Sequence record: SRR20825019_1298 | DNA length: 64,000 nt | Strand: one strand, 5' to 3' | Part shown: positions 1-64,000 of the stretch, in pieces | Position numbering within the stretch: the first letter of the stretch is position 1 | How the letters are laid out: every line of letters begins with the position of its first letter | Position numbers and translations under genes: made by a program | The notes under the pieces: model-generated | Database searches by the model: none | What the model was told of the DNA's origin: nothing | The model's input: the letters and a program-made list of their open reading frames with translations, nothing else

Positions 1-1710
1 GCCCGTAGCCACCTCATAGATAAAGTCATCATACGAGGTGTAAAAGCCGTTCAGTACAAAGCTAAATGGACCTGTCGCATAGTTGAAGGTGGCCTCTAAC
101 CCCAAGGCCGTTTCCAGGCCCAGAGTTGCATCGCCAAGCTCGTAGGCGCCCGTGGCAAGGTGGGGACCATTTGAAAACAGCTCTTCAGTTGAAGGCGCAC
201 GCTCAGTCCTGAACAGTGACAGCCCGACAAAAGCAGCGTCAGAGATATCATATCCAGCGCCCGCCGACAGGCTGATGCCATCAAAGGATCGCCCATCCTG
301 CTCTGATGTTACATCCTCGATAGTATATTTGGTGTGTTCATACCGTGCACCCGCCTCAAACTGCCACGCGCCCGCTGAGAAGTCTTTCACGCTATACAGG
401 CCGTATTGTGTACTCACTGTCGGAGGAACAAACGCTTCTTCGCCAATCGCAGAAAAATCACGACGTTTGATTTGAATGCCTGTTGCCCCGTTCCAGCGTT
501 CACCACCTTTCTCAATCAAATCCAAACGGCCTTCCCAACCTTCGTTGGAAAACACGGTACCAATTTCATCGCCTTCAAGCTCTGTGTGTTTATAATCGGC
601 ATATCCAAATCGAATTTTCGCCTTCTTGAACCAGCCGAAGTCACCATTGAACTCTCCATGCAGGTCATAGCGGATCTGGTCAAGGTCGATGGTCACGGCC
701 TCGTCGTCATGCTCGTCCTCGTGATCGTCGTGGTCTTCATCTTCGTCATGTTCTTCATCATGATGGTGTTCATGGCCACCGGGCACGCCGTAGGTGCTAT
801 CCATCTTGCGAACATTGAAACCAAAAAAACCATTGTCGAAAATGAAGCTCAATCCCGCAGAGCCGCCCTTGCTCTCTGTTGCAGAATTTTCGGCAATACC
901 GAAGACTTCCTCATCCTCGTGTTCTTCATGATCGTCATGGTCATCGTGTTCTTCATCTTCCTCGTGCTCATCGTGCTCTTCTTCCTCTAAAGCCCGAAAA
1001 GCCTCGGATTCTGCGAACCCAGGTATTTTGTAATCGTCGGTTTTGCGGTACATCGCATCACCGTGGAAAACGATATTTGCATCTCCAACACTGCCAATAT
1101 TCGCTGTAATGGCGCCCGTCACCTCATTGCCGTGGTTTACCGTGCTGTGCCCATAACGCACACCGCCATCTACACCGCCTTCCGGTACTGCAGTAGCGAT
1201 CCGGCCGTCAAACACGTTTACCACCCCGCCAGCGGCAGAGCTGCCATACATCAGCATGGCTGTGCCGCGAAGTATTTCGATCCGTTCCGCAAGCGCAGGT
1301 TCAACCGCTACAGCGTGGTCCGGGCTAGTTGACGAGGCATCTATTGATCCAATGCCTGCATCAAGCACCCGAATTCGGTCTCCACCCAGCCCCCTGATAA
1401 TTGGACGGCTGGCGCCGGGACCAAAAAAAGTTGACGACATACCGGGTTGGCGACGTAAAGTTTCGCCAATCGAACCGTCGAGCTGGCGAAGGATTTCCTC
1501 TTTGCGCATGACCGTCGCACCCAGGATCGTTTCTCCGAGCTTTCGCCCCTCAAACGCACCTGAAACTACGATCTCTTCAAGCTGTTCATCAAGTGGTGGC
1601 GCCAAAGCCAGCGTCCCTGTTGTCGGGACAGTGGCGAATGTCACCGCAACTGTTGCAAGCAGGCGTTTCTTGTTGTTGCGATATATTGATTTGATTATTT
1701 TACTGGACAT
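1..1710 (-). CDS. TonB-dependent receptor, ZnuD-like (zinc/metal uptake); 3' end runs off the window
   Basis: Manual translation from ATG at 1710 is open to base 1. Signal peptide, TonB box-like LEEIVVSG, plug motifs GPGASRPIIRG and RIEILRG..LMYGSSA.GGVVN, two His/Asp/Glu-rich inserts, later ERAPSTEELFSNGPHLATG typical of ZnuD-like receptors. SD-like CAGGA upstream. Confidence 0.92.
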   Translation of the reverse strand, partial: MSSKIIKSIYRNNKKRLLATVAVTFATVPTTGTLALAPPLDEQLEEIVVSGAFEGRKLGETILGATVMRKEEILRQLDGSIGETLRRQPGMSSTFFGPGASRPIIRGLGGDRIRVLDAGIGSIDASSTSPDHAVAVEPALAERIEILRGTAMLMYGSSAAGGVVNVFDGRIATAVPEGGVDGGVRYGHSTVNHGNEVTGAITANIGSVGDANIVFHGDAMYRKTDDYKIPGFAESEAFRALEEEEHDEHEEDEEHDDHDDHEEHEDEEVFGIAENSATESKGGSAGLSFIFDNGFFGFNVRKMDSTYGVPGGHEHHHDEEHDEDEDHDDHEDEHDDEAVTIDLDQIRYDLHGEFNGDFGWFKKAKIRFGYADYKHTELEGDEIGTVFSNEGWEGRLDLIEKGGERWNGATGIQIKRRDFSAIGEEAFVPPTVSTQYGLYSVKDFSAGAWQFEAGARYEHTKYTIEDVTSEQDGRSFDGISLSAGAGYDISDAAFVGLSLFRTERAPSTEELFSNGPHLATGAYELGDATLGLETALGLEATFNYATGPFSFVLNGFYTSYDDFIYEVATG

Positions 1711-1738
1711 GGTTGTTTCCTGTAACCCTGATTTACGG

Positions 1739-1770
1739 TGTTGACAGTGAGTCCTCTCACTGGGCCAACA
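1739..1770 (-). other. Intergenic stem-loop between RAPP leader and receptor
   Basis: Minus strand UGUUGG-CC-CAGUGAG-AGGA-CUCACUG-UCAACA: 13 bp with a 2-nt bulge and no U-tract. Confidence 0.7.
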
Positions 1771-1788
1771 AAACTGAATTTTCGGTAT

Positions 1789-2124
1789 TTAAAGGGGGGT
1801 TACAAAGGATGGCGGCGCGCGGATCGCACCAATGCTGTCAAGAAATATGCGGCTTAGGCTACGAAGCGCTATTACCCATGTCACCTGCTCATTTTCTGGC
1901 AGGATCAGGTTTGTGCTTTGGGGCTTAAGCGTTGGGGTTTGATCAGAAAATTTGCACAATGCACAAACACGGTCATAAGGCGCGTCGACCTCATGATCTG
2001 AAACGTGTGCGCTCGCTGCAGCTGTTACCACAAAATATGCAATAACCGCGAATAGCCGAATGCCGATTTGAAAGAATGAGCCCTGTCTCACTACCTGTCT
2101 CTTAACTCTGATTATAACGGCCAT
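1789..2124 (-). CDS. DUF2946-like leader / putative RAPP ribosome-arrest peptide (alternative GTG start at 2091)
   Basis: N-terminal hydrophobic segment, HxxxH, CALC (CxxC), RAPP near the C-terminus, directly upstream of a TonB-dependent receptor. Confidence 0.8.
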   Translation of the reverse strand: MAVIIRVKRQVVRQGSFFQIGIRLFAVIAYFVVTAAASAHVSDHEVDAPYDRVCALCKFSDQTPTLKPQSTNLILPENEQVTWVIALRSLSRIFLDSIGAIRAPPSFVTPL

Positions 2125-2206
2125 AAGTCAATTCAGGACTTACAGCAGCTCCGGCGCAGCAAATAGCCGCGCCAATCCCCAACTTAAATATTGTGGGGTA
2201 AAGTAA

Positions 2207-2530
2207 TCAGAGAGAGGGCGGGCCACGCGCGCTCGCGCACGCCTTGAATGATGGGCAAGGAACGGAAGCCGTATCGGCCACATAGAAAATATGCCAATCC
2301 GGTGCCGCGAGTTGAGCAACAGGTTTCGCTGCATCAACGTCCGGTGTGTGCTTGCAAGCCGTTGCAATGATGCAAGGGTGACCATCGTGGGTATGTTCGC
2401 TATCAGCAAAGGCCGCCGCATGCGCGCTTGCAATGAGCTGTGCCGCAACAAAAAGCATAGCCAGCCATGGGGCAACCCTCGTCAGACCCAAACGGCCAAT
2501 ACTGTTTTCTATGTTGCGCGGCGATTTCAT
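2207..2530 (-). CDS. DUF2946-like leader / putative RGPP ribosome-arrest peptide
   Basis: Signal or TM segment, EHTHDGHPCIIATAC His/Cys cluster, C-terminal ARGPPSL-stop. Confidence 0.8.
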   Translation of the reverse strand: MKSPRNIENSIGRLGLTRVAPWLAMLFVAAQLIASAHAAAFADSEHTHDGHPCIIATACKHTPDVDAAKPVAQLAAPDWHIFYVADTASVPCPSFKACASARGPPSL

Positions 2531-2571
2531 CGTCCGTACGGATCTTCCTAAAAGGATACAATATCTTGGGG

Positions 2572-2600
2572 AATTTACGCTATAATATTACGCGTTTCAA
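2572..2600 (-). promoter_or_regulatory. sigma70 promoter with Zur-like operator in the spacer
   Basis: Minus strand TTGAAA-N17-TAAATT. The spacer contains GTAATATTATAGC (2579-2591), 2 mismatches from the Zur core GTTATAnTATAAC. Confidence 0.7.
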
Positions 2601-2628
2601 GCCTTAGTGAAATGCCCTAGAATCTGGC

Positions 2629-4443
<1,815 letters not shown>

Positions 4444-4534
4444 AAACTCTCAGTAAACAGGTTGACCGAAAAGATCTTCAGTCAAAGATTACTTGCATGC
4501 GACCGCAGACGCAACCAACAGATGTCCTGATACC

Positions 4535-5293
4535 TCAGAACTGTACGCGGGCCAAGAAGCCGCCATCAACCACGAGGTTCGCGCGTGTTACCCAACTGGC
4601 CGCCGGACTGGCCAGAAACGCGACACAATTTGCAACCTCATCTACAGAGCCTAGGCGGCCCATGGGGTGCTTGGAAACCGTCGCATCATAGGCTTCCTGG
4701 TTGGTGTGTTGCACCGTGCCCCAGAATCCATCATCAACATGAATGGGGCCCGGCGATACAGTGTTCACCCTCACTCCGTGTGGAGCTGCGGCCGCTCCAA
4801 GCTGACTGGCGTAGGATATCAGCCCTGCCTTGACCGTATTGTACGCTGACGGGCCACCAAAAGCCTCGAGGCCAGCAATACTGGCAATGACGACGATCGC
4901 CCCGCTACCGGACGTCGCCAAATAAGGCAAAGCAAGATCACAGCCCCGCACTGTGGCCATCAGGTCAACGTCGAATGCAGCCTGCCAGCCTTCTTCGCCC
5001 GCCTGCGCACCGCCACTCACGTTTGGTATAAATATATCAATGCCACCAAGTGCTTCGGCAGACGTTTGAATCCATCGAGTCAATGCATTACTGTCAGACA
5101 CGTCACACGCTGCTCCGACAACGCTATGCCCCTCAGCCTGCAAGGTATTGCTTACTTCCGAGACCTCATTTGGGTTCCTTGCACAAAAGGCTACACTCGC
5201 CCCCTCTGCAACAAAGCGCCGCACTATTGCCGCACCAATGCCACGGCTTCCCCCGGTCACGAGTACGCGTTTACCCTTCAGGCCAAGATCCAT
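4535..5293 (-). CDS. SDR family oxidoreductase
   Basis: TGGSRGIG, YNTVK catalytic motif. Confidence 0.93.
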   Translation of the reverse strand: MDLGLKGKRVLVTGGSRGIGAAIVRRFVAEGASVAFCARNPNEVSEVSNTLQAEGHSVVGAACDVSDSNALTRWIQTSAEALGGIDIFIPNVSGGAQAGEEGWQAAFDVDLMATVRGCDLALPYLATSGSGAIVVIASIAGLEAFGGPSAYNTVKAGLISYASQLGAAAAPHGVRVNTVSPGPIHVDDGFWGTVQHTNQEAYDATVSKHPMGRLGSVDEVANCVAFLASPAASWVTRANLVVDGGFLARVQF

Positions 5294-5315
5294 GCAGCGC
5301 TCCTCTTATATGTAT

Positions 5316-7025
5316 TTAGCTAATTGCGGCCTCAGCATGCGCGAGGTCACGCAGTTCACGCCGCAACACCTTGCCGACAGGCGACTTGGGCAGTTCATCT
5401 ACAAAACAGATGACCTTCGGTACTTTGTATCCCGTCAAATGTTCCCGGCAATGAGCAATCACGTCATTTTCTGAAAGCCCCTGGTCCTTACGGACAATGT
5501 AGGCAACGACCTTTTCACCGCTTTCTTCATCTGGCGCGCCAACAACGGCTGCTTCGGCTACCCTATCGCACCGAGTTAAAACATCTTCAATATCAGTAGG
5601 ATAGACATTGAAACCGGAAACAATGACCATGTCTTTCTTACGATCAACAATCGAAAGATAGCCTTCATCATCAATGACAGCCACATCGCCCGTCAACAAC
5701 CAGCCATCTTCTGTGATCGTCATTGAAGTGGCTTCCGGGTTATTCAGATACCCTCGCATGATCTGCGGGCCGCGGATCAGGAGCTCGCCCGGCTCGCCCT
5801 GAGGCATGTCTTGGCCGTCTTCACCCAGAATCCGAATTTCAGTGCCCGGAATAGGAATGCCACACGTGCCCCTTTTGGGCGGGCGGTCAAACGGCATTGA
5901 AGAAACCACACAGGTTCCTTCGGTCAGCCCGTAGCCTTCATAGATGAACGCACCCGTCAGGTCTTCCCATCTTTTTGCTGTCGCAGGCTGTAGTGGTGCG
6001 GCACCAGAAAAACAGAGCCGGAGATTTTTGGGAGGGTTCTCAACAAACCATTTTTCTTGCAAAAGCCCCAGATAGAGCGTGTTTACACCGGGCATAATCG
6101 TAATATTGAATTTCTCGAATACAGGTTTGAGGTTCAAGAGCGGCCGCGGAACTGGCACCAGCACCACGTGGGTACCAGTGTACATGCTGTTGAGCATGCC
6201 AACCGCCAACGCATAGACGTGATAGAGCGGCAGCACGAGCATCAGATGGTCACCATCTTCGCGCTCCAACCCGTCATCGCGCTTATTTGCCTGAGAGATA
6301 TTGCTAACCACATTGCCGTGCGTAAGCTCCGCCCCCTTGCTCCGCCCCGTCGTACCACCTGTATATTGATAAATAGCGTTCGTATCAGTGCCCGCACCGT
6401 CCCGGTAAGCGCGCACGTTCGCACCTTGGGCTAGGTGTTTTTCCCCCGCCTTAAGCACGGATGCCAATGTTCCGGCCGTGGTCGCATTCTTTGCAGGTAC
6501 TGCTTTCTTCACGTATTTCAGCGCAAAGCCAAGCAAGGCTCTAGGCAAACCAGGGAAGAGATCAACAAGCGAGAGTGTGTAAACGCGCTCAACCTTGGTC
6601 CCGTCGACAGATTGTTTGATACGGTCGCCAAACACATCAATCACAAACCAGACCTTTGCGCCACTGTCCTTCAGTTGGTGGTTGGTTTCATCCGGCGTGT
6701 ATAGCGGGTTCACGTTGGTGGCGATAAGCCCTGCCTTAAGAATACCAAACGCCAGAACTGGATAGGCGAGTGTATTGGGGCACTGGATCGCTACCACATC
6801 ACCGGGTTTTAACCCCAAGTCCTCACGCAGATAAGCTGCCACAGCGTCTGAGTGGCGCCCGATATCACTGAACGATAATGTATGCGAATGGCCTGTTGGT
6901 AAAATGCAGCTGACAGACGGCTTGTCCCCGTGCTCTTCAACACAGATGTCAACCAACTCCCCAAGATGCCCTGCAAGCATGTCTTCCGAGGTAAAGGACA
7001 CCCCATTCATAACTGCACCTTCCAT
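5316..7025 (-). CDS. Long-chain fatty acid--CoA ligase (FadD/PimA-like)
   Basis: YTGGTTGRSKG, EGYGLTE, TGD, RKKDMVIVSGFNVYP, PKSPVGK. Start chosen after a GGGAG SD. Confidence 0.92.
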   Translation of the reverse strand: MEGAVMNGVSFTSEDMLAGHLGELVDICVEEHGDKPSVSCILPTGHSHTLSFSDIGRHSDAVAAYLREDLGLKPGDVVAIQCPNTLAYPVLAFGILKAGLIATNVNPLYTPDETNHQLKDSGAKVWFVIDVFGDRIKQSVDGTKVERVYTLSLVDLFPGLPRALLGFALKYVKKAVPAKNATTAGTLASVLKAGEKHLAQGANVRAYRDGAGTDTNAIYQYTGGTTGRSKGAELTHGNVVSNISQANKRDDGLEREDGDHLMLVLPLYHVYALAVGMLNSMYTGTHVVLVPVPRPLLNLKPVFEKFNITIMPGVNTLYLGLLQEKWFVENPPKNLRLCFSGAAPLQPATAKRWEDLTGAFIYEGYGLTEGTCVVSSMPFDRPPKRGTCGIPIPGTEIRILGEDGQDMPQGEPGELLIRGPQIMRGYLNNPEATSMTITEDGWLLTGDVAVIDDEGYLSIVDRKKDMVIVSGFNVYPTDIEDVLTRCDRVAEAAVVGAPDEESGEKVVAYIVRKDQGLSENDVIAHCREHLTGYKVPKVICFVDELPKSPVGKVLRRELRDLAHAEAAIS

Positions 7026-7058
7026 TATATCTCCCACTCCCTACTTCATAGTAACTCA

Positions 7059-8126
7059 TTATTCTGGTGCGGCTTCAAGCCTTTCCAGCAGTAAATCTGG
7101 CTTTTCCAGCATTGTCGATAGCTCGTCCGCCAGACGGTAACTTTCATCAACTACCCTGCGCCAATAAGGTTTACGCTCCGTATCTTCCATCTCGGAAAAA
7201 TTCTTCCTGTCCGGAATACGGCCATATGGCAGTGATGCGACAAACTCTTCGCTCGGCGCTAATACAAGCTGTTGATCAAGTACCTTTGCTCCGGCTTTTC
7301 GGTTCCTACGCATCTTGTCAAACCACCCCGGCACCAGATGGCTGTAGAAGTGCGGATATAAAACAATCCCGTCCTCATAAGTCCAAGGTATGTCAAAGTG
7401 GTAGTCAATCACGCCGCCATCCCGGTACACCCCTTTGGGTGCACCCTCAATATCCACGACAGGGTCAACCGCGAAGGGTATAGAGCCAGACGCCATCAAA
7501 GCATCATGCAGTGAAGCTGGCACCAGTTTCGCATCGATGCGGTCAAAATCTCGCCAAAGCTCTGAACACGCAACACTCTCGCCGCTATAAAAAACAGCGC
7601 GTTTAAAAAAAGTACTTAGAGTGGCACGACTTACGGCATTAAGCGAGGCAGCTGCCAACAGCCCTGCCCCTTCCACAACACGTGAACTACTTGCCGTTGG
7701 TCCAACGCAGCGCACTGCAACGATGTTGAGGTTTCTTTTAGGGTTTGTGATGATCTGCCTGCAAACCTCTGGGCCCATGACCTTGTTTAATATCGCATAG
7801 GAGGCTTGGGTAACTGCCTGTGGGCTCGCACCGTCTTCCTTCCGATAGCCAAAATAAGCCTCTTCGAAACGCTTGAACATCAAGGCTGGATCAGGGTGAC
7901 TTGCGATTGTCATGCGCCATGCGCCGATTGAGGACCCCACCATATCAATATGACTGTCGGTCTGAGACAACCAGGAGCCAAAGATGAATTGATCCAGCCC
8001 TCGGAGCACCAGCCATTTCGGGCCACCAGACGCACCAACGACCATGCGCACCAAATCTGGCGTCAATCCGTTTGCTTCAATTCTCTTACGTGCAGTTTTC
8101 CCGGCAACCAGTCTAAGGGCCTTCAT
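7059..8126 (-). CDS. Patatin-like phospholipase family protein
   Basis: GASGGPK glycine-rich loop, GSSIG nucleophile, DGG motif. Start at MKALR after a GGGGAG SD. Confidence 0.8.
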   Translation of the reverse strand: MKALRLVAGKTARKRIEANGLTPDLVRMVVGASGGPKWLVLRGLDQFIFGSWLSQTDSHIDMVGSSIGAWRMTIASHPDPALMFKRFEEAYFGYRKEDGASPQAVTQASYAILNKVMGPEVCRQIITNPKRNLNIVAVRCVGPTASSSRVVEGAGLLAAASLNAVSRATLSTFFKRAVFYSGESVACSELWRDFDRIDAKLVPASLHDALMASGSIPFAVDPVVDIEGAPKGVYRDGGVIDYHFDIPWTYEDGIVLYPHFYSHLVPGWFDKMRRNRKAGAKVLDQQLVLAPSEEFVASLPYGRIPDRKNFSEMEDTERKPYWRRVVDESYRLADELSTMLEKPDLLLERLEAAPE

Positions 8127-8271
8127 AACTCCCCAATCTCCTTTGATAAGAGAAAATATATGGCCCGACGACTTTTTCAAGACTAAGCAGTCCAGAAATT
8201 GCTTTTTAGCAAAAATAAAGGGCCGCGAGCACGTTATTGCATTCGGCGGCCCTTGTATCACTCAATTGGCT

Positions 8272-9246
8272 TTATGGCTTGAGGATAACCTTACCTTTTG
8301 CACGACGTTCGCTCAGGCACGCAAAGGCTTCAACCACGTCTTCAAGGCCAAATACGTCGTTCACGAGTGGGTCTATCGTCCCCTTATCAAACATCTTGAA
8401 CATCTCCATCGTGTTCTGGACTTGAATCTTGGGGTTAGCTCGCGCCCAGTTGCCCCAGAAGACACCGACGATGGAGCATTGCTTTAACAGGCAGAGGTTC
8501 AGTGGTGGGCGCGGTATGTCACCTGCAGCGAAGCCTATGACAAGATGCCTGCCGCCTGCGGCCATAGTACGAAGCGCTATCTCCGTATAGTCACCACCCA
8601 CAGGGTCATAAATAACGTCCACACCCTTGCCGCCTGTGATCTCTTTCACACGGGCTTTCAGGTCTTCGTTAGAATAGTTAATCAGATGGTCAGCGCCGGT
8701 TTTCTTGCAAACTTCAAGCTTTTCATCGCTGCTTGCCGCCGCGATAACCTCAGCGCCCATGGCTTTACCAAGCTCAACCGTCGCAAGCCCAACGCCGCCA
8801 GCCGCACCCAGCACCAAAAGCGTCTCACCCGACTGTATGGCTGCACGCTGTTTGAGCGCATGATAGCTTGTGGCATAGGTAATAGTGAAGCCGGCGGCCA
8901 CTTCAAACGGCATCTTGTCCGGCATAGGAACTAGCGTGAGCGCAGGTGCAGCGATTTTTTCCGCAAAGGCGCCGGTCTGGTTAAAGAAAATGACCCGATC
9001 ACCGACTTTGACGTTGGTGACACCCTCACCCAGCGCTTCAACAATGCCTGCTCCTTCCCCACCTGGGGTGAACGGTAAATCGGGCTGGAACTGATATTTA
9101 CCCGCAACCATCAGGATATCAGGAAAGTTGAGGCCGCCAGCCTTCACGTCGATGAGCACTTCACCTTTACCCGGCGTTGGTACAGCAATGTCTTCAACAA
9201 CGAGCTTCTCGTGCGAGCCAAGCGCATGACATCTTACTGCTTTCAT
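8272..9246 (-). CDS. NADPH:quinone oxidoreductase family (MDR) protein
   Basis: GLNFPD, PFTPGGE, GAAGGVG motifs. Confidence 0.93.
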   Translation of the reverse strand: MKAVRCHALGSHEKLVVEDIAVPTPGKGEVLIDVKAGGLNFPDILMVAGKYQFQPDLPFTPGGEGAGIVEALGEGVTNVKVGDRVIFFNQTGAFAEKIAAPALTLVPMPDKMPFEVAAGFTITYATSYHALKQRAAIQSGETLLVLGAAGGVGLATVELGKAMGAEVIAAASSDEKLEVCKKTGADHLINYSNEDLKARVKEITGGKGVDVIYDPVGGDYTEIALRTMAAGGRHLVIGFAAGDIPRPPLNLCLLKQCSIVGVFWGNWARANPKIQVQNTMEMFKMFDKGTIDPLVNDVFGLEDVVEAFACLSERRAKGKVILKP

Positions 9247-9270
9247 GTTTATTCTCCCTCAAACAAACAA

Positions 9271-9302
9271 GGCGGACAGCGCACGATATCGCCGCGTCCG
9301 CC
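9271..9302 (-). terminator. Stem-loop after thiolase (terminator or mRNA stabiliser)
   Basis: GGCGGAC...GTCCGCC inverted repeat followed on the minus strand by TTGTTTGTTT. Confidence 0.55.
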
Positions 9303-9323
9303 CCTGATTGTCTATTATTATCC

Positions 9324-10505
9324 TTATGCGACTTCGAACAGACCCGCAGCGCCCATGCCGCCACCAACACACATGGTGCAGACGACATATTTCGCACCCC
9401 GGCGCTTACCTTCGATCAGCGCGTGACCAACCATGCGTGCACCGGACATACCGTAAGGGTGTCCGATAGAGATAGCACCGCCGTTAACGTTCAGGAGGTC
9501 ATTCGGGATACCAAGCTTGTCGCGGCAATAAAGCACTTGCACCGCAAACGCCTCATTCAGCTCCCACAAGCCAATATCATCCATCTTGAGGCCATTTTTC
9601 TCAAGAAGCTTTGGAATTGCATACACTGGGCCAATTCCCATTTCATCTGGCTCGAGGCCTGCAACCGCAATACCGCGATAGTAGCCAAGCGGATTAAGGC
9701 CGCGTTTTTCGGCTTCCTTCGCTTCCATTACCACAGCAGCAGACGAGCCGTCAGACAGTTGGCTGGCATTACCAGCCGTAATCGTCCCGCCTTCAATGAC
9801 AGTTTTCAGCCCAGAAAGGCCCTCAATCGTGGTCTCAGGGCGGTTGCCTTCGTCCTTCTCGAGCTTCACATCATGGAAGGTCATCTCTTTGGTTTCTTTG
9901 TTTACCTGCACCATCTTGGTAGCGATAGGCACAATCTCGTCATCAAACTTGCCAGCTAACTGTGCGGCGGCTGTGCGCTGCTGTGACTGCAGGCTATATT
10001 CATCCATCGCATCGCGGCTAATGCCGTAACGATCAGCAACAACCTCAGCAGTTTGCAGCATCGGCATGTAGGTGTGAGGGTGCATCTCAACCAAGCTTTT
10101 GTCGATCACTTGCCAGCGGTTCATATGCTCGTTCTGCACCACAGAGATACTGTCAAGACCACCACCGACAGCAATATCCATCCCATCATGCATGACCTGC
10201 TTTGCAGCCGTCGCAATCGCCATCATGCCGCTTGAACACTGACGGTCAATTGTCATTCCTGATACGGTAACAGGGAGGCCTGCCCGAAGTGCTGCAAGGC
10301 GGCCAATATTTGTGCCGGATGAGCCTTGTGTGAGCGCACAGCCCATGATGACATCTTCTACTTCCGCACCTTCAAGGCCTGCGCGCTTGACTGCGTGTGC
10401 GATCGCGTGCCCACCAAGTGTGGGGGCAAGAGTAGCATTAAGAGCGCCTCGATAAGCTTTACCGATTGGCGTCCGCGCCGTTGAAACGATGACTGCTTCC
10501 CGCAT
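9324..10505 (-). CDS. Acetyl-CoA C-acyltransferase (thiolase, PimB-like)
   Basis: [26 protein letters not shown]. Confidence 0.96.
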
Positions 10506-10516
10506 TATACTGCTCC

Positions 10517-11437
10517 TTAACCCATTTTTATGCCGAGCGCTGCTGCGGCTTTTCCGATAAATTTCATTGATTGCTGCCCACCCTGCACCAGCTCTTGCTG
10601 ACCTTCAGGGTTATTGATGTTACCCATCTGGGCGCGAACATTCTCAGGTGTTTGATCGTCTGGCTTCAGATACACGCCGTCGGTCTCGTAAACCACAGCA
10701 CGAGCATAACCACCTGCCCCGGCTGAGAGTACCGTGCGGTTAGGCGCATCCTCGTCGCAAAGCGTGATCAGGCCAGCCGTCACTGACTCTGGCGTGGACA
10801 ATTTAAGCGCGGCCTCAGGCAACAAGCCCTCAGTCATGCGCGTGGCGGCCATTGGTGCAAGGCAGTTCGCGCGAATGTTATACTTCGCACCCTCAAGGCA
10901 CAGTGTGTTCATAAAGCCAACAAGGCCCATTTTTGCCGCACCATAGTTGCTTTGGCCGAAATTGCCGTAGAGGCCCGACGAAGATGTCGTCATAACCAGG
11001 CGGCCATAGGCTTGCTCCCGCATAATCTCCCACACGGCTTTTGTACATACGACCGAGCCCATCAAATGAACCTGAACAACGAAGTTGAAGTCTTCGACTG
11101 TCATTTTCGCGAAGGTTTTATCGCGCAGCACGCCTGCATTATTCACCAGTACGTCTACCCGGCCCCATTTCTCCATGGTTTTAGCCACCATGTCTGCAAC
11201 TTGTTCTTCATTTGTGACGTTGGCGCCGTGCGCAAAGGCTTGTCCGCCCGCGTCAGTGATCTCTTTAACCACGGCCTCTGCCGCAGCAGAGGAGCCACCA
11301 ACACCATGCACGTCACCACCCAGATCGTTTATCACAACCTTAGCGCCACGACGGGCAAGTTCAAGGGCATGTGTGCGGCCAAGGCCACCACCTGCACCGG
11401 TTACAATTGCAACACGATCGTCAAACCGAATACTCAT
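10517..11437 (-). CDS. SDR, 3-hydroxyacyl-CoA dehydrogenase (MFE-2-like)
   Basis: [36 protein letters not shown]. Confidence 0.92.
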
Positions 11438-11458
11438 TCCACTCTCCACACTATTCTA

Positions 11459-11923
11459 TTAACTGGCCAGGACCTGCATGGTCAGCCACTCAGCGATGAG
11501 CGCCGGGCGCTCCTCACCCTTAATTTCCATTGTCAGTTCTGTTTTCAACAGGAAGCGGTTCCCCGGTTTTTCGCTTACACTCAAGAGCTTGGAACGAGCG
11601 CGAATTTCGCTGTCCACCTTCACCGGGCTCATAAAACGCACCTTGTCTGAGCCGTAGTTGATGCCCATCACAGCACCTTCAAGGCCGATTGCAGCATCTG
11701 CCATCAGATACGGTGCCATCGACAGGGTCAGAAACCCGTGGGCAATGGTAGTTCCGAATGGAGTCTTTGCCGCCTTCTCCGGGTCTACGTGAATAAATTG
11801 ATGGTCGAGCGTAACGTCCGCAAACGCATTGATGCGTTCCTGATCGATTTTAAACCAATCAGATACACCCGTTTCTTTACCGATATAGTCTTGAATTTTG
11901 TCTTTATTTACAATGATCGCCAT
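11459..11923 (-). CDS. MaoC family dehydratase (R-hydratase)
   Basis: DHQFIHVDP...IAHGFLTL hydratase-2 motif. Confidence 0.93.
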   Translation of the reverse strand: MAIIVNKDKIQDYIGKETGVSDWFKIDQERINAFADVTLDHQFIHVDPEKAAKTPFGTTIAHGFLTLSMAPYLMADAAIGLEGAVMGINYGSDKVRFMSPVKVDSEIRARSKLLSVSEKPGNRFLLKTELTMEIKGEERPALIAEWLTMQVLAS

Positions 11924-11953
11924 TGTCTGATCCCGTATGAAAAAGTTTCAAAC

Positions 11954-12742
11954 TTAAGGTAGCGCGGAAATGCCGCCGTCAAGGGGAATTACGCCACCTG
12001 TGATATAGCTACCCGCACGTGAGCACAACATGATGAGCACACCTGCCACATCTTCCGGTTCCCCACAGCGATGTAGCGGTACGCGCTCCTCTGCGGCGCG
12101 CCTGCGCTCTTCGTCGTCGGTCACAAAGGCCATCATGCGACTAGGAAACGGCCCGGGTGCAATAGCGTTCACTGTGATATGAAAACGCGCGAGCTCGTTA
12201 GATAGTATTTTGGTCAAATGATGCACTGCCGCCTTCGATGCGCCGTAGGAATAAGCGCTATTGGAGACCGGCCGGGTCCCAACAACGGAGCCCAAGTTGA
12301 CCACCCTTGCCGGGTCATCTTTAGTGCCAGCCTTTTTCAGCAGTGGCAGCACTAGGCGCGTGAGGTCCGCAACCGCAGTCACATTTAGCCGGAACACGTC
12401 ATCCCATTTCTGACGGGGGAAGTCTTCAAACGGAGCGCCCCATGTCATACCTGAGTTATTGACGAGAAGATCCAGCTTGCCTTCACGCTTAGCGATCTCG
12501 TCCGCCAGCCCTTCGGTGCCTTCAGCTGTTGATAGGTCAGCCTGAAGGGCAATCACCTCGCCCGGCCCAACGGCATTGAGCTCACTTGCTACATCTTCGC
12601 AACTCTCCAGCCTGCGGGAAGCAATATAAACCTTACAACCCGCCCGAACGAGCGCTTCAGTCGCCATCGCGCCGATGCCCGAGCCTCCACCCGTCACCAA
12701 CGCGACTTTGCCTTTAATATCAAATAGTGTGCCCAGTTCCAT
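11954..12742 (-). CDS. SDR family oxidoreductase (RhlG-like)
   Basis: TGGGSGIG, NNSGMTWGAP, YGASK. Confidence 0.92.
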   Translation of the reverse strand: MELGTLFDIKGKVALVTGGGSGIGAMATEALVRAGCKVYIASRRLESCEDVASELNAVGPGEVIALQADLSTAEGTEGLADEIAKREGKLDLLVNNSGMTWGAPFEDFPRQKWDDVFRLNVTAVADLTRLVLPLLKKAGTKDDPARVVNLGSVVGTRPVSNSAYSYGASKAAVHHLTKILSNELARFHITVNAIAPGPFPSRMMAFVTDDEERRRAAEERVPLHRCGEPEDVAGVLIMLCSRAGSYITGGVIPLDGGISALP

Positions 12743-12751
12743 CTCGTGCCC

Positions 12752-13987
12752 TTACGCGCTGTTCGAGCGGTATTTTTTAAGCTCGGTCCGCGCAATAACC
12801 ATGCGGTGCACAGCGTCTGGCCCGTCAGCAAACCGCAGGGTACGCTGGCCGTGCCACATATTCGCGAGCGGGAAGTCTTGGCTGATGCCCTGTCCACCAT
12901 GCATCTGCATGGCTTCGTCAATCACCTTAAGCGCCATACGTGGTGCCACCACCTTGATCTGGCTGATATACGGCTGAGCAGCCTGTGTGCCGACCGTATC
13001 CATCATGTGAGCGGCCTTCAGACACAAGAGGCGTGCCATCTCAATCTCGATCCGGCACTCCGCGATGATGTCATAATTGGCGCCAAGTTTGACAAGCTGC
13101 TTGCCAAACGCCTCTTTTGCAAGTGACCGTTTGATCAGGAGCTCAAGCGCGCGCTCCGCTGCACCGATGGAGCGCATGCAGTGGTGGATGCGGCCTGGTC
13201 CCAAGCGGCCCTGAGACACTTCAAACCCGCGCCCCTCACCAAGCACAAGGTTTTCTTTCGGCACTCGAACATCCGTAAACCGAATGTGCATATGGCCGTG
13301 CGGCGCGTCATCATGCCCAAACACCATCATCGGGCGCAGTATCTCTATACCCGGTGTTTTGGCGTCGACAAAAATCATGCTGTGCTGGTTTTTGCGGGGT
13401 GCGTCGGGGTCTGTGCGCACCATGGTTACATATATGGCACAGCGCGGGTCACCAGCGCCCGAGGCCCAGTATTTTTCCCCATTCAGAACGTATTCGTCCC
13501 CATCCAGAACCGCGGTCATGGCGATGTTGGTCGCGTCCGACGACGCCACTTCCGGTTCCGTCATGAGGTAAGCTGAGCGGATTTTGCCCTCTAGCAATGG
13601 CTTGAGCCATTTTTCTTTATGTTCAGCCGTGCCGTAACGCTCAATAACTTCCATGTTGCCCGTATCAGGCGCCGAACAGTTGAAGCTTTCCGCCGCGAGC
13701 TGGGAACGCCCCATTTCTTCCGCCAGATAAGCGTATTCAACTGTCGTAAGGCCGTAGCCCGCATCAGAACCGGTAAGCCAGAAATTCCAAAGCCCGTCCT
13801 TACGAGCCTGCTCTTTCAGGCTCTCCAGAATTTCTGTCATACGCGGCGTAAACTCGAACCGGTTACCTGTACCGCCAACCTCATGGTGGTATTCATCTTC
13901 TACCGGTACAACATATGTATCGATAAATGTGCGCACTCTTTCTCTGAGTTCTGCGCCCCGTTTTGTCAGCCCTAAATCCATCGACAT
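12752..13987 (-). CDS. Acyl-CoA dehydrogenase, ACAD10/11 (LvaC-like) type
   Basis: [47 protein letters not shown]. Confidence 0.92.
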
Positions 13988-13998
13988 AATGTTCCCCT

Positions 13999-15735
13999 TT
14001 ACTTCACAGAAGACCGCCAAAGGTCCTGATATGCTGTTTTGATGCCGTTTCTATCGATCTTGCCGGAGGCAATGACCGGAAGCGGTTCGTGTGTAATCCA
14101 GATTTTTTCAGGCACTTTAAAGCCCGCAAGGTGTTTGCCCACCTCAACTTTAAGTGCTTCTTCCGTAAGATTTTTATCAGCGCTTACAACGGCACCGACA
14201 AGCTCGCCCATGCGTTCGTCCGGCAGGCTAAGCACCATAACATCATGCACGCCTGAAATGCCGTGCAGAACGCCTTCCACCTCAAGCGTACTGATGTTTT
14301 CACCGCCCCGGATAATGATCTCCTTCAAGCGGTCCACAATGTAGAGATATCCCTCGTCATCAAGGTAGCCCACATCGCCGGAATAGAACCAGCCATCACG
14401 GAAGGCACGTGCTGTTGCCTCAGGGTTGTTCCAATATTTGCGAATGTTGGTAACACTTTTTATGCAAACCTCACCGGGCACGCCGGTGGGCTGATCTTTC
14501 CCCGTATTCGGGCAAATAATCTTCACATGAATAAGCGGCGGTGTTGGCTTGCCGGTACTGGTCGGCCTTTCAATATATTCGTCTGCCGAAAGCACCGCCC
14601 CCAACGAGTTGGTTTCTGTGAGGCCATAACCAATGCCCGGGTTTGATTCCGGAAACACCTGTTTGATCAGCTTAACATGTTCTGGTGGGCGCGCTGCGCC
14701 GCCGCCGCCCAGGTCGACGAGTGTAGACAGGTCAAATTTATGCCGAAGAGGTGATGACGCCATCTCAAATGACATAGTTGGCACTCCGGTCATGCCGGTA
14801 ACACCTTCTGCCTCAATGAGCCTGAACGCGTCTTCGACGTCCCATTTATGCATCAGCACGAGCTTTCGCCCCAAAGTGGCGGAAACAAGCAGAACAGGTA
14901 AAAGCCCTGTTACATGGAAAAATGGCACGGTAGCCAGCATGACAGGCTGGAAGTCCGGGTCCATATTCAACCGGCCAAGCATCTTGAGCGCGAGCGCGAT
15001 GCATACCCAGTTCATCAATACTGAAACCACGGCGCGATGCGTCGAAAGCGCGCCTTTCGGGAATCCCGTTGAGCCCGAAGTATACAGCATCATCGCGTCA
15101 TCTTCTGAGCCAAGGTCTACGCTCGGCCAAACCATCGGCTTTTTGCCTTCAAGGGCCGCACTGAAAGAGAAAAGCCCTTCGCTTCCATCAAACGCGTCCC
15201 TCGCGACAATCACTCTAATGCTACCGTTTTCCACAAGGGGTCTAAGCCGTTCAGCTCGCGGGGCATCTGTGACCGCCAACGTGGCGCCACAGTTATCCAT
15301 TGCCCAAGCAAGTTCTTCTTCGGTCCACCACGCATTCATCAAAACCGCGATACCGCCAGCGGCAACAATGCCCATATAGGCGATTGGCCATTCAGGGTAA
15401 TTCCGCATTGCAAGCGCAACACGGTCCCCTTTCTTGACACCAAAATCGTCCGCAAGCGCCTGTGCAAACTGGGACGCCATGGTGATCGTCTCCGCATAGG
15501 TGTACCGGTCTTCACCGTAGACAAGGAATTCTCTGTCTGCATGCCCCAGAAACATCATGAACGCGTCCCGCAAGCTCGGTGGCTGGTTCACAAAGGCTGT
15601 GTGTTTGGTTCCGTCAATATCCAGTTCCTGGATTGCGAAGGGCATCTCAGGGCGCGTCAGCAAGCCAATAACATGGTCGAGCGGCAGGTCCGGGTCCACT
15701 GTGGGTAGTTGAAGCGTGTCAAACATGCTGGCCAT
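13999..15735 (-). CDS. Class I adenylate-forming enzyme (acyl-CoA ligase)
   Basis: [28 protein letters not shown]. Confidence 0.92.
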
Positions 15736-15742
15736 CTTTCCC

Positions 15743-16879
15743 TCAGTATCCAGAGAGGTGGGCAAAACGGTCTGCATGGTAATTGAAATCACCATACAAA
15801 TGTTGCAATACCCGTGCTCTCTTAATGTAAAAACCCATGTCGAACTCATCGGTCATACCAATGCCGCCGTGCATCTGAATGGCCTCGTTCGTGGCCAGCT
15901 CCGCAGTCTTGCTGGCTTTTGCTTTAGCCAGACTTGCAAACCATGCGACATCACCGCCAGCATCTGCCATCTGGAGCGCTTTCAAGACAGCTGACCGTGT
16001 CACCTCGATCTCCCCATAGAGCTCAGCAGCACGATGCTGCAAAGCCTGGAAAGAACCGATCGGTACGCCAAACTGTTTGCGTTCCTTCAGATATTCAACA
16101 GTTTCGGTGAAGCAATACTGTGAAATGCCAAGCAATTCCGCCGCCACAACAATCCGTGCCCGGTCAAGCGCCGGCTCAACAGTGTCCAGAGCCTTGCCCT
16201 CGCCTCCGATAAGCGCACTACCATCCAGTGAAACACCCTCAAAAGTGACTTTTGTCCAATTTCGGCTATCCACAGATACGATAGAATCGATGATCAAACC
16301 CTTTGCCCCACGATCAACAATAAAAAGGCTCAAACCATCGCGTTCACCTGCCTCGCCGGAAGTCCGTGCGAGGACAAGAATTTTGTCCGCACCACTGCCA
16401 TCTGGCACAAAAGTCTTCAAGCCGCTGAGCTTGTACCCGTCCCCTGCTTTTTCAGCCTTAAGCGCCACATCTTCCGGGCTATGGCGACTTCCTTCATCAA
16501 TTGCGAAGGTGACAACCAATTCGCCTGAAGCAATCACGGGCAATAGTTCTGCTTTTTGAGCCTCAGACCCAGCAGCGGCAACTACCGACGCGGCGACAAT
16601 ACTGCTCGCCATAAAGGGCGACGGTGAAAGTGTATGCCCCATCGCTTCCGCGACAATGCCCGCGCCTACATACCCAAAGGCTGTGCCGCCGTGGTCTTCG
16701 TCAACCAACAGGCCAGCAAAACCCATCTCGCTCATCTCAGCCCACAGGCCTTTCGAATAGCCAAGCTCGTCTTTGTCATCGCGCAAACGACGCAACTGGC
16801 TAACGGGTGCCTTCTCTTTGAAAAACCCTTCTGCAGATTCCTTGAGGAGCTGTTGTTCTTCATTCAGTACTAATGCCAT
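15743..16879 (-). CDS. Acyl-CoA dehydrogenase, PimD-like small subunit
   Basis: RKQFGVPIGSFQALQH, QMHGGIGMT. Adjacent to a PimC-like gene. Confidence 0.9.
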   Translation of the reverse strand: MALVLNEEQQLLKESAEGFFKEKAPVSQLRRLRDDKDELGYSKGLWAEMSEMGFAGLLVDEDHGGTAFGYVGAGIVAEAMGHTLSPSPFMASSIVAASVVAAAGSEAQKAELLPVIASGELVVTFAIDEGSRHSPEDVALKAEKAGDGYKLSGLKTFVPDGSGADKILVLARTSGEAGERDGLSLFIVDRGAKGLIIDSIVSVDSRNWTKVTFEGVSLDGSALIGGEGKALDTVEPALDRARIVVAAELLGISQYCFTETVEYLKERKQFGVPIGSFQALQHRAAELYGEIEVTRSAVLKALQMADAGGDVAWFASLAKAKASKTAELATNEAIQMHGGIGMTDEFDMGFYIKRARVLQHLYGDFNYHADRFAHLSGY

Positions 16880-16893
16880 GATCTAACTCCCCC

Positions 16894-18060
16894 TTAACTC
16901 GGCAAACCAAGAATGCGCTTGGCAACAATATTGAGTTGTACTTCTGTGGTGCCGCCCTCAATCGAGTTACCTTTGGTCCTGAGCCAGGACCGCGCAACCT
17001 CACCATTGTTGGAGAACTGCCCTTCCCACTCGAACGCATCAGAGCCGTTCACCTTCACGATAAGCTCATGGCGTTCTTTATTGAGCTCAGTGCCATAGCC
17101 TTTAAGAACGGAAGAGAATGCACCCTGATCACCGCCCGCTTTCGCGGCATCTTTGGCCCGCTCAAGCGTAAACATGAAAGACGCAGCGTCTATCTCATGC
17201 TCCGCAATCTGGTGCCGCAGCAAACTGTCTGGCAGTTGACCATCTTTCTCGCCAAGTTTCTGTTTCGCCAACATACTGAGAGGGGTTGGCACGCCCATGT
17301 CGCCGATATTGCTGCGTTCGTGCGTCAGCAGGTATTTGGCGATAGTCCAACCCTTGTTTTCCTCACCCACGAGATTTTTCTTCAAGACCTTCACGTCATC
17401 AAAGAAAGTTTCGCAGAAAGGTGAATTTCCAGAGATCAACTTGATGGGCTTGGTGGAAACACCCTCTGTTTCCATATCGAAAAGCACAAAGCTGATACCT
17501 TCATGCTTAACCGTGGTATCGGTCCTGATCAGGCAGAAAATCCAATCAGCCTTATCGGCGTATGAAGTCCATATCTTCTGGCCATTGACGATATAGTGAT
17601 CGCCTTTGTCTTCCGCCTTGGTTGCAAGGCTCGCGAGGTCTGAGCCCGCATTGGGTTCTGAATACCCCTGACACCAACGAATTTCGCCGCGGGCAATCTT
17701 GGGCAAATGCTCAAGCTTCTGCTCATGCGTGCCAAACTTTAGAAGCGCTGGGCCAAGCATCCAGATGCCAAAGGATACCAGCGGCACGCGCGCCTTAATG
17801 CGGCGCATTTCTTCCGCAAGCACTTTGCCTTCTTCTTTCGAGAGGCCGCCGCCGCCATATTCCGCGGGCCAGGTTGGAACAGTCCACCCCCTGGCGCCCA
17901 TGCGCTCAAGCCACAACTTTTGATCATCGCTTTGAAAAACGAAATTGCGGCCACCCCAACAAAAATCCTGCTCGCCCTTCATCGACGTACGCATTGATGC
18001 CGGACAGTTGGCCTCCAGCCATTCGCGCGTCTCGGTGCGGAAAGCTTGCAAATCACTCAT
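16894..18060 (-). CDS. Acyl-CoA dehydrogenase, PimC-like large subunit
   Basis: WCQGYSEPNAGSDLASL, NGQKIWTS, SIEGGTTEVQ. Confidence 0.92.
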   Translation of the reverse strand: MSDLQAFRTETREWLEANCPASMRTSMKGEQDFCWGGRNFVFQSDDQKLWLERMGARGWTVPTWPAEYGGGGLSKEEGKVLAEEMRRIKARVPLVSFGIWMLGPALLKFGTHEQKLEHLPKIARGEIRWCQGYSEPNAGSDLASLATKAEDKGDHYIVNGQKIWTSYADKADWIFCLIRTDTTVKHEGISFVLFDMETEGVSTKPIKLISGNSPFCETFFDDVKVLKKNLVGEENKGWTIAKYLLTHERSNIGDMGVPTPLSMLAKQKLGEKDGQLPDSLLRHQIAEHEIDAASFMFTLERAKDAAKAGGDQGAFSSVLKGYGTELNKERHELIVKVNGSDAFEWEGQFSNNGEVARSWLRTKGNSIEGGTTEVQLNIVAKRILGLPS

Positions 18061-18316
18061 GGTACGATACCCCTCTCCATTCTCCCTTCGGCTCTTCCCG
18101 GAGCCGACGTTCCAGCGCAGGACGTTACGTCTGCCTGAAAAGCTAATGGTAAGGAGTAAGGCGGTTTCCCCTCTATTCAAGGCTGACAAGTGAAGATTGT
18201 GCTTATTCTTTTGCACTCGTGCGATATTTCCCCCGGCACTCTAGCCAGACCAAAAAATTGCCCTAACTCATTCCGCTAAGCTGCCATTCTGGCAAAACAC
18301 CCGAGCACGAGAGCAT

Positions 18317-19735
18317 ATGGCGGCCTTCTCATATAAAACTGTCTGGAACCTTGCAGGGCCGAATATCATCAGCAACGTCCTGATGGTATCCATCTCGTTC
18401 GCTCATCTGTGGATTGTGGCTCCCTTTGGCAGGGAGGCCAGTGCGGCCGTTGTAACAGGGGGACGCGTGCATTTTCTTCTGATGGCAGCAGCCATGGCAC
18501 TTTCTGTTGCCACCACAGCAGTTGTGGCGCGTGCGTGGGGCGGTGACGACGGTGAAGAAGCATCCGCTGCCACCACAAGCTCCCTTGTGCTCGCGGCGCT
18601 CATTTCCCTGTTTCTGGGGTCCATTACATATCTTTTCGCCCCCAATATTGTTCATCTCTTCGGCCTGGACCCGCATACTGAGGCGCTGGCTGTGGACTAT
18701 ATTCGCCCGGCCAGCCTGCTGAATGTGGTTTTTGCGCTGATGATGACGGTGGCGACAGCCTTTCGGGCGATTGGTGATGTCATCCGCCCCCTGAGGTTTA
18801 CGGCAGTCAGTACGCTTTTCAGCGTGCTTGGATCGTTGGTTCTGGTTCATGGGTATCTCGGCCTGCCTGAAATGGGAGTTTCAGGCATACCTTGGGGCAC
18901 AGCTACTGGCCAGCTTGCCGTGGTACTGTGGTTTGCTGCGCGCTGGCTAATGAACAGCTATGCGCTTACACCCAAGCTGAACGAAGCCCTTGATCGGCGC
19001 CGTGTGGGAATATTGGTCTCTATCGGCACACCAGCCGCGCTTGAGCAAATTCTCATCCAGGTCAGCTTCCTCCTGTTTATGATGTTGCTCTCAAGCTACG
19101 GCACTGCAGCTTTTGCAGCATACGGCATTGGCATCACCGTCCTCAGCGTTACCATAGTTGTCGGGCTTGGGTTCGGGACTGCGAGCGCCACTCTCGCGGG
19201 GCAGCGGCTGGGAGCAAAAGATGCAGAGGGTGCAATCGCGAGCGGCTGGGCCGCCACACGCCTTGCCGTGCTTGGCATGACGCTGCTTGCGATTCTGACC
19301 TTTTGCTTTCGTGGCCCTATCGCGGCACTTCTCTCAACCGATGAGACAGTGCGGGCCCATACGGAGTTTTTTGTGCTTATCCTCGCGCTGGTACAGCCCC
19401 TAATGGCGATTGAGTTTGCAATTGGTGGCGCCCTTCGCGGTGCAGGCGATACCCGCTTCCCGCTCTACGTCACGTTTGCAGGCATGATCGTGGGGCGACT
19501 CTCTATCGGTTTTATAGTACGCGCACTTGGCGGCCCGGTTGAAGCAATGTACTCGGTTATCATTGCCGATTACCTGATCAAAGCCACGCTTCTGATTATT
19601 CGCTTCCGCAACATTGACTGGAATGAGTTGGAGACCCACCCGCACGCGCCGCTGGCTCTACAGTCCGTCGCGGGAGTTAGTCGCGGTACGGTTCGCACGT
19701 TCTTCAGCCGCAAGAGCGATACCAAACCCGATTAA
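18317..19735 (+). CDS. MATE family efflux transporter
   Basis: About 12 TMs with internal repeat motifs RAIGD..P and RGAGDTRFP, GQRLGA. Confidence 0.92.
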   Translation: MAAFSYKTVWNLAGPNIISNVLMVSISFAHLWIVAPFGREASAAVVTGGRVHFLLMAAAMALSVATTAVVARAWGGDDGEEASAATTSSLVLAALISLFLGSITYLFAPNIVHLFGLDPHTEALAVDYIRPASLLNVVFALMMTVATAFRAIGDVIRPLRFTAVSTLFSVLGSLVLVHGYLGLPEMGVSGIPWGTATGQLAVVLWFAARWLMNSYALTPKLNEALDRRRVGILVSIGTPAALEQILIQVSFLLFMMLLSSYGTAAFAAYGIGITVLSVTIVVGLGFGTASATLAGQRLGAKDAEGAIASGWAATRLAVLGMTLLAILTFCFRGPIAALLSTDETVRAHTEFFVLILALVQPLMAIEFAIGGALRGAGDTRFPLYVTFAGMIVGRLSIGFIVRALGGPVEAMYSVIIADYLIKATLLIIRFRNIDWNELETHPHAPLALQSVAGVSRGTVRTFFSRKSDTKPD

Positions 19736-19843
19736 GTAGCTAATTTCTATTCGCCTTTGGACGTCAGTATAATTTGCTCTACTTTTTATTCTGGATAGCC
19801 AAAACTCATAGGCTATCTTTCGTGTTTTGATCAGGAGGGGAAC

Positions 19844-20623
19844 ATGGCGAAACCTGGAATGTTGGATATTGGTTCAGTGAAGGACAAAGTGTCCGCCACA
19901 GAATGGGAAACACGGGTCAACCTTGCTGCCGCCTATCGTATGGTGGCGCATTTGGGCTGGGACGACCTGATCTATACCCATATTTCCGCCCGCATCCCCG
20001 GTACAGATCATCACTTCCTTATCAACCCGCTAGGGCTGATGTTCGAAGAGATCACCGCCTCAAGTCTTGTGAAGGTCGACCTGAGCGGCAAGCAGCTTAT
20101 GGACACACCCTTCATTCCCAACGCCGCTGGGTTTGTCATCCACAGCGCTATCCATGAAGCGCGAGACGACGCCATGTGTGTACTGCATCTGCACACAGAC
20201 TACGGCATCGCCGTCTCCAATCAAAAAAATGGTTTGCTGCCGATTTGCCAGAGCTCTATCCCACCATGGATGAGCGTTGCCTATCATGATTATGAAGGCT
20301 TTGCCGTAAATGATGGTGAGAAAGAGCGCCTGGTTGCCGATATGGGCACCAAAAACGCACTCATCTTGCGCAACCACGGCACTCTCACAGCGGGCAGCAG
20401 CGTTGCGAAAGCCTTTGAACTGATGTTCTTCCTTGAGAAGGCCTGTAAAATTCAGGTGCTGACGCAAGCAACGGGGGTGCCATTGCATGCACCCAGCAAA
20501 AGCTCACTCGACAACGCGGTGCGGGACGTGCAGGTCGTCGCTGGTGCCAATGGTGCAGATAATTTTGTCTGGCCTGCTATTTTACGTAAGATGGACAGGC
20601 TTGACCCAAGTTTCCGGGATTAA
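19844..20623 (+). CDS. Class II aldolase/adducin family protein
   Basis: THISAR, GFVIHSAIH, HLHT, LRNHG. Confidence 0.93.
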   Translation: MAKPGMLDIGSVKDKVSATEWETRVNLAAAYRMVAHLGWDDLIYTHISARIPGTDHHFLINPLGLMFEEITASSLVKVDLSGKQLMDTPFIPNAAGFVIHSAIHEARDDAMCVLHLHTDYGIAVSNQKNGLLPICQSSIPPWMSVAYHDYEGFAVNDGEKERLVADMGTKNALILRNHGTLTAGSSVAKAFELMFFLEKACKIQVLTQATGVPLHAPSKSSLDNAVRDVQVVAGANGADNFVWPAILRKMDRLDPSFRD

Positions 20624-20656
20624 ACCCCAAAAGTTATCCCTACCCCATGAGGATTT

Positions 20657-21520
20657 ATGAACACGGTACAACCGATCATTGACGCGCTTGCTATAGAGCG
20701 GCTGGATAACCTCCTGTTTCGTGGCGACCCAAACGACTGGCCCAACAAACATGTGTTTGGTGGCCATATTCTCGCGCAGGCGATGGAAGCTGCAACATTG
20801 ACGGTTGAACCCGCCTACAAGCTACACTCATTGCATTGTTATTTCCTAAGGCCCGGCATTGCTGGTCAGCCCATTATCTATGACGTGGACCCTATCAGGA
20901 ACGGCCGTAGCTTTGTCACCCGCCGAGTTGTTGCCATCCAGAACGGTGAGGCAATTTTCACGATCTCGGTCTCCTTCCATGTGGGGGAAAGTGGTGTTGA
21001 ACACCAGATCGACATGCCAGAAGTGCCAATGCCGGAAGATCTTGAAGACGATGAAGCTTATTACGCTCGAGTGCTTCGCGCCTTTGGCAAACAACCCAAA
21101 GATAAGCCCTTCATGCCGTTTGAGATGCGTTCGATTGACAGGATGGACCTGGAAAACCCGGCCCCAAAAAGCCCGGAAACAGGCTATTGGTTCAAGTTGA
21201 AGGAAGAGATATCCGGTGACCAAGCCCTGCACGGCAGGCTGATGGCCTATATCTCCGACTTTGCCTTCCTGTCCGCGAACCTTCGGCCCCACGCCATGAT
21301 CCCACGGGATCCTCGGCTCAAAACCGTTGCCAGTCTCGACCATGCCATGTGGTTTCACCGCGAAAACTTCCGCGTTGACGATTGGATTTTTTACCGCACT
21401 GACGGGTATTGGACCGGCAAAGGCCGAGGCCTTGCCCGTGGCGCGCTTTATGACCGCGCGGGGCGCTTGTTAGCCTCCACAGCGCAAGAAGCGCTGCTAC
21501 GTATGAAAAAAGAAGATTAA
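20657..21520 (+). CDS. tesB: Acyl-CoA thioesterase II
   Basis: VFGG, HSLHCYFLRPG, GRSFVTR, SLDHAMWFH, QE. Confidence 0.9.
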   Translation: MNTVQPIIDALAIERLDNLLFRGDPNDWPNKHVFGGHILAQAMEAATLTVEPAYKLHSLHCYFLRPGIAGQPIIYDVDPIRNGRSFVTRRVVAIQNGEAIFTISVSFHVGESGVEHQIDMPEVPMPEDLEDDEAYYARVLRAFGKQPKDKPFMPFEMRSIDRMDLENPAPKSPETGYWFKLKEEISGDQALHGRLMAYISDFAFLSANLRPHAMIPRDPRLKTVASLDHAMWFHRENFRVDDWIFYRTDGYWTGKGRGLARGALYDRAGRLLASTAQEALLRMKKED

Positions 21521-21535
21521 AACCGGGTGGCCAGC

Positions 21536-22285
21536 TTAATCCGCTGGCCATATTTTTGATTTACCCACTGGTTTCTTCAACTGGGGTTTCTGAGCACTCT
21601 TTTTGCGCCACACCACGTAACGTACCTCAACACCGTCGCGAATGCTGCGCCTTAACTGACGACCAACCTTCACCATATCCAGTGCTTCTATCGCGGTGCG
21701 TTTCTGACTTTCATCCGGGCTCCAGTCAGCGAGCTCCATATAACTTTCCCGCACGAGGTGGGATGTCTCCTCCGAGACATTGTAGTTTCCTGCAAGGTCA
21801 AAATATTTGGTTAGTGTATTCCTCTTGGTCGGCAGGTTGTTTGATACCTGCGAATAGACAAAATAGCCATTTGGCTTGACCATTTGCTGAACATGTTCTG
21901 TCCACTCCTGATCTTCCCGAAAAGCGCGCAGGTCATCCATGCAAAAGAGCGCGTCATAGTTGAACTTTTCCCGCCTTGTTGGGTCTTCCAGTTGAGTAGC
22001 TGGCAAGACCCTTACAGCTTTTGATGTCAAGAAAACCCGCTCAAGATGCTCAGCGCACTCATGGCGACCCTCAAACGCATCGACGGTGAAGCCTCGCTCC
22101 GCCAGTGTTCGCACAAGGCGCCCACCTCCTGCCGCAACAACGCCCACGTTGGCGCGTTTTGGAAGATCCTGGAACATAGCCATTTCATCAATGATGGAAA
22201 GGCTGATCGGACGCTCGCAATAATCCATATCCTGACCATTGAACATCAGGTCAAGCGCGAGCGAAAACGCTAGTTTCTCTGCCAA
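21536..22285 (-). CDS. Hypothetical protein, degenerate class I methyltransferase-like fold
   Basis: VGVVAAGGG motif-I-like segment, VDAFE, YDALF, VKPNGYF. TTG start chosen after a GAGGGG SD. Confidence 0.65.
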   Translation of the reverse strand: MAEKLAFSLALDLMFNGQDMDYCERPISLSIIDEMAMFQDLPKRANVGVVAAGGGRLVRTLAERGFTVDAFEGRHECAEHLERVFLTSKAVRVLPATQLEDPTRREKFNYDALFCMDDLRAFREDQEWTEHVQQMVKPNGYFVYSQVSNNLPTKRNTLTKYFDLAGNYNVSEETSHLVRESYMELADWSPDESQKRTAIEALDMVKVGRQLRRSIRDGVEVRYVVWRKKSAQKPQLKKPVGKSKIWPAD

Positions 22286-22410
22286 TATATTACCCCTCAG
22301 TCGGGCCCCACCCGCCTTAGTGCACCAAACATAAACAGGAAGGCCCCTTCGGATCAAACGAATCCGTTAAGCCCTTCTTCAAAAACAGTTGATCACACAA
22401 AGGTAAATAA

Positions 22411-22440
22411 AATGCACCATGAGTTGCATCATGATGCATT
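22411..22440 (-). terminator. Intrinsic terminator after phosphotransferase
   Basis: AATGCATCATGA-N6-TCATGGTGCATT followed by TTATTT on the minus strand. Confidence 0.7.
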
Positions 22441-22467
22441 ATCCGAGCGTGAGCAGCAGATGAAGCG

Positions 22468-23541
22468 TTAGATATTAGACTTTTCAATCAAATACCGTGC
22501 ATAATTACCAATCTGGTTCGTGCGCACACCAAAACCTGCGAAAGCCTTGTTCTTGGTTTGCCCGTGATAGTAGCGATAGTAAATTTGCTGCAAAATCACC
22601 GCCAAACGAAACACACCGTAAACTAGGTAATAGTCGAACTTGGCCAGGTCATAGCCAGTCTCTTTCGCGTAAATCTCGCAAATTTCTTCACGGGTTAGCA
22701 TGCCAGGCGCAAGACATGGCTGCATGCACATCCTGATCATGTCTTCCGGGTCGCCGCGCTGGGACCAATATGCCAAAGTGTTGCCAAGGTCCATGAGCGG
22801 ATCACCAAGCGCACTGATCTCCCAATCAAGTATTGCCTTGATTTCAAAAGGATTTTCTTCGCACAAGATCACATTATCGAGCCGGTAGTCGCCGTGAAGT
22901 ACAGAATGCCCAACCTCACCAGATGGCATATGGGCGTCAAGCCACTTACGCACGTCTTCAAAGCTCTCGACATCATCAGTGATAACCTTCTCATATCGGC
23001 GGTTCCAACCCATCACTTGTCGCTCGACATACCCTTCCGGTTTGCCAAAATCAGCGAGGCCTGCGGCTTTAAAATCGACCTTATGAAGCTCGATCAGTTT
23101 ATGGAAGAACGAGAGGCATAGCTTGCGCCCCTCCTCTTCACCAAAACCCCAGCTTTCAGGGATAGTCCGGTCCAATTTGCGGCCATCCACCTGCTCCATG
23201 ACGTAGAATTCAGCGCCCAATGGGCTTTCTTCCTCCGTCATATGGAAATAGGTCTCTGGCACAGCCGGAAACGTTGGTTTCAAGCCATTCATCACGCTAA
23301 ATTCGCGGATCATGCTATGGCCAGATTTTGGGCGCGTACCAAAAGGCGGGCGCCTTAGAACGAAATTCTTGTTTCCATACTGAATTGAGTAAGTGAGGTT
23401 GGAATGGCCGCTGGCAAATTGCCTGATAGTTGGTGTGCCCTCAAGCCCACCAATACGGTCTTTGATGATCTTATCGATCACCTGTGCGTCCAGTTCCTCA
23501 CCTTCACGAACCTGTACGGTTTTATTCAGTTCTTCTGTCAC
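22468..23541 (-). CDS. Phosphotransferase (APH / ACAD10-11 kinase domain, LvaA-like)
   Basis: GHSNLTY, LRRPP, HGDYRLDN, LDWE, GDPLMDL. GTG start inferred. Confidence 0.92.
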   Translation of the reverse strand: MTEELNKTVQVREGEELDAQVIDKIIKDRIGGLEGTPTIRQFASGHSNLTYSIQYGNKNFVLRRPPFGTRPKSGHSMIREFSVMNGLKPTFPAVPETYFHMTEEESPLGAEFYVMEQVDGRKLDRTIPESWGFGEEEGRKLCLSFFHKLIELHKVDFKAAGLADFGKPEGYVERQVMGWNRRYEKVITDDVESFEDVRKWLDAHMPSGEVGHSVLHGDYRLDNVILCEENPFEIKAILDWEISALGDPLMDLGNTLAYWSQRGDPEDMIRMCMQPCLAPGMLTREEICEIYAKETGYDLAKFDYYLVYGVFRLAVILQQIYYRYYHGQTKNKAFAGFGVRTNQIGNYARYLIEKSNI

Positions 23542-23552
23542 GATAACGCCCC

Positions 23553-24320
23553 CTATGCAGTCCAACCACCGTCCATCACCAACGTCGTGCCAGTGGTGAA
23601 GGCCGCAGCGTCAGATGCCAGATACAGCACGCCGCCCACCATATCCTCCGGCTTGCCTGCGCGCGGGATTGGGAACTGACTGGTATATTTGGACAACATA
23701 TCTTCGTTAGAGGTGAAAACCGCTGTCATTTTGGTATCCACCAAACCGGGGCATATGGCGTTAACGCGGATACCATCGTGGCCATACTCGCGCGCGTAAG
23801 CCTTGGTCATATTGATCATGGCAGATTTGGTCATCGAATAGATGCCCTGCAGATGGCCGGGCGAAATACCGTTGATAGAGGCCACATTCACGATAGCGCC
23901 CCCGCCTTGGACTTTCATCATCTTCACTGCCTCGGCGGACAAGTAAAAAGGCCCCTTGAGGTTAACGTCAATCGTCTTGTCGAACGCCGGCTCGGGGGTA
24001 TCGCCGATGTTGCCGTAGAACGGGTTAGTGCCACCACAATTCACCAGCACATCAAGCCTGCCGTATTCGGTTTTGATCCAGTCAAACACCGCTTGCACGT
24101 CATCCATCTTACCAGCGTGAGCGGCTTTGGCTTTTGCGTCCCCGCCATATTCATTAATACTGGCGGCCACTTTCTCACATGCTTCCTGATCGCGTGAGGA
24201 AACGATAACCTTCGCGCCGTTGGCCGCGAAAGCGCGAACAATTGCTTCACCAATCCCCCGGGATGAACCGGACACGAAGACGACCTTGCCGCTAAAGTCC
24301 ATAAGTTTGGTATAATCCAT
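23553..24320 (-). CDS. SDR family oxidoreductase (DHRS4-like)
   Basis: SGSSRGIG, TNPFYG, YSMTK. Confidence 0.92.
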   Translation of the reverse strand: MDYTKLMDFSGKVVFVSGSSRGIGEAIVRAFAANGAKVIVSSRDQEACEKVAASINEYGGDAKAKAAHAGKMDDVQAVFDWIKTEYGRLDVLVNCGGTNPFYGNIGDTPEPAFDKTIDVNLKGPFYLSAEAVKMMKVQGGGAIVNVASINGISPGHLQGIYSMTKSAMINMTKAYAREYGHDGIRVNAICPGLVDTKMTAVFTSNEDMLSKYTSQFPIPRAGKPEDMVGGVLYLASDAAAFTTGTTLVMDGGWTA

Positions 24321-24334
24321 TTTTCACATCCCCC

Positions 24335-25138
24335 TTAAATTGGCCGACCCGTGGTTTCCAACTGATGGCGGCGAAACTTGCGCATGCCACCAACCCAGCG
24401 GTCATAATCTTTTGCTTTGTTGAGGAAATATCCCTCTACCTGGTCGTGCGGGCGGATCATGAACCGCCCTTCCCGCATGCCTTTAAGCACACGGGAAGCA
24501 AACTCTTCCGCTGGCATCACACCATCGCCCGCAGCTGAGCTGTTTTCCGCGCCCGCCGTCATCTTGGAAACAACAGCCTGCGGGCATAAACACCCCACAT
24601 AGAGACCATCATCACCGTGAGAGATCGCTAAGCTTTCCGTAAAGCCAACTGCTGCATGTTTAGTGGTGGAATAGCTTGTGTCACCAATCTGGCTCAAAAG
24701 GCCCGCCGCGCTCGCGGTTACAATGAAGCCGCAACCTTCACGCTTCAGCATGCTTGGAAGAACCGCACGGCACGCGAGGATGTGCGCAAACACGTTCACT
24801 TCCCATATTTTTTGCCACTGTTCGTTTGACTGGCTGATAACGGTCCAGTCCGGCGCGTCAGAAAAAATGATGCCCGCGTTTGAGAAATAGAGGTCTATCG
24901 GCCCTGCATCAGCCTCAACGGCCCGCGCAAATGCCTCAACAGCCGCCTCATCCGCCACGTCAAGCTTGTAGGCTTTCGCCGCGCCCCCTATATCACTCGC
25001 CACGGCTTTGGCACCAGCCTCATCCATGTCGGCAAGTGCAACAAATTTTGCACCTTCCGCTGCAAAAAGCCGCGCAAGTGCTGCGCCAATACCGCTCGCA
25101 CCACCAGTGATTACAATGACTTTGTCTTTAACGTCCAT
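24335..25138 (-). CDS. SDR family oxidoreductase
   Basis: TGGASGIG, TASAAGLL, YSTTKHAAV. Confidence 0.92.
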   Translation of the reverse strand: MDVKDKVIVITGGASGIGAALARLFAAEGAKFVALADMDEAGAKAVASDIGGAAKAYKLDVADEAAVEAFARAVEADAGPIDLYFSNAGIIFSDAPDWTVISQSNEQWQKIWEVNVFAHILACRAVLPSMLKREGCGFIVTASAAGLLSQIGDTSYSTTKHAAVGFTESLAISHGDDGLYVGCLCPQAVVSKMTAGAENSSAAGDGVMPAEEFASRVLKGMREGRFMIRPHDQVEGYFLNKAKDYDRWVGGMRKFRRHQLETTGRPI

Positions 25139-25162
25139 AAAGGCTCCCTCCAAACCGTTAGG

Positions 25163-25609
25163 TCAGGCGCCTATATGGATGGTTTCCAAAAGCGCCTTGA
25201 ACTCTTCAGGTAATGAAGTGGGGCGCCTTGTCTCCTTGTCCACATAAACATGGACAAAATAGCCCTCGGCCGCAGGCACATCACTTTGCTCGGAAAAGAG
25301 GCCAATCTCATAGCGAACGCTTGACCGCCCAATATGACTGACGCCAATACCTGCTCGGATATTCTGCGGAAACTCAAGCGGTGCGTAATAGCGGCAGTTG
25401 GTCTCAACCACGAGCCCGATGACAGCCCCACCATGTATATCAAGCACGCCACCTTCGATCAGGAAGCGGTTCACCGCTGTGTCAAAAAAGCTGTAATAAA
25501 CCACGTTATTCACGTGACCATACACATCGTTATCCATCCATCTTGTCTGGATCGGGGCAACATGCTTATAGGCCTTAATTGGCTTGGGCTCAGATCTATC
25601 CCTCACCAT
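25163..25609 (-). CDS. Acyl-CoA thioesterase (4HBT/YbgC family)
   Basis: RWMDNDVYGHVNNVVY. Confidence 0.92.
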   Translation of the reverse strand: MVRDRSEPKPIKAYKHVAPIQTRWMDNDVYGHVNNVVYYSFFDTAVNRFLIEGGVLDIHGGAVIGLVVETNCRYYAPLEFPQNIRAGIGVSHIGRSSVRYEIGLFSEQSDVPAAEGYFVHVYVDKETRRPTSLPEEFKALLETIHIGA

Positions 25610-26739
25610 GCCGCCTCATAAATTGCGCGGGCATCATCAAGCGTCACCTCCCTCGGGTTATTGACCAACAAGCGTGTTTGCTTCATGGCGTCTTCCGCCA
25701 GCATGGGGAGGTCATTATGACTGATACCAACGTCCCTTAAGCGGCGGACAACCCCTGTCTCCTCGGTTATCTGGTCAATCCAGCGGAAGAAAGCACCTGC
25801 GCTGGCCTCCTGCCCCATATGCGCCGCCAACGCTGCATACTCATGCGCGGCTGCATCCTCGTTAAATTTGAGCACATGTGGCAGCACAAGTGAGTTTGAA
25901 AGCCCGTGTGGTATATGGAAGTGCCCACCAAGGGGATAAGCAAGCGCATGAACCGCAGCGACTGGCGCATTGGCAAAGGCCTGCCCTGCCAACATGGCCC
26001 CAACCAGCATGGCACGCCGGGCATCAAGGTTTTCTCCGTCACGGCACGCGAGCACGATATTGCTGCCCAACATCAGGAGCGCCTGTTTTGCAAGGCCATC
26101 AGAAATCGGGTTCTTTTTGATCTTGCTCGTATAAGCCTCTATCGCGTGCACCATGGCATCGATGCCGGTAGCCGCCGTGATATGAGCGGGTAACCCGGTG
26201 GTTAATGTCGCATCCAGCACCGCCAAGTCTGCAAGCAGTGTGGCATCAACAACGCCCATTTTCGTCGTTTCGCCAGTTGTGATGATGGAGATTGGTGTGA
26301 CCTCAGAGCCAGTACCTGCCGTTGTAGGCACCTGTACCAGAGGCAAACGCCCGCCCCTGATCTGGTCGACACCATATATATCACCAAGTTTTTGTGCGTC
26401 TTTTGCCAGAACGGCAACAAGCTTGGCCACATCCATTGAGCTGCCGCCACCAAAACCAACTACAAGATCGGCTTTATGGGCTATCGCGGCTTCAGTAGCG
26501 GCAAGCACCACGGCTTCTGAAGGGTCAGCCTCAACGCCATCAAAGAGAGCATGCGCAAGCTCAGCCTCATCAAGCGCCTTTAACGCCTTGCCGACAAGGC
26601 CAAGCTTCACCAGCCCCGCGTCGGAAATGACAAAGGGGCGCTCACAGCCAAACCGGGCACGCAAGGTGCTACCCAAATGCTCTGTTGCTCCGTCCTCTAC
26701 CAGAACGGAAGCCACACTATTGAAGTTAAACGCGATCAT
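25603..26739 (-). CDS. Iron-containing alcohol dehydrogenase
   Basis: GGGSSMD, PTTAGTGSE, DAMVHAIE, HALAYPL...H..HG. Confidence 0.94.
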   Translation of the reverse strand: MIAFNFNSVASVLVEDGATEHLGSTLRARFGCERPFVISDAGLVKLGLVGKALKALDEAELAHALFDGVEADPSEAVVLAATEAAIAHKADLVVGFGGGSSMDVAKLVAVLAKDAQKLGDIYGVDQIRGGRLPLVQVPTTAGTGSEVTPISIITTGETTKMGVVDATLLADLAVLDATLTTGLPAHITAATGIDAMVHAIEAYTSKIKKNPISDGLAKQALLMLGSNIVLACRDGENLDARRAMLVGAMLAGQAFANAPVAAVHALAYPLGGHFHIPHGLSNSLVLPHVLKFNEDAAAHEYAALAAHMGQEASAGAFFRWIDQITEETGVVRRLRDVGISHNDLPMLAEDAMKQTRLLVNNPREVTLDDARAIYEAAW

Positions 26740-26778
26740 CTGGCATCCCCTCGGCCAGCCCCGCCCAACAACGGTGGG

Positions 26779-28227
26779 TTATTTCAGCTGGCGTTCCACA
26801 TTTTTCCGCAGCTTGTCAGTATAGGGCGGCACGATGCCGAGAACACCCCCGATCGACATTTTTGGATGCCTGAGCACTGACTTCTGGTGGCTGAACTCAA
26901 GAAACCCGTCATAGCCATGATAGTGCCCCATGCCACTGTTGCCCACACCGCCAAATGGCAGGTTTTCGTGTGCGCCATGCCACAAAACATCATTTACCGT
27001 AACACCGCCTGATGTCGTACGGCTTAGCACATCTGTCTCTTCCGCCTTATCCTGCCCGAAGTAATAGAGCGCGAGGGGTCGTGGCCGGTCATTGATATAA
27101 TCAATCACTTCCTCAACCTTGTCATAAGTGCGGACAGGCAGGATGGGGCCAAAAATCTCTTCCTGCATCACTTTCATGTCGTCGGTCGGGTCAAGGATCA
27201 ATGCAGAAGGTAGCTTGTTCGCCTGGTTTTGCCCGGCGAAATCTTCCTCCGCCGGATTGATGATGCGGACATCCGCGCCTTTTTCTCGCGCGTCCTCGAT
27301 ATATCCTTCCAGCCGTTCACGATGCCGGGCGCTGATGATCGAAGTATATTGGTCATTCGCCAGCATGCTCGGGTACATCGCAGACACCTTTTTGGTGTAG
27401 CGATCAACAAATTCGTCACGGCTGTCACGTTTGATATTCAGATAATCTGGTGCAAGGCAGATCTGGCCTGCATTCATATGCTTGAAGGTCGCCACCCTCT
27501 CGATCATGCGGTCCATATCCGCACTTTCACCTACAACGACTGGGCTTTTACCGCCCAGCTCAAGGGTCACAGGGGTCAGATGTTCAGATGCTGCCCGCAT
27601 GATCAGCTTGCCAACAACAGGCGCGCCGGTAAACATCAGGTGATCCCATGGCTGGCTTGAAAATGCCTGACTGGTTTCAACAGCTCCGTTCACCACGGCT
27701 ATTTCTTCTTCACCGAAGTGTTTGGAGAATACTTCCTTGAAAAAGGCAGAAGTCCGCGGCGTATGCTCGCTTGGTTTGATCACCACCCGGTTTCCCGCAG
27801 CCAGCATTTGCGCAAGCGGCACAAACACCATCGTCAGCGGGAAATTCCACGGCGTGATAAGGCCTACAACGCCTTTGGGCTGGGGCACAACTTCAGCCTT
27901 TGCGCCCAAAAGCCCCAGCGGGAACTGGAGCGAACGCTTGCTGGGCCGCATCCATTTTTCCACATGCTTGCTGGCATCTTTCAACGCGCCTGCGGACGCA
28001 ACCACATCTGCAAACAACGTGGTTTCCGCAGACCTGTTGCCAAAGTCTTCTGAGATCAGGCGGATATAATCGTCCTTATAATCCAAGAGGCAGGCGAGCG
28101 CACGCTTTAGCCTGTCTTTCCGCACAGAAGCAGAGACAAACCCTTCCGCTGTATAACTCGCGCGTTGCGCAGCCAGTATTGCCGCGATCTCTTCTTTAGG
28201 CGTTTCGACCTTGTGCGTGCCGTCCAT
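26779..28227 (-). CDS. Coniferyl/fatty aldehyde dehydrogenase (CalB-like, ALDH3 family)
   Basis: PWNFP, LELGGKSP, NAGQIC, EEIFGP, PFGGVGNSGMG. Confidence 0.93.
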   Translation of the reverse strand: MDGTHKVETPKEEIAAILAAQRASYTAEGFVSASVRKDRLKRALACLLDYKDDYIRLISEDFGNRSAETTLFADVVASAGALKDASKHVEKWMRPSKRSLQFPLGLLGAKAEVVPQPKGVVGLITPWNFPLTMVFVPLAQMLAAGNRVVIKPSEHTPRTSAFFKEVFSKHFGEEEIAVVNGAVETSQAFSSQPWDHLMFTGAPVVGKLIMRAASEHLTPVTLELGGKSPVVVGESADMDRMIERVATFKHMNAGQICLAPDYLNIKRDSRDEFVDRYTKKVSAMYPSMLANDQYTSIISARHRERLEGYIEDAREKGADVRIINPAEEDFAGQNQANKLPSALILDPTDDMKVMQEEIFGPILPVRTYDKVEEVIDYINDRPRPLALYYFGQDKAEETDVLSRTTSGGVTVNDVLWHGAHENLPFGGVGNSGMGHYHGYDGFLEFSHQKSVLRHPKMSIGGVLGIVPPYTDKLRKNVERQLK

Positions 28228-28312
28228 GGTCACTCCCCTTCCCACATTGGATCACAAAAAATATATGCCTTAAATCTAGTCCGCATTTTCTGGACTTCAA
28301 AGTCCAAAATAA

Positions 28313-28338
28313 AAATGGCCCCCGATGGGAGGCCATTT
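28313..28338 (-). terminator. Intrinsic terminator after MCP
   Basis: AAATGGCC(T)CCC-ATC-GGGGGCCATTT followed by TTATTTT on the minus strand. Confidence 0.8.
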
Positions 28339-28365
28339 ATCATGTTTTATTGCGGCAATAATTTG

Positions 28366-30513
28366 TTAAGCGGACTTCAACAGCCTGACTGCTGGTTCAG
28401 AGGGCTCTGTCTCTCCACCCTCTTCTCTTGTGTCTCGTATTTCAGCAAGGAAGCGCTCCACCTCCAGCTTGAGTGCATCGGCCTCATTCATCATATGCCT
28501 CGCATGGTCCTGCAGGTCTGAGGTCATGGCCTCTGTTTCTGTCGCAGCAGCACCTACAATCGTGACACTCTCGCGCACCAGTTCCGTACCGCTTGAGACA
28601 TACTGGACATTTTTGGCGATCTCTTCCGTCGCAGCTACTTGCTGCTCAACAGCCGCAACCACAGACTGACTGACTTCGTTCATTTCCCCGATTATCTGCC
28701 CAATACGTTCAATCGCACCACCGGCATCGCCTGAAACACGCTGGATCTCGCTCACATATGTAGCAATCTCTTCCGTTGCGCGGCCAGACTGGGCCGCTAG
28801 GTTCTTCACTTCATGTGCCACAACCGCGAAACCGCGCCCTGCCTCACCCGCACGCGCTGCTTCAATCGTGGCATTAAGCGCTAGAAGGTTGGTTTGTTCA
28901 GCAATGTCTTTGATCATTTTGACAACCGTACCGATCTGATCTGCTGCTTTAGTGAGACCCGCAACAGTTTCTGTGGTGCGCGTTGCCTCTGTCACAGCGC
29001 TTTGTGCCACGCTCGCGCTGTGGCCAAGTTCGCTTCTCACAGACCGAAAGGATACTGAAAGTTCCTCCGTCGCCCCGGCAACCGCATGCACATTGTGTGA
29101 AGCTTGCGCTGTTGCACTGTGAGTGTTTTCAACCTGATCGTTGGTTTGCTGTGCGTTCGCGACGAGTGACGATGACGCCTCGGCCATGCGGCGGGAGGCG
29201 CCCGCCACAGCGTCAACCACCCCCATTACGCGTCGCTCAAACGCATCCGCCATCTGAAGACGTTGTTGCATGCGAGCCTGGCGTCTCTCTGCCCTGCTCT
29301 GCTCTTCTTCCTTCTCGCGCTCACGAATTAATCTGGCTTGTTCGCGCTCACGTTCGCGCTGCGCTTCTGCTGCCGTAGCTTCAGACGCACGCTTTTCTTC
29401 GGCCATACGTTCAAGTTCAAACGCCTTGCCCTTGAAAATCGCGGCGGCCTCAGCCATCCGCCCCAGCTCATCACCCCGGTCAGTGTCCGGAATAGCTACG
29501 GTTTTATCCCCGGCTGCCAGTTTAGCGACTGCACTTGTGATACGAGTGAGAGGATTAGCAACCGAACGACCAATGAACCAGGCAAGGACTGCAGCAATGG
29601 CAGCGCCGATCAGCAGCCCGATAAAGCTTTGCTTGGTGGAGGCCTTCACGGCTCGCATCATATTATTCAGCGCCAAAGTTTGCCCAGCCCTTGCGCTTGA
29701 CTTCACTTGGTCTGTTACCCGCTCAATCTGGCGCGCAGCGTCATCTAGCTGATCGAGCGCACCGTGCATGGCGGTTGATGTCGCCTGCTTTTGGCGCAGG
29801 CTTTGGCGTATAACGTCACCATCGCGCCGCACATAACGCACAATAGCCTGTTGGCGGCGGGGTAACGCACGAAGCGCAACAGCGGCCTCTTCTACCAAAT
29901 CGTCCAGTTCCTGCCCGGATTCGATTGCCGCCTCAAAGTCACTTGATGCACCGGACGAGATATAAGCAATACTTGACTGGTTAAATCTGGCAACAAGCGG
30001 AGACACCCGCACCGCCAGCGCTTTCGCATCACCTTCCTGCCCCTCCAGAAAATCCACAAGATTTTGGGAAGTCTGCTCAAGTTTACCCACGCCAATCACG
30101 ACCACCTGAAGGGCGTCGTTCTCATTGCCGAGGCGGTTTTCCATCGCTGTGAACACCTCGTCAAACGCGGTGGCGACCTCAGTGAGCTTAGTGACAGTTC
30201 CCTGTTCACCGTTCGCAAGCAGAAGCATTTCCACCTGTTTGCGGCTAGTGTCCGCACGGACACGTAATTCCGCAACACGTTCTTTGTCAGCATTAAGACC
30301 TGAGAAGGCAAATGCGCGCAACGCAAGCGTTTGTTCGCTTACATCGGCCGTATAATCATTCACGAACCGCACTATATCGGTTTTGGCGATGATCTGGCTT
30401 GATACGCCATCCAGCCCCCGCAAACCGAAAGCGGAGATCAGATTAGCTGTCGCAAGCGTGACAATAACGGCTGAAAAGCCCAGAAGAATTCTAACCCGAA
30501 CAGAAAAACGCAT
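28366..30513 (-). CDS. Methyl-accepting chemotaxis protein
   Basis: 2 TMs, HAMP (DELGRMA), [30 protein letters not shown]. Confidence 0.96.
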
Positions 30514-30666
30514 CTCTTGACCCCCGCATAACGAAAGGTGGATGCGATGCGCTCGATCCCCTTTCATGATTGTTGCGAGGGACCATACGCGTGACAAATG
30601 ACACTTTTTTTAAACGCTGATCACACTTCTGTGCACCTGAGAAAACCGAACGGTTTCGTCAAGCGT

Positions 30667-31269
30667 TTAGGGGTAAAGCTCAGCCAAATTCCAACAGTGC
30701 CCAGCGCCATTCAGCGAGAATGTGACACGTTCATGAAGCCTGAATTTCCGGTCGCGCCAAAACTCAAAATAATTAGGCACCAACCGGAATCCCGACCAGT
30801 TCTCAGGCCGCGGTACGTCACCCACGCTGAATTTTGCCGTATACTGCGCGATCGCGGCTTCAAACTCAAAACGCCCGGCCATTTCACGAGACTGCTTGGA
30901 CGCCCATGCTCCGATACGGCTGGCCCGCGGGCGGGATGCAAAATAAGCGTCAGCTTCCTCATCAGAGACCCTCTCAATTGGCCCTTCAATGCGCACCTGC
31001 CGCCGCAGTGATTTCCAGTGGAACAGCATCGCCGCGTTCATATTTTCGGCTAACTCCTCACCCTTGCGACTGTCCAGGTTGGTATAAATAACCAGCCCGC
31101 GCTCATCGCAACCCTTCATCAACACCATACGAACGCTGGGAAGGCCCGACTTGGTGGCCGTTGCAAGGGCTACAGCGGTCGGGTCGTTTGGCTCACTTGC
31201 TTCCGCTTCCTTGAGCCAATCATTCAACCTGCTAAACGGTTCTTTGAATTCTGCAGTTTTTTCACTCAT
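30667..31269 (-). CDS. pdxH: Pyridoxamine 5'-phosphate oxidase
   Basis: PSVRMVLMK, SRKG, RQVRIEG, EFWRDRKFRLHER. Confidence 0.96.
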   Translation of the reverse strand: MSEKTAEFKEPFSRLNDWLKEAEASEPNDPTAVALATATKSGLPSVRMVLMKGCDERGLVIYTNLDSRKGEELAENMNAAMLFHWKSLRRQVRIEGPIERVSDEEADAYFASRPRASRIGAWASKQSREMAGRFEFEAAIAQYTAKFSVGDVPRPENWSGFRLVPNYFEFWRDRKFRLHERVTFSLNGAGHCWNLAELYP

Positions 31270-31430
31270 GCTATTTCCTCAAAAGTCCGCTGAATATAAC
31301 AGGTTTTCTTCAATTTACGCGCTGGCAAAATGTCACGCCATGCACTGCATTATTGCGTGGCTCACCAGACTGCTTATATGATAGCCAAGCAGTTGATTTA
31401 GTATATAGTTTTGCACTCAGAAACAATCTT

Positions 31431-32396
31431 ATGAGCGACCTTTATAAAATATTGGGTGTCGAGCGTGATGCAAGCCAGGACGAGGTAAAAAAAGCTTACC
31501 GCGAACTGGCCAAGAAGCTACACCCCGACAGGAACAAAGATAACCCAGGCATTGCTGATCGCTTCAAACGCGTATCGGCAGCGTACGGTATTCTTGGTGA
31601 CGCCAAACAGCGAAGCCGCTACGACCGTGGGGAAATCGACGACAATGGTTCCGAACGTCCAACTCCATACGGATTTGGCGACAGCCAGAGCCGTGGCCGA
31701 CGTTATAGCTCTGACGGTCGCTTCGATCCGTTTGATTTCGAGGAAGCCAGCGATGTCTTCTCGAGCTTCTTTCGGTCAGCAGGAGCCAGAACCAGCCGTC
31801 GGGGCACTGAAGGCGGCGCAAAACGGCCACGCGAAAACCCGTTCGAGACATCCGGCCGCCGCAAAGGGCTGGATATCAACTATAAAATCACCATTGGTTT
31901 TGAAGAATCGATCATTGGCGGCACCAGGCGCATTTCGTTAAACGATGGTCGCACGCTGGATATCAAGATCCCCTCAGGCATCAAAGATGGCCAAGTGATC
32001 CGGCTGTCTGGCCAGGGCGGCCCGGGTGTTGGCGGCGCTCCTAAGGGTGACGCCCTCGTGGAAGTAGCCGTTGCACCGCACCCTTACTACAAGCGTGACG
32101 GGCTCGATATCCTGCTTGATCTGCCGATCTCCCTTGATGAAGCTGTTCTGGGTGGCGACATTCAGGTCCCCACACCCAAGGGACGGCTGACCATTCGTAT
32201 CCCGAAAAACAGCTCCAGCGGCAAACGCCTTCGCCTCAAGGGCAAAGGCGTGAAACGCGGTGAAGAGACCGGCAACATGTATGTCACCCTCAAGCTGATG
32301 CTGCCCACAGAGCGCGATGCAAATCTTGAAAAACTGGTCAAGGACTGGGGCGGCCAAGGTGGTGACGCCATGCGGCGCAAGGCAGGCTTGATCTAA
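31431..32396 (+). CDS. DnaJ class II (CbpA-like) chaperone
   Basis: J domain with HPD, G/F-rich linker, C-terminal domain, no zinc finger. Confidence 0.93.
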   Translation: MSDLYKILGVERDASQDEVKKAYRELAKKLHPDRNKDNPGIADRFKRVSAAYGILGDAKQRSRYDRGEIDDNGSERPTPYGFGDSQSRGRRYSSDGRFDPFDFEEASDVFSSFFRSAGARTSRRGTEGGAKRPRENPFETSGRRKGLDINYKITIGFEESIIGGTRRISLNDGRTLDIKIPSGIKDGQVIRLSGQGGPGVGGAPKGDALVEVAVAPHPYYKRDGLDILLDLPISLDEAVLGGDIQVPTPKGRLTIRIPKNSSSGKRLRLKGKGVKRGEETGNMYVTLKLMLPTERDANLEKLVKDWGGQGGDAMRRKAGLI

Positions 32397-33442
32397 TGAG
32401 TGACCTGTTGCCCGAAGAAATTACAGCACCCGTAAAAAGTTACGAACGGCACAGGAAAGTTTGGCTGCGGGCCATTGCTCTCTTCTTTGGCAACACTGGC
32501 ATGGCAGCTGCTGGCAATATGGCTTTCCTGACCATGTTGTCACTGTTTCCCTTCATCATCTTCCTTGTCGCGGTTTCGGGCTTTATGGGGCAGACAGAAC
32601 GCGGGCTTGAAGCCATTGCTTTCATGCTTTCCGTATTGCCGCCTGAGGTGGCAACCGTAGTTGATGGTCCTATCCGGGGTATTATCAAAAACACAGGCGC
32701 CGAAATACTTACCGGTTCCATCCTTTTTGCGATCTGGACCGCCGCAAACGGCGTAGAAGCCGCCCGCGAGGTCCTTATCAAGGCGTTCGGCAAAGAACAT
32801 GCCCGTGCCATGTGGATCAGACGGCTGGAAAGCCTTGGCATAGTTATCTTCGGTGCCATTACCGTTGTTATCGGCATGTCGGTACAAGTTTTAGGCCCAC
32901 CCCTTTTCAAGGCATTCACCAGCCTGTTTCCTGACGCAGTTTCCGAAGGCCTCGATGCCTTGTGGGGGTATTTGAGCCTGCTTGTAAGCCCGGCCGTGCT
33001 TGCGCTTGGGCTTTACACCATGTTTGCGGCCCTGACACCGCGGCGGGTTTACAAGCCGTCGCGCCTGCCCGGCACTCTCCTGAGCCTTGTGGTGTTGATT
33101 GCAACAGCGCGGGGGCTATCGGTCTACCTCAAGTACGCCGGAAACTATGACGTCACCTACGGGTCGCTGGCAGGCGTTGTTATCATGCAGCTCTTTTGTT
33201 TCCTCGTCAGCCTTGGTTTTGTTCTGGGAGCAGAGCTGAATGCCGCTTATACTTTCGAAGGTCGTGATAACAAAGAACCGGACAGCCTAGACACTCAGGA
33301 ACCTCCTGAGATGCCAGAAGACTATCGGGAACATATCGCAACCAGCGAAATAAACGCATCTGACGGAGATGGTGTGGCGGGTGACAGCACGGCACAACCA
33401 CCGACAGAAAGCGATAAAAGCAAGCCGCAACAAAGCGGTTAA
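32396..33442 (+). CDS. YihY/BrkB family membrane protein
   Basis: AF..MLSLFP, YGSLAGV, GAELNA. Confidence 0.92.
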   Translation: MSDLLPEEITAPVKSYERHRKVWLRAIALFFGNTGMAAAGNMAFLTMLSLFPFIIFLVAVSGFMGQTERGLEAIAFMLSVLPPEVATVVDGPIRGIIKNTGAEILTGSILFAIWTAANGVEAAREVLIKAFGKEHARAMWIRRLESLGIVIFGAITVVIGMSVQVLGPPLFKAFTSLFPDAVSEGLDALWGYLSLLVSPAVLALGLYTMFAALTPRRVYKPSRLPGTLLSLVVLIATARGLSVYLKYAGNYDVTYGSLAGVVIMQLFCFLVSLGFVLGAELNAAYTFEGRDNKEPDSLDTQEPPEMPEDYREHIATSEINASDGDGVAGDSTAQPPTESDKSKPQQSG

Positions 33443-33517
33443 AGCGATTGACGGCGGACATTCTTGGTGTAGGATGCGCCGAAATTTGAGCCTAACAGAT
33501 ATATAAAGGGGGCTATC

Positions 33518-34333
33518 ATGACAAAACTGATGGAAGGTAAACGCGGCCTTGTAATGGGTGTAGCGAACGACCGCTCAATGGCTTGGGGTATTGCCAAGGC
33601 ATGCGCCGAACAGGGCGCCGAGATTGCGTTCTCTTATCAGGGTGAAGCGCTTGAGAAGCGCGTGCGTCCTCTTGCACAGTCGATCGGTAGCGATTTCCTT
33701 GCCGAATGTGATGTATCAGACGGTGCTTCGATTGACGCGCTTTTTGAAACCATCGGTGAGCGCTGGGATAATCTTGATTTTATCGTGCATGCTATTGGTT
33801 ATTCAGACAAATCCGAGCTTCGTGGTCGTTATCTTGACACCTCGCTCAACAACTTTCTGATGACCATGAACATCTCCGCCTACAGCTTTGTAGCCGTGGC
33901 ACAGCGCGCAGAAAAACTGATGAACAACGGCGGCGCAATGCTGACCCTGTCCTACTACGGCGCTGAAAAAGTTGTTCCGCATTATAACGTTATGGGTGTT
34001 GCGAAAGCCGCCCTTGAGTGCAGCACCCGCTATATGGCGCGAGACCTTGGCGAGCAAAATATTCGTGTGAACTGCATCTCTGCAGGCCCAATGAAAACGC
34101 TGGCGGCATCCGGTGTTGGTGATTTCCGCATGCTTTTGAAGTATAATGAGAAAAATGCACCGCTTCGCCGCAACATCACGCTTGATGACGTGGCTGGTGC
34201 AGGTCTTTACCTGCTGTCGGACCTCTCGTCTGGCGTCACTGGCGAAACCCATTATGTGGATGGCGGTTTCAACACCACCTGTATGCCGACCGACGATGAC
34301 GTTATGAAAACTTTCATCTCTCTGCTCGACTAA
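33518..34333 (+). CDS. fabI: Enoyl-ACP reductase
   Basis: GVANDRSMAWGIA, YNVMGVAKAALE. Confidence 0.96.
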   Translation: MTKLMEGKRGLVMGVANDRSMAWGIAKACAEQGAEIAFSYQGEALEKRVRPLAQSIGSDFLAECDVSDGASIDALFETIGERWDNLDFIVHAIGYSDKSELRGRYLDTSLNNFLMTMNISAYSFVAVAQRAEKLMNNGGAMLTLSYYGAEKVVPHYNVMGVAKAALECSTRYMARDLGEQNIRVNCISAGPMKTLAASGVGDFRMLLKYNEKNAPLRRNITLDDVAGAGLYLLSDLSSGVTGETHYVDGGFNTTCMPTDDDVMKTFISLLD

Positions 34334-34355
34334 GCGGAAGTAACCGGAGGGCGCG

Positions 34356-35432
34356 ATGTCCTATAATACGTTTGGACGACTGTTTCGCTTCACCACATGG
34401 GGGGAAAGTCACGGACCCGCGCTTGGCGCAACGGTCGATGGCGTACCTCCCCTGCTGGAGATATCAGAAGCGGAAATCCAGACGTATCTCGACAAACGTA
34501 AACCCGGGCAAAACAAATATACCACCCAGCGCCGCGAACCAGATGCTGTCAGAATCCTGTCCGGGGTGTTTGAAGGCAAAACAACTGGCACGCCTGTGCA
34601 GTTGATAATCGAGAACACCGACCAACGCTCCAAGGATTATGGTGAGATTGCCAAAAGCTTCCGCCCCGGCCACGCCGACTATACCTATATGGCAAAATAT
34701 GGCATTCGCGATTACAGAGGCGGCGGACGCTCAAGCGCGCGGGAAACAGCTGCACGAGTTGCTGCCGGTGCTGTTGCACGCAAGGTACTAGGGGACGGCA
34801 TTACCATTCGCGCCGCGATGGTACAGATGGGCCGCACCAAGATAGACTATGCGCGTTTCGATTGGGCTGAAGTTAATAATAACCCCTTTTTCTGTCCCGA
34901 TGCAGAAACCGCCAAAACATGGGCCACTGAACTGGAAGCTATTCGTAAATCCGGCAGTTCTATTGGTGCTGTAATTGAAGTGGTAGCGGAGGGCGTACCT
35001 GCAGGCTGGGGCGCGCCGGTTTATGGCAAGCTGGACGCTGATCTCGCAACCGCGTTGATGAGCATCAACGCCGCCAAGGCCGTGGAAATTGGTGCTGGTT
35101 TTGAGGCTGCCTGCCTCACGGGCGAAGAAAACGCCGATGAAATGGTACCCGGCACGAACGGGAAACCGGACTTCCTATCCAACAAAGCAGGCGGCATACT
35201 CGGTGGTATTTCAACAGGGCAGCCAGTTGTGGCACGCTTTGCCGTAAAACCCACAAGCTCGATCCTGACACCACGCAAAAGCGTTAATCTGGACGGTGAA
35301 GCTACGGAAGTGGTTACCAAAGGCCGCCATGATCCTTGTGTCGGCATCCGCGCTGTTCCTATCGCAGAGGCCATGATGGCGCTTGTGCTCGCTGACCACA
35401 AGCTGCTTCACCGCGCCCAATGCGGCGAATAA
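34356..35432 (+). CDS. aroC: Chorismate synthase
   Basis: GESHG, RPGHAD, RSSARET, GRHDPC. Confidence 0.98.
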
Positions 35433-36085
35433 CGCCGATATAGCGCTCCTGCAACTGTCACCCCCATCACCAAGGGCATAAGCCACCAGCTTGGGCTTTC
35501 CATCGCCCACAATAGCGCGCCGCGCAAAATCGCCCACGTGGCAGGTGCCAGATAGAGAAGCCAGTGACTTCGTGACGCTGCAAGTAAAAGCGAGCAGGTG
35601 GCCAAGACAGTGGCATCAGGCGTGAGCCAAACCATCTCTTCCATCGCCATCTCCCTACCCTCAACAATAGCAAGCCCGGGGACCAGCAGAGGAATACCAA
35701 CAAACAAGGCAAGCCCAATAAGCCTTATGCCGTACGGTCTGTCGGTGAAGCTCAGACGACCACTAACTACGCCGACTATTAAAAGCAGTGCTTCAAACAC
35801 GAATAAGCCAGAGAAATAGGGTGCAGCCCAGCTGATGGTGGCGTAATAGCTTTGGAAATAGACAATGGCCGCCCAGAGCCAGCCAGCGGCCACGATCACG
35901 CCGACGGCCAACCCTGACCATTGTTTCGGGCGATAGATCAGGCCGATGACAACAAAACTGAGAATAAGGGCCACAAAATGTAGCGGCCATATCGCCTCAT
36001 TATATCGCGCCAGAAGGCGGTAATAAATTTCCGGTGAATACATCAGGAAATCGCTGATGCTATAGCTCAACAGGTCTTCCATCAA
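35408..36085 (-). CDS. Membrane protein (DUF6064-like)
   Basis: YNEAIWP motif, about 7 TMs, coupled to the aldo/keto reductase gene. Confidence 0.75.
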
Positions 36086-37008
36086 AGGTCTTCTATATAT
36101 GCCACCATGCGACGGCGCAGGTTTGGCTCAGGCAACTCACCTGTGCAGGCCGCCATATTCTCCTGAACATGATCGACACGGGTCGTGGCAGGTATCGCGC
36201 AGGTAAGCGCCGGGTGAGAGATGATATATTTGAGTGCAAAATCTGCCCAAGTCTGCAACCCAGCCTCTGTGGCCCAGTTGGGAAGCGGCTCCCTTTTGAG
36301 CGCCCTGATCAGCCGCCCGCCTTGATAGGGCCGGTTTGCGATCACAGCAACACCTCGCTCCTGCGCGAGTGGCAACAACCGATTTTCAGCGTCTTGATCG
36401 GCAAGGTTATAGGTTAGCTGCACAAAATCGATCGTCTGAGAGGAAAGGATGTTCTCGAGCTCCCGGTGCCGCCTGCCATGCGACGTGGTGACCCCAATGT
36501 AACGCAAGGCGCCAGCCTGCTTCATCTCACGCAGCATAGGCAGATGTTGCTGCCAATCCACAAGATTATGAACCTGCACCAAAGAGAACTGGTTGATGCC
36601 CCAATGGCGGGTGCTTTCTGCAATCTGGCTCTCGCCATCACCGCTGGTCCAGACCTTATCAGCTGCGATCAGCCCCTCTGGCCGACCAAGGGCGTTTAGC
36701 CCAAAGCCAATTGTGCTTTGGCTTGAGCCATACATGGGTGAGCTGTCGATAAGCCGCCCACCGGCCTCAAAAAAGGCCTTCATCACCTCTGTGGAACGCG
36801 CCAGTCCGGTCGGGTCATCGCCTACATTAAAGGTAATCCAGCTACCCAAGCCAACGGCTGGCAAGGCTTCACCACTTGCAGGCACTGTTTTTACAATTCT
36901 CTCCAACGCTTTCAGCGGATAGTTCAAGGCAAACGGAAGCATAGCCGTGGCCAATGCCGACTTCAGGAAAACCCTTCGCGTTCGCTCGGCCTCTATTCCA
37001 GCTTTCAT
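36082..37008 (-). CDS. Aldo/keto reductase with twin-arginine-like N-terminus
   Basis: GLGSW, IDSSPMYG, QVHNL, IPAT. N-terminal TRRVFLK. Confidence 0.92.
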   Translation of the reverse strand: MKAGIEAERTRRVFLKSALATAMLPFALNYPLKALERIVKTVPASGEALPAVGLGSWITFNVGDDPTGLARSTEVMKAFFEAGGRLIDSSPMYGSSQSTIGFGLNALGRPEGLIAADKVWTSGDGESQIAESTRHWGINQFSLVQVHNLVDWQQHLPMLREMKQAGALRYIGVTTSHGRRHRELENILSSQTIDFVQLTYNLADQDAENRLLPLAQERGVAVIANRPYQGGRLIRALKREPLPNWATEAGLQTWADFALKYIISHPALTCAIPATTRVDHVQENMAACTGELPEPNLRRRMVAYIEDL

Positions 37009-37149
37009 AGCGTTTCCTCTATAATTTCATTATATAATAACATAATTATAGAAAATGCTCATGTGCCCATTGGTTTATTCCCCCGGTGGCTCTATCGCTA
37101 GCTTTGCCTGCATAACTGAGCTACCCTTCGCGCGATCAAGGGGAAGTAT

Positions 37150-38166
37150 ATGGCTAAATGGCTCAAATACGGGGTGGCTGCACTTGTGCTGGCCCTAGCG
37201 CTCATTGTCTACTGGGCGTGGACACCGGACATTCCCCACGAAGTGCTGGCAGAGAAATACGCGACCGGTGCCTCTGATTTCCTTGAACTGCCGTCAGGCG
37301 CGCGCGCCCACATTCGTACACGCGGTAATTTTGAAGGCAAAACACTTATTCTGCTGCATGGTTCAAACGCTTCTCTGCATACGTGGGAGCCTTGGGTTGA
37401 TGCGCTGGACGCCGATTATTTCATCGTCACTGTCGACCTGCCCGGCCATGGCCTCACAGGTGCAACGCCTTCGGAAGACTATACATACAACGGCATGGTA
37501 GCTTTTGTTGATGAGCTTGTAGAAACGCTCAACCTCGAGAATTTTGTTCTGGGCGGTAACTCAATGGGCGGCGGTGTCACCCTCGCCTATGCGCTCCAGC
37601 ATCCGGGAAAACCGGACGGGCTGATCCTTGTTGATGCTGTAGGCATTCCCGTGCCCGAGAACACCCGCGTTGAAACAAGTCGCCCGCTCGCGTTTGACCT
37701 TGCGGGCCATTGGTATAGCGACTGGATTTTGGAAAATATCACGCCGCGCAGCATCGTTGAGGAAGGCTTGAAGAAGTGCTTCTTTGACAATAGCAATGTC
37801 ACGGAAGCTAAAATCACCCTATATTGGGAGCTGGCGCGCCACCCTGGCAACCGCGGAGCTACCGGCAAACGTTTTGCCTGGTACCGCGATGGCCGGTCCT
37901 CGTTGGACATCACCCCGATCAAGCTGCCTACGCTCATTCTGTGGGGGGAAGAAGACAGCCTTATCCCGGTGGAGACTGGGACACAGATGCATCAGATGAT
38001 AGAGGGCAGCGAACTGATCACCTACCCCGAGGTCGGCCACCTGCCGATGGAGGAAATCCCGGCCATTTCTGCAAATGCCGTCCGCACGTTTCTCAACCAG
38101 TTTACGGCCCCCGCTCCCGTTGAACCTGATAACAGCGCTGAGTTGGAAGCCGAGGTCAGTAATTAG
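37150..38166 (+). CDS. Membrane-anchored alpha/beta hydrolase
   Basis: LLHG, DLPGHG, GNSMGG, WGEED, GHLPMEE. Confidence 0.92.
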   Translation: MAKWLKYGVAALVLALALIVYWAWTPDIPHEVLAEKYATGASDFLELPSGARAHIRTRGNFEGKTLILLHGSNASLHTWEPWVDALDADYFIVTVDLPGHGLTGATPSEDYTYNGMVAFVDELVETLNLENFVLGGNSMGGGVTLAYALQHPGKPDGLILVDAVGIPVPENTRVETSRPLAFDLAGHWYSDWILENITPRSIVEEGLKKCFFDNSNVTEAKITLYWELARHPGNRGATGKRFAWYRDGRSSLDITPIKLPTLILWGEEDSLIPVETGTQMHQMIEGSELITYPEVGHLPMEEIPAISANAVRTFLNQFTAPAPVEPDNSAELEAEVSN

Positions 38167-38747
38167 TCTTCAGTGGTTTTCTGCGAGCTGCACATTTTTA
38201 CCTGCAGCGGCCTAGCGCGCCGATTACTGGCCATCCAGCATTCCTTGTATAGTGAGCAATAACAAACACTTACAACAAGGTTTTCTGAAAATTTGCGAAG
38301 AAGCGCGGCGTTCTCAGGCATGGTATCCAGCTTGATGGGCACAAGGCTTTCACCTGCGGGAATGAAGGTGCCTGCAGTGGCCGCTGAAAGTGTCACACCG
38401 TCAACGTTGCGCTTATCACCTGCAATATGGACCTGATCATCGGTGCCGCTAGCAATGATCTCCTGCCATCCGCGTGCGGAACTACCTTCCACCTCAACTG
38501 AAAAGCCTTCCAACACTGCCGGGCCGATACCCTGATTAACCAACCCAACGCTGAAACTGCCCTCGGTGTCGCCAATGTGACTGCCGGTATACACAAGCAC
38601 CGCAGGCATAACTGAGAGGCGCTGATGCTCACGTTCCATCATCGCTTCTTCGCGCATGACCTGAGTTTGCAGTATAGCCACAACAACAGCTGCAACGGCG
38701 GTAACCATCGCCGTTATGGAAACCAGAACTTCCAGTTTGATTTTCAA
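38163..38747 (-). CDS. Hypothetical membrane-anchored protein
   Basis: N-terminal TM, NQGIGPA, C-terminal CYCSLYKECW. Fills the gap between genes. Confidence 0.75.
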   Translation of the reverse strand: MKIKLEVLVSITAMVTAVAAVVVAILQTQVMREEAMMEREHQRLSVMPAVLVYTGSHIGDTEGSFSVGLVNQGIGPAVLEGFSVEVEGSSARGWQEIIASGTDDQVHIAGDKRNVDGVTLSAATAGTFIPAGESLVPIKLDTMPENAALLRKFSENLVVSVCYCSLYKECWMASNRRARPLQVKMCSSQKTTED

Positions 38748-38762
38748 GCTAGCCTCCCCGCT

Positions 38763-40046
38763 CTACAATCTTCTAGTGAAAACACCCACAAGCTCAAGGT
38801 GCGGAGACCAAAGGAACTGGTCAACCGGCAAAACGCTTTCAAGCATATAACCGCCATCGACCAAAGTGCGGGCATCCCGGCTGAAGGTATTGGGGTTGCA
38901 CGATACCGCCACAACGCGGGAAACGCCCGACTTTGCAATCTCAGCAACCTGTGCCGACGCACCCGCTCGAGGTGGATCAAAAACAACCGCGTCAAAAATC
39001 TTCAGCTCATCTGCGGTGAGCGGCCTGCGGAACAAATCCCGATGCCGGGGAATAATCTGCTTAAAGCCGTCCGCAATATTTGCGGCGGCGGACAGCGCGT
39101 CAAGCGGCCTCTTGGCACCTTCAGCCGCCAAAACCTGATGCTCACGCGCAAGCGGGAAGGTGAATGTACCAATACCGCAGAAAAGATCGGCAACCCTGCC
39201 AAGGCCCTTACAGGCGTCTACCACAGCCGCTGTCAGCGCCAACTCGCCTTCGTCAGTGGCCTGAACAAAGCTTGCAGGCGGCAAAAGCACCCGCGCGCCA
39301 GCAAAATTCATCACAGGTTCCCGCCGGATGGCAACCGGGTCCAGGAAACCCTGTTCCTGCCAATGCAGCGCGGCAATGTCATGCTCGTTCGCAAAATCGC
39401 TCAGGCGTTCCCGATCTGCGAGATCAAGCGCTTTGGGTGCCTCAATCAGCATATCAATGCCGCTTGCCGTCAGCGTCATATGCACGGTTGCCGCCATGCG
39501 TTGGCTGAGGATCGGGCCTAACAAATCGCGAAGCGGGGTAAAGAGCGTGGTCAGCTCAACCCGTGTCACGGGGCACATATCCGCGTTGATAATTCGGTGG
39601 CTTTGGCGCTCGTTAAAACCAAGCACCACACCAGCTGCTGTCTTCAAGGCTTTAAGGGCCACACGCCTTCGGCTGGATTTTGGGCTGATCGCGGGCTCAA
39701 GAACAAGCACATCGTCGAAACCATGCTGCCTGAGCGCCATAAGCGCCCGCTCGCGCACCCAGTTTTCATAGGTGTCGTCCCCAAAAAATTGCAATTGGCA
39801 GCCGCCACAGGCGCCAAAATGCACGCACGCGGGCTCCTGCCTCACCCTGCTCGGCGTCAAAATCTCAACAAGGTCACAATAAAGGCCGTTGCGGCGAGTC
39901 TCCAACACCTTGGCACGCACCCGGTCCCCCGGCATGCTGAAGGGGACAAAAACCGGTGTGCCGTCATACTCACCAACCCCGTCACCCTGGGCACCAAGGC
40001 TGGTGATGTCCACCTCCATTATGTCAGCCACACTGTTTCTCGCCAT
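38763..40046 (-). CDS. rlmD: 23S rRNA m5U methyltransferase (RlmD/TrmA family)
   Basis: TRAM domain, CVHFGACGGC, FVQ, DLFCGIG, DPPRAG, VSCNP. Confidence 0.88.
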   Translation of the reverse strand: MARNSVADIMEVDITSLGAQGDGVGEYDGTPVFVPFSMPGDRVRAKVLETRRNGLYCDLVEILTPSRVRQEPACVHFGACGGCQLQFFGDDTYENWVRERALMALRQHGFDDVLVLEPAISPKSSRRRVALKALKTAAGVVLGFNERQSHRIINADMCPVTRVELTTLFTPLRDLLGPILSQRMAATVHMTLTASGIDMLIEAPKALDLADRERLSDFANEHDIAALHWQEQGFLDPVAIRREPVMNFAGARVLLPPASFVQATDEGELALTAAVVDACKGLGRVADLFCGIGTFTFPLAREHQVLAAEGAKRPLDALSAAANIADGFKQIIPRHRDLFRRPLTADELKIFDAVVFDPPRAGASAQVAEIAKSGVSRVVAVSCNPNTFSRDARTLVDGGYMLESVLPVDQFLWSPHLELVGVFTRRL

Positions 40047-40770
40047 ATATCAGGAACTCAATGTTGCCCTCTGGGCCTTTTATGGGGCTTTCGGTAATAC
40101 CAACAGCCCGCCAGCCTTCAAGGCCACCCAGCCAGGCACGAATATCATCGCACACCGCCGTGTGAAGCGCCGGGTCGCGCACCACCCCGCCCTTGCCAAC
40201 ATTCTCTCGTCCCACCTCAAACTGAGGTTTGATAAGCGCTATCAGCTTGCCGCTCTCTTTCACCAAAGCAAGTGCTGCGGGCAAGACTGTTTTGAGCGAA
40301 ATAAAGCTGGCATCACACACCACCATATCTATGGGCTCGGGAATTTCGGCCTCCGTCAGGTAACGCGCATTGGTTTTCTCAAGCACGACAACACGCTCGT
40401 CATTCCTGAGTTTCCAGGCAAGCTGGCCGGAGCCCACATCAACCGCATAAACACGCGACGCACCATTTGTCAGAGCCACATCCGTAAAACCACCTGTTGA
40501 CGACCCCACATCAATGACAACAGCGCCGGCGACATCCACGTCAAACTCAACCAGCCCTTTTTCGAGCTTCAACCCACCCCGGCTTACCCAAGGGTGATCT
40601 TTCCCGCGCACATCAAGAGGCTGGTCATCTTTAATCTGCTGCCCAGCCTTCAGAATCTTGCTTTCGCCAGAAAACACCACGCCTGCCATAATCAGCGCTT
40701 GCGCTTTGGCACGGCTTTCAACAAGGCCCCGGTTCACCAGCGCTACATCAGCCCGGATTTTTGCGGCCAT
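40024..40770 (-). CDS. tlyA: TlyA family rRNA 2'-O-methyltransferase
   Basis: S4 domain, VSRGGLKL, DVGSSTGGFT, KPQFE. Confidence 0.96.
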   Translation of the reverse strand: MAAKIRADVALVNRGLVESRAKAQALIMAGVVFSGESKILKAGQQIKDDQPLDVRGKDHPWVSRGGLKLEKGLVEFDVDVAGAVVIDVGSSTGGFTDVALTNGASRVYAVDVGSGQLAWKLRNDERVVVLEKTNARYLTEAEIPEPIDMVVCDASFISLKTVLPAALALVKESGKLIALIKPQFEVGRENVGKGGVVRDPALHTAVCDDIRAWLGGLEGWRAVGITESPIKGPEGNIEFLIYGEKQCG

Positions 40771-40789
40771 ATCGTTTAGTCCCTAAGTC

Positions 40790-42751
40790 TTAGGCTTTGT
40801 TTGCGGCAGCTTCGGCGGCGCTATCGCCAAGGTCGTTGCGGCCGAGCGCCTTCAGCACCGTTGCAACGATGCCTGAAGCATTGAGCCCGGCATCCTCATA
40901 CATCTGCTCAGGTTTGCCGTGATCCTGGAAGGTGTCCGGCAGCTTCATGGCGCGGACCTTCAGGTTACCGTCCAATATGCCTTCTTCAGCGAGGAAATCC
41001 ATCACATGCGCACCAAAGCCGCCGATGGAACCTTCTTCAAGCGTGATCACGAGGTCGTGGCTCGCTGCCAAATCACGAATAAGCTGCTCATCAACCGGTT
41101 TTGCAAACCGAGCATCAGCCACAGTGGTAGAAAGGCCTCTTGCATCAAGCTCTTCCGCCGCTTTCATTGCTTCGCCAAGCCGTGCGCCGAGCGAGATAAT
41201 CGCAACCTTGCTGCCCTTTTTGACGATACGGCCTTTACCGATCTCCAGCACCTTGCCTTCTTTGGGCAATTCCACACCGGAACCTTCACCGCGCGGATAC
41301 CGAACAGCGGAAGGCCGATCATCAATCGCATGCGCAGTTGCTACCATATGCATCAGTTCAGCTTCATCCGCCGCAGCCATCACCACCATGTTGGGCAGGC
41401 TCGCCAGGTAGGTCACATCAAAACTACCGGCATGTGTCGGGCCGTCAGCGCCCACGAGCCCTGCACGGTCAATAGCAAAACGAACGGGCAGCTTCTGGAC
41501 CGCCACATCATGCACAATCTGGTCATAAGCGCGCTGTAAGAAGGTGGAATAGATCGCAACAAACGGCTTGTAGCCCTCTGTGGCCATACCAGCCGCGAAG
41601 GTAACCGCGTGCTGTTCCGCGATGCCCACATCAAATGTGCGGTCAGGGAAATCCTTACCAAACTTGTCGAGGCCTGTGCCAGATGGCATCGCCGCCGTGA
41701 TAGCAACAACCTTTTCGTCTTTCTCCGCAACCTGGGTCAGTGCTTTTGCGAAAATATTGGTGAAGGTTGGCGCGCTTGGTACCGATTTTTTCTTCTCACC
41801 CGTTACCACATTAAACTGTGGCACTGCGTGATATTTTTCCTGATTTGGCTCTTCAAACGGGTGCCCGCGGCCCTTTTCTGTCACCACATGCACAAGGATT
41901 GGGCCGTCGATCGCGTCCCGCACGTTCTCAAGCACTGGCAGCAGGTGTTCCATATTGTGGCCGTCAATCGGTCCCACATAATAAAACCCAAGCTCATCAA
42001 ACAATGTACCGCCGCCTGCGGCCATACCACGGGCATATTCTTCAGCCTGACGCGCGCGATCAGCCAAAGGCCTTGGCAGCATGGCGATCATTTTTTTGCC
42101 AAAGTCTCTGAGGCTCAGGAACGGGCGCGAACTGATAATTTTTGCCAGATAAGCGCTAAGCGCGCCAACCGCTGGCGCAATCGACATATCATTGTCGTTC
42201 AGAATCACAATAAGCTGATTGCCTGCCTGCTCGGCATTGTTCATGGCTTCATAGGCCATGCCTGCGCTCATGGCGCCGTCACCAATCACGGCAATTGCCT
42301 TGCCCTTCTTGCCAGACATCTTGTTGGCAACCGCCATACCAAGTGCCGCGCTGATAGACGTGGACGAATGGCCCGCGCCGAAGGGGTCAAAATCGCTTTC
42401 ACCACGCTTGGTGAAAGGTGACAAGCCCTCAGGCTGGCGGATCGTACGGATACGGTCGCGGCGGCCGGTCAAAATCTTGTGGGGATAGGCCTGGTGCCCT
42501 ACGTCCCAGATCAGCCTGTCCTCAGGCGTGTTGAACACATAATGAAGCGCTACGGTAAGCTCAACCACACCAAGCCCCGCACCAAAATGGCCACCGGTGA
42601 CAGACACCGCGTTGATCATTTCTTCACGCAGTTCGTCCGCGACTTGCCGCAGCTTATTGGCTGGCAACTTACGCAGTTCTTCCGGCGTGTGGATCGTGTC
42701 CAGCAATGGCGTTTCAGGTCGTACGCTCAACTTCTTATCCTTCTTCGGCAT
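40790..42751 (-). CDS. dxs: 1-deoxy-D-xylulose-5-phosphate synthase
   Basis: [22 protein letters not shown]. Confidence 0.98.
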
Positions 42752-42791
42752 CGGCCTTAATGTATTTATAGTATTCTTTAGCCGATGGCGC

Positions 42792-43688
42792 CTAGGTACG
42801 TCGATTTATAGCAAAATGCGCGACAGCGCGCAAAAGCGATGCTTTATCATCGAAGCCCGCCAAATGTTCAATAGCTTGATCAGATAGCATTTGCGCCTGC
42901 TGACGGGCGCGCTCAACACCCATCAGGCTCACAAGCGTTGCTTTACCGGCCTGGGCATCCTTGCCGACAGCCTTACCAAGCTCGTTCTCGCATCCTTCAA
43001 CGTCCAGAAGGTCGTCCGCTATCTGGAACGCAAGCCCCAAATCGCGGGCGTAGCCATGCAGCGATGACCGAGCCTGTTTGCCTGCGTGGCCCATTACCGC
43101 ACCAGCCTCTGCGGAAAAACTGATCAATGCACCGGTTTTCATCTGTTGCAGACGATGCACAAACATTTCGTCCATGTCATGCTCGTCTGCTGTCAGGTCG
43201 ATCATCTGCCCACCGACCATACCGTGATGGCCGGACGCGCGAGCAAGCTCCCGCACAAGCTCAAGCCGCACGTAGGGGTCCGGGTGGGTTTCTTCCTTTG
43301 ACAGCATCTCAAAAGCAACACTCATGAGGGCGTCACCCGCCAAAATGGCGGTCGCCTCATCAAACGCCTTATGCACTGTGGGTTGCCCTCGGCGCAGGTC
43401 ATCGTCATCCATCGCTGGCAGATCATCATGAATGAGGGAATAACAGTGAACGCATTCAACAGCCGCCGCAACGCGCAGCGCTTGCGCACGGTCGACATCA
43501 AAAAGTTCCGCGCTTGCAAGCACCAGAAATGGCCGCAATCGCTTGCCACCTGAGAATATCGAATACCGCATGGCTTCAACCACACGGTCTTCAGGGCCAC
43601 CGGTTAGCGCGATGATAGGATCAAGAACACGTTCAATTGCGCCAGAAGTGGCCGCAAGTGCTTCTTTCAGGGGACCATTGTCTTCCAC
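42792..43688 (-). CDS. ispA: Farnesyl diphosphate synthase
   Basis: [30 protein letters not shown]. xseB-ispA-dxs synteny. Confidence 0.95.
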
Positions 43689-43699
43689 GAGAGCCCCGC

Positions 43700-43957
43700 T
43701 TATTCTACGTCAAGCGGCGCGGTGCCAGCCGCATTGCCGGAGGAATCAAGCGTGATCTTCTCGATCTTGGCTTGTGCATCCTTCAGCTTGGCTTCGCAGT
43801 GTGCCTTCAGGGCAGTGCCTCGGGTATAGAGTTCGATAGACTGTTCAAGCGACGCGTTACCGGACTCAAGCTTGGCCACCACTTGCTCCAGTGCGCCCAT
43901 TGCCTGCTCGAAGCTCATGGCTTCAAGGTCCGTGTTATTGTCCGCTGTATCGCCCAT
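43700..43957 (-). CDS. xseB: Exodeoxyribonuclease VII small subunit
   Basis: SFEQAM..LE.VV.KLESG..SLEQSI. Confidence 0.95.
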   Translation of the reverse strand: MGDTADNNTDLEAMSFEQAMGALEQVVAKLESGNASLEQSIELYTRGTALKAHCEAKLKDAQAKIEKITLDSSGNAAGTAPLDVE

Positions 43958-44071
43958 GCGTTCCACCTTAGTTCTGTCAAACCTATACTGATCACAAAAT
44001 ATGCCGCTGTTATAGGCCCGCTAACTACAGGACGCAAAGATTATTGCTGCGAATGTTTCTCAATAACTGCC

Positions 44072-45301
44072 TTAATAAACATCTGAGAGCGCGCGCATCT
44101 CAACCCCTGGCAGAGAAGACACCTGAGTGAGCAGATTTTCCTGATTTAACGTACCTTTAGCTTGGAAGCTGTATACGTCATCTTTGCTTGTCCGGTTCAT
44201 CAAGCCAATCGATTCCAGGAGATGCAGGTGGGCAATGGATTCGCCAAGGGCGAGATAAAAATCCATGCCCGAGACTTTGCGTCGGAAAAGTGCCGGGAAA
44301 GTTTCAACAGGCGTGCGCGCTTCCGAGCACCATTCGTGAAGCGAGGCGAGCTTCTCGATGTGCCCGCCAATTAACGCGTCAAGCCGCGCCTGCAGGCCCA
44401 CGAAGACCCTGCCATGGCTTGGCAGCACCATCGGATCACCCGGCACTGCTTTCATGCGTGCAAGACTTGTAAGCCAGTGCGCAAGGGGGTTGGCCATAGG
44501 TTCTCGCGCATGAACCGATACATTTGACGTGATGCTGGGCAATATCTGGTCACCCGCAATAAAAAGCGGCTCGTCAAGGCATGCAAGACAGGCATGCTCA
44601 GGGCTATGACCGCGACCAACAACCACTCGCCACTGCCGACCACCAAGCTCAACAAGCGAGCCGTCCTCAATACGGGTATAGGTATGCGGAAGCTCATGCA
44701 CCCCGCGCTTATAGTTATCAAACCGGGCGGCCCGCACCATCGGCTCGAAAGAGCGGTCAACGCCGTGCTTGAAGAGAAAGTCCACTTCATGCTCCGGCAT
44801 GGTCGGTGTTCCGCCAAGCCATAGGCTTGACGCAAGCAGATATTCGGTTTGGGTTGTGGTAAATTCGGCACCAAAGCGCTCCACAAGCCAGCCGGCCAGG
44901 CCCAGATGGTCTGGGTGCATATGGGTGGCAATAACCCTGTGGATGGGTTTGCCGCCAAGGAATTCGCGCTCAAGGGCTTCCCAGGCTTCCCGGCCCCGGT
45001 TGCCGTTTGCACCCGTGTCCACTACCGTCCAGCCGTCGCCCTCGTCAAACAGATAGACGTTGATATGATCAAGTGACCAAGGCAGCGGGATACGGGCCCA
45101 GATCACACCGCTGGCGACCTCGATCGTGGTTGTGCCTTCCGGTTTACCGGTGAACGGAAACACGAGCCCTTCCTTGCGGGCTCGCTTCATCTCGCGGTCT
45201 TCAGCAGCGGCGTCCTTCGCGTTACGGTGGTCCGCAACGTCAGAGCCGTCCACCTCGTCACTCTCCGCTCCAGCGACAGCCTTTACTTTTTTACTCGTCA
45301 T
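44072..45301 (-). CDS. MBL-fold metallo-hydrolase
   Basis: THMHPDH, GHSPEH, GD, PSHG. Confidence 0.92.
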   Translation of the reverse strand: MTSKKVKAVAGAESDEVDGSDVADHRNAKDAAAEDREMKRARKEGLVFPFTGKPEGTTTIEVASGVIWARIPLPWSLDHINVYLFDEGDGWTVVDTGANGNRGREAWEALEREFLGGKPIHRVIATHMHPDHLGLAGWLVERFGAEFTTTQTEYLLASSLWLGGTPTMPEHEVDFLFKHGVDRSFEPMVRAARFDNYKRGVHELPHTYTRIEDGSLVELGGRQWRVVVGRGHSPEHACLACLDEPLFIAGDQILPSITSNVSVHAREPMANPLAHWLTSLARMKAVPGDPMVLPSHGRVFVGLQARLDALIGGHIEKLASLHEWCSEARTPVETFPALFRRKVSGMDFYLALGESIAHLHLLESIGLMNRTSKDDVYSFQAKGTLNQENLLTQVSSLPGVEMRALSDVY

Positions 45302-45369
45302 TGGCTTTCTCGCTTTCCAAATGCCCAAACCCAACCCGCAGGCTGCTTCACTTGATGCACAGCTCTCAG

Positions 45370-47163
45370 CTACTGACGAGCGAAACTTTCTTCACTCATT
45401 GCCATCAAGGTCGAAGCACCATCCTTAATAGGACCTAGAAGCGCCGTCGCAGAAGGCAACAACTGCTCGACAAAAAATTGCGCTGTGGTGACTTTGGCCC
45501 GAAGAAATTCCGGGTTGCCTTCACCACTTTCCAGACGCTTTTTGGCTTCCTCTGCCTGCACCGCCAGAAGGTAACCACCAACCACGGTTCCAAACAGCCG
45601 CAGATAGGGCGTTGCGGCCGCCGCAGTGTCCACCACCTTCTCAAACCCGTTGGAAAGCAGGAATTCCGCGGCTTCCGACAGGGCTTCGACCCCCTCGGAG
45701 AGCCGCCGCACCTGCGCCTCACTTTCGCCACACCCCTCGGCAACAAAATTACGCATCTCCGCAATTAAATTGCGCCAATGGGTGCCGCCGTCCATCATCA
45801 GTTTGCGGCCCGCGAGATCTAGTGCCTGAATACCGTTGGTGCCTTCATAAATGGGCGCGATGCGGCTGTCTCGGTAGAACTGAGCAACGCCGGTTTCTTC
45901 CACAAAGCCCATACCGCCGTGTATCTGGATCGCAAGTGATGAAGCCTCAACACCGATATCCGTAGAATATGCTTTAGATATTGGAGTTAGAAGGTCTGCT
46001 TCACCTTTTGCTTTAGCTTTCTCACCTGCATCATCAAGCTTATGAGCCCGGTCAAGCGCCCAAACGTTGCGGTAGACAATCGCGCGGGCTGCCTCTGCTG
46101 TGGCCCGCATTGTCATCAACATACGGCGGACATCAGGGTGGTGAATAATGGTGACACTGTCGCGGGATTTCGCGCCGATTTCGGCGGACTGCAAACGCTC
46201 CCGCGCGAACGTCACTGACTGCTGGTAAGCCCGCTCTGCTACCGCAACCCCTTCTAATCCCACACCAACTCGCGCGTGGTTCATCATGGTGAACATGTTG
46301 CGCATGCCCTGGTTTTCCTCGCCCACAATGTAACCGATGCAATTGCCCTCATCGCCAAATGACATCACGCATGTAGGGCTCGCATGAATACCAAGCTTAT
46401 GCTCGAGGCTTACACAGCGCACATCGTTGCGCTCGCCCGGATTTCCGGCAGCATCCAGATGGAATTTGGGCACCACAAACATGGATATACCCTTGGTGCC
46501 AGCGGGCGCATCCGGCAGCCGCGCGAGCACGAGGTGGATGACATTTTCCGCCAGGTCGTGCTCACCCCAAGTGATGAAAATCTTCTGCCCGGCAATTTTA
46601 TAGCTACCGTCTGGCAGTCGCTCCGCCTTGGTACGCAACGCGCCAACGTCAGAACCAGCGCTTGGTTCCGTCAGGTTCATGGCGCCTGACCATTCACCTG
46701 TAATCATTTTAGGCAGATAGGTCTGGCGCTGTTCTTCCGTGCCATGCGCAGCGATCGCTTCAATCGCGCCAGCGGTCAACAGCGACAGCAAGCTATAGGC
46801 CATGTTGCCTGAGGTTACCATCTCGGTCACCGCGATCGAGAGCGCGTTTGGTAGCCCCTGCCCGCCCAATTCAGGATCGGCTGACAATGTGGACCAGCCG
46901 CCTTCAACATAGGCCTGATGCATAGGTTTAAACGCATCCGGGGTGATAACAGTGTCACCCTCAAGCCGTGCACCGATTTCGTCCCCAATGCGGTTAGTGG
47001 GCGCAATTACGCCGCTTGCCAGTTTGCCTGCTTCTTCAAGCACGGCGGCGGCCAATTCTTCGCTCGCCTCCTCAAATCCGGGCATATCTGCCCATTCTTT
47101 CATTCCGGCTACGGTCTCAAGGGCAAAGCTAATCTCTTCAAGCGGTGCGATATAGTCACTCAT
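45370..47163 (-). CDS. Acyl-CoA dehydrogenase (DmdC/FadE5-like)
   Basis: MNLTEPSAGSD, EHKLGIHASPTC, IYEGTNGIQALDL. Confidence 0.94.
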   Translation of the reverse strand: MSDYIAPLEEISFALETVAGMKEWADMPGFEEASEELAAAVLEEAGKLASGVIAPTNRIGDEIGARLEGDTVITPDAFKPMHQAYVEGGWSTLSADPELGGQGLPNALSIAVTEMVTSGNMAYSLLSLLTAGAIEAIAAHGTEEQRQTYLPKMITGEWSGAMNLTEPSAGSDVGALRTKAERLPDGSYKIAGQKIFITWGEHDLAENVIHLVLARLPDAPAGTKGISMFVVPKFHLDAAGNPGERNDVRCVSLEHKLGIHASPTCVMSFGDEGNCIGYIVGEENQGMRNMFTMMNHARVGVGLEGVAVAERAYQQSVTFARERLQSAEIGAKSRDSVTIIHHPDVRRMLMTMRATAEAARAIVYRNVWALDRAHKLDDAGEKAKAKGEADLLTPISKAYSTDIGVEASSLAIQIHGGMGFVEETGVAQFYRDSRIAPIYEGTNGIQALDLAGRKLMMDGGTHWRNLIAEMRNFVAEGCGESEAQVRRLSEGVEALSEAAEFLLSNGFEKVVDTAAAATPYLRLFGTVVGGYLLAVQAEEAKKRLESGEGNPEFLRAKVTTAQFFVEQLLPSATALLGPIKDGASTLMAMSEESFARQ

Positions 47164-47308
47164 TCATCTACTTCCTGTTAAAAGTGCCATCATATCCATT
47201 AAGGCATTGTCAGCCGAGGCACAGTCGCCTATCAGCTATAGAGGTTACCAGCCTGTGGGGCTCCACGGCTGGGTATTTTTGCTTTGTCCCGTTGAGCGGA
47301 AGTTGTGC

Positions 47309-48265
47309 ATGGCAACATTCAAAACTCAAGTCGTTTCTGAAAGACAAGATGGTGCGGTTTTGCTCGCTGTCGAGGAGTTGGCGCGAGGAAATCTCGTCGC
47401 AATCCCCACAGAAACCGTCTATGGTCTGGCCGCTGACGCTACGGAACTTGGTGCAGTGCAGCAAATTTATGCCGTAAAGGGCCGCCCGTCCACCAATCCG
47501 CTCATCTGCCATGTCGCCGATATCGATATGGCAAAAAAATATGTTGAGATCTCGCCTCTCGCCGAGCAGTTAATGCAGCATTTCTGGCCTGGGCCGCTTA
47601 CTTTGGTGCTTCCAAGCCTGCCGGGATTCGGTATTGCCTCACCGGTTTCGGCCGGTTTAACCACGCTGGCCGTTCGTTGTCCCGAAAGTGAAACAGCGCG
47701 GCTGATCATCGCTAAGCTGGGCAAGCCACTGGCTGCACCCAGCGCCAATCCTTCCGGCAAGTTATCGCCTACTTCAGCAAATGACGTCCTGGCTGAACTT
47801 GGCGGCCAAATACCCCTCATTGTCGATGGTGGCGACACTCAGGTAGGTATTGAATCGGCCATCATCGGCGTAACTGACGAGAAACTCACCCTGCTTCGCC
47901 CCGGCAGTATCACTGCAGATGATATTACTGCAGTTGTGCATACGCCGGTTTTCGACAGGAACAGCAACCAGATCACCGCCCCCGGCCAACTTGCAAGCCA
48001 TTACGCCCCGACGGCGAAGGTGCGGTTGAATGCGCATTCAGCGGAGGCCGGAGAAATATTGATCGGGTTTGGTGAGGTAGCTGGAGATATGAACCTTAGC
48101 GCCTCATCTAAATTAGAAGAAGCTGCGCATAACCTATTTAAATTCATGAGAAAAGCTGACTTGATGAGTCCTTCTTGCATTGCGATCGCGCCTATTCCCA
48201 ATCACGGTGTTGGCATAGCAATCAACGACCGGCTGCACCGCGCGGCAGCCCCAAGGAACCGCTGA
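47309..48265 (+). CDS. sua5: L-threonylcarbamoyladenylate synthase (Sua5/TsaC)
   Basis: PTETVYGL, KGRP, PSANPSG, HYAP. Confidence 0.93.
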   Translation: MATFKTQVVSERQDGAVLLAVEELARGNLVAIPTETVYGLAADATELGAVQQIYAVKGRPSTNPLICHVADIDMAKKYVEISPLAEQLMQHFWPGPLTLVLPSLPGFGIASPVSAGLTTLAVRCPESETARLIIAKLGKPLAAPSANPSGKLSPTSANDVLAELGGQIPLIVDGGDTQVGIESAIIGVTDEKLTLLRPGSITADDITAVVHTPVFDRNSNQITAPGQLASHYAPTAKVRLNAHSAEAGEILIGFGEVAGDMNLSASSKLEEAAHNLFKFMRKADLMSPSCIAIAPIPNHGVGIAINDRLHRAAAPRNR

Positions 48266-49683
48266 TGCTTGCGGATATTCATATCGATAATCTGCTTTCA
48301 ATAGCAGGCCCCAAGGGTGCCACTCTTGATGCATCAGTAATCGCCCCTCATCTTAGGGAGTGGCGCAATAAATTCGAAGGCCAAACCTCTTTAATGCTTA
48401 TGCCCTCAGACACGACAACCGCGGCAAAGCTCATCACCTATTGTCATGAACACCATATTCCGGTCGTTCCCCAAGGAGGCAATACGGGCCTTGTTGGCGG
48501 CGGCATTCCCGGCCTTGATGGGCGCAGCGAGGTTCTTTTCAGCACCCGCCGCATGACAGACCACTGCATTGTTAACGCTGAAGATTTCTCAATCACCGCA
48601 TCTGCTGGCAGCACTGTTGCCGCACTGCAGGCCGCTGCATCAGAAAGAGGACTTCTCTTTCCGCTTTCTCTGGCGTCTGAGGGCAGCTGCACCGTGGGTG
48701 GCGTGGTTTCCACCAACGCGGGCGGCATACATGTGCTGCGCTACGGCACCACACGCGCCCTCACCTTGGGGGTTGAAGCCGTGTTGCCAACAGGCGCTGT
48801 GGTTGATGAGTTGACCGCGCTCAGGAAAAACAACACCGGCTACAACCTCAGCCAATTGCTTGTTGGTGCGGAAGGCACCCTTGGTATCGTTACCAAGGCC
48901 ACGTTTAAACTTTACCCGCAGGAAATACAGAAACATACCTGTTTTCTCGCGGTCGAGAGCCCACAAAAAGCGCTCGCCCTAATGGCTTCCGCACGGCGCG
49001 CCACTGGTGACCGTGTTTCCGCGTTTGAGCTTATACCTCGTATGGGACTTGATTTTGTGCTGCAGCATATCCCTGGCACATCGGACCCGCTTGGCGGCAG
49101 TTATCCTTGGTATGTGTTGACAGAGATCGCGACCAGCAAACCAGATAATGCGCTGGAGGCCGAGGTTTTATCATGGCTGGAAGCAGAGCTTGCGGCAGGC
49201 ACTATCCTTGATGGAGCCGTGGCAAGCTCCCTTCAACAAGCGCAGGATTTCTGGAAGCTGAGAGAAAGCATGTCTGAGGCCCAAAAGCTGGAAGGCGGCA
49301 GCATCAAACATGATATTGCGGTTCCCGTCTCCCGCGTGCCTGCATTTCTTGAGCGGGCGACCAGCGCCGTTCAAAACTTCAACCCTGATGCGCGCCTCGT
49401 GGCATTTGGGCACTTGGGGGATGGTAACATTCATTTCAATGTCATGCAGCCTTCGGGCAGCGACAAGGCCGCTTTTTTAGCAAGCTGGGAAGAGATGAGC
49501 ACCCTCGTCCATGATATTGTCATGGAATTTGGCGGGTCCATCTCTGCCGAACACGGCATTGGCACCCTCAAAAAAGATGAGCTATCCCGACTGAAGTCCG
49601 CCAGTCAACTTGCGGCCATGAAGGCTATCAAGGCAGCCCTCGACCCACACAACATCATGAACCCCGGCTGTCTGTTTACCTGA
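48265..49683 (+). CDS. FAD-binding oxidoreductase (D-2-hydroxyglutarate/D-lactate dehydrogenase-like)
   Basis: PQGGNTGLVGG, KNNTGY, GHLGDGNIH, AEHGIG. Confidence 0.92.
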   Translation: MLADIHIDNLLSIAGPKGATLDASVIAPHLREWRNKFEGQTSLMLMPSDTTTAAKLITYCHEHHIPVVPQGGNTGLVGGGIPGLDGRSEVLFSTRRMTDHCIVNAEDFSITASAGSTVAALQAAASERGLLFPLSLASEGSCTVGGVVSTNAGGIHVLRYGTTRALTLGVEAVLPTGAVVDELTALRKNNTGYNLSQLLVGAEGTLGIVTKATFKLYPQEIQKHTCFLAVESPQKALALMASARRATGDRVSAFELIPRMGLDFVLQHIPGTSDPLGGSYPWYVLTEIATSKPDNALEAEVLSWLEAELAAGTILDGAVASSLQQAQDFWKLRESMSEAQKLEGGSIKHDIAVPVSRVPAFLERATSAVQNFNPDARLVAFGHLGDGNIHFNVMQPSGSDKAAFLASWEEMSTLVHDIVMEFGGSISAEHGIGTLKKDELSRLKSASQLAAMKAIKAALDPHNIMNPGCLFT

Positions 49684-49687
49684 GGCG

Positions 49688-50275
49688 CTATTGGTTGCGT
49701 GGTTTCACGCCGGTCTTCTGTGCGTAGAACGCCTGAATAGTAGCCATATCAGCCGCCATATCACCTGTTGGCCTGAACACTGGCCCTATGCCGATTTCGC
49801 GCTTCCTGCTGTCAACAAAGGCGAGCACGATAGGCACCTCCGCCGCCACAGCAATACGGTAAAAGCCGCTTTTCCATTTTGTGACTTTGGACCGCGTACC
49901 CTCAGGCGCAAGGCCAAGGATCAGCTCATCGTGAGATGCGAAAGCTTCCGTTGCCCGTGTTACCACAGCAGCAACATCGCCCCCCTCGCGCTCAACCGGG
50001 ATACCACCCAACCAGTAAAACAACCAGCCAAGCGGACCTTTGAAAAGAGTGTGTTTGCCAAGGAAACGTACACGTAGCCTGAACACCCCAACAATCGACA
50101 TAAACAACGGGAAATCCCAGTTGCTGGTATGTGGTGCCGCGATCGCAACAAATTTTGGGATGTCCGGTACCTCGCCAACCACTTTCCAACCGCCAAGACG
50201 AAGGATCATCTTGCCCGCACGGTATAGCAGCCCTGAGAAAAAGCGGTTTTGGTAAATGAGCCGGCTGGCCATCAA
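49688..50275 (-). CDS. Lysophospholipid acyltransferase (PlsC family)
   Basis: PHTSNWD, PEGTR. Confidence 0.92.
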   Translation of the reverse strand: MMASRLIYQNRFFSGLLYRAGKMILRLGGWKVVGEVPDIPKFVAIAAPHTSNWDFPLFMSIVGVFRLRVRFLGKHTLFKGPLGWLFYWLGGIPVEREGGDVAAVVTRATEAFASHDELILGLAPEGTRSKVTKWKSGFYRIAVAAEVPIVLAFVDSRKREIGIGPVFRPTGDMAADMATIQAFYAQKTGVKPRNQ

Positions 50276-50360
50276 TGGGGTCGTCCATCTAGGTGAGGAA
50301 ATTTAGCGTGTGCTGCTGTAGCCCATAAAATAGGGGCGGACAAGCAATTGCTATAAACCC

Positions 50361-50450
50361 AAAATTAGAGCACGACCCCACTCAGGCAAAATGGGGCCGT
50401 GCTATACTCTTTTGAGTCCCCGTCAGATCTCAGGCAAAATCTTCTAGGTG
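50361..50450 (-). ncRNA. Putative sigma54-dependent small RNA with duplicated AUUUUGCCUGAG loops
   Basis: Lies between a -24/-12 promoter and a 12-bp terminator-like stem. Three hairpins, no ORF. Confidence 0.65.
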
Positions 50451-50461
50451 CTTTAATCATC

Positions 50462-50477
50462 GCAAGCGACATGCCAA
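50462..50477 (-). promoter_or_regulatory. sigma54 (-24/-12) promoter
   Basis: TTGGCATG-TCGC-TTGC versus consensus TGGCACG-N4-TTGC. Confidence 0.78.
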
Positions 50478-50493
50478 TTTTTTTATCGTTTAT

Positions 50494-50583
50494 ATTCAAA
50501 TACTTGTAAATACAAGTCCCGAATTGAAACAAACGCCACGTCCCAATATTGTATCATATTGGCACAACGCATCAGAATGAAAC
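50494..50583. promoter_or_regulatory. IHF-like site plus repeated candidate enhancer (bEBP) sites
   Basis: ATTCAAATACTTG (1 mismatch to WATCAAN4TTR) next to a T-tract. GTCCCG-N3-TGAAAC, GTATCA-N3-TGGCAC and GCATCA-N3-TGAAAC. Confidence 0.55.
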
Positions 50584-50590
50584 ACTTGGC

Positions 50591-51727
50591 CTAGACTTTT
50601 ATGGCCGAGGCGAACACAGCTTCATCCTGTTCATCGATCCAGAGATGTGGTGCGATCCGGAGCGTGTCACCCCGGACGCTGGCCGACACATTCGCAGCCT
50701 TGAGTTTCATGAGAAGCTCATCGCCTGCCGTTCCGATATGCACACCCAACAGGTGCGGGCCCCTGTAGGCTGCGTTTACCGGCCGGAAGCCTGCATCCAA
50801 GGCCAAAGCGGCAAATCGTGCGTTCAGTGCCATCAAGGTTTCCGCAATATTCTCGATGCCCCATTCAAGCAGTTGTCTGAGCCCCTCCCTATAGATAGGG
50901 GCGAGGATGAAGTTTGATCGCTCCCCCATATCGAAGCGTCGCGCGCCTGGCTGATAATCGCTCTGGTAGTTCACGAGACGGCGGAAGTCTTCGCTAGCCT
51001 TACGTGCGATCCAGTTTTGTTCAAGTGGCTTGCCCTGTTGCCAGCGCGGCGCCACATACATAACTCCCAGGCTATAGGGACCCATCATCCATTTGTAGCC
51101 GCCTGCGATGGCAAAGTCCGGGTCAACCTTTTGCATGTCAATGGGCATTGCACCGATCGACTGGGTGAGATCAAGCACCAACGCTGCACCGATGCGTTTG
51201 CAAACAGCCGATATGCACACAAGGTCCAGCGCCGCGCCTGATGACCAATGCACGTGTGGGAGTGCCACGATGGAAATTCTGTTACCAAACTGCTCCAGAA
51301 CCTCAGTAACCGCTGTGGTCCAATCATCGTCCTTCGGCGTGGCCACCGTTATGATCTCACCGCCGACCTTGTCCGCCAACGATTGCCATTCATAAACATT
51401 GGAGGGGAACTGTTCTTCTAGTACGAGGATGGCTTCACGGGGTGCCAGCGGCAGGTTTTTTGCCGCTGTCGCCATGCCGTAGCTTACGGCAGGGATAATC
51501 GCCATACTGTCAGCATCCGCATTCAGTATCTGGCCCGCCAGGCTGCGAATCTCTTCAACAACCGGGAAAAAATCATCCGCAGAAACTTCCCATGGGTGCA
51601 TGGAAAGTGACAATGCCTCCTGCCCAGCCCTGTGCTGCTCTTTCGTTAGCGGCGTCATGTAGGCAGCGTTCAGGTAACAGATATTTCTTGGTATATCAAA
51701 AAGGTGGCGTTGAGGTGCCAGTATCAT
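50591..51727 (-). CDS. Aminotransferase class V (PLP enzyme)
   Basis: YLNAA, DLTQSIG, GGYKWMMGP, RIAPH. Confidence 0.9.
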   Translation of the reverse strand: MILAPQRHLFDIPRNICYLNAAYMTPLTKEQHRAGQEALSLSMHPWEVSADDFFPVVEEIRSLAGQILNADADSMAIIPAVSYGMATAAKNLPLAPREAILVLEEQFPSNVYEWQSLADKVGGEIITVATPKDDDWTTAVTEVLEQFGNRISIVALPHVHWSSGAALDLVCISAVCKRIGAALVLDLTQSIGAMPIDMQKVDPDFAIAGGYKWMMGPYSLGVMYVAPRWQQGKPLEQNWIARKASEDFRRLVNYQSDYQPGARRFDMGERSNFILAPIYREGLRQLLEWGIENIAETLMALNARFAALALDAGFRPVNAAYRGPHLLGVHIGTAGDELLMKLKAANVSASVRGDTLRIAPHLWIDEQDEAVFASAIKV

Positions 51728-51760
51728 AATCTTCCCTCGCGTCTGCGGGGCAATATTATT

Positions 51761-52720
51761 CTAGTGGCCCCGGATCAATCGTTCGTATGCAATCAGCAAA
51801 ACACCAATAACCGATTTTGAAAACCCTGCAGCTTCCAAAAGTCGCGCCACGATTTTTTTATCGCCCTGTGCCAGCTTGCCTTCAACCGCCTCGTAAGGGC
51901 GGCCGAGCCGTACGGCAACAGCCATGGTAAACAAGCGAACATTGCCATTTTGCAAATAGTTGAGCAATACGTCTGAAGTTAGCCCTTCTATGGCCATCAA
52001 CTGCTTGAGGTAGTTATCTATTTCGGAAAGCGGCGCCATCTCAAGCGTGCGTGAGAAAACCTGCCGGTTGGCCATTGAGACAAGGTAAGACGCATAGTCT
52101 GTTGCAAGCCCGAACTTTTCCGACAGATACTCGCCGTAACGCCTTGATACCTTGAAGATGATGCGCTCGACAACAATCGGCGGCAGATCTGCGCGTTCCG
52201 CCAACTTCTCCATCAAACTACGTTCTTCCGGGAACCGCTCAACAACACGGTTGCAACTGCGTTCTGAAACTTCGGCGCCATCATTCTCTATCAAGCAACA
52301 CACCGCATCAAGGGAGCCAACATCGCTGATGGCAAAACTCACCGCCTCGGACAAGCAGGAACGCTGCGCAATGGCTTGCTGGGCGTTGGCGCCGCAACTC
52401 CGCACGATCTCTTCCAGGAAAGCATCATCAATGGCTTGGGACGCCATAAGGAACGGCATGGAGACTTGATCAATATCCTGTGAAAGTTTAGAAACCAACT
52501 CAAGCGGCAAAAAGCTACACGTACGCAACTCTTTGGCCAATGCCTCGCGTACAGATACCGCTACGTCTTCAACAAGCAACTGCGCCAACTGAAGGGCGTC
52601 TTCGTTGCCGTTGCCATTTTCCTGCCGAGCGAGAATTCTGCCGACTTTACGCGCGATCTCTTCGCGCGCGTTCTGGTCGATGTTTCTGAGTTCTTCCATC
52701 TGCGAAATATCGATACTCAT
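51761..52720 (-). CDS. DUF2336-like protein
   Basis: Helical protein with D..V.VR.ALA, AIAQR and L.EN.GA patterns. Confidence 0.75.
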   Translation of the reverse strand: MSIDISQMEELRNIDQNAREEIARKVGRILARQENGNGNEDALQLAQLLVEDVAVSVREALAKELRTCSFLPLELVSKLSQDIDQVSMPFLMASQAIDDAFLEEIVRSCGANAQQAIAQRSCLSEAVSFAISDVGSLDAVCCLIENDGAEVSERSCNRVVERFPEERSLMEKLAERADLPPIVVERIIFKVSRRYGEYLSEKFGLATDYASYLVSMANRQVFSRTLEMAPLSEIDNYLKQLMAIEGLTSDVLLNYLQNGNVRLFTMAVAVRLGRPYEAVEGKLAQGDKKIVARLLEAAGFSKSVIGVLLIAYERLIRGH

Positions 52721-52799
52721 GCAGGATCACCTAATCCATTCAGGCATTTTGTCTTTTCTATACTGTCGCGGTGCGAATACGTGTTTTGCACAAAAATTC

Positions 52800-53330
52800 C
52801 TAGGAAAAAGTGATCTCTTTTAAACCATTTGCGAAACGTTTGGCGTTCTCTTGGTATATCTTTGCTGACATATCTATCATTTGGCGCTCCTGCTCCGTCA
52901 GCTCTCGCACCACACGCGCCGGTGACCCCACAACCAGCACACCGTCCGGGAACTCCTTGCCCTCGGTAATGAGGCTATTAGCCCCCACGATCGAGCCAGT
53001 ACCTATTTTCGCGCCGTTCAGGATGGTGCTTCCCATACCAATCAATGTTTTGTCTGCAATGCTGCAGCTGTGCAGCATGACTTTGTGACCAATGGTGACA
53101 TCCTCACCGATAACGATGGGAGCGCCGATATCAGTGTGCAGAACTGAATGATCCTGAATGTTGGAGCCTTTGCCGATTGTGATAGGGTCATTGTCACCCC
53201 GGATAGTTACACCAAACCAGACACTAGACTGTGCTGCTAGCTTGACATTGCCTATAACACTTGCATTGTGCGCAACCCAGATGGTGTCATCCTCAAACTC
53301 CGGCTGCACTCCATCAAGTTCAAAAAGCAT
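52800..53330 (-). CDS. Gamma carbonic anhydrase family protein
   Basis: Hexapeptide repeats, RGD, NIQD..VLH, GH.V.LH. Confidence 0.94.
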   Translation of the reverse strand: MLFELDGVQPEFEDDTIWVAHNASVIGNVKLAAQSSVWFGVTIRGDNDPITIGKGSNIQDHSVLHTDIGAPIVIGEDVTIGHKVMLHSCSIADKTLIGMGSTILNGAKIGTGSIVGANSLITEGKEFPDGVLVVGSPARVVRELTEQERQMIDMSAKIYQENAKRFANGLKEITFS

Positions 53331-53460
53331 AAATCCCCCACATAAGTTCGTTATATTAGTACTTGGTCTCTAGGATGACGTCTTATTGACCTTAAATCAA
53401 TGCGGACAAATGCCAAACAATCGTTTATTAAGCCGCTTTAGGTCAAGAAATCGACACTTC

Positions 53461-55362
53461 ATGGTACAAAAAATAGAACATAATGACTTGGCCTGGCGCG
53501 GGAATTCACCCGTGTCGACCGCGTTTGACGATGTCTATTACTCAGCTGACAACGGCCTTGAGGAGACCAAGCATGTTTTCCTGCACGGTATCGGCGCCCC
53601 TGACGTATGGATGGGGCGCGATCATTATGTCATCGCTGAAACCGGTTTTGGAACAGGGCTCAACTTTCTTGCCACCTGGCGCGCGTTCAAGGAAAGCGGT
53701 GCCAAGGGCCGCTTGACGTTCATTTCAGCTGAGGGGTTTCCTCTTACTGAAGACGCTCTCCGCAGTGCCCATGAAACATTTCCCGAAATCGCGACCTATT
53801 CCCAGCAACTGTGCGCCGCATGGCCACCCGCCTCTGACGGATTCCACCCCCGCATTTTTGAGGACGGGCGTATAACCCTGCTTTTGCTTTTTGGCGATGC
53901 CCCCAATGCCCTCAGCCGCCTTAATGCAAAGGTGGACGCCTGGTTTTTAGACGGCTTCGCGCCGGCAAAAAATCCAGCCATGTGGTCGGCTGAAATCCTT
54001 GACCAAGTGGCACGGCTCGCAAAACCCGGCACCAAACTAGCCACTTTCACCGCTGCGGGTTTCGTGCGACGCGGCCTATCTGAGCGTGGTTTTGAAATCG
54101 TCAAGGCACCGGGATACGGACGCAAACGTGAACGCCTGATTGGTGAAGCACAAGCGCCCCTCCCCCTCACTCAGTGCACCCACTCGACCGTTCCGGAATG
54201 GGCCACATTGCCACCGCAGTCCGAGGGACCGTTTGTGGTCGTTGGCGCGGGTGTCGCCGGGCGCTCTGTCGCTTACGCACTTGCGCGACGCGGCAAAGCT
54301 GTGACGCTACTTCACGATCCTGCATCCCCTAGCGCGAGCACAGTACCCGCCGCGATCCTGGCGCCCCGGTTTATTCTGGGCGAACAGTCTCATGCAGATT
54401 TTTTCACAAGCGCCTACGCGTTTGCCCTCGTACACCCATCATTTGCCGGTCATTGGGCAGATGTCGCCAGCGTAGACCTGTTGACAAAAAGTGACGCTGC
54501 GAGGGAACGATACTCAAAACTGGTGGCGCACCTGAACTGGTCTACAGATTGGCTAACGTGGGACGGTGAGACACTGCATCTGCCCAGAGGCGGCGCGATC
54601 GCAACACAGTCCGCGCTCAATGCCCTGACCGCCGATATCGACATGCGCGCGTTCCGGATCGATGCTCTTGAGCAGGTCGGCAGTATATGGCGCCTGACCG
54701 ATCATACCACAGGCGAAAGCATTGAAGCCGCCCATGTTGTACTCGCAACCGGCGTGAGCACCGTAGGTGTTGACCAGAGCCTCTCCAAACCTGAGATACG
54801 TCCAAACAAAGGGCAAGTCGAACTCCTTCGTGATGACGAGCTTGGACACGCCCCACCCGTCTCGCTCAATTATGGCGGCTACCTGACGGCAGCAACCGCC
54901 GGCATTCGGACATTGGGTTCGACCTTTGAAAAGATAGTTGAGGTGCGGGAGCGAGATTATGCGCCAAATGACACTAGCCGTATCGCAATAGAAGAACAGT
55001 TTTCAGCGGCAACCGGGCTGCGCATACCCGCAACGGCGCACAGAGCCAGTTGGGCAGGCGTACGCGCCACAACAGCAGACCATATGCCCTACGTCGGCGC
55101 ATTGTATAACACTAACCAGATATTGAGGCAGTACGCAGCGTTAGCCAAGGATGCCAAAACGGTTAAACTCGGCCCCTCTGAGCCATTGAGCGGCATCAGC
55201 GTTCTTACAGGCCTTGGCGCCAAGGGGTTCCAGTATGGCCCAATCTTGGGTGAATTTCTTGCTGCCAGCTTATGCGGTGACCCTCTTCCGTTGCCGGAAG
55301 ACCATATCGCGGCACTTCATCCGCTCAGACAGGTTATAAAAGCGATCAAAAGAAGCAACTAA
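53461..55362 (+). CDS. mnmC: Bifunctional tRNA mnm5s2U34 methyltransferase/FAD oxidoreductase
   Basis: FDDVYYS, ETGFGTGLN, DAWFLDGFAPAKNP, then a GAGVAG FAD domain. Confidence 0.93.
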   Translation: MVQKIEHNDLAWRGNSPVSTAFDDVYYSADNGLEETKHVFLHGIGAPDVWMGRDHYVIAETGFGTGLNFLATWRAFKESGAKGRLTFISAEGFPLTEDALRSAHETFPEIATYSQQLCAAWPPASDGFHPRIFEDGRITLLLLFGDAPNALSRLNAKVDAWFLDGFAPAKNPAMWSAEILDQVARLAKPGTKLATFTAAGFVRRGLSERGFEIVKAPGYGRKRERLIGEAQAPLPLTQCTHSTVPEWATLPPQSEGPFVVVGAGVAGRSVAYALARRGKAVTLLHDPASPSASTVPAAILAPRFILGEQSHADFFTSAYAFALVHPSFAGHWADVASVDLLTKSDAARERYSKLVAHLNWSTDWLTWDGETLHLPRGGAIATQSALNALTADIDMRAFRIDALEQVGSIWRLTDHTTGESIEAAHVVLATGVSTVGVDQSLSKPEIRPNKGQVELLRDDELGHAPPVSLNYGGYLTAATAGIRTLGSTFEKIVEVRERDYAPNDTSRIAIEEQFSAATGLRIPATAHRASWAGVRATTADHMPYVGALYNTNQILRQYAALAKDAKTVKLGPSEPLSGISVLTGLGAKGFQYGPILGEFLAASLCGDPLPLPEDHIAALHPLRQVIKAIKRSN

Positions 55363-55973
55363 CCTGCGTCTTCCTCCTCAAGCTGTTTGGCAATGTCTTG
55401 CAATTCCTCAAGTTCAGATTGCTTCTTTTTCATGTAAGGCCATAGGGCAACCATCACCACGATCAGCGCTATTAGGGCGGCCCCGATGGTATATTTCACT
55501 CGCAAAAGCTCGTCCGCAGCGATGTTTGGGTCTTCATCCACAATTGTCCACCATGCGAGTGGCAGCATGGCAAACGACACCAAGCCCAGCCAATAATTCG
55601 CCTTCACATACAATATGGCCGATTTGGCCCGCCGTATTTGCAACACCACCAGTGACTGCGCTGTATCGCCCGGATGCCCCCAAGCCCCACGCCTGATACG
55701 AAAGGCCGCATAAATACCCCCGGAACTTAAAAGCCATGCCGAGAAGGCAAAAATATATGTCGCCAAGGTGGTCGCTCGATACAATAAATAGAGCGTCACG
55801 ACAAAACCAACGCTACACATCAGCAGCTCGATGACGAAATTCACCCGCATGCGCCACCATACAAACCGGGCTTTTTTCGCCATTCTATCCATATCAACGG
55901 GAGGGCTATCCTGCCACAATTGTTGCAAGTTGTCCCAATTTGGAGCTTCCAGCATGTCCTGGTTGTTATCCAT
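55359..55973 (-). CDS. Membrane protein, putative anti-sigma factor
   Basis: N-terminal LQQLWQ, 4 TMs, C-terminal coiled coil. Overlaps the ECF sigma stop. Confidence 0.7.
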   Translation of the reverse strand: MDNNQDMLEAPNWDNLQQLWQDSPPVDMDRMAKKARFVWWRMRVNFVIELLMCSVGFVVTLYLLYRATTLATYIFAFSAWLLSSGGIYAAFRIRRGAWGHPGDTAQSLVVLQIRRAKSAILYVKANYWLGLVSFAMLPLAWWTIVDEDPNIAADELLRVKYTIGAALIALIVVMVALWPYMKKKQSELEELQDIAKQLEEEDAG

Positions 55974-56502
55974 TATGCGCACCTGTCTTGCGTGGTTCCA
56001 TCCCGGTTTGTTTTGGCCTATCAGGTCTACCGAGGCTTACTTTTAGAACGTCCTTAGCCCGATTAAATCTCACCATCGCGTTATTTTCAGAGATGCCAAG
56101 CGCCTCAGCGATCTCCCGATGAGAAAAACCTTCAAGAGCCAGAGTGGTCACCTGCCTGAGATTGAGGGGTAGTTCTCGCACCGCAGCCAGCAGGTTTTGT
56201 CGCATCTGCTCTCTCGCCATATGTTCATCCGGCGCAAGAACATCGCTCTCCAGCTTCTCATCAAGAACTGTCTGGCGCGGTGCCTTGGCGGCCTTTGATA
56301 CATGTGTGATGCATTTGTTCTGGGCAACTCTGGCGATATAGCCTTTCAAGCTGCCATCTCCACGAAACTTGGGCAGCGCTTGCCAAAGAGCCAAAGAGAC
56401 TTCCTGCAACAATTCCTGCTGTTGGGCCGGGTCCGCCTCATAGGAAGCGACGATCCGGCCCAGCATGGGCCCGTGTGATTGTAATGTGGCCTTAAAGTCC
56501 AC
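55966..56502 (-). CDS. ECF RNA polymerase sigma factor
   Basis: Region 2 ELLQEV..LWQ..F, region 4 LEGFSHREIAEALGIS. Confidence 0.93.
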   Translation of the reverse strand: MDFKATLQSHGPMLGRIVASYEADPAQQQELLQEVSLALWQALPKFRGDGSLKGYIARVAQNKCITHVSKAAKAPRQTVLDEKLESDVLAPDEHMAREQMRQNLLAAVRELPLNLRQVTTLALEGFSHREIAEALGISENNAMVRFNRAKDVLKVSLGRPDRPKQTGMEPRKTGAHNG

Positions 56503-56530
56503 CAGAGTAGTCCCACCCCATATAGCTCTG

Positions 56531-57709
56531 TTAGCTATCCGCGATCATATGCTCGCTTGAAAGCCGTTTCGAAGTCAGCATAAGGCAAAGGGCGGTCCCC
56601 GCAAGCCCTGCCATTATCGCAGAGCCCGTCACCTGAGGGTTTATAACGCCATCAAAGAATATGCTGCTTAGGCTTTCCATGTCCGAGAAGATTGGCAGAT
56701 AGTTCACAAATCCCGGCAGCTTGCTTTCGCCGTATATCTTTGAATACCCCACGAAGACCGGAACGATCATCATCATGGACATGTATGTCTGGCCTTCTTT
56801 AAAGCTCTTGGCATGAATGCTCACGGCCATCTGAAGAGATGCCACAAACATGCAAAGCGTCGCCACCTGAAGCCCAGCCATCAGAAGGCCCGGCACTGTT
56901 ACCTTAAGTGCGAATGGCAGCAAATCCGGCGGAAGGAAACTAATTGTCACGAGGTTTAACGTCGCTGTTGCAACGGTACCCACGAGCCCGAATGTCGCCA
57001 CCATGGCCCATTTACCAAGGGTGAGAGACATGCCACTTATGGGCTGGGCCATTAATGTCGCCAAACTTTGTTTCTCACGCTCGCCAGCAAGTGCATCCAG
57101 TGCCACACTGAGACCAACAACAAATGGCGCGAGCGCAAAGATCAACATGAGCATATTACCCATGACTTTGTTGATAAAACTCGTTTTGGAGATATCAGCC
57201 AGCGACAGCGAGATTGGAGACAACAGGCCTACAGGCACGCCACGGCTTATTACACGAATACCCGCCACATGATTGCCGTACGACAGTATGGCGCTTCGAA
57301 TATCCTCGCCGCGTTCTGTTGAAACACGGGAAGTTTCATCAACATACAGAAGGGCTTTTGCCTGGCGTCCTTCTTTCAGGGCCGCACTATAATCCGCCTC
57401 CAGTACAAGGAACGCGTCAGCGCCCTGCGGGATATTTTCCGGTGCAATAGCTGTATCCTCGTCCGCTGCATCAACAACCTCGTATCCGTCGCGCTCCAGA
57501 TAGGCAACGAGCCCGGGTGCCTGAGCCATACCGTCGATAGCAACGGATGATTTAACGTTCTCTCCCCGGTCGTCCGACATCAGGAAGAAGAGAAACGCAA
57601 ACATGACCGGCACACCAAGCACATAGGACAAAATCGCTATTAGCGCCCTCTTGTCTCGGACCATGTCCCGCATTTCCTTGCGGTATACTGTTAATATTTG
57701 AGCGTTCAT
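56531..57709 (-). CDS. ABC-2 permease (NatB-like)
   Basis: KEMRDMVRDKR, AGEREKQSL..L...P, LGK. Confidence 0.9.
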   Translation of the reverse strand: MNAQILTVYRKEMRDMVRDKRALIAILSYVLGVPVMFAFLFFLMSDDRGENVKSSVAIDGMAQAPGLVAYLERDGYEVVDAADEDTAIAPENIPQGADAFLVLEADYSAALKEGRQAKALLYVDETSRVSTERGEDIRSAILSYGNHVAGIRVISRGVPVGLLSPISLSLADISKTSFINKVMGNMLMLIFALAPFVVGLSVALDALAGEREKQSLATLMAQPISGMSLTLGKWAMVATFGLVGTVATATLNLVTISFLPPDLLPFALKVTVPGLLMAGLQVATLCMFVASLQMAVSIHAKSFKEGQTYMSMMMIVPVFVGYSKIYGESKLPGFVNYLPIFSDMESLSSIFFDGVINPQVTGSAIMAGLAGTALCLMLTSKRLSSEHMIADS

Positions 57710-58461
57710 GCGACGGCCCTCCCATGGGTATCAGTTGCTTGGTCGTGTACTTCAGTGATGTATACGAACGCCTCCTCGAGGTTTGGCTGACCGCTTTGGG
57801 TGATAAGCTCCTTTGGTGTGCCCGCTGCACACAGCTCGCCAGCGGCAATCATCACTACCTGATCAGACAATATCTCTACCTCTGCCATCACGTGTGATGA
57901 CAGCAAAACACAGTGTCCCTGCTTCTTGAGGTCAAGTAGCGTTTCTCGAAGCAACCGTATGGCCATAACGTCAAGGCCACGGGTAGGCTCATCAAGCACG
58001 ATGTTCTGTGGCTGATGCACTATTGCCCCGGCAAGCGCGACCTTCATCCGCTGCCCTTGGCTGAAACCCGCGGTACGCCGATCCAGAATATCAGACATAT
58101 GCAACTGCCCCGCGACACGCTCTACAGCCTCGTCGCGCGCCTTGCCTCTCAGTCCATGCAGCTCAGCAAAATACCCAATGTGCTCTCGCGTTGTCAGCCT
58201 CGTATAAAGACCAAACTGATCCGGGAAAATGCCGAGCCTTCGCTGTGCCTTGAGAGGCTCCTTCGCGACATCGATACCATCAACATGGATCGAACCAGTG
58301 GCAGGTTTCATAAGCCCTGAAACCGCACGCAAAGTGGTAGATTTACCTGACCCGTTGGCACCCAACAGCGTCGTGATCACACCGTCCCCAGCCTGAAAGC
58401 TCAGGTTCTTAACGGCCACCACATCACCAAAGTTTTTTGCAATATTCTCTACTATAATCAT
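57706..58461 (-). CDS. ABC ATP-binding protein (NatA-like)
   Basis: GANGSGKST, FSQGQ, LDEPT.GLD. Confidence 0.93.
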   Translation of the reverse strand: MIIVENIAKNFGDVVAVKNLSFQAGDGVITTLLGANGSGKSTTLRAVSGLMKPATGSIHVDGIDVAKEPLKAQRRLGIFPDQFGLYTRLTTREHIGYFAELHGLRGKARDEAVERVAGQLHMSDILDRRTAGFSQGQRMKVALAGAIVHQPQNIVLDEPTRGLDVMAIRLLRETLLDLKKQGHCVLLSSHVMAEVEILSDQVVMIAAGELCAAGTPKELITQSGQPNLEEAFVYITEVHDQATDTHGRAVA

Positions 58462-58470
58462 ATCAGCCCC

Positions 58471-59940
58471 CTAATTCGTCGCGCCGTTAAGTCCAGTCGC
58501 GAAAGGCAACCGTTTCAAGTGCTCAAAACATGAAACGTCGAGCGCCCCTGCGTCCAAGTCCTCGAGGAACTCAGCCATCAACCCGGGCATACAGGCAATA
58601 TGTCCGGTGTTATGGCCCGTGGCAGGAACCACAATGTGCCTGCCATTAGGAAAGCCTTTTACAAAATGATCCCCCATACTTGGCGGCGTGATCGGGTCAA
58701 GGTCTCCTGAGAGCACGAGCGCGGGCACATTTCCGCTAATCGGCTCGAACGCGTCTGGGGCAGCAGCAGCACTTTCCCACCCCCTGCATCCAGCGCTCCA
58801 GAACCGGTAATAGGTGTCGCCTGCGAAACTGCTTTCACCCAGTGATTTGGCTTCGCCAGCTTCTACCCTTGAAATTTCGTCACCACACAGGATGGAAAAT
58901 GTAGCCCCCAGAAACATGGTGTCCGATACCGCCGTGCCACCCAGGAGGGCGGAGATCAGTGGTTTCAGATTTCCCTTCGCCGCCTCACCGATGACAAGAG
59001 GAATGTAGGTGGTTTGGTCCGCCGCATAAAAGGATGACCGCAGCGCCTCGACAACAAGGCCCCTGCCAATGTCCAGTTTTATCGGCTTGCCGCTAACAGG
59101 GTCTGGCCCCTGATAGGAGAGGTTTCCGGCCTCCGCCTGCGTCAACAGGTTATCAAGTTGCCCGCTCAGGTCTGGATAAGTGTTTGCGCAGGACGTATTG
59201 CTTTCACAATCGACCACGATCATCTGCATGGCACGGTCCGCATTAGCTGCAACCGTCGCAAACAAAGGAACATCTGGTGGCAACACACCATCAACAATGA
59301 TGCTGCGCACTCGTTCAGGATAGCGTTTCAGATAAAGCGCGACTGTTCTGGTGCCATACGATCCACCCCAAAGGTTGAGCTGCTCGTACCCTAGACGCTT
59401 ACGTATTTCATCTGTATCTCTGACCACATTTTCCATCGTGATCAAGGCAGTGTTTGCAGACGTTGCTGCCATGCAATCCTGGGCCAGCTCTGTAAAACGT
59501 TCGAGCGGATACGGCATTTCCTCGCTTTCACACCGAATACCGAACGACCGCCCTGTACCACGCTGATCTATCAGCAAAATATCGCGTTTGGCCCGTATAT
59601 CTTTGAAAGCCAGCCTGACAAGCGCACCATAATCTCCCGCAGCTTGCCCCGGCCCGCCGGCAAATATCACAAACGGGTCTTTTTCAGGAGAGCCTGACTT
59701 GGCAGACAAGTGGGTCAGGTGAATTTGTACCTGCTGACCACTGGGGTCGGCATAGTTTTCAGGCAAGTCTACCTGGGCACAGCTCACCCGTTCCTTAAGC
59801 CCGCGCACATAACAGGGCGAAAACTCAACTGGCTCTATGCTGGGTTCATCTGCACGCGCGCCTGCCTGTACCGTCAGAACGGGTACAAGCCAAACGCCGG
59901 TCATTATTGTCGCAACTCGGATTATTTTTTTCACGGTCAT
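58471..59940 (-). CDS. Secreted alpha/beta hydrolase (TAP-like peptidase)
   Basis: Signal peptide, GGPG, DQRGTG, GGSYG, DPITP, GH. Confidence 0.9.
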   Translation of the reverse strand: MTVKKIIRVATIMTGVWLVPVLTVQAGARADEPSIEPVEFSPCYVRGLKERVSCAQVDLPENYADPSGQQVQIHLTHLSAKSGSPEKDPFVIFAGGPGQAAGDYGALVRLAFKDIRAKRDILLIDQRGTGRSFGIRCESEEMPYPLERFTELAQDCMAATSANTALITMENVVRDTDEIRKRLGYEQLNLWGGSYGTRTVALYLKRYPERVRSIIVDGVLPPDVPLFATVAANADRAMQMIVVDCESNTSCANTYPDLSGQLDNLLTQAEAGNLSYQGPDPVSGKPIKLDIGRGLVVEALRSSFYAADQTTYIPLVIGEAAKGNLKPLISALLGGTAVSDTMFLGATFSILCGDEISRVEAGEAKSLGESSFAGDTYYRFWSAGCRGWESAAAAPDAFEPISGNVPALVLSGDLDPITPPSMGDHFVKGFPNGRHIVVPATGHNTGHIACMPGLMAEFLEDLDAGALDVSCFEHLKRLPFATGLNGATN

Positions 59941-60044
59941 CTCCTCTAGAACCGAAGCTCACAAGCTAACAGTCCCTTAGAGGAGAAAAACCTTACAAAA
60001 TATTTTCGCTCGATCTTAAAACACCGACTGCAAAACCACGCGGT

Positions 60045-62060
60045 TCAAAGTCGTCGCTTTTCTTCAACCCCTTCCAGCACTTGTTCTTTGAGCCGCCCAG
60101 CAAGTTCATTCAGGTGATCAAATTCATGCTCAAAAGTTCCAATTCCCTGAGTTACAGAACGGAGCTCAATTATAAGATCCTGCATTTCAGAAGCAGGCAT
60201 CTGCGCCTCAATCTGGTCCCAACCGGGCCAACCATCGCGTACGTCAAAGCCCATGATCTGCCCTCGCCTGCTGGTGATCATACCATTAATTTTTGCCATA
60301 TAGCTGCTTGGGGCCATCACGCGCACATGCTCAATAGGCTCAAGAAGCACGGGCTCACACCCCGGCAAGGCATCCGCCATCGCCATACGGCCCGCTGTTT
60401 TAAACGCCATATCTGAACTGTCCACGTTATGATACTGGCCGTCCTGCAGTGTGACCGACACATCCACCACCGGAAAACCAAGCGGCCCTTGTTTCAGGTA
60501 TTCCTTCACGCCAGCCTCAACACTTGGGATATATTGTTTCGGGATTGATCCTCCGTGAATTTTCTCAGAAAATTCAAAGCCTTGTCCCAGCCCTTTTGGA
60601 CTGACCTCGATGACCACATCACCAAATTGACCATGGCCGCCACTTTGTTTCTTGTATCGGGTGTGCTGAACCTTGGACCGTCTGATTGTTTCTTTATAGG
60701 GCACCTGCGGGAAGCTGAACGTAACACCAACACCGTATTTCTCGCTCAACCGGGCCATGGCCGTCCGCATGTGAATTTCACCCTGCCCCCATAGCAGCAA
60801 TTGGCCAGTATCTTCACGGTGCTCAACTTCAAATGACGGGTCTTCTTCGACCAACCGACTAAGCGCATCGGAAAGCTTTGCTTCGTCCTTCCTGTCATGC
60901 ACCGTTATAGCCTGCGCATAGACAGGATGAAGCTTTTGCGGCCGTGGCGCGCCCGGTGCACCAATCGTATCCCCCGTCGTCAAGCCTTCCAGGCGTGGGA
61001 TGGCGATGACATCGCCCACTCCTGCTTTTGAAGCTTTTTTCAGGTCTGCACCATCAACGGCAAATAGCCCGCTGACTTTTGTGCCCGCCGTCGTCATCCC
61101 GTCTGACAAGCCGCCGCTTAACACCCGTGCGAATGAAAGTTTTCCCATGTGTGGCAGATACTTGGTTTTAAGGACATAAGCTGCGGGCTCAGAAGTTACT
61201 TCCGGCAGCATGCGCGTGGCCGCCAACTCAAACCCGGGCATCTCATGACGCAACGCTTTCATCAGACGACGCAACCCGAACGAATTGATAGCACTTCCCA
61301 TCAGGACCGGCATGATCCGGCCTTCCTTAAGGTCTTTAGCCAGATCTGAGAAGATTTCTTCCGCCTGTGGGTCAATGTCTTCCAACAGTTCTTCCATCAG
61401 GTCGTCATGAAAATCCGCCAACCGTTCCATCATTTGGAAACGTTCATCATTCACCTGCTCAATGTAGCTGGACGCAGTTTCAGTGATCTCAAAGCTGCCA
61501 TCAGCGCCGTAGGAGTATGCGCGGCGGGCAGCAAGATCAACAAAACCGCTGATCTCACCATCCTCCCTGATGGGAACGTGACGCAAAACAGACGGCAACG
61601 CGCTGACTTCGTCCAGCGCCTGTGCGATATCCCTGATGTGGACATTGCTGTGGTCGATTTTGTTGATAAACAGAAGGTGTGGGATGCCCTCTGCTTCAAG
61701 CTCATGCAACAGCGGGCTAAGCGACTGGATTTTATCTGGTTCCGGATCAGCAACCACCACAGCAACATCGGCAGAGTGCACTGCAAACCGTGTTTCCTGC
61801 AACAACTCTATAGAGCCCGGACAGTCTAGGAAAATATAGCGGTCACCCAGGTACTCTGCGCTTGCGACATTGGCATCAACCCCCATCGAAAGCGCTTTTG
61901 CTTCAACACTATCGTCACCAAAAACCCGCTCACCATTTGCACGGCGGCGGGTTGTCTTTGTCATATAAAGAATATTTTCGAGAAGTGTGGTTTTACCACT
62001 TGAGTATGGGCCCACGAGTGCAACTACCCGCGGGCATTTCTGAGTGCCATTGATCATCAT
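60045..62060 (-). CDS. Elongation factor G-like protein (divergent EF-G paralog)
   Basis: Full EF-G domain set (EEDPS, GEIH, KKQSGGHGQF, YHNVDSS, LLEP) with degenerate G motifs. Confidence 0.93.
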   Translation of the reverse strand: MMINGTQKCPRVVALVGPYSSGKTTLLENILYMTKTTRRRANGERVFGDDSVEAKALSMGVDANVASAEYLGDRYIFLDCPGSIELLQETRFAVHSADVAVVVADPEPDKIQSLSPLLHELEAEGIPHLLFINKIDHSNVHIRDIAQALDEVSALPSVLRHVPIREDGEISGFVDLAARRAYSYGADGSFEITETASSYIEQVNDERFQMMERLADFHDDLMEELLEDIDPQAEEIFSDLAKDLKEGRIMPVLMGSAINSFGLRRLMKALRHEMPGFELAATRMLPEVTSEPAAYVLKTKYLPHMGKLSFARVLSGGLSDGMTTAGTKVSGLFAVDGADLKKASKAGVGDVIAIPRLEGLTTGDTIGAPGAPRPQKLHPVYAQAITVHDRKDEAKLSDALSRLVEEDPSFEVEHREDTGQLLLWGQGEIHMRTAMARLSEKYGVGVTFSFPQVPYKETIRRSKVQHTRYKKQSGGHGQFGDVVIEVSPKGLGQGFEFSEKIHGGSIPKQYIPSVEAGVKEYLKQGPLGFPVVDVSVTLQDGQYHNVDSSDMAFKTAGRMAMADALPGCEPVLLEPIEHVRVMAPSSYMAKINGMITSRRGQIMGFDVRDGWPGWDQIEAQMPASEMQDLIIELRSVTQGIGTFEHEFDHLNELAGRLKEQVLEGVEEKRRL

Positions 62061-62377
62061 TTCCTCCGTCCCAGGACATCAACCATTAATGGCGGAGCAA
62101 AGCTCCGTCGGTTTAGGACACAGGCATGTAAAATGAGCGGATAAATATGGTACCAGAGCCAGAGATAATTTCAAAAGGGCGGTGTATTCCCGGCCTCACT
62201 CCATCAAACGACATTGATATGCTTGAGCTTTTACGAGTGTGCTCAGAACGGCACTAACGGTGCTGGAACACAAATTACCTTCACGCGAGTCGTATTAACG
62301 TCAATCACCAGCGTTGCTATTCCCGCAGTGCAACATTATCTATGAAGCTGTATTTGGTAAACAGATTGGTGGGTATA

Positions 62378-63310
62378 ATGCTTAAGAGCTCTGCTGTTGA
62401 AATCGTTGAGGTTGGTGCACGTGATGGCCTGCAAAACGAGAAAATCCTTTTCACGACCGAGCAGAAGCATGCGCTGATCACGCGCGCCATGGACGCTGGG
62501 CTTAAGCGGCTGGAAGTTGCGAGTTTTGTGCACCCCAAGTTGGTTCCTCAAATGGCCGATGCTGAAGCAGTTGTGGAAAGCCTGCCTGATATAGCTGGCG
62601 TCGAATATATCGGCCTGGTTCTTAATAAACGGGGTTACCTGCGCGCGATTGCCACACGGGAGGGGAACAAACGCGGTGTTGATGAAGTTGGTTGCGTGGT
62701 AACTGCCTCAACTACCTTCGGGCAAAAAAACCAGGGCCAAACCCGTGAGGAATCTATCACTGTTGCAAAGGAGATCATCAAGCTCGCGAAACGCGATGAC
62801 CTTCAAGCTCAGGTGACCGTGTCAACCGCATTTGGCTGCCCTTTTGAAGGTGAAGTCTCCAAACAGACCGTCGTAGATATGATCAAAGAACTTGCAGACG
62901 CCGAACCGAGAGAAATAGCGATTGCAGATACCATCGGGGTTGCTACCCCAAAGGATGTCAGCCAGCTTGTTGCCATGATCCGGGATGCCCTTCCCGACGT
63001 TACCTTGCGGGCCCACTTCCACAATACCCGCAACACCGGCATCGCCAATGCATGGGCCGCTTATGAAGCTGGTATACGAATTCTGGATAGCTCGATCGCA
63101 GGCCTTGGAGGCTGTCCGTTCGCTCCGAGGGCTACGGGCAATATTGGCACTGAAGACTTGCTCTACCTACTTGAGCGGTCAGGAGTTGAAACCGGCGTAG
63201 AACTAGAAAAAGCCATTCAACTGGGCGAATGGGTAGAAACTATTCTAGGCCGAGCGGTCCCTGCCATGGTGACTCATGCTGGCGGTTTTCCTCAACCTGC
63301 CACCAAGTAA
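62378..63310 (+). CDS. Hydroxymethylglutaryl-CoA lyase
   Basis: RDGLQNE, ADTIG, HFHNT, GLGGCPFAP. Confidence 0.94.
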   Translation: MLKSSAVEIVEVGARDGLQNEKILFTTEQKHALITRAMDAGLKRLEVASFVHPKLVPQMADAEAVVESLPDIAGVEYIGLVLNKRGYLRAIATREGNKRGVDEVGCVVTASTTFGQKNQGQTREESITVAKEIIKLAKRDDLQAQVTVSTAFGCPFEGEVSKQTVVDMIKELADAEPREIAIADTIGVATPKDVSQLVAMIRDALPDVTLRAHFHNTRNTGIANAWAAYEAGIRILDSSIAGLGGCPFAPRATGNIGTEDLLYLLERSGVETGVELEKAIQLGEWVETILGRAVPAMVTHAGGFPQPATK

Positions 63311-63322
63311 GACAGTCGAGAG

Positions 63323-63355
63323 CCCGGAAGATCGACCTGGGAGCGACCTTCCGGG
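63323..63355 (-). terminator. Stem-loop between convergent genes
   Basis: CCCGGAAGGTCG-N9-CGATCTTCCGGG on the minus strand. U-tract weak. Confidence 0.6.
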
Positions 63356-63371
63356 GTGTAACTTATGGCCG

Positions 63372-63857
63372 TTATTTCGCTTCTGCAACAAGCCTGTTAT
63401 GATCCGCTTCAAGGGAAGCCAACGCACTCACCGTAAGATCGTTTGAACTGATATCTTCCGCGCGGCGATAATCAGCATGTGCAGCTTCATAGCTACCTTT
63501 GGCTTTGTAAACATTGCCTCGGTTCACATAAGCCCGCCAGAAATGACGATCCTCACCGATGGCGCGGCTGCAATGCTCCTCAGCCGAAGCCAGTTCACCA
63601 AGCGCATACTCAACAGCACACAGGTTTGATAGCGCAGGCACAAGACGCTCTGTGCCAAGGTCTGCCCTGACGGCCCGGCGAAGGTGCTTCGCCGCCGACT
63701 TCAGATTGCCTTGACGAAGCGATTCCATACCGCGCTCAAGATTACCGTTCTCGCTCAGATACAGGGTTTTCGTTGATTGCGCTTCCGCATTAACTGAAAC
63801 AACTGAAACCGCAAACACCAGACCTGCTATCGCTACCGCCTTTGAAATTTTAAACAT
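63372..63857 (-). CDS. Secreted tetratricopeptide repeat protein
   Basis: Signal peptide, TPR-like ALSNLC and AYVNRG...A..DY..A. Confidence 0.85.
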   Translation of the reverse strand: MFKISKAVAIAGLVFAVSVVSVNAEAQSTKTLYLSENGNLERGMESLRQGNLKSAAKHLRRAVRADLGTERLVPALSNLCAVEYALGELASAEEHCSRAIGEDRHFWRAYVNRGNVYKAKGSYEAAHADYRRAEDISSNDLTVSALASLEADHNRLVAEAK

Positions 63858-64000
63858 CTTTTGTCTCCTCGCGTTCTTCACGCCTCTATCGGTTGTGATC
63901 CCGCTTAAATCATGTTGGGGATAGACCCTATATTGGAATACGTATCTGGATAGTAATTGACAAAATATGCAGCTTAGGTATTCATATTTGAATTGGTCAT

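Follow-up and report, generated by a model that had tools for sequence, protein, structure and literature searches.

Two successive candidate arrest leaders precede a ZnuD-like receptor gene in Kordiimonas

Arrest leaders that read periplasmic metal are reportedly a recent discovery, with CruR dating from 2022, CutF from 2023–25 and a wide survey of RAPP/RGPP leaders from 2025. To our knowledge, the metal-reading arrest leaders described so far are all single switches. Members of the CruR family have a conserved 45-residue spacing and carry RAPP three residues from their end, according to the main text of PMC9426467, and toeprinting places the two Pro codons of CruR in the P and A sites (main text of PMC12992588). 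The latter source also finds RAPP/RGPP uORFs to be enriched before TonB receptors. Single exported arrest leaders are thus already published; the locus described here looks like a two-stage version of this known metal-sensing translation switch.

In Kordiimonas, a marine bacterium, two small leader ORFs, each ending in a known stall motif, stand in succession before a receptor gene. The window, by which we mean the whole 64,000-nt stretch of DNA analysed (sequence record SRR20825019_1298), carries this locus on its minus strand, to which all features below belong except the operator, for which no strand is assigned. The order is a promoter with a palindromic operator, leader 1 (HxHxGHPC, RGPP), leader 2 (CxxC, RAPP) and a ZnuD-like TonB receptor, and every minus-strand element listed in the initial annotation was found in its place when the sequence was re-read. 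The promoter has a −35 hexamer TTGAAA (2595..2600), whose cTTGA is kept at the same operator offset in orthologous loci, and, after a 17-nt spacer, a −10 hexamer TAAATT (2572..2577) placed by consensus scan only. Intergenic spacers are short, at 82–115 nt between the two leaders and 78 nt between leader 2 and the receptor. Spacer 1 (2125..2206) folds into internal hairpins and showed no site resembling a promoter or terminator; an Rfam search of positions 1–4000 gave no match at E ≤ 1. A convergent gene lies beyond the receptor. The leaders occupy the first operon positions before a metal-related TonB receptor, and co-transcription of the three genes is predicted.

The candidate operator is a 13-nt AT-rich near-palindrome in the promoter spacer (2579..2591), identified by PWM and by comparison with consensus forms. 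It has one mismatch against a loose degenerate form and two against the strict genus consensus GCTATA-N-TATAGC, and it is the second-best PWM site in the genome. Each of five other Kordiimonas genomes has the perfect palindrome exactly once, at the receptor operon. The Kordiimonas form, GCTAT-N3-ATAGC, contrasts with the canonical GTTAT-N3-ATAAC type; at five leaderless orthologous loci from other families, the canonical Zur box GTTATA-N-TATAAC stands at the same offset from the −35 hexamer. Caulobacter Zur boxes share the 5-3-5 form and lie between or over the promoter hexamers (main text of PMC4176598), and the window operator resembles these validated boxes. In line with the Zur-like box proposed in the initial annotation, the operator takes the place that canonical Zur boxes have in the promoter, and a Zur homolog is encoded in the genome, scoring 142 bits (cut-off 167) and matching 4mtd at E 3.5e-34. 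The genome-wide PWM scan revealed no other zinc gene and no regulon, its other top sites lying in or beside unrelated genes (M23 peptidase, PBP and DUF genes). ZnuA and CobW, sought as anchors of a Zur regulon, had no match in this genome, ZnuA had none in the 31 Kordiimonas genomes searched, and no second Zur target by which to confirm the motif was found in the genome. We think it likely that Zur acts at the candidate operator. A Zur-type operator in the promoter implies that transcription is probably off when cytoplasmic zinc is sufficient.

The first 570 of the 735 residues of the receptor are encoded in the window (1..1710), and structure and family profiles place it among the ZnuD-like TonB-dependent receptors. 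It has two His/Asp/Glu-rich stretches. Its best solved structure is ZnuD 4rdr (E 6.9e-48), and its best family by far is NF038289, matched over the full model length at 350.4 bits (E 2.3e-104), which does not reach the curated cut-off of 950. The earlier ZnuD-like label thus agrees with both the best family and the best structure. Judged by these scores, the receptor is a relative, not an equivalog.

Leader 1 (2207..2530) is delimited by its ORF and by an ortholog alignment. Its 107 residues comprise an export-signal-like N-terminus, a 48-residue ruler and the ending RGPP-S-L-stop. The hydrophobic N-terminal segment is followed by HTHDGHPCIIATAC; the HTHDGHPC motif occupies 2372–2395, and the RGPP codons, the predicted stall site, lie at 2216..2227, two residues before the stop. 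RGPP is 42 residues from the second Cys and 48 from the invariant first Cys. The Cys pair and 42-residue spacing first reported are accurate for this protein, but the second Cys is not conserved, being Val in 6 of 12 orthologs; leader 1 thus carries HxHxGHPC with one invariant Cys, not CXXC or CXXXC. Across the 12 orthologs, F27, A30, Q31, H37, H46, H48, G50, P52, C53, I54, D66, R102, P104 and P105 are invariant and the linker is free, yet the distance from Cys to R[AG]PP is 48 residues in every one.

A profile built from these orthologs retrieved 243 cluster representatives at E ≤ 1e-3. Among the 140 inspected, 137 end in RxPP with a modal spacing of 48; H48, C53 and P104 are invariant, and Q31, H37, H46, G50, R102 and P105 are present in at least 90%. 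In database homologs keeping R[AG]PP, the ruler measures 48 residues in 38 of 39 and 49 in one; a 40th homolog, which ends in RSPP, was left out of this count. The family layout is consistent: about 100 residues, with Q in the hydrophobic segment, then AH, HxHxG, two residues, C, 46–51 residues and a terminal RxPP. Pfam DUF2946 matched neither leader 1 nor any of the 12 orthologs, and only 7 of the 140 homologs touch it at E ≤ 0.01. On these alignments, leader 1 is a member of a broad HxHxGxxC...R[AGS]PP leader family that has no Pfam model.

Leader 2 (1789..2124), likewise defined by ORF and ortholog alignment, is DUF2946-like, with a 44-residue ruler and the ending RAPP-SFVTPL-stop. It has 111 residues if read from ATG 2124, or 100 from GTG 2091, a position conserved in relatives. 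Its ligands are HVSDH and CALC (1954–1965), the latter fitting the CXXC motif of CruR-type leaders, and 44 residues separate CALC from RAPP, whose codons (1810..1821) form the predicted stall site six residues before the stop. In 13 orthologs, H29, C43, R91, P93 and P94 are invariant and C46 is present in 12, as is the 44-residue distance from Cys to RAPP. Against PF11162, leader 2 scores 15.9–16.3 bits (E about 0.02), and 8 of the 13 orthologs match DUF2946 at E ≤ 1, the best at 1.4e-4. In the Pfam DUF2946 check proposed at the outset for both ORFs, leader 2, at 15.9 bits, does not reach the gathering score of 23.7, and leader 1 does not match. Leader 2 is best classed, by profile score, as a sub-threshold DUF2946 (CruR/CutF) relative.

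The two leaders share more than their position. By eye, each N-terminus is basic and leads into some 17 hydrophobic residues, closing with Ala-x-Ala. The segment originally labelled TM is hydrophobic in each, but on inspection reads as a signal-peptide-type segment ending in Ala-x-Ala. Type-1 and type-2 profiles match each other at E 3e-5 (probability 73%), and in a merged alignment of 25 leaders, H37, C53, R102, P104 and P105 are invariant. Several features assigned at the outset hold here: the arrest motifs are conserved, with R, P and P invariant in 12 of 12 type-1 and 13 of 13 type-2 orthologs; the ligand sets differ, with HxHxGHPC in leader 1 and CxxC in leader 2; and the anatomy of both ORFs is of the CruR/CutF type, by which export and metal sensing are suggested. 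The ruler lengths of 48 and 44 residues compare with the 45, give or take one or two, published for the CruR family.

Conserved His/Cys clusters together with export signals would also suit mature periplasmic or membrane metal binders, for example receptor chaperones, in which a terminal R[AG]PP would be incidental. However, the stretch linking ligand cluster and R[AG]PP is conserved in length alone, not in sequence, which fits a ruler rather than a folded domain. Moreover, R[AG]PP lies 2–7 residues from the C-terminus in all 25 leaders, and such endings are rare: among 29,880 stop-to-stop frames of at least 60 residues in the genome, 14 have R[AG]PP in their last 12 residues, and two of these 14 are the neighbouring leaders described here. 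In CruR and CutF, this design serves regulation. We therefore regard mature binders as highly improbable, and both ORFs as very probably regulatory arrest leaders.

We propose that the two leaders are paralogs acting as exported nascent-chain sensors in the manner of CruR and CutF, each built in the order export signal, His/Cys ligand cluster, fixed-length linker of free sequence and R[AG]PP 2–6 codons before the stop. In a ribosome at R[AG]PP, the ligand cluster would be just emerging on the periplasmic side, and whatever the cluster encounters on that side, most probably a metal, would decide whether the stall persists. By analogy with CruR acting on an uptake receptor, metal would release the stall and turn the receptor off, a response sign to which we give even weight with its alternatives.

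The RNA around each junction suggests how a stall could be passed on. The codons after the arrest motif, together with the stop codon, would pair with the ribosome-binding site or the start of the cistron that follows. While held at the motif, a ribosome would cover the tail strand and so free the next start; one that ran through and terminated would let the helix re-form. With stall-dependent unmasking at each junction, leader 2 would gate the receptor and leader 1 would gate leader 2. The complementarity to the following start that had been noticed after each arrest motif is present at both window junctions: in the MFE fold, the stall/tail segment forms 16 pairs with the next start from leader 1 to leader 2, and 11 from leader 2 to the receptor. 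At the latter junction, the leader 2 tail codons (1795..1809) pair with the receptor ribosome-binding region GGGTTACAGGA (1718..1728), the duplex energy being −14.9 kcal/mol, which 0.8% of other locus windows beat (background fraction 0.008). At the former, fold and duplex calculations pair the leader 1 tail, its stop codon and the first spacer bases (2201..2215) with the purine-rich leader 2 start region before GTG 2091 (2092..2111); here the duplex energy is −8.7 kcal/mol, beaten by 5.6% of windows.

Such pairing is commoner at leader junctions than at ordinary same-strand junctions of the genome. At least 5 MFE pairs form at 20 of 25 leader junctions versus 74 of 289 ordinary ones, and at least 10 form at 15 of 25 versus 31 of 289; the helix is missing at 5 of the 25, and a quarter of ordinary junctions also pair end-to-end in these bounded folds. 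Native duplexes average −11.45 kcal/mol versus −7.68 with swapped partners, and none of 5000 permutations was as low, the kin in this comparison not being independent. At least five different sequence solutions build the helix, the partner being the SD or, in other clades, the GTG start. When the stalled footprint is forced open, receptor start accessibility rises at 15 of 19 last-leader junctions. RNAalifold, run on three junction sets, found little or no consensus: 11 pairs, 2 of them compensatory, in one set, 21 pairs including an unvarying tail helix of 5 pairs in another, and none in the third (spacer 1). The alignments are poor because tail lengths differ, and we do not count this output as covariation support. 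Taken together, the pairing argues that leader 2 gates the receptor through start-site unmasking, which we consider reasonably likely.

The closest receptor-linked relative, CruR-BfrG, works by another published route (main text of PMC9426467), Rho-dependent termination. Here, a stalled ribosome would block Rho loading, and its release would expose RNA and end transcription before the next gene. An untranslated leader 2 would provide about 300 nt of naked RNA, favouring polarity. However, the spacers of 82–115 and 78 nt compare with 162 bp in Bordetella, 60-nt windows contain no clear C-rich, G-poor stretch, and the tail-to-start helices are enriched over ordinary junctions, as in CutF. Rho-dependent termination in place of unmasking is thus quite unlikely, although the two mechanisms are compatible and not exclusive.

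Of the two steps in the proposed unmasking relay, that from leader 1 to leader 2 is the less well supported. MFE folds of 5 of 6 tandem loci join the tail of leader 1 to the start of leader 2, and no such helix is found in the fold of the sixth (L006). In a duplex test of the tail only, three of the six are at background (L006 0.54, L007 0.45, L008 0.16) and the window is marginal at 0.056. Opening the stalled footprint raises leader 2 start accessibility by at least 0.15 in three loci, leaves it unchanged in two and lowers it in one. At the window junction, 98 of 100 shuffled tails pair as highly, a control that is uninformative there because pyrimidine-rich tails and purine-rich starts pair by composition alone. 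Leader 2 starts are less accessible (mean unpaired 0.32, n=6) than those of first-position leaders (0.49–0.55, n=19), and by the starts that we chose, GTG or TTG opens leader 2 in all six tandem loci, but mostly ATG does so at loci where leader 2 comes first. That leader 1 gates leader 2 in true series falls, in our view, a little short of an even chance.

The distribution of the leaders bears directly on this question. The direct leader 1–leader 2 tandem occurs in 7 of 25 Kordiimonas genomes, with K. gwangyangensis among the tandem species, and was not found in the other genomes sampled. At 13 of the 19 leader-bearing Kordiimonas loci, a single leader of either type precedes the orthologous receptor; neither is indispensable, because sister species run the same receptor with either alone. 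Two Kordiimonas MAG loci have no leader within 900 nt, and sister genera have one leader, type-1-like or type-2-like. On the receptor tree, the tandem state appears in two lineages and the single states need at least three changes. Leader 2 is degraded in L015 and G442, and in the L015 lineage it lacks both the second Cys and the helix. These patterns, together with the weak leader 1–leader 2 duplexes at three of six loci, favor parallel or redundant leaders, of which only the receptor-adjacent one gates. The tandem would then be an intermediate in leader turnover, with a paralog inserted or being lost, and leader 1 would add little or act only via transcript polarity. However, the tandem is retained in seven genomes whose receptor identities go down to 68%, and both leaders keep invariant ligands, ruler and R[AG]PP. 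The MFE pairing in five of six tandem loci, the less accessible leader 2 starts and the GTG/TTG usage at our chosen starts also argue against redundancy, which we judge somewhat unlikely. The Kordiimonas panel, with tandem, type-1-only and type-2-only loci before the same receptor and cultured type strains included, makes serial versus redundant action directly testable.

Wider searches gave the following picture. A locus search with the type-1 alignment yielded 10 loci, all in Kordiimonas or alphaproteobacterial MAGs and all already part of the comparison. A Pfam DUF2946 survey, to which type-1 leaders are invisible, found matches in 107 of 401 alphaproteobacterial genomes, a count that takes in an unpublished genome (G279) used for no other result. 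Its only near pairs were two with a gene between, ordered leader/hemerythrin-like/leader/PCuAC (G186) and leader/PCuAC/leader/receptor (G237), and a third in which the leaders are 1.2 kb apart (G096). Separately, a DNA-pattern screen for two RxPP motifs about 380 nt apart was dropped, with one real and one control match and a gap range one base short of the window pair.

Our overall proposal is a three-cistron operon of leader 1, leader 2 and a ZnuD-like receptor under a Zur-type operator, in which a two-stage translational relay would be stacked on transcriptional control. As one statement covering operon, sensors, Zur and unmasking relay, with the series included, we hold it to be as probable as its negation. 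The initial annotation, which read the locus as a serial AND gate of two leaders under Zur, is partly supported. In its fullest form, the arrest peptides would make a two-input gate: leader 1 (His3-Cys) would respond to one periplasmic metal and leader 2 (CxxC) to another, for example zinc and copper, the first stall licensing the second leader and the second stall licensing the receptor, so that the importer is made only under zinc starvation (Zur) with neither periplasmic metal present. We consider this specific gate unlikely. If it were true, one nascent-chain sensor would here govern the making of another, a cascade without earlier example, and the single-leader Kordiimonas species would be natural single-input controls. 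More generally, a direct leader-leader-gene relay, if confirmed, would show that such switches can be chained, which could make control of an outer-membrane importer multiplicative (steeper) or dependent on two signals, atop a cytoplasmic repressor. Our searches further delineate a broad family of leaders, with HxHxGxxC and RxPP set 48 residues apart, for which Pfam has no model.

The tandem form appears to be without precedent, as first supposed: our literature search, which covered main texts and would miss loci given solely in Table S1 of PMC9426467 or the appendix of PMC12992588, returned no tandem relay and no Kordiimonas case. Indeed, "tandem" in the relevant sense is absent from the main texts of PMC9426467, the CutF preprint and PMC12992588. 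On the companion remark, that no zinc-linked case was known, Table 1 of the Caulobacter Zur-regulon study lists DUF2946 genes (PMC4176598).

It is useful to contrast the locus with the systems that it most resembles. First, SecM-secA, ApdA/ApdP and Streptomyces uORFs also rely on an arrest of the RAPP/RGPP type close to the C-terminal end of an exported uORF, with force on the nascent chain relieving the arrest and the downstream start being freed; these differ in that they monitor the export machinery, and the main text of PMC12992588 describes none that feeds a second arrest peptide. Second, CutF (cutFOG, Rhodobacter capsulatus) is an exported leader of the DUF2946 family; when it stalls at its C-terminal proline motif, the stem-loop shielding the next ribosome-binding site melts. 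As its preprint presents it (main text of bioRxiv 10.1101/2025.02.05.636593), CutF is, however, a single leader with CXXXC in which copper induces the stall, and the gene it controls encodes a detoxifying oxidase rather than a receptor for uptake. Third, Neisseria ZnuD (4rdr) and the Zur-repressed ZnuK/L/M of Caulobacter correspond to the receptor in family and structure, in His-rich stretches and in a palindromic 5-3-5 operator in the promoter. The Kordiimonas receptor scores 350 bits where the narrow ZnuD model demands 950, and the main text of PMC4176598 describes no leaders for the known receptors.

Finally, the nearest counterpart is CruR (Bp2923)/BfrG (CrtA) of Bordetella pertussis, where a small exported ORF with a Cys metal motif likewise takes the first position before a TonB receptor (main texts of PMC9426467 and PMC12914433). 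In CruR, too, a RAPP close to the C-terminus follows at a fixed distance of about 45 residues, and its stall keeps the downstream gene on, as we propose for Kordiimonas (main text of PMC9426467). CruR differs in being a single, copper-sensing leader that acts by Rho-dependent termination over a 162-bp spacer, with no Fur/Zur-type operator reported in those main texts (PMC9426467, PMC12914433). In Kordiimonas, by contrast, two leaders follow one another under a Zur-type operator, HxHxGHPC replaces CXXC in a leader 1 without Pfam match, the receptor is ZnuD-like, and short spacers with tail-to-start helices join each gene to the next.

Two leader cistrons precede the full-length TonB-dependent receptor (735 aa, start at 1710, minus strand). 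Leader 1 (107 aa; 2207-2530, minus strand), of the type that carries an HxHxGHPC cluster and ends in RGPP, is separated by a spacer of 82-115 nt from leader 2 (1789-2124 from ATG, or from GTG at 2091; minus strand), of the type that carries CALC and ends in RAPP, and a 78-nt spacer leads on to the receptor. Because the gene that comes after the receptor is convergent, we treat these genes as a three-cistron unit, which is probably co-transcribed. The initial annotation had located RGPP at 2216-2227 and RAPP at 1810-1821 and had named ligand motifs 42 and 44 residues away in leaders 1 and 2; all of this is correct. On the same strand, a promoter scan returned a sigma-70-like -35 hexamer (TTGAAA, 2595-2600) and -10 hexamer (2572-2577), with a 13-nt AT-rich near-palindrome (2579-2591) in the spacer between them. 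A gene that encodes a hybrid histidine kinase, receiver domain included (2629-4443, minus strand), stops about 30 nt short of the -35 hexamer, and the same kinase C-terminal coding stretch is visible by eye in the printed upstream DNA of the tandem-clade loci L004-L008, L004 being the window's own. Rfam gave no match in the leader region.

The leader pair is a real, conserved feature. The names attached to database matches assign the window to Kordiimonas. Receptor orthologs are present in 21 of the 24 other Kordiimonas genomes sampled, and one or more frames that end in R[AG]PP lie upstream of the receptor in 19 of the 22 Kordiimonas loci fetched, the window's own included. Of these 19, 6 have both leaders (the window's own, L005-L008 and L015), 6 have only type 1 and 7 have only type 2; upstream DNA is absent from L024, and no leader was seen within 900 nt upstream in L026 and L030, which come from incomplete metagenome-assembled genomes. 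The 12 aligned type-1 sequences keep F27, A30, Q31, H37, H46, H48, G50, P52, C53, I54, D66, R102, P104 and P105. The second Cys originally listed in the leader 1 cluster is Val in 6 of the 12. The 13 type-2 sequences keep H29, C43, R91, P93 and P94, with C46 in 12.

In both types the linker from the ligand cluster, which would bind metal, to the arrest motif is free in sequence and constant in length. Measured from the ligand Cys, this ruler is 48 residues in 12/12 type-1 leaders and in 38 of 39 database homologs (49 in the other; the RSPP member of the 40 homologs lay outside the measurement), and 44 residues in 12/13 type-2 leaders. Paired indels within the type-1 linker offset one another. 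CruR, the copper-sensing leader before the Bordetella receptor BfrG, has a conserved linker of 45 residues, within one or two (PMC9426467), which is the same kind of ruler. R[AG]PP-type endings are rare, occurring in 14 of 29,880 frames of at least 60 aa in the window's genome. Three of these 14 are leader-like: leader 1, leader 2 and one frame before another TonB receptor. This third ORF (G000:C1:2592713-2593231, minus strand; L001:1480-1947 in its fetched locus, outside the window) has a hydrophobic N-terminus, a His/Cys cluster, the ending RAPPAALQTA and a DUF2946 score of 22.8 bits. It lies directly upstream of a siderophore-type receptor, an ordinary single-leader arrangement.

The two leader types are homologous in architecture. 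Profile-profile comparison aligned them over 79 columns (E 3e-5, 73% probability), and in the merged alignment H37, C53, R102, P104 and P105 are invariant and Q31 is present in at least 90% of sequences. The DUF2946 profile check proposed for both leaders came out negative at the Pfam threshold: leader 2 scored 15.9 bits against a cut-off of 23.7, and neither leader 1 nor its orthologs (12 sequences) gave a match. With 8 of 13 type-2 orthologs matching at E<=1 (best 1.4e-4), leader 2 is, by profile score, a sub-threshold DUF2946 relative. Searched against 1.84 billion cluster representatives, the type-1 profile returned 243 end-to-end matches of about 100 aa at E<=1e-3. Among the 140 inspected, the endings were RAPP (75), RGPP (50), RSPP (10), RDPP (2) and none of these (3), Cys-to-Arg spacing peaked at 48 (range 46-51), and only 7 touched DUF2946 at E<=0.01. 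Given this common anatomy and the scarcity of DUF2946 matches, we place leader 1 in a broad, unmodelled HxHxGxxC sister family of CruR/CutF-type leaders. Variant arrest motifs also occur upstream of the orthologous receptor, in leaders that are intact in other respects, namely RDPP in a sister genus (L078 and L079, from G484 and G511) and HGPP in the type-2 leader of one Kordiimonas species (L086, from G443).

The receptor and its promoter suggest a link to zinc. The best family for the receptor is ZnuD (NF038289, E 2.3e-104), and among solved structures ZnuD 4rdr matches best (E 6.9e-48). Its 350 bits fall far under the narrow family cut-off of 950, so it is a relative rather than an equivalog. 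Twelve Kordiimonas orthologs share a promoter in which cTTGA is followed after 5-7 nt by GCTATA-N-TATAGC. In 5/5 genomes tested the perfect palindrome occurs exactly once, at the receptor operon, and a reversed control pattern gave 0 matches. Five loci from other families of the order have the orthologous receptor without a leader, and in these TTGACA, 5 nt and then GTTATA-N-TATAAC lie about 160-190 nt before the receptor gene. This box has the same 5-3-5 form as experimentally validated Caulobacter Zur boxes, which are reported to lie over or between promoter hexamers (PMC4176598). The type-2-only Kordiimonas clade has the variant GTTAC-N3-ATTAC at the same position. The seven loci of these type-2-only operons (L014, L016, L017, L019-L022) all carry AAGAACAA twice in direct repeat, in a conserved stretch that precedes the -35 by about 60-80 nt; the tandem and type-1 loci printed beside them do not show the repeat.

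The window's genome encodes two Fur-family proteins, of which the one scoring lower on Pfam is a Zur homolog (genome 504873-505352), with 142 bits on NCBIfam Zur (cut-off 167) and a match to E. coli Zur 4mtd at E 3.5e-34. Although this homolog is encoded, CobW/COG0523 (PF02492) had no match in the same genome, and ZnuA (PF01297) had none in any of 31 Kordiimonas genomes searched, this one included. In a weight-matrix scan of the genome, the other top-scoring operator sites were not beside zinc genes. The best site, G000:C1:702890, lies inside an AmpD-type-amidase-like frame (N-terminus read by eye) and is probably a chance site. None of these searches confirmed the motif on a second target, and the "Zur-like box" first proposed for the promoter is therefore well motivated but not proven as a Zur operator.

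We next consider how each leader might act on the cistron that follows. Twenty-five junctions were folded, each beginning at the Arg codon and extending 12 nt past the start of the next cistron. In the minimum free energy (MFE) fold, the stall and tail segment (the tail being the codons after the arrest motif) paired with the next start region through at least 5 pairs in 20/25 and at least 10 in 15/25; the corresponding counts for ordinary same-strand junctions of the window's genome with 60-140-nt gaps were 74/289 and 31/289. The complementarity reported after each arrest motif is there in the window, with 16 pairs at the first junction and 11 at the second. Tail-only duplexes averaged -11.45 kcal/mol with native partners versus -7.68 with swapped ones; 0/5000 permutations were as low as native, a figure in which relatives are not independent. 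Fifteen of the 25 junctions exceeded 95% of other windows of their own locus in this measure, the window's own values being -8.7 (fraction 0.056) and -14.9 (fraction 0.008) at its first and second junctions. Different sequences build the helix in different clades. In the tandem and type-2 clades the tail pairs with the Shine-Dalgarno stretch; in the type-1-only clade it pairs with the GTG start codon. RNAalifold found little consensus pairing. The CruR arrest is described as placing two Pro codons in the P and A sites (PMC12992588); a ribosome stalled in this way would therefore cover two or three helix-forming tail codons. Forcing that footprint open raised the predicted accessibility of the receptor start in 15/19 last-leader junctions. 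The helix is absent from 5/25 junctions (leader 1 to 2 of L006, leader 2 to receptor of L015, L014, L017 and L020). Rho-dependent attenuation may operate in place of, or alongside, start-site unmasking.

The main rival to a serial scheme is redundancy of the two leaders, or their turnover in evolution, with the proximal leader alone mattering. In L006, L007 and L008 the leader 1-to-leader 2 duplex does not stand out from background, the opened footprint aids the start site of leader 2 in only 3/6 tandem loci, and at the window's first junction shuffled tails pair no less than the native one, owing to base composition. Leader 2 has lost its second Cys in L015 and G442, and its helix as well in L015. 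A screen with a model built from both types, for two matches about 100 nt apart on one strand, found the tandem in 7/25 Kordiimonas genomes (G000, the window's own, and G008, G012, G013, G018, G020 and G442) and in 0/126 genomes sampled from the rest of the order. Among the carriers with a species name are K. gwangyangensis DSM 19435, K. aestuarii JCM 17742 and K. laminariae 5E331. K. lacus and K. lipolytica carry only type 1, and sister genera have one type-1-like leader (with an RDPP end in one) or one type-2-like leader. On a receptor tree with poor basal resolution, midpoint-rooted for drawing only, the tandem state falls in two lineages. The main tandem clade has the type-1-only clade as its sister, and the type-2-only species group together in a single clade; the simplest history is thus a tandem ancestor with three losses.

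Farther afield, 12 of 400 other genomes in a phylum sample carry type-1-like leaders, each single and directly before a large ORF, and one genome has two successive leader-gene modules. In a class sample, Pfam DUF2946 matched in 107/401 genomes (with the unpublished G279 counted), and the closest leader pairs among the 401 have either a structural gene or 1.2 kb between them. In two other alphaproteobacteria, a cluster holds two DUF2946 RAPP leaders, and each is followed by a structural gene of its own. The order is leader, PCuAC, leader, TonB receptor in L045 (G237:C1:3795500-3802000), and leader, hemerythrin-like gene, leader, PCuAC/SCO genes in L044 (G186:C6:110700-116700).

Our best reading of the operon, drawn from its sequence and that of its relatives, is a Zur-gated, two-stage relay. 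Two paralogous nascent-chain sensors, presumably exported, would be translated in succession, and the stall of each would unmask the next start site. Such serial logic, in which leader 2 would depend on leader 1, is plausible. RAPP and RGPP are described as the most arrest-prone of the RAPP-like sequences (PMC12992588). Zinc, perhaps with copper, is the obvious candidate for the metals read, because of the leaders' ligands (a His3-Cys cluster and CxxC), the ZnuD-like receptor and the Zur box. The direction of the response may follow that of CruR, in which the stall holds the TonB receptor on and copper ends the stall (PMC9426467). In the single Rhodobacter DUF2946 leader CutF, the stall is reported to melt the stem-loop of the next ribosome-binding site (bioRxiv 10.1101/2025.02.05.636593).

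In the main-text literature searched on CruR/DUF2946, CutF, RAPP arrest peptides and ZnuD/Zur, we found no tandem exported-leader relay. Single leaders of the RAPP/RGPP type before TonB receptors are already published (PMC9426467, PMC12992588), and a Caulobacter Zur-regulon table contains DUF2946 genes (PMC4176598). Relative to these known single leaders, what is new here is the direct tandem, the likely Zur link and the unmodelled leader family.

Follow-up and report, generated by a model that had tools for sequence, protein, structure and literature searches.

Two predicted arrest-peptide leaders in series as a probable translational on-switch before a ZnuD-like TonB-dependent receptor

Two small leader genes stand in series before a ZnuD-like TonB-dependent receptor gene in a 64,000-nt stretch of DNA from record SRR20825019_1298 (the window), and these arrest-peptide leaders probably form a translational on-switch for the receptor. 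The nucleotides that follow the arrest motif of each leader are predicted to pair with the Shine-Dalgarno region of the next gene, and it is probably the ribosome stalled at the motif that switches that gene on. The parts of the locus, all on the minus strand, are as follows.

1..1710, minus strand: TonB-dependent receptor, ZnuD-like (Pfam Plug and barrel domains), continuing past the window edge
1718..1728, minus strand: masked strand GGGUUACAGGA, including the receptor Shine-Dalgarno CAGGA
1739..1770, minus strand: inner 13-bp hairpin, which shortens the loop of the long-range helix
1789..2091, minus strand: leader gene 2, 100 aa, GTG start at 2091 (ORF list; the upstream RAPP ORF of the earlier sequence-only reading)
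1797..1809, minus strand: anti-Shine-Dalgarno strand UCCUUUGUAACCC, the first 13 nt after RAPP
1810..1821, minus strand: RAPP codons CGC GCG CCG CCA of leader 2 (read from the sequence)
1901..1960, minus strand: C-rich, G-poor stretch (C 0.32, G 0.12) in leader 2 (60-nt window composition)
2099..2114, minus strand: 3' strand of helix 1, UAAUCAGAG...AGAG, just upstream of and inside the leader 2 Shine-Dalgarno
2205..2217, minus strand: 5' strand of helix 1, CCUCUCUCUGAUU, comprising the last Pro codon, the tail codons, the stop and 2 more nt
2207..2530, minus strand: leader gene 1, 107 aa (ORF list), with a signal-like N-terminus, HxHDGHPCx5C and RGPP 2 residues before the stop
2216..2227, minus strand: RGPP codons CGT GGC CCG CCC of leader 1 (read from the sequence)
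2572..2611, minus strand: promoter-like -35/-10 pairs and a near-palindrome overlapping them, upstream of leader 1 (consensus scan)

Leaders, receptor and upstream region

The gene order, from promoter-like sites through leader 1 and leader 2 to the receptor, recurs in L002-L005, L007 and L120. The leaders thus hold the first-in-operon position before a TonB-dependent transporter that is typical of the DUF2946/CruR-CutF family, and 78 nt separate leader 2 from the receptor. In each, basic N-terminal residues precede a hydrophobic stretch that closes with ASAHV or ASAHA, and a crude count gave 13 of 15 hydrophobic residues there.

Leader 2 has a signal-like N-terminus, a CALC motif (1965-1954) and RAPP seven residues before its stop codon (1791-1789); its start was picked by homology, as L002 lacks an upstream ATG. 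The CxxC and the C-terminal RAPP are both features by which the DUF2946/CruR-CutF family is recognised. R-[AG]-P-P is invariant in all seven leader 2 orthologues, as is the first Cys of CALC, while the second Cys is absent in L007. The distance from CxxC to RAPP is 44 residues, and the family spacing given in the accessible part of PMC9426467 is 45 ± 1-2. The Pfam profile PF11162 (DUF2946) scores leader 2 at 15.9 bits (E 0.023), under its gathering cut-off of 23.7, and a scan of the whole genome with this profile at E<=1e-5 gave no match. In a profile-profile comparison, the leader 2 family aligned with 18 canonical DUF2946 members from CxxC to RAPP (47.6%, E 1.9e-4). With its motifs and the receptor downstream, leader 2 is related, though divergently, to the metal-sensing arrest peptides of the CruR/CutF (DUF2946) type.

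Leader 1 had no Pfam match but is a paralogue of leader 2 (hhalign 88%, E 2.9e-6); against the canonical DUF2946 profile it aligned at the RAPP tail only. Its metal motif, HxHDGHPC with a second Cys five residues on, lies 42 residues from RGPP. H46, H48, G50, H51, P52, C53 and R-x-P-P are kept among the leader 1 orthologues in 11 loci, five of which lack the second Cys, and R-x-P-P is invariant in the family alignment.

The receptor AUG lies at 1710-1708. His/Asp/Glu-rich loops are visible in the translation, and the top NCBIfam match is NF038289 ZnuD (E 1.2e-94), with 318 bits over the 570 residues inside the window and a curated cut-off of 950 bits that this portion does not reach. "ZnuD-like" denotes a resemblance and not a family assignment.

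Upstream of leader 1, the consensus scan found two overlapping sigma-70-like sites (2572..2611). A -35-like CTTGA and a palindromic GCTATAnTATAGC-type element, both read by eye, occupy the same place in six orthologous loci, and the near-palindrome is a possible repressor operator. Rfam gave no match at E<=1 across 1500-2750, which leaves no known riboswitch or leader family in that region. No intrinsic terminator was found between leader and receptor. The sole terminator-like site (1996-1973) sits inside leader 2 and was rejected, as shuffled sequences give as much.

Predicted helices from the leader tails to the next start

The sequence-only reading had proposed that the 13 nt directly following the RAPP codons (1821-1810) are an anti-Shine-Dalgarno strand that sequesters the ribosome-binding site (RBS) of the receptor. 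Reading of the minus strand confirmed this arrangement, in which 1809-1797 pairs with 1728-1718 through 8 bp, a 2-nt bulge and 3 bp, and the latter strand contains the CAGGA seven nucleotides before the AUG. The inner hairpin that it placed between the strands was also found, both in the sequence and in the predicted folds.

RNAfold of 1700-1830 (minus strand), the check that had been suggested, favoured the helix, which together with the hairpin was present in the MFE and centroid structures (-36.3 kcal/mol, z = -2.63, with 1 of 200 shuffles as stable). When 1795-1830 was removed, the Shine-Dalgarno was paired in nothing more than a weak local hairpin (-19.6, z = -0.85). All 11 helix pairs were kept in the MFE structure of a 249-nt context, and the helix was again in both MFE and centroid when the whole 561-nt leader was folded (z = -2.94; 0 of 100 shuffles). 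The pairing of the post-RAPP stretch with the receptor start (-24..+6) was matched by none of 271 non-overlapping 22-nt windows drawn from the last 240 nt of the leader gene and the intergenic region. By prediction, the Shine-Dalgarno is sequestered here as it is in switches of the SecM/MifM/VemP/CutF type.

The earlier reading also held that a ribosome stalled at RAPP covers the anti-Shine-Dalgarno strand and so opens the receptor RBS, an interpretation supported in those parts that computation can reach. A ribosome with Pro-Pro in the P and A sites, the arrest position reported for CruR in the accessible part of PMC12992588, would overlap one strand of the helix. The helix 5' strand lies at +1 to +13 after RAPP with its last few pairs past the footprint, and the ribosome would be expected to cover about 1809-1800. 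The claim therefore stands for 8 of the 11 pairs but not for all 13 nt, with CCC:GGG remaining. In the calculation, opening the receptor start took 13.0 kcal/mol, and still 8.3 kcal/mol once the stalled footprint was held single-stranded. However, a ribosome at the leader stop codon opens the helix too and does equally well (7.8 kcal/mol), so that stalling would prolong, rather than create, the opening brought about by ordinary translation.

A second helix (helix 1) is predicted between the tail of leader 1 and the start region of leader 2. Its duplex energy is -14.8 kcal/mol, with 2.7% of 292 far windows pairing equally well, and both the MFE and the centroid structure of the whole 561-nt leader contain it, together with the receptor helix. 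The far-window fractions for helix 1 are 0.027 in the window, 0 in L002, L004 and L005, 0.081 in L003 and 0.356 in L007; the same relationship is thus seen with different sequences in L002, L004 and L005, more weakly in L003 and not in L007. These folds suggest that leader 1 masks the leader 2 start region much as the receptor helix masks the receptor start, and that the two leaders may form a two-step relay.

Conservation and compensatory change across loci

Set 1, through which the receptor helix was followed, comprised 27 loci in which a homologous receptor is preceded by an R[AG]PP leader: six came from relatives' genomes and 21 from 80 screened loci, of which the other 59 lacked a credible leader and were left out. 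Also excluded were L006 (the same place as L035), L009 (near-identical to L007) and L008, where the R[AG]PP leader is missing. For set 1 the starts were chosen by eye, related loci are not independent, and sets 1 and 3 overlap partly (the values of L129 and L133 are those of L013 and L012).

In 13 of the 27 loci the 22-nt window after RAPP had no rival as a partner for the receptor start, and in 19, which include several unrelated lineages, no more than 5.5% of far windows paired equally well; pairing was unremarkable in the remaining eight. The globally best partner lay at most 8 nt from the end of RAPP in 13 of 27 loci and 8 of 13 clades. As a mismatched-locus control, strands were exchanged between clades, and a locus's own post-RAPP strand surpassed all those from other clades in 15 of 27 cases (mean z -2.3). 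Folds from RAPP-90 to start+60 placed at least 11 such pairs in the MFE structure in 19/27, whereas for control strands shifted by -30 or -60 nt the expected number of pairs exceeded five in 3/27 each.

Column-wise covariation (MAFFT) was dropped because the 5' strands of leaders with seven-residue tails and those with three-residue tails fall into different columns, and cross-locus duplex matrices were used in its place. The strands of the window and L002, both of the GUAAC type, pair with their own GGGUUACAGG at -14.9 and -17.4, but with GGGAAACAGG or GGGAUUCAGG of L003-L005 only at -8.4 to -11.2. Compensatory changes, which the sequence-only reading had named as a test in orthologues, were thus found, and on the evidence of these duplexes the receptor helix is conserved through compensatory change, including within the genus. 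Orthologues also have an inner hairpin at the same place, with differing sequences.

Among the 30 loci that passed the test, the 5' strand runs from a median of 0 nt to a median of +13.5 nt after RAPP and the 3' strand between medians of -21 and -8 relative to the start codon, and 73% of the paired 5' nucleotides on average fall no further than +10. The 5' strand therefore typically starts at the last Pro codon and straddles the front edge of a Pro-Pro-stalled ribosome. A strict footprint window (-18..+12) gave a much weaker signal (8/27 and 9/31 at <=0.05, and 0.479 for the window itself), since the helices extend a few nucleotides past the leading edge of the ribosome and are cut at +12.

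With starts picked by rule, nine of 23 canonical DUF2946 loci were at <=0.05 (seven of them at 0) and 14 were unremarkable; these counts are uncorrected, and the rule mis-picks starts in, for example, L097, L098, L101 and L115. Metagenome receptor homologues, also with rule-picked starts, gave 11/31 at <=0.05 and 20/31 unremarkable, with at least seven MFE pairs in 17/31. At a second RAPP-leader/receptor locus of the same genome, CCUCCAAACAG pairs with CUGUUUUGGAGG. Some close relatives use a local Shine-Dalgarno hairpin or the stall codons themselves instead. As far as these comparisons reach, the stall-site-to-RBS architecture is recurrent in independent lineages with unrelated sequences, and it is not universal.

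Mechanism, alternatives and relation to known systems

In the mechanism that we propose, each leader would encode a short peptide for export that carries a metal-binding motif of Cys/His type and, close to the C-terminus, R-[AG]-P-P. In free mRNA, about 13 nt from the last Pro codon would pair across the intergenic region with the next Shine-Dalgarno region, so that the next gene would be poorly initiated. Upon arrest with the Pro codons in the P and A sites, the mRNA channel would hold most of this strand and the helix would collapse, leaving the next start site free while the arrest lasts. Leader 1 (RGPP) would in this way unmask leader 2, and the receptor would in turn be unmasked by leader 2 (RAPP). 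If CruR, likewise a leader for an uptake receptor, is a guide, metal bound by the nascent peptide would release the arrest, in which case the receptor would be made only under metal scarcity. RAPP arrest at this locus, its modulation by metal, the identity of the metal and the direction of the response are points that we infer.

An attenuation mechanism of the CruR type, in which the RAPP-arrested ribosome blocks Rho loading, release leads to termination before the receptor and the helix plays a secondary part (it might, for instance, hold the receptor start untranslated and so let Rho act), seems to us an unlikely account of the locus. Rho-dependent termination has been demonstrated for the closest characterised DUF2946 RAPP leader before a TonB-dependent transporter, and the stretch at 1901-1960 in leader 2 resembles the C>G Rho-loading region proposed in cruR (both in the part of PMC9426467 available to us); the lack of an intrinsic terminator between leader and receptor also fits. 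Rho alone, however, leaves unexplained both the complementarity of the post-RAPP strand to the next start across unrelated sequences and the fixed position of that strand, and the intergenic region has 78 nt here but 162 nt in Bordetella pertussis. Rho attenuation and RBS unmasking are compatible and could act together.

The opening costs given above would equally suit plain translational coupling, whereby any ribosome finishing the leader opens the helix and RAPP is a constitutive pause or has another role in the peptide, and the helix strand takes in the tail codons, joined in many loci by the stop codon itself. We nevertheless regard this as improbable, given that R-[AG]-P-P never changes while the remainder of the C-terminal half is free to do so, that the CxxC-to-RAPP spacing of 44 matches the approximately 45 that matters for CruR regulation, and that RAPP is a demonstrated arrest motif in CruR (PMC12992588, accessible part). 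That the complementarity is fortuitous, or merely structural in the sense of RNA stability with no role in initiation, is very improbable: eight of the 27 related loci do pair unremarkably and the folds are predicted, but against this stand the 271 alternative windows of which none pairs equally well, the proximity of the best partner to RAPP in 13 loci and eight clades, the compensatory changes and the recurrence at a second locus of the same genome.

Among characterised systems, CruR and CutF come nearest to this locus. In the accessible parts of PMC9426467 and PMC12992588, CruR (B. pertussis Bp2923, DUF2946; operon cruR-bfrG(crtA)-bp2921) is a small exported leader, first in its operon, with a TonB-dependent transporter next. 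It shares with leader 2 a CxxC followed by a C-terminal RAPP a few residues before the stop, at a spacing of about 45 compared with 44. Its RAPP stops the ribosome with Pro-Pro in the P and A sites (PMC12992588) and is needed for downstream expression, and RAPP/RGPP leaders before TonB-dependent receptors are widespread (PMC12992588). The output of CruR is relief of Rho-dependent termination, and these parts of the papers describe no RBS-masking helix for it. The present locus differs from CruR in a leader under the Pfam cut-off, a ZnuD-like instead of a CrtA-family receptor, 78 instead of 162 nt between leader and receptor, and two leaders.

The DUF2946-like CutF of Rhodobacter capsulatus (PMC9973294, bioRxiv 10.1101/2025.02.05.636593) acts on cutO through a stall-opened stem-loop, but it carries CxxxC and a PPP-type motif rather than RAPP, and copper induces its stalling and switches on a detoxifying oxidase. 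Its stem-loop is described as an intergenic element, and the authors expected the mechanism to be confined to short intergenic regions, whereas here the tail of the leader itself, from the stall codons on, supplies the 5' strand and the helix spans the whole intergenic region. In SecM-secA, MifM-yidC2 and VemP-secDF2, a C-terminal arrest in an upstream ORF controls a Shine-Dalgarno-sequestering stem-loop, and the arrest motif of SecM, RAGP, is related to RAPP. These three monitor protein export, with the pulling force of the translocon releasing the arrest, while the target here is a metal-uptake receptor and the leaders have Cys/His motifs. In ApdA/ApdP, too, the upstream ORF carries RAPP, as an arrest motif, at its C-terminal end, but the accessible part of PMC7897499 gives a structure prediction without a hairpin sequestering the downstream Shine-Dalgarno, whereas for the present locus a helix of that kind is predicted, and it is conserved.

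Precedents thus exist both for a RAPP leader ahead of a TonB receptor (CruR) and for an RBS helix opened by stalling (SecM, CutF); new are the stall-site-anchored long-range helix in the RAPP-leader class and the tandem relay. Neither a stall-anchored anti-RBS for RAPP leaders nor tandem leaders are described in the accessible DUF2946/RAPP/CruR literature, of which the supplementary mRNA folds (Fig. S3, PMC9426467) may bear on the point, and a literature search combining arrest peptide, zinc and TonB-dependent returned no paper.

The conversion of arrest into expression has been worked out for only two members of the family, through Rho in CruR and through a stem-loop in CutF. The locus and its relatives offer a sequence-level rule, namely that the tail after the stall codons is the anti-RBS, which can be used to predict the true regulated start downstream of such leaders. 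More tentatively, CruR-type RAPP/RGPP leaders may commonly act via a helix between the leader tail and the next RBS, with translational unmasking a main output beside Rho, which would explain why the motif lies so near the stop codon. At the same tentative level, the Kordiimonas lineage may have put paralogous sensors (HxHDGHPC...C and CxxC) in series, such that both must arrest for the receptor to be made. With a ZnuD-like receptor as the target, one may ask whether such leaders sense metals besides copper. Tandem leaders would be a natural case of two nascent-peptide sensors in series and, if the proposal is true, would work as an AND gate with two inputs or sharpen the switch that controls metal uptake.

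Gene order and the predicted helix at the receptor start

In the window, two small ORFs, leader 1 (RGPP) and leader 2 (RAPP), precede a ZnuD-like TonB-dependent receptor.

Features upstream of and at the receptor start
4443-2629 (-): hybrid sensor histidine kinase/response regulator, ending 100 nt upstream of leader 1
2611-2572 (-): two overlapping promoter-like sites within the 100-nt gap between kinase and leader 1
2530-2207 (-): leader 1, a 107-codon ORF with the C-terminal end ...ARGPPSL*
2091 (GTG, start as placed here) to stop 1791-1789 (-): leader 2, end ...IRAPPSFVTPL*
1821-1810 (-): RAPP codons
1809-1797 (-): post-RAPP strand UCCUUUGUAACCC
1770-1739 (-): 13-bp hairpin
1728-1718 (-): receptor SD strand GGGUUACAGGA, with CAGGA 7 nt before the AUG
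1710-1 (-): TonB-dependent receptor, 78 nt after leader 2, running off the window

Plug and barrel domains are present in the receptor, whose top NCBIfam match is the zinc receptor ZnuD, at 318 bits far under the cut-off of 950. Two long His/Asp/Glu-rich low-complexity loops lie at about 700-1010 (-) (HDEHEEDEEHDDHDDHEEHEDEE and HEHHHDEEHDEDEDHDDHEDEHDDE) and differ in length among orthologues; such loops are shared with ZnuD-type zinc-scavenging receptors. The homologous loci L002-L005 have the same hybrid histidine kinase, with the same C-terminus, next to leader 1. At 2572-2611 (-), and at the same place in L002-L005 and the further homologous locus L007, a conserved CTTGA (-35-like) precedes a near-perfect GCTATAnTATAGC-type palindrome, which in the window reads GTAATATTATAGC and overlaps leader 1's -10-like hexamer. 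As a guess from its sequence, this palindrome is a candidate operator for a Zur/Fur-type repressor.

The sequence-only reading had proposed that the nucleotides directly after the RAPP codons mask the receptor SD and that a ribosome stalled at RAPP sets it free. Its coordinates for the RAPP codons, anti-SD, SD strand, hairpin and pairing (8 bp, a 2-nt bulge and 3 bp) all proved correct on the minus-strand sequence. RNAfold of 1700-1830 (-) returned exactly the claimed helix and hairpin as MFE and centroid at -36.3 kcal/mol (z = -2.63; equalled by 1 of 200 shuffles), and without the 5' strand the receptor SD was held by a weak local hairpin only. The helix was kept in a 249-nt context and, when all 561 nt of the leader region were folded, in both MFE and centroid (z = -2.94; 0 of 100 shuffles). 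The receptor start region finds no equally good partner among 271 other 22-nt windows covering the last 240 nt of leader 2 and the intergenic region.

Pairing after the stall codons in homologous loci

A leader 2 homologue was detectable in 9 of 61 relatives' genomes, and six of these loci have the same two-leader and receptor arrangement as the window. A scan of species-representative genomes with a receptor alignment gave 80 loci. In 21 of these a credible R[AG]PP leader immediately precedes the receptor; they belong to other Kordiimonas, Parvularculaceae, Hyphomonadaceae/Algimonas, Yunchengibacter, Thermoanaerobaculia (Acidobacteriota), Porticoccus (Gammaproteobacteria) and further groups. 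Together with the six above, this made 27 loci, in which the 22 nt from the last Pro codon were compared with the receptor start region (-24 to +6); start codons were chosen by eye, using homology and the SD.

In 13 of the 27 loci, the post-RAPP pairing had no equal among the far windows of the leader and the intergenic region; at most 5.5% of far windows paired as well in 19, and in 8 the pairing was unremarkable. The globally best partner window lies at most 8 nt from the RAPP end in 13 loci, with 8 of 13 clades represented. When loci were mismatched, the own strand was better than every other-clade strand in 15/27 (mean z -2.3). In folds from 90 nt before RAPP to 60 nt past the start, at least 11 of the helix pairs stay in the MFE in 19/27 loci, and control strands displaced by -30 or -60 nt gave more than 5 expected pairs in 3/27 each.

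The pairing strands are unrelated in sequence between clades (UUUGCUGAU with AUCAGCAAA; ACAAUAAAC with GUUUAUUGU; UCUCCUGA with UCAGGAGA; CCUAUAGCAC with GUGCUAUAGG), and thus complementarity rather than sequence is conserved. The window and L002 carry GGGUUACAGG after RAPP and the partner CUGUAACCC, and L003-L005 and the homologous locus L120 carry GGGAAACAGG, GGGAUUCAGG or GGGAUACAGG with the partner UUUCCUGA. Against the other kind of start region, window-type strands lose 4-9 kcal/mol of pairing energy; by duplex energies, the covariation suggested earlier as a check on the helix is found as a compensatory change within the genus.

The signal was weaker than in the 27 loci, yet clear, in independent sets with rule-picked starts. 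A canonical DUF2946 set comprised 30 loci from a phylum-wide sample (match in 41/301 genomes), of which 23 were analysable; no rival window was found in 7/23 and the fraction of far windows pairing as well was at most 0.05 in 9/23, counts that stand as the rule gave them, including several misses with visibly wrong start picks. Among metagenome receptor homologues, a leader was present at 31 of 80 loci, with 11/31 at or below 0.05 and at least 7 pairs kept in the MFE in 17/31. The same genome has a second RAPP leader outside the window (G000:C1:2592713-2593231 (-), equal to L200:3217-3732 (-)), with 23.2 bits to DUF2946, a HECDC motif and the tail RAPPAALQTA*. Its receptor (L200:1108-3162 (-), 685 aa, TonB-dependent, siderophore/PqqU-like type) lies 51 nt downstream, and the 11 nt directly after RAPP, CCUCCAAACAG, pair with the receptor's CUGUUUUGGAGG SD region (GGAGG).

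The direct stall-tail/RBS design is common, in roughly half to two thirds of loci, and not universal, because among close metagenome relatives the RGPP stall codons themselves (GGNCCNCC) pair with the SD region in L124 and L131, and the SD of L123 is locked in a local hairpin (CCCUCG...CGAGGG) that has no evident link to the stall site. The leader's own UGA stop lies inside the anti-RBS (..UCCUGA : UCAGGA..) in L003-L005, L028, L029, L098, L113, L115 and L120, where it appears to have a second, structural role.

Leader peptides and the proposed relay between them

Leader 2 has a basic, then hydrophobic N-terminus ending in ASAHV, and a CALC motif with RAPP 44 residues further on. Its match to Pfam DUF2946 is weak and sub-threshold (15.9 bits; cut-off 23.7); an alignment of 7 orthologues against 18 canonical DUF2946 proteins gave 47.6% probability (E 1.9e-4) over exactly the CxxC-to-RAPP part. 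Leader 1 has an invariant HxHDGHPC in place of CALC, matches DUF2946 in the RAPP tail only, and is a paralogue of leader 2 (88%, E 2.9e-6). The DUF2946 family includes CruR of B. pertussis and CutF of R. capsulatus. According to PMC9426467, CruR is a leader ahead of a TonB-dependent transporter in which CxxC and the C-terminal RAPP are both needed and the 45-residue spacing is important; the proposal there is that copper releases the arrest, whereupon Rho terminates. Small ORFs with RAPP or RGPP are generally over-represented ahead of TonB-dependent receptors, and translation of CruR in vitro arrests when the two Pro codons occupy the P and A sites (PMC12992588). Judged by these matches, the leaders of the window are probably divergent, unannotated cousins of the known CruR/CutF-type class. 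In Hyphomonadaceae/Algimonas-like loci (L020, L022, L023, L025, L026, L142, L143, L145), the leader ends in a doubled motif, RAPPPRAPP or RAPPPRGPP, representing two consecutive potential arrest sites.

The last-Pro strand of leader 1 (2217-2205 (-), CCUCUCUCUGAUU) pairs with 2114-2099 (-), directly upstream of and within the SD sequence of leader 2, and folding the whole leader puts both leaders' helices into the MFE as well as the centroid. With different sequences, this relay pairing recurs in L002, L004 and L005, where no far window equals it; the window (fraction of far windows pairing as well, 0.027) and L003 (0.081) show it less strongly, and it does not hold in L007 (0.356). Other Kordiimonas-like loci (L010, L011, L012, L121, L132, L133) have just one leader, which is of leader 1 type (HxH[DN]GHPC) and whose tail codons (A/V-H-A/V, then stop) pair with the receptor GUG start-codon region, not the SD. 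The two-leader form therefore seems to have arisen by duplication.

Proposed unmasking of the receptor start and its alternatives

Across the 30 loci passing the test, the 5' strand runs from a median of 0 to +13.5 nt after the RAPP codons and the 3' strand from a median of -21 to -8 before the start codon, and 73% of the paired 5' nucleotides on average lie within +10. From general ribosome footprints it is estimated that, when Pro-Pro occupies the P and A sites, about 10 nt past the A-site codon should lie in the mRNA channel. On this estimate, the proposal that the stalled ribosome covers the anti-SD stands for 1809-1800, with 8 of the 11 pairs, but CCC:GGG is left outside. The helices straddle the ribosome's leading edge and are not wholly inside, since the strict window of -18 to +12 does much worse (8/27 and 9/31 loci; 0.479 for the window itself). 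By computation, opening up the receptor start region (-18 to +12) costs 13.0 kcal/mol in free RNA; the figure falls to 8.3 when the stalled footprint is kept unpaired and to 7.8 when a ribosome sits at the stop codon. Translating the leader's end therefore opens the helix anyway, and arrest at RAPP would lengthen the time it stays open.

We regard arrest-controlled unmasking of the ribosome-binding site, twice in series, as the likely mechanism, in which arrest in leader 1 would unmask the start of leader 2 and arrest in leader 2 that of the receptor. By analogy with CruR, and by the logic of an uptake receptor, a metal would release the arrest. Chance complementarity is very unlikely, as the controls speak against it. 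Translational coupling that is unregulated would agree with the opening-energy figures but is at odds with the R-[AG]-P-P invariance and the conserved spacing, and we give it little credence. Rho-dependent attenuation as in CruR, with which a C-rich, G-poor stretch in leader 2 (1901-1960 (-)) is consistent, seems rather unlikely as the explanation; Rho may work in addition to unmasking, because Rho would readily act on a receptor message that is not being translated.

Each component has known counterparts: RAPP leaders ahead of TonB receptors in the CruR class, and SD helices opened by a stalled ribosome in SecM and CutF. Neither an anti-RBS formed by the leader's own tail from the stall codons nor a helix closing the whole intergenic region was found in the main-text literature on the class. 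The main text of Roy et al. (CruR) has no mention of SD or RBS, and its supplementary folds may bear on this; in the accessible text of Öztürk et al. (CutF), intergenic lengths alone were analysed and the mechanism was expected to need short spacers. No SD hairpin is predicted for the RAPP arrest peptides ApdA and ApdP in PMC7897499, whereas an SD helix is predicted in the window. Tandem leaders in series and a ZnuD-like target were not found in literature searches on arrest-peptide/DUF2946 leaders. A stall-anchored anti-RBS is not very surprising to a specialist; as a rule, that the stall tail is the anti-RBS is sharp and easily testable, and it bridges two published mechanisms.

Follow-up and report, generated by a model that had tools for sequence, protein, structure and literature searches.

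CutF of the cutF-cutO system in Rhodobacter capsulatus (PMC9973294; preprint 10.1101/2025.02.05.636593) is a small exported DUF2946 sensor encoded by an upstream ORF (uORF). The two small ORFs described here resemble it in their Cys/His motifs and, near the C-terminus, a putative stall site rich in Pro, and their products may likewise be exported sensors. The stalled ribosome is proposed to melt a structure that masks the next cistron's Shine-Dalgarno (SD) sequence, and the same proposal is made for the locus presented here. The latter differs in possessing two serial uORFs instead of one, a long-range helix over ~100 nt that closes a multibranch of two to three hairpins instead of a simple stem-loop, the motif R[AG]PP instead of PPP, and a ZnuD-like uptake receptor instead of a copper oxidase as the target. 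Stalling of CutF is induced by copper, whereas relief of the stall by metal would make sense for an uptake receptor. CruR of the cruR-bfrG system in Bordetella pertussis (DUF2946; PMC9426467) carries CXXC and, at a spacing of ~45 residues, RAPP near the C-terminus, and is encoded by the first gene of a TonB-dependent transporter operon with a long structured spacer; uORF2 of our locus fits this description in each respect. CruR differs in that it is a single copper-sensing uORF with Rho-dependent termination as output and SD masking not proposed, while our locus has an extra upstream HxHxGxPC paralogue that is unrecognised by Pfam. In SecM-secA and ApdA/ApdP, a C-terminal RAGP/RAPP arrest likewise exposes a downstream SD, but these are single uORFs that monitor protein export and are not metal-linked. 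Small ORFs with RAPP or RGPP upstream of TonB-related genes, which are of the same class, have been catalogued across Gram-negative bacteria (main text of PMC12992588). That text describes RAPP and RGPP as the strongest arrest motifs, with arrest that is strong and context-tolerant, and maps the CruR stall by toeprint with two Pro codons occupying the P and A sites; within it, the question of how arrest controls the downstream genes is left open.

The window analysed in this study is a stretch of 64,000 nucleotides (record SRR20825019_1298), in which two such uORFs are found on the minus strand upstream of a receptor gene. The locus comprises the following features.

2572..2600, minus strand: promoter-like site found by promoter scan, TTGAAA and TAAATT with a 17 nt spacer
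2591-2579, minus strand: palindrome resembling a Zur box, within the 17 nt spacer of the promoter-like site
2207..2530, minus strand: uORF1, 107 aa, with an N-terminal hydrophobic segment, H-x-H-x-G-x-P-C and the end ARGPPSL before the stop
2227-2216, minus strand: RGPP codons of uORF1, two codons ahead of the stop at 2209-2207
1789..2091, minus strand: uORF2, 100 aa (from GTG 2091) or 111 aa (from ATG 2124), with a hydrophobic N-terminus, H-x3-H, CALC (CXXC) and the end IRAPPSFVTPL before the stop
1821-1810, minus strand: RAPP codons of uORF2, six codons ahead of the stop at 1791-1789
1910..1950, minus strand: C-rich, G-poor tract in uORF2 (~32% C, 12% G), a candidate rut-like (Rho-loading) region by composition only
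1..1710, minus strand: ZnuD-like TonB-dependent receptor with His/Asp/Glu-rich insertions, running past the window (full length 735 aa)

The two uORFs probably head a zinc-type (ZnuD-like) TonB-dependent receptor operon in Kordiimonas. We read the locus as a pair of tandem arrest-peptide uORFs with a tail-to-SD multibranch fold, by which the SDs would be unmasked serially under the control of stalling; the probability of this whole reading, with stalling, metals and gating as its presumptive parts, is put at roughly 0.6. In other words, a CutF-type SD-unmasking switch that would be used twice in series is the best-supported reading of our analysis. The receptor, the final gene of the unit, matches the ZnuD model NF038289 with an E-value of 2.3e-104 and 350 bits, a score that falls short of the curated 950. 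The same layout, small ORF or ORFs followed by the receptor on one strand, was also found in 16 related loci. Among the 17 loci listed, the region upstream of uORF1 retains a CTTGA -35 element with a palindrome resembling G[CT]TAT-N3-ATA[GA]C after it, and the Zur boxes of Caulobacter have the form GTTAT-N3-ATAAC (Table 1, PMC4176598).

The sequence-only reading had regarded the two ORFs as leaders. ORFs ending in R[AG]PP are indeed present, but judged by their homology they are ~100-aa arrest-peptide sensor uORFs of the DUF2946/CruR/CutF kind, which is a known family. Homologues were identified by protein search among 60 relatives, in 14 of them for uORF1 and in four for uORF2. R[AG]PP plus 2-7 residues forms the C-terminus of all 13 aligned uORF1 and all six aligned uORF2 homologues, and the distance from R[AG]PP to the stop in the uORF1 family is nearly fixed at 2-4 codons. 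Invariance among the 13 uORF1 sequences is limited to the hydrophobic N-terminus, H-x-H-x-G-x-P-C and R-x-P-P, the invariant positions being H46, H48, G50, P52, C53, R102, P104 and P105. The six uORF2 homologues share two His, one Cys and I-R-x-P-P, with CXXC in five of the six. By eye, both alignments display a hydrophobic stretch and then A-x-A-like sites, a possible N-terminal export signal.

uORF2 matches the Pfam family PF11162 (DUF2946) at 16.3 bits (E 0.017), under the gathering cut-off of 23.7 bits; five of its six homologues match at E<=1, the best at 1.4e-4. Its CXXC and the Arg of RAPP are separated by 44 residues, and the spacing in the DUF2946/CruR family is 45 +/- 1-2 residues (PMC9426467 section 9). 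None of the 13 members of the uORF1 family matches the Pfam DUF2946 model. uORF1 has no CXXC, and its H-x-H-x-G-x-P-C stands 48 residues from the Arg. Because this invariant motif takes the place of CXXC, uORF1 is assigned as a His/Cys variant; such motif variants have been reported for CutF-like clusters. Comparison of uORF1 with the uORF2 family profile by hhalign (90.7% probability, E 1.2e-6) indicates that uORF1 is a paralogue of uORF2, the two being linked only through hhalign. A total of just 31 uORF1 protein clusters were found among 5.8 billion proteins, all of them unnamed or hypothetical.

The spacer between the two uORFs is predicted to fold into a multibranch structure with the following parts.

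2204..2216, minus strand: closing helix, 5' strand, C UCU CUC UGA UUA, with CUCUGAUUA at 2212-2204
2099..2114, minus strand: closing helix, 3' strand, UAAUCAGAG (2114-2106), a UUA bulge and AGAG (2102-2099)
2177..2197, minus strand: inner hairpin 1, CCCCA 2198-2194 with UGGGG 2181-2177
2152..2174, minus strand: inner hairpin 2, GGCGCGGC 2173-2166, loop UAUUU, GCUGCGCC 2160-2153, 9 bp
2116..2150, minus strand: inner hairpin 3, a 10-bp stem and three outer pairs, including UAAGUC 2142-2137 with GACUUA 2129-2124

The 5' strand of the closing helix runs from the last base of the Pro2 codon through the Ser, Leu and stop codons to 3 nt beyond them, and the 3' strand (2114-2099) overlaps the conserved SD-like element UAAGAGAC of uORF2. 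All the helix and hairpin motifs, the uORF1 stop and the ATG lie where the sequence-only reading had placed them. When the minus-strand RNA 2227-2089 was folded with ViennaRNA, the multibranch architecture it had described, a closing helix around three hairpins, was recovered as both the MFE and the centroid structure; the MFE includes the perfect pairing of the two strands and its extension to AGAG past the bulge. At -53.7 kcal/mol, this MFE lies well under the -37.26 +/- 3.84 of 200 dinucleotide shuffles (z -4.28), none of which is as stable. The antisense strand of the same region folds almost as well (-50.1, z -4.88), so that energy alone cannot choose the strand, and it is the coding context that does. 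A covariance scan of 1600-2700 against Rfam 15 returned no family, the sole match up to E 10 being a chance miRNA at E 2.1. Consensus scans of the spacer found neither a terminator-like site nor a sigma-70-like promoter. The 139-nt element occurs as a single copy in the 4.18-Mb genome, which rules out a repeat or mobile element.

The start of uORF2 was given in the sequence-only reading as either ATG 2124 or GTG 2091, both masked by the structure. GTG 2091 of the window aligns with TTG in two other tandem loci (L008 and L041), and the conserved UAAGAGAC precedes each of them. The counterpart of ATG 2124 is ATA in L041, and no in-frame ATG is present in L008. ATG 2124-2122 falls in the 3' arm of hairpin 3; being unconserved and buried in this stem, it is the less likely start. 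The masking claim holds for the ribosome-binding region of uORF2, which does lie in the predicted closing helix. Between the two candidate starts, GTG 2091 is conserved and, on alignment evidence, most likely the true one. Starts of uORF2 assigned by eye from alignments are GTG or TTG in all eight tandem loci.

A search of genome contigs yielded 11 loci, all from Kordiimonas or close MAGs, plus one weak match in Planctomycetota, and a search of metagenome contigs yielded seven, including two further tandem loci, L041 and L042. The tandem set consists of eight Kordiimonas-type loci, namely the window (L007), L041, L008, L009, L010, L011, L042 and L013; L014, which hardly differs from L013, is excluded from the counts. 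The spacers are 78-115 nt long, with unrelated and mostly unalignable sequences. When each locus was folded from the Arg codon to six nucleotides past the uORF2 start, a closing helix between the uORF1 tail and the sequence immediately ahead of the uORF2 start, enclosing two to three hairpins, was the MFE structure in 8/8. The z-scores are -3.71, -4.39, -3.60, +0.70, -4.79, -2.32, -1.53 and -6.39, and in five of the eight loci none of 200 shuffles was as stable. The value of +0.70 belongs to L009, the fold of which is no better than its shuffles. RNAalifold of the three alignable loci (window, L041 and L008) retains hairpins 2 and 3 as well as the closing helix; 5 of the 38 pairs are compensatory, and hairpin 2 displays both compatible and compensatory changes. 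Hairpin 1 is missing from this consensus, yet the individual fold of each locus has a hairpin there.

Each uORF1 tail was also paired with its own ribosome-binding site (RBS) and with those of the other loci. For a narrow tail (second Pro codon to stop+9), the own duplexes average -16.36 kcal/mol against -12.02 across loci, the latter fairly strong too since purine-rich SDs pair generally with C/U-rich Pro-codon tails. Permutations that reach the own mean number 12 of 40320 for the narrow tail, 113 of 40320 for a wide tail (Arg codon to stop+6; -19.05 own against -15.11 cross-locus) and 2 of 720 in a six-locus version, counts that overstate independence because the tandem loci are relatives, perhaps of 4-5 lineages. 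A positional scan in which the tail was paired with every downstream window was mixed, the SD window being the best partner in only two of six loci (L008 and L010), and the window locus pairing better with a GC-rich spacer segment (-21.4) than with the SD window (-19.1). The cause is that the GC-rich R-G/A-P-P codons find partners in GC-rich spacer hairpins as well, and the narrower tail was used in addition for this reason. In longer context, the share of the SD pairing probability that goes to the tail is 6% in L009 and 0.34 to 0.84 in the other seven loci. Taken over the set, the comparison shows that tail-to-SD pairing has been conserved through sequence change, with L009 weak and the loci related.

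The proposed mechanism starts with a ribosome that would stall on uORF1 when its P site holds the first Pro codon, occupying or unwinding part of the 5' strand. The closing helix would then collapse, and a second ribosome could initiate on uORF2, the RAPP tail of which would likewise free the receptor gene's SD. Synthesis of the receptor would be confined to times when both nascent sensors are stalled, presumably under scarcity of their metals. The logic of CruR, where relief of the stall by metal lowers expression, suits an uptake receptor. Counted from where the first Pro codon begins, the closing helix has its 5' strand within -2 to +24 in seven of the eight loci (+6 to +18 in the window). 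The 3' strand lies within -27 to +4 of the uORF2 start, again in seven of eight (-23 to -8 in the window), and in L011 and L042 it covers no more of the purine-rich SD than its 5' edge. A ribosome footprint extends to about +15. In the window, a ribosome with Pro1 in the P site would cover ~10 nt of the 5' strand, which is 13 nt long. Since R[AG]PP stands at a near-fixed distance from the stop, the closing helix is placed exactly in the footprint of the stalled ribosome.

As a thermodynamic proxy for stalling, nucleotides -12 to +15 around Pro1 were blocked and the accessibility of the SD was recomputed. It changed from 0.46 to 0.58 in the window, 0.39 to 0.58 in L041, 0.18 to 0.53 in L008, 0.44 to 0.53 in L009, 0.29 to 0.39 in L010, 0.18 to 0.18 in L011, 0.17 to 0.40 in L042 and 0.32 to 0.50 in L013. 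Several start codons are still paired under the proxy, with the window going from 0.06 to 0.08. In this equilibrium model the predicted gain in SD accessibility from a stalled footprint is modest across the eight loci.

Plain translational coupling is the strongest of the other explanations, although an unlikely one. Helix-mediated coupling of this kind is an established principle. Here any ribosome at the uORF1 stop would open the helix and so activate uORF2, or would re-initiate on uORF2 because the helix sets stop and SD side by side, and the R[AG]PP stall would be unneeded. The stop codon does lie inside the closing helix in the window and in most homologues, an arrangement that fits ordinary termination as well as stalling. 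Against coupling, R[AG]PP is invariant and held at a near-constant 2-4 codons from the stop, with the helix exactly in the stalled footprint, and motif mutation abolishes regulation in both CruR and CutF.

Serial SD unmasking by stalling, the reading we prefer, implies the same design where uORF2 meets the receptor gene, as had been proposed from the sequence. A tail-to-SD helix does recur at this junction.

1718..1809, minus strand: second junction, uORF2 tail to receptor; UCCU 1809-1806 and GUAACCC 1803-1797 pair with GGGUUACAGGA

GGGUUACAGGA (1728-1718) contains the SD of the receptor gene, and the helix encloses one hairpin. The MFE of the second junction is -27.5 with a z-score of only -1.26, which is not significant on energy alone. 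Over 16 loci, tandem and single-uORF together, the own duplexes of uORF tail and receptor average -14.32 against -11.12 across loci, a difference reached by 2 of 20000 permutations. A UU/AA difference between receptor leaders is accompanied by a matching change in the tail. The same genome also possesses a second DUF2946-receptor locus, where the tail CCUCCAAACAG pairs with CUGUUUUGGAGG at the receptor SD.

The survey was extended to an alphaproteobacterial sample, in which the DUF2946 model matches 96 places in 63 of 251 genomes. Five of the top 45 places were left out (two for overlong frames, one incomplete, one at the edge of a contig, and the unpublished G299) and 40 were taken. Eight of these had no candidate ORF under the filters applied, five had a spurious ORF without R[AGS]PP and one had no downstream ORF, leaving 26. 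A further 13 were dropped because their downstream-start assignments looked unreliable, the heuristic start being >135 nt away, by a filter that was set after the list was seen. For the remaining 13 loci, which are thus exploratory, at least five tail-to-RBS pairs are present in the MFE structure of 10, and the own duplexes average -15.60 against -11.34 across loci, with 0 of 20000 permutations reaching the own mean. No tandem DUF2946 pairs less than 500 nt apart were found among the 96 places in 63 of 251 genomes, the nearest being separated by 583, 646 and 1177 nt; divergent tandems may have escaped this count, as the Pfam DUF2946 model is blind to uORF1-type members.

A CruR-like, Rho-dependent attenuation is somewhat less plausible than coupling and, on balance, improbable. 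The stalled ribosome would shield a rut site or block Rho, the spacer would be an insulator or a pause site for RNA polymerase, and pairing between tail and SD would be secondary. CruR acts on its TonB-dependent transporter by this route, with a spacer that is long and structured (PMC9426467 sections 9-11), and that the best-studied receptor-linked relative works via Rho and not via SD masking counts against the SD-unmasking reading. cruR also carries a C>G region (PMC9426467), and C-rich, G-poor tracts are present here, by composition only, within uORF1 (about 2370-2340) and especially within uORF2 (about 1950-1910). What Rho leaves unexplained is why the partner of the tail should be the RBS of the next cistron, at both junctions and in unrelated loci. 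The two processes are compatible and may act jointly, since an untranslated uORF2 would expose its C-rich tract and Rho could then act together with SD unmasking. That the fold is merely an mRNA stabilising or processing element, or a chance GC-rich product with no role in uORF2 initiation, is very improbable: the near-equal folding of the antisense strand, the shuffle-like stability of L009 and the effect on mRNA stability of removing the cutF stem-loop region in R. capsulatus would agree with it, but the closing helix is kept with different sequences in 8/8 loci and is specific to the cognate RBS, and the element is single-copy and without a terminator-like site.

Beyond the serial unmasking switch itself, a wider version is possible but rather doubtful. 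In this version the two uORFs would be two different metal sensors (HxHxGxPC and then CXXC) in a serial relay, each tail being the anti-SD for the cistron that follows. They would form a logic gate over the Zur-like operator: with the receptor produced only under stalling of both sensors, either of two metals could turn it off, or one metal could switch it more sharply. More widely, the codons after RAPP would be anti-SDs as a rule in RAPP uORFs that precede TonB receptors.

The uORF family, the arrest motif, the link to TonB receptors and the principle of SD masking are already in print. We did not find in print a direct tandem of such uORFs with a switch between them, a long-range multibranch closing helix instead of a simple stem-loop, or the HxHxGxPC paralogue; the main texts of PMC9426467, PMC9973294 and PMC12992588 make no mention of tandem uORFs, though their supplements may list pairs.

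DUF2946 and RAPP/RGPP arrest-peptide uORFs are numerous upstream of metal transporters, and the route from the stall to the downstream gene is settled in only two, differing cases, Rho in CruR and SD unmasking in CutF; where RAPP uORFs precede TonB receptors, their output has otherwise been attributed to Rho or left open. The locus described here, with two serial sensors and two cognate tail-to-SD helices, is a compact natural test bed. Its comparison with related loci suggests that the codons following RAPP may double as an anti-SD even over ~100 nt, a distance bridged by a multibranch fold. If this is true, receptor-type loci would join those under SD unmasking, and it would be possible to chain arrest peptides into multi-input control.

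Pairing between the 3' end of the uORF and the ribosome-binding site (RBS) of the next gene, with inner hairpins enclosed, was found in 10 of 13 analysed loci among other alphaproteobacterial DUF2946 loci (L048-L087; 40 loci were fetched and 27 dropped, with start codons assigned heuristically). Cognate duplexes, formed within a locus, were stronger than cross-locus duplexes of these 13 loci in 20000 of 20000 permutations. The genome of the window (G000) also encodes a second DUF2946-like uORF, at locus L038, with another TonB-dependent receptor located 51 nt downstream. Base pairing joins the tail of this uORF, CCUCCAAACAG, to CUGUUUUGGAGG, a segment spanning the Shine-Dalgarno sequence of that receptor.

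G000:C1:2592734-2593045, minus strand: DUF2946-like uORF of L038 (22.8 bits), with the C-terminus GSRAPPAALQTA followed by the stop.

As judged from the alignments, uORF2 starts with GTG or TTG, and never with ATG, in all eight Kordiimonas-type tandem loci (that of the window, L007, and L041, L008, L009, L010, L011, L042 and L013). In two of these loci, L009 and L010, the start codon is contained in a local hairpin that is conserved (GUGAUCAAGGUCAC). The features located in and around the tandem unit of the window are as follows.

1910-1950, minus strand: C-rich, G-poor tract inside uORF2 (approximately 32% C and 12% G).
2591-2579, minus strand: palindrome between the -35 and -10 elements of the promoter-like site 5' of uORF1, present upstream of uORF1 also in L008-L021 and L041-L046.
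2629-4443, minus strand: hybrid histidine kinase gene (HisKA, HATPase_c and receiver domains), immediately 5' of the uORF1 unit.
Receptor residues ~240-345 (receptor gene at 1-1710, minus strand): long His/Asp/Glu-rich insertions, e.g. EEEEHDEHEEDEEHDDHDDHEEHEDEE and HEHHHDEEHDEDEDHDDHEDEHDDE.

The C-rich tract could possibly act as a Rho-loading site when uORF2 is untranslated. The kinase gene also precedes uORF1 in the tandem loci L008-L011 and L042, and was not found at this position in the single-uORF loci among those listed.

The His/Asp/Glu-rich insertions are shared by the homologues and are consistent with a metal-scavenging ZnuD-like receptor. The palindrome is kept in 17/17 of the listed loci; the majority carry GCTATAGTATAGC, the window has GTAATATTATAGC and L021 has GTTATAGTATAAT. 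Its GTTAT-N3-ATAAC form is that of the Caulobacter Zur boxes (PMC4176598 Table 1). This shared form suggests that Zur-type transcriptional control may be layered over the uORFs, and that the relevant metal may be zinc.

Follow-up and report, generated by a model that had tools for sequence, protein, structure and literature searches.

sRNA-A, a predicted sigma-54-dependent small RNA gene of Kordiimonas with a duplicated loop motif and putative Tad/Flp pilus targets

Background

Is there an independent small RNA gene upstream of an acyltransferase gene in a genome of the genus Kordiimonas and, if there is, on what would its product act? The question is raised by a stretch of 64,000 nucleotides (record SRR20825019_1298; hereafter the window, to whose numbering all positions refer unless a genome position is stated). 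An earlier note, made from the letters of this stretch, had described on its minus strand an unannotated small RNA with a sigma-54-type promoter and with one motif present in two hairpin loops, and had proposed that it serves either as a sponge or as a seed-pairing RNA. The gene is designated here sRNA-A.

Few sigma-54-dependent small RNAs of Alphaproteobacteria are known to us. In the portions of the literature open to full-text search we have met no Kordiimonas small RNA of such kind, no small RNA control of the Tad/Flp pilus (cpaA), and neither such an RNA under LuxO/Qrr in alphaproteobacteria nor a sigma-54-dependent alphaproteobacterial small RNA. Passages of PMC12559287 deal with a Caulobacter family unrelated to sRNA-A.

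In this work we have analyzed the promoter, structure, distribution and predicted targets of sRNA-A. The comparative evidence indicates that the marine genus Kordiimonas has here a genuine small RNA gene not described before, and points to genes of the Tad/Flp pilus as its candidate targets.

Results

Promoter and upstream sites

The elements recognized in the locus are collected in Table 1. The sigma-54-type promoter of the earlier note was found to be canonical (GG-N10-GC), and its architecture is kept in relatives: TGGCAY-N5-YTGC stands at the same position in the 24 verified genomes of the genus and in 5 genomes outside it. The putative activator sites upstream conform to a 17-bp palindrome of enhancer type with the consensus TGTNNCA-N3-TGNNACA. 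They are followed by an A/T-rich spacer, which reads e.g. CATTGAAATATA in relatives and which we take to be possibly a DNA-bending, IHF-type site. A loose-palindrome search of the whole genome returned two clusters of three sites, one of which is that of sRNA-A (genome coordinates 274322-274391). TGGCAY-N5-TTGC occurs 29 times in the genome, and palindromes accompany it only at sRNA-A and at 658752. The genome encodes rpoN (genome position 2248480-2249979) together with seven enhancer-binding proteins. We infer that sRNA-A is transcribed and that its transcription depends on sigma-54. No RNA run was listed for the locus; of four sequencing runs aligned to the window, one gave cover of DNA type and another, whose type is guessed to be RNA, a single 271-nt contig away from the locus, neither of which bears on expression.

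Table 1 Features of the sRNA-A locus, in window positions
Feature	Positions	Strand	Basis or remark
Putative upstream activator site 1, TGTTTCATTCTGATGCG	50568..50584	minus	degenerate copy of the 17-bp palindrome; aligned and kept in relatives
Putative upstream activator site 2, TGTGCCAATATGATACA	50550..50566	minus	10 of 10 specified palindrome positions matched; kept in relatives
Putative upstream activator site 3, TGTTTCAATTCGGGACT	50515..50531	minus	kept in relatives
A/T-rich spacer from activator sites to promoter, conserved TTGA(A/T) core	50481..50514	minus	alignment columns
Predicted sigma-54 promoter TTGGCATGTCGCTTGC, -24 GG and -12 GC	50462..50477	minus	GG-N10-GC spacing
Hairpin 1, outer CCU/GGG helix and inner stem, motif copy 1	50419..50448	minus	fold; covariation
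Seed 1, AUUUUGCCUGAGAUCUGA	50423..50440	minus	TTTTGCCTGAGATCTG invariant in 10 of 10 class-I sequences
Hairpin 2, ACUC-AAAA-GAGU	50406..50417	minus	fold; conserved, one compensatory pair
Hairpin 3, 12-15 bp stem, motif copy 2	50369..50403	minus	fold; terminator scan: 15 pairs
CUAAUUUU tract 3' of hairpin 3	50361..50368	minus	transcription may end here, by intrinsic termination, in this genome
Decayed fourth hairpin and U-run GGGTTTATAGCAATTGCTTGTCCGCCCCTATTTT	50327..50360	minus	ancestral terminator of the family, alternative 3' end

Structure and 3' end of the RNA

Three hairpins, of which hairpins 1 and 3 show the motif ATTTTGCCTGAG in their loops (50440-50429 and 50392-50381, minus strand), had been described before; they were recovered when the coordinates were re-read. 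The 92-nt stretch of sRNA-A folds with -38.0 kcal/mol versus -22.9 +/- 2.9 kcal/mol for shuffled sequences (z -5.1; none of 200 shuffles as good), and hairpin 3 is reported by a terminator scan. At the position of the CUAAUUUU tract the relatives read CUAAACUACG, and they terminate after a fourth hairpin, formed by GCGGACGGG...CCTGTCCGC, with a U-run behind it. The 5' arm of the fourth hairpin has decayed in this genome (-7.5 versus -17.5 kcal/mol in the closest relative), and the 3' end of sRNA-A is therefore placed either at about 50361 or at about 50327. A 55-aa open reading frame at 50365-50532 begins upstream of the promoter and was rejected as coding, because single-base indels among relatives break its frame.

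Distribution and covariation

The proposed novelty of the RNA has stood up to comparison with Rfam 15: none of its covariance models reached the gathering threshold within the 64-kb window and, when 50200-50650 was searched by E-value with permissive filters, GibS came first with 23.3 bits versus a threshold of 115 (E 0.45), accompanied by three weaker chance matches. sRNA-A is present in a single copy in the genome (4.18 Mb, one contig). A scan for the doubled motif in one genome per species returned 95 stretches, at least 12 of them with the promoter upstream; among the matches listed, those with the promoter belong to Kordiimonas and to one metagenome-assembled genome (MAG) of Alphaproteobacteria, and the remainder consist largely of coding or tandem repeats and, on the opposite strand, of glycine riboswitches.

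BLAST alone under-detects the family (9 of the 31 genus genomes), and pattern searches were therefore used. A strict pattern, consisting of the promoter and, within 15-45 nt, TTTGCCTGAG, was found in 25 of 401 genomes of the order, this genome counted, and its reversed control in none anywhere; here and below, counts within the genus and the order refer to related genomes, which are not independent samples. The matches fall in Kordiimonas (18 of 31 genomes), the sister genus g4 (2/2) and the families f6 (2/2), f2 (1/9) and f9 (1/7), with none in f7 (0/275) and f8 (0/42). The f9 match, which is G+C-rich and without palindromes, was judged to be due to chance. A relaxed two-motif pattern brought the genus to 24/31 by adding six genomes in which the promoter and the palindromes were verified (G029, G028, G006, G024, G026 and G011). 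It gave a string match only in four others (G020, G021, G031 and G016) and nothing convincing in G015, G003 and G025. Homologs thus exist in at least 24 of the 31 Kordiimonas genomes and in three neighbouring lineages, at one syntenic site: in all compared loci sRNA-A comes after a class-V aminotransferase or a DUF2336 gene, and its downstream neighbour is an acyltransferase or an FAD-oxidase gene (25 loci compared).

An alignment of 10 sequences shows TTTTGCCTGAGATCTG and, in the second copy, TTTTGCCTGAG to be invariant while the stems change. Thirteen of the 36 pairs have changed on both sides versus at most 3 in slid controls, and 96.6% of the alignment cells are paired versus at most 52% with slid partners; none of 500 shuffles reaches the observed values. 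The outer helix of hairpin 1 has gone from CG to UA in half of the sequences (5/10), and hairpin 3 has both-side changes at 7 of its 12 pairs. Covariation is reported for this alignment only, because a wider one of 15 sequences misaligned the stems, which were then lost by RNAalifold. There is also a class II architecture (e.g. loci L078, L079 and L103), in which quite different stems carry the same loop motif.

With promoter, loop motifs and stems conserved and with a terminator of its own, the proposal of an unannotated, independent gene of sigma-54 type is supported. As part of the explanation that we favour as a whole and consider probable, sRNA-A would be a gene in its own right, with a trans-acting RNA of some 90-125 nt as its product.

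A sibling gene and a candidate activator

The other cluster of three palindromes belongs to a second predicted gene, sRNA-B (genome position ~658752-658945), with the same promoter architecture, two hairpin loops with GCUGCCAC (a repeated GCUGCCA) and a strong terminator. By pattern it is found in 26 of the 31 genus genomes and in neither of the two genomes of the sister genus; by similarity it was recognized in G002, G019, G006 and G031, two of these four having TTGA at -12.

The seven enhancer-binding proteins encoded are FlbD, NtrC, NtrX, PspF, a PEP-CTERM-type regulator, a LuxO-like protein and EBP1, an orphan response regulator of the NtrC family (genome position 1186391-1187836). Homologues of EBP1 are all named as generic sigma-54-dependent regulators, and we take it to be a possible orthologue of TacA. 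One palindrome of sRNA-B, read on the opposite strand, is the 17-mer TGTCCTGAAATGATACA, and this box stands 55-75 nt upstream of the EBP1 start codon, here and in the relatives examined. Allowing up to one mismatch it occurs in 28/31 genus genomes, usually once per genome; it adjoins the EBP1 orthologue wherever coordinates of both are listed, and the EBP1 box is found in 55 of 61 relatives in the order. The arrangement looks like autoregulation by a protein that would also bind the promoters of the small RNAs. EBP1 is the likely activator of sRNA-A and sRNA-B, an assignment that rests on one shared box, and these two would be its only recognisable sigma-54 outputs in this genome.

The LuxO-like protein (genome position 2241862-2243259) is a possible alternative activator and the weaker candidate. 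Its score against the Vibrio LuxO model is 595 bits, below the cut-off of 800, with 389 bits for the family that comes second, and its orthologues, present in 41/61 relatives, broadly cover the range of sRNA-A. Beside its gene, in 20 genomes, there was neither a sigma-54 promoter nor a small RNA, and a small open reading frame following the gene looks spurious. A single LuxO-type box turned up, in G029.

Predicted targets in the Tad/Flp cluster

Targets were ranked over 3683 start regions (-40 to +10), consisting of the gene starts of a crude ORF caller and the flp gene. Loop-only seeds were used; seeds that included the G+C-rich stems gave an uninformative energy ranking. Seed 1 of sRNA-A places cpaA (prepilin peptidase) first of 3683 (-25.8 kcal/mol, z -6.1), an energy that none of 40 shuffled versions reaches on any start region, and seed 2 places a tadG-like gene eighth (z -3.6). 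The flp pilin gene ranks fourth for loop 1 of sRNA-B (z -3.6) and eighth for its loop 2 (z -3.7); the best energy of loop 1 is unexceptional, being reached by 14/25 shuffles. The three genes each open a transcription unit of one Tad/Flp cluster (genome position 2806198-2813387), cpaA being the first gene of a prepilin-peptidase/CpaB/secretin operon.

The cpaA site, UCAGAUCUCAGGCA, occupies -21 to -8 relative to the start codon, in the ribosome-binding region, and nucleotides 50436-50423 of sRNA-A, which belong to the loop of hairpin 1 and to the 3' arm of its stem, are its 14-nt complement. Genome-wide there are 7 seed matches of at least 13 nt, of which only the one in cpaA falls at a start region. 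AUCUG would be invariant beyond structural need because the 3' arm of hairpin 1 pairs with the cpaA site. Among the 24 genomes for which both sequences were at hand, the duplex of seed 1 with cpaA reaches -22 to -30 kcal/mol in 11, where 0/200 shuffles equal it, and does not outdo shuffles in the remaining 13; the 11 are those in which loop 1 reads GAGAUCU, except G005 and G002.

The loop of hairpin 3 with its 3' flank, UUGCCUGAGU, provides a 10-nt complement to the leader of the tadG-like gene, in which one to three UCAGGCA(A) boxes are found across the genus. TCAGGCA is present in 22/28 tadG-like leader windows and in 18/29 cpaA windows, its reverse-complement control in none of either, and the other parts of the same loci hold 7 such sites in 120 kb and 20 in 98 kb. 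UCAGGCA coincides in part with the Shine-Dalgarno position, and its conservation could have a different cause. The flp leader UUGGCAGCUGGAG is nearly invariant among the 29 leaders listed, and can form 12 bp, one being a G-U pair, with CUCCGGCUGCCA of sRNA-B; in G006 the flp leader (UGGCAGUUGG) and loop 2 of sRNA-B (CCAACUGCCA) have changed on both sides in a compensatory manner. Within genes, most 11-mer matches of the motif were discarded as Walker-A codons (Ser-Gly-Lys-Thr = TCAGGCAAAAC).

Outside the genus the sites thin out: the flp leader of the sister genus is without UGGCAGC, TCAGGCA is absent from the tadG-like leader in the 4 genomes checked, and cpaA leaders offer matches of 7-9 nt only. 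Since the seed is conserved across (three) families, sRNA-A may have an older target.

The genome encodes hfq. sRNA-A has the promoter and the terminator, as well as the conserved seed facing a ribosome-binding site, of a base-pairing small RNA. Of the two functions proposed earlier, seed pairing is now favoured, given the first rank of cpaA and the enrichment of the complement at Tad leaders, and the sponge is disfavoured.

Alternative functions

Some of the evidence would suit a base-pairing RNA with other main targets, for which genes of PilZ-domain, GNAT and TPR proteins are the candidates, the Tad matches then being secondary or fortuitous. We consider this unlikely. A 12-nt site in the leader of a small pilZ gene adjoining the LuxO-like regulator is kept in the 4 closest genomes but absent in 16/20. 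There are also two sites upstream of a GNAT gene (genome position 2775908-2776426), and the gene of a TPR protein (1635491) stands second and third in the rankings of the two seeds; however, no candidate was seen conserved beyond close relatives, and the remaining top-ranked start regions share no functional theme, whereas four seeds of two co-regulated RNAs match three Tad operon leaders. The reach of seed conservation beyond the range of the Tad sites also speaks for other targets.

According to the sponge hypothesis the two UUUUGCCUGAG hairpins would mimic the site of an RNA-binding protein and titrate this protein as CsrB or CrcZ do, and mRNAs with the same hairpin would be its natural targets. 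The hypothesis accommodates a motif shown twice in loops and invariant while the stems drift, and a same-sense hairpin, GUUUU-GCCUGAG-AAAAC, does exist some 30 nt upstream of the gene of a CAAX protease (genome position 514384), with the same-sense sequence also upstream of the LuxO-like gene. We nevertheless hold it to be quite unlikely: sRNA-A has two copies only and neither the GGA nor the A-rich motif of known sponges, the invariant block runs on into the 3' stem arm (AUCUG), where it matches the cpaA site, and it is the complement, not the sense motif, that is enriched at Tad leaders (22/28 and 18/29 windows versus 0 for the sense control).

A third possibility emerged post hoc from the collection scan, which itself tells against it, and we regard it as very unlikely. 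The loops would pair with the 3' core UCUCAGGCAAAA of aptamer 1 in a tandem glycine riboswitch upstream of a glycine-cleavage gene, and ligand-dependent folding would be prevented. The genome has one such riboswitch (69.3 + 51.8 bits), whose aptamer 1 holds a 12-nt perfect complement to loop 1, and the same core is found in 8 of 11 genomes examined; an invariant target of this kind would account for the invariance of the seed. Conservation of the riboswitch core has causes of its own, however, and therefore says nothing for or against the match. Moreover, the core differs in G049 (GGCUUCAGG) and G041 (GGCCAAAGG) while the loops there keep UUUGCC, and aptamer 2 matches over 6-7 nt only.

The acyltransferase gene starts at 50275, on the same strand and 86 nt downstream of sRNA-A. 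A promoter of its own, TTGTCC-N17-TACAGC (50343-50315), had been proposed and did not hold: the promoter scan does not report it, and its TTGTCC lies within the conserved 3' arm CTTGTCCGCC of the fourth hairpin, so that it is more likely a remnant of the ancestral terminator. The acyltransferase gene is missing from 5 of the 25 compared loci (L127, L128, L138, L144 and L146), which keep sRNA-A, there facing a convergent FAD-oxidase gene; sRNA-A is therefore not the leader of the acyltransferase gene. The same conclusion had been drawn as probable in the earlier note, and it stands, the RNA having its own terminator. That the locus is a cis-acting leader or attenuator of the acyltransferase gene, with no separate RNA, is exceedingly improbable despite strand and proximity, with strong terminator hairpins in between and the RNA abutting a convergent gene where the acyltransferase is lacking.

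Proposed mechanism

Seed pairing with Tad/Flp mRNAs is thus the reading that we prefer, and we think it probable that sRNA-A and sRNA-B, activated by EBP1, would silence the pilus genes. A signal would activate EBP1, which would occupy the three 17-bp palindromes upstream of sRNA-A and open the sigma-54 promoter, and sRNA-A and sRNA-B would accumulate. In each of them one short sequence, shown in two hairpin loops, would serve as seed: in sRNA-A, seed 1 (UGCCUGAGAUCUGA) would pair with the Shine-Dalgarno region of cpaA, seed 2 (UUGCCUGAGU) with the leader of the tadG-like gene, and CUCCGGCUGCCA of sRNA-B with the Shine-Dalgarno sequence of the flp pilin gene. Pairing at the ribosome-binding site would most likely block translation, probably with Hfq, and EBP1 would thereby turn off production of the Tad/Flp pilus post-transcriptionally.

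A bolder reading is offered more tentatively. The system may constitute a surface-attachment switch, in which EBP1 drives only two small RNAs whose duplicated seeds act on three Tad/Flp leaders, sRNA-B covering the pilin gene and sRNA-A the cpaA-cpaB-cpaC and tadG-like operons, and aptamer 1 of the glycine riboswitch may be invaded by the seed as well. If true, adhesion of marine bacteria would be controlled by a compact circuit of one regulator, two RNAs and three pilus leaders, an alphaproteobacterial analogue of LuxO-Qrr made from unrelated RNAs, and duplicated seeds in one RNA would be matched, in a natural case, to tandem target boxes. The invasion of the riboswitch, if true, would be an instance of a small RNA acting on a riboswitch core. 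The analysis defines two new RNA families, sRNA-A and sRNA-B, as candidates for Rfam, and a predicted binding box, widely kept in the order, for the uncharacterised regulator EBP1.

Comparison with known systems

The Qrr1-5 small RNAs of Vibrio (RF00378) are controlled by LuxO and sigma-54, and the likeness is one of circuitry. As in the Qrr system, there would be an enhancer-binding protein of response-regulator type with small RNAs as its recognisable sigma-54 outputs, several upstream activator sites, multi-hairpin RNAs of about 100 nt and predicted pairing at ribosome-binding sites. sRNA-A itself has the sigma-54 promoter with upstream activator sites (GG-N10-GC, three palindromes), and a LuxO-like gene is present in this genome (595 bits). 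The Qrr model, however, gave no match up to E 10 on 50200-50650. Whereas the Qrr RNAs share a 32-nt block, the seeds of sRNA-A and sRNA-B differ from each other and each is duplicated within one RNA; the better candidate activator here is EBP1 and not the LuxO-like protein, and the predicted targets are pilus genes, whereas those of Qrr are master regulators.

GlmY and GlmZ of Enterobacteriaceae depend on GlrR and sigma-54, GlmY acting by protein sequestration. Their control regions resemble that of sRNA-A in having three activator palindromes, an A/T-rich spacer and a sigma-54 promoter, and in both cases two related RNAs would answer to one regulator. They differ in lineage, there is no sequence or Rfam match between them and sRNA-A, and sRNA-A has no link to glmS.

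NrsZ of Pseudomonas, which is under NtrC and sigma-54, offers the parallel of sigma-54-dependent, repeated stem-loop modules with the same seed, and of an effect on surface behaviour, which for sRNA-A is a prediction. NrsZ has three such modules and sRNA-A two, the sequences are unrelated, the predicted targets differ, and the sequence of sRNA-A gives no evidence of processing.

With the sponges CsrB/RsmZ and CrcZ, of which CrcZ is sigma-54-dependent, sRNA-A shares a repeated motif in hairpin loops. Its two loops, however, both present GCCUGAG, with no GGA in any loop and no A-rich run, and the ribosome-binding sites of its predicted targets are enriched in the motif's complement. On these comparisons sRNA-A appears to represent a new family among the sigma-54-dependent base-pairing small RNAs and not a member of Qrr, GlmY/GlmZ or NrsZ.

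sRNA-B and the box preceding the orphan regulator

sRNA-B, a sibling elsewhere in the genome of the putative sigma-54 small RNA sRNA-A, is preceded by three activator palindromes and the sigma-54 promoter TGGCACACCCGTTGCG, carries GCUGCCAC in two hairpin loops and has a strong terminator. From its sequence, the Shine-Dalgarno region of flp pilin is predicted to be its pairing partner. One of the palindromes in the sRNA-B promoter is identical to the box TGTCCTGAAATGATACA, located between the genes for alanine dehydrogenase and the orphan NtrC-family regulator EBP1, the candidate activator of both small RNAs. The box is strictly conserved, being present in 28 of the 31 genus genomes. At loci L282 (genome G002) and L283 (genome G019) the -12 element of the sRNA-B promoter is TTGA, not TTGC; sRNA-B and its three palindromes are retained there despite this change.

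Features located in the window and elsewhere in the genome (contig C1)
Feature	Coordinates	Strand	Remarks
FAD-linked oxidase (GlcD-like)	window 48175-49683	+	conserved sRNA-A neighbour
Class-V aminotransferase	window 50591-51727	-	conserved sRNA-A neighbour
DUF2336 protein	window 51761-52720	-	conserved sRNA-A neighbour
sRNA-B	C1 ~658630-658945 (locus L171 2131-2451)	+	outside window
17-bp box TGTCCTGAAATGATACA	C1 1186315-1186331		upstream of regulator gene 1186391-1187836; outside window
LuxO-like enhancer-binding protein gene	C1 2241862-2243259	-	locus L118; outside window
Small PilZ-domain gene	C1 2243425	+	locus L118; outside window
Tandem glycine riboswitch	C1 3395737-3395949	+	upstream of gcvT-like gene; outside window

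Surroundings of sRNA-A

The conserved neighbours of sRNA-A encode an FAD-linked oxidase, a class-V aminotransferase and a DUF2336 protein. Another sigma-54-like site of the window, TGGCAC-N5-TTGC (TGGCACCCCCGTTGCT; minus strand, ~20467-20482, genome position 244289), has none of the activator palindromes.

The sRNA-A motif and its complement in the genome

Genome-wide, CTCAGGCAAAA is over-represented, with 11 sites (e.g. at C1 3336807 and 1996608) against ~2 expected, because TCAGGCAAAAC encodes the Walker-A residues Ser-Gly-Lys-Thr. The motif of sRNA-A recurs in the same sense outside the window, at C1 514384, in a small hairpin, GUUUU-GCCUGAG-AAAAC, placed between leuA-like and CAAX-protease genes, ~30 nt before the start codon of the latter. 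This hairpin is the sole hint that the sRNA-A hairpins might act as a protein sponge rather than by the favoured seed pairing. In the tandem glycine riboswitch, aptamer 1 contains UCUCAGGCAAAA, which is perfectly complementary to the sRNA-A loop over 12 nt and is missing from aptamer 2. Another 12-nt complement of the loop lies in the leader of a small PilZ-domain gene, where it is retained in just the 4 closest of the 20 genomes checked. This gene forms a divergent pair with a gene, 5 kb away from rpoN, whose LuxO-like product scores 595 bits against the Vibrio LuxO model.
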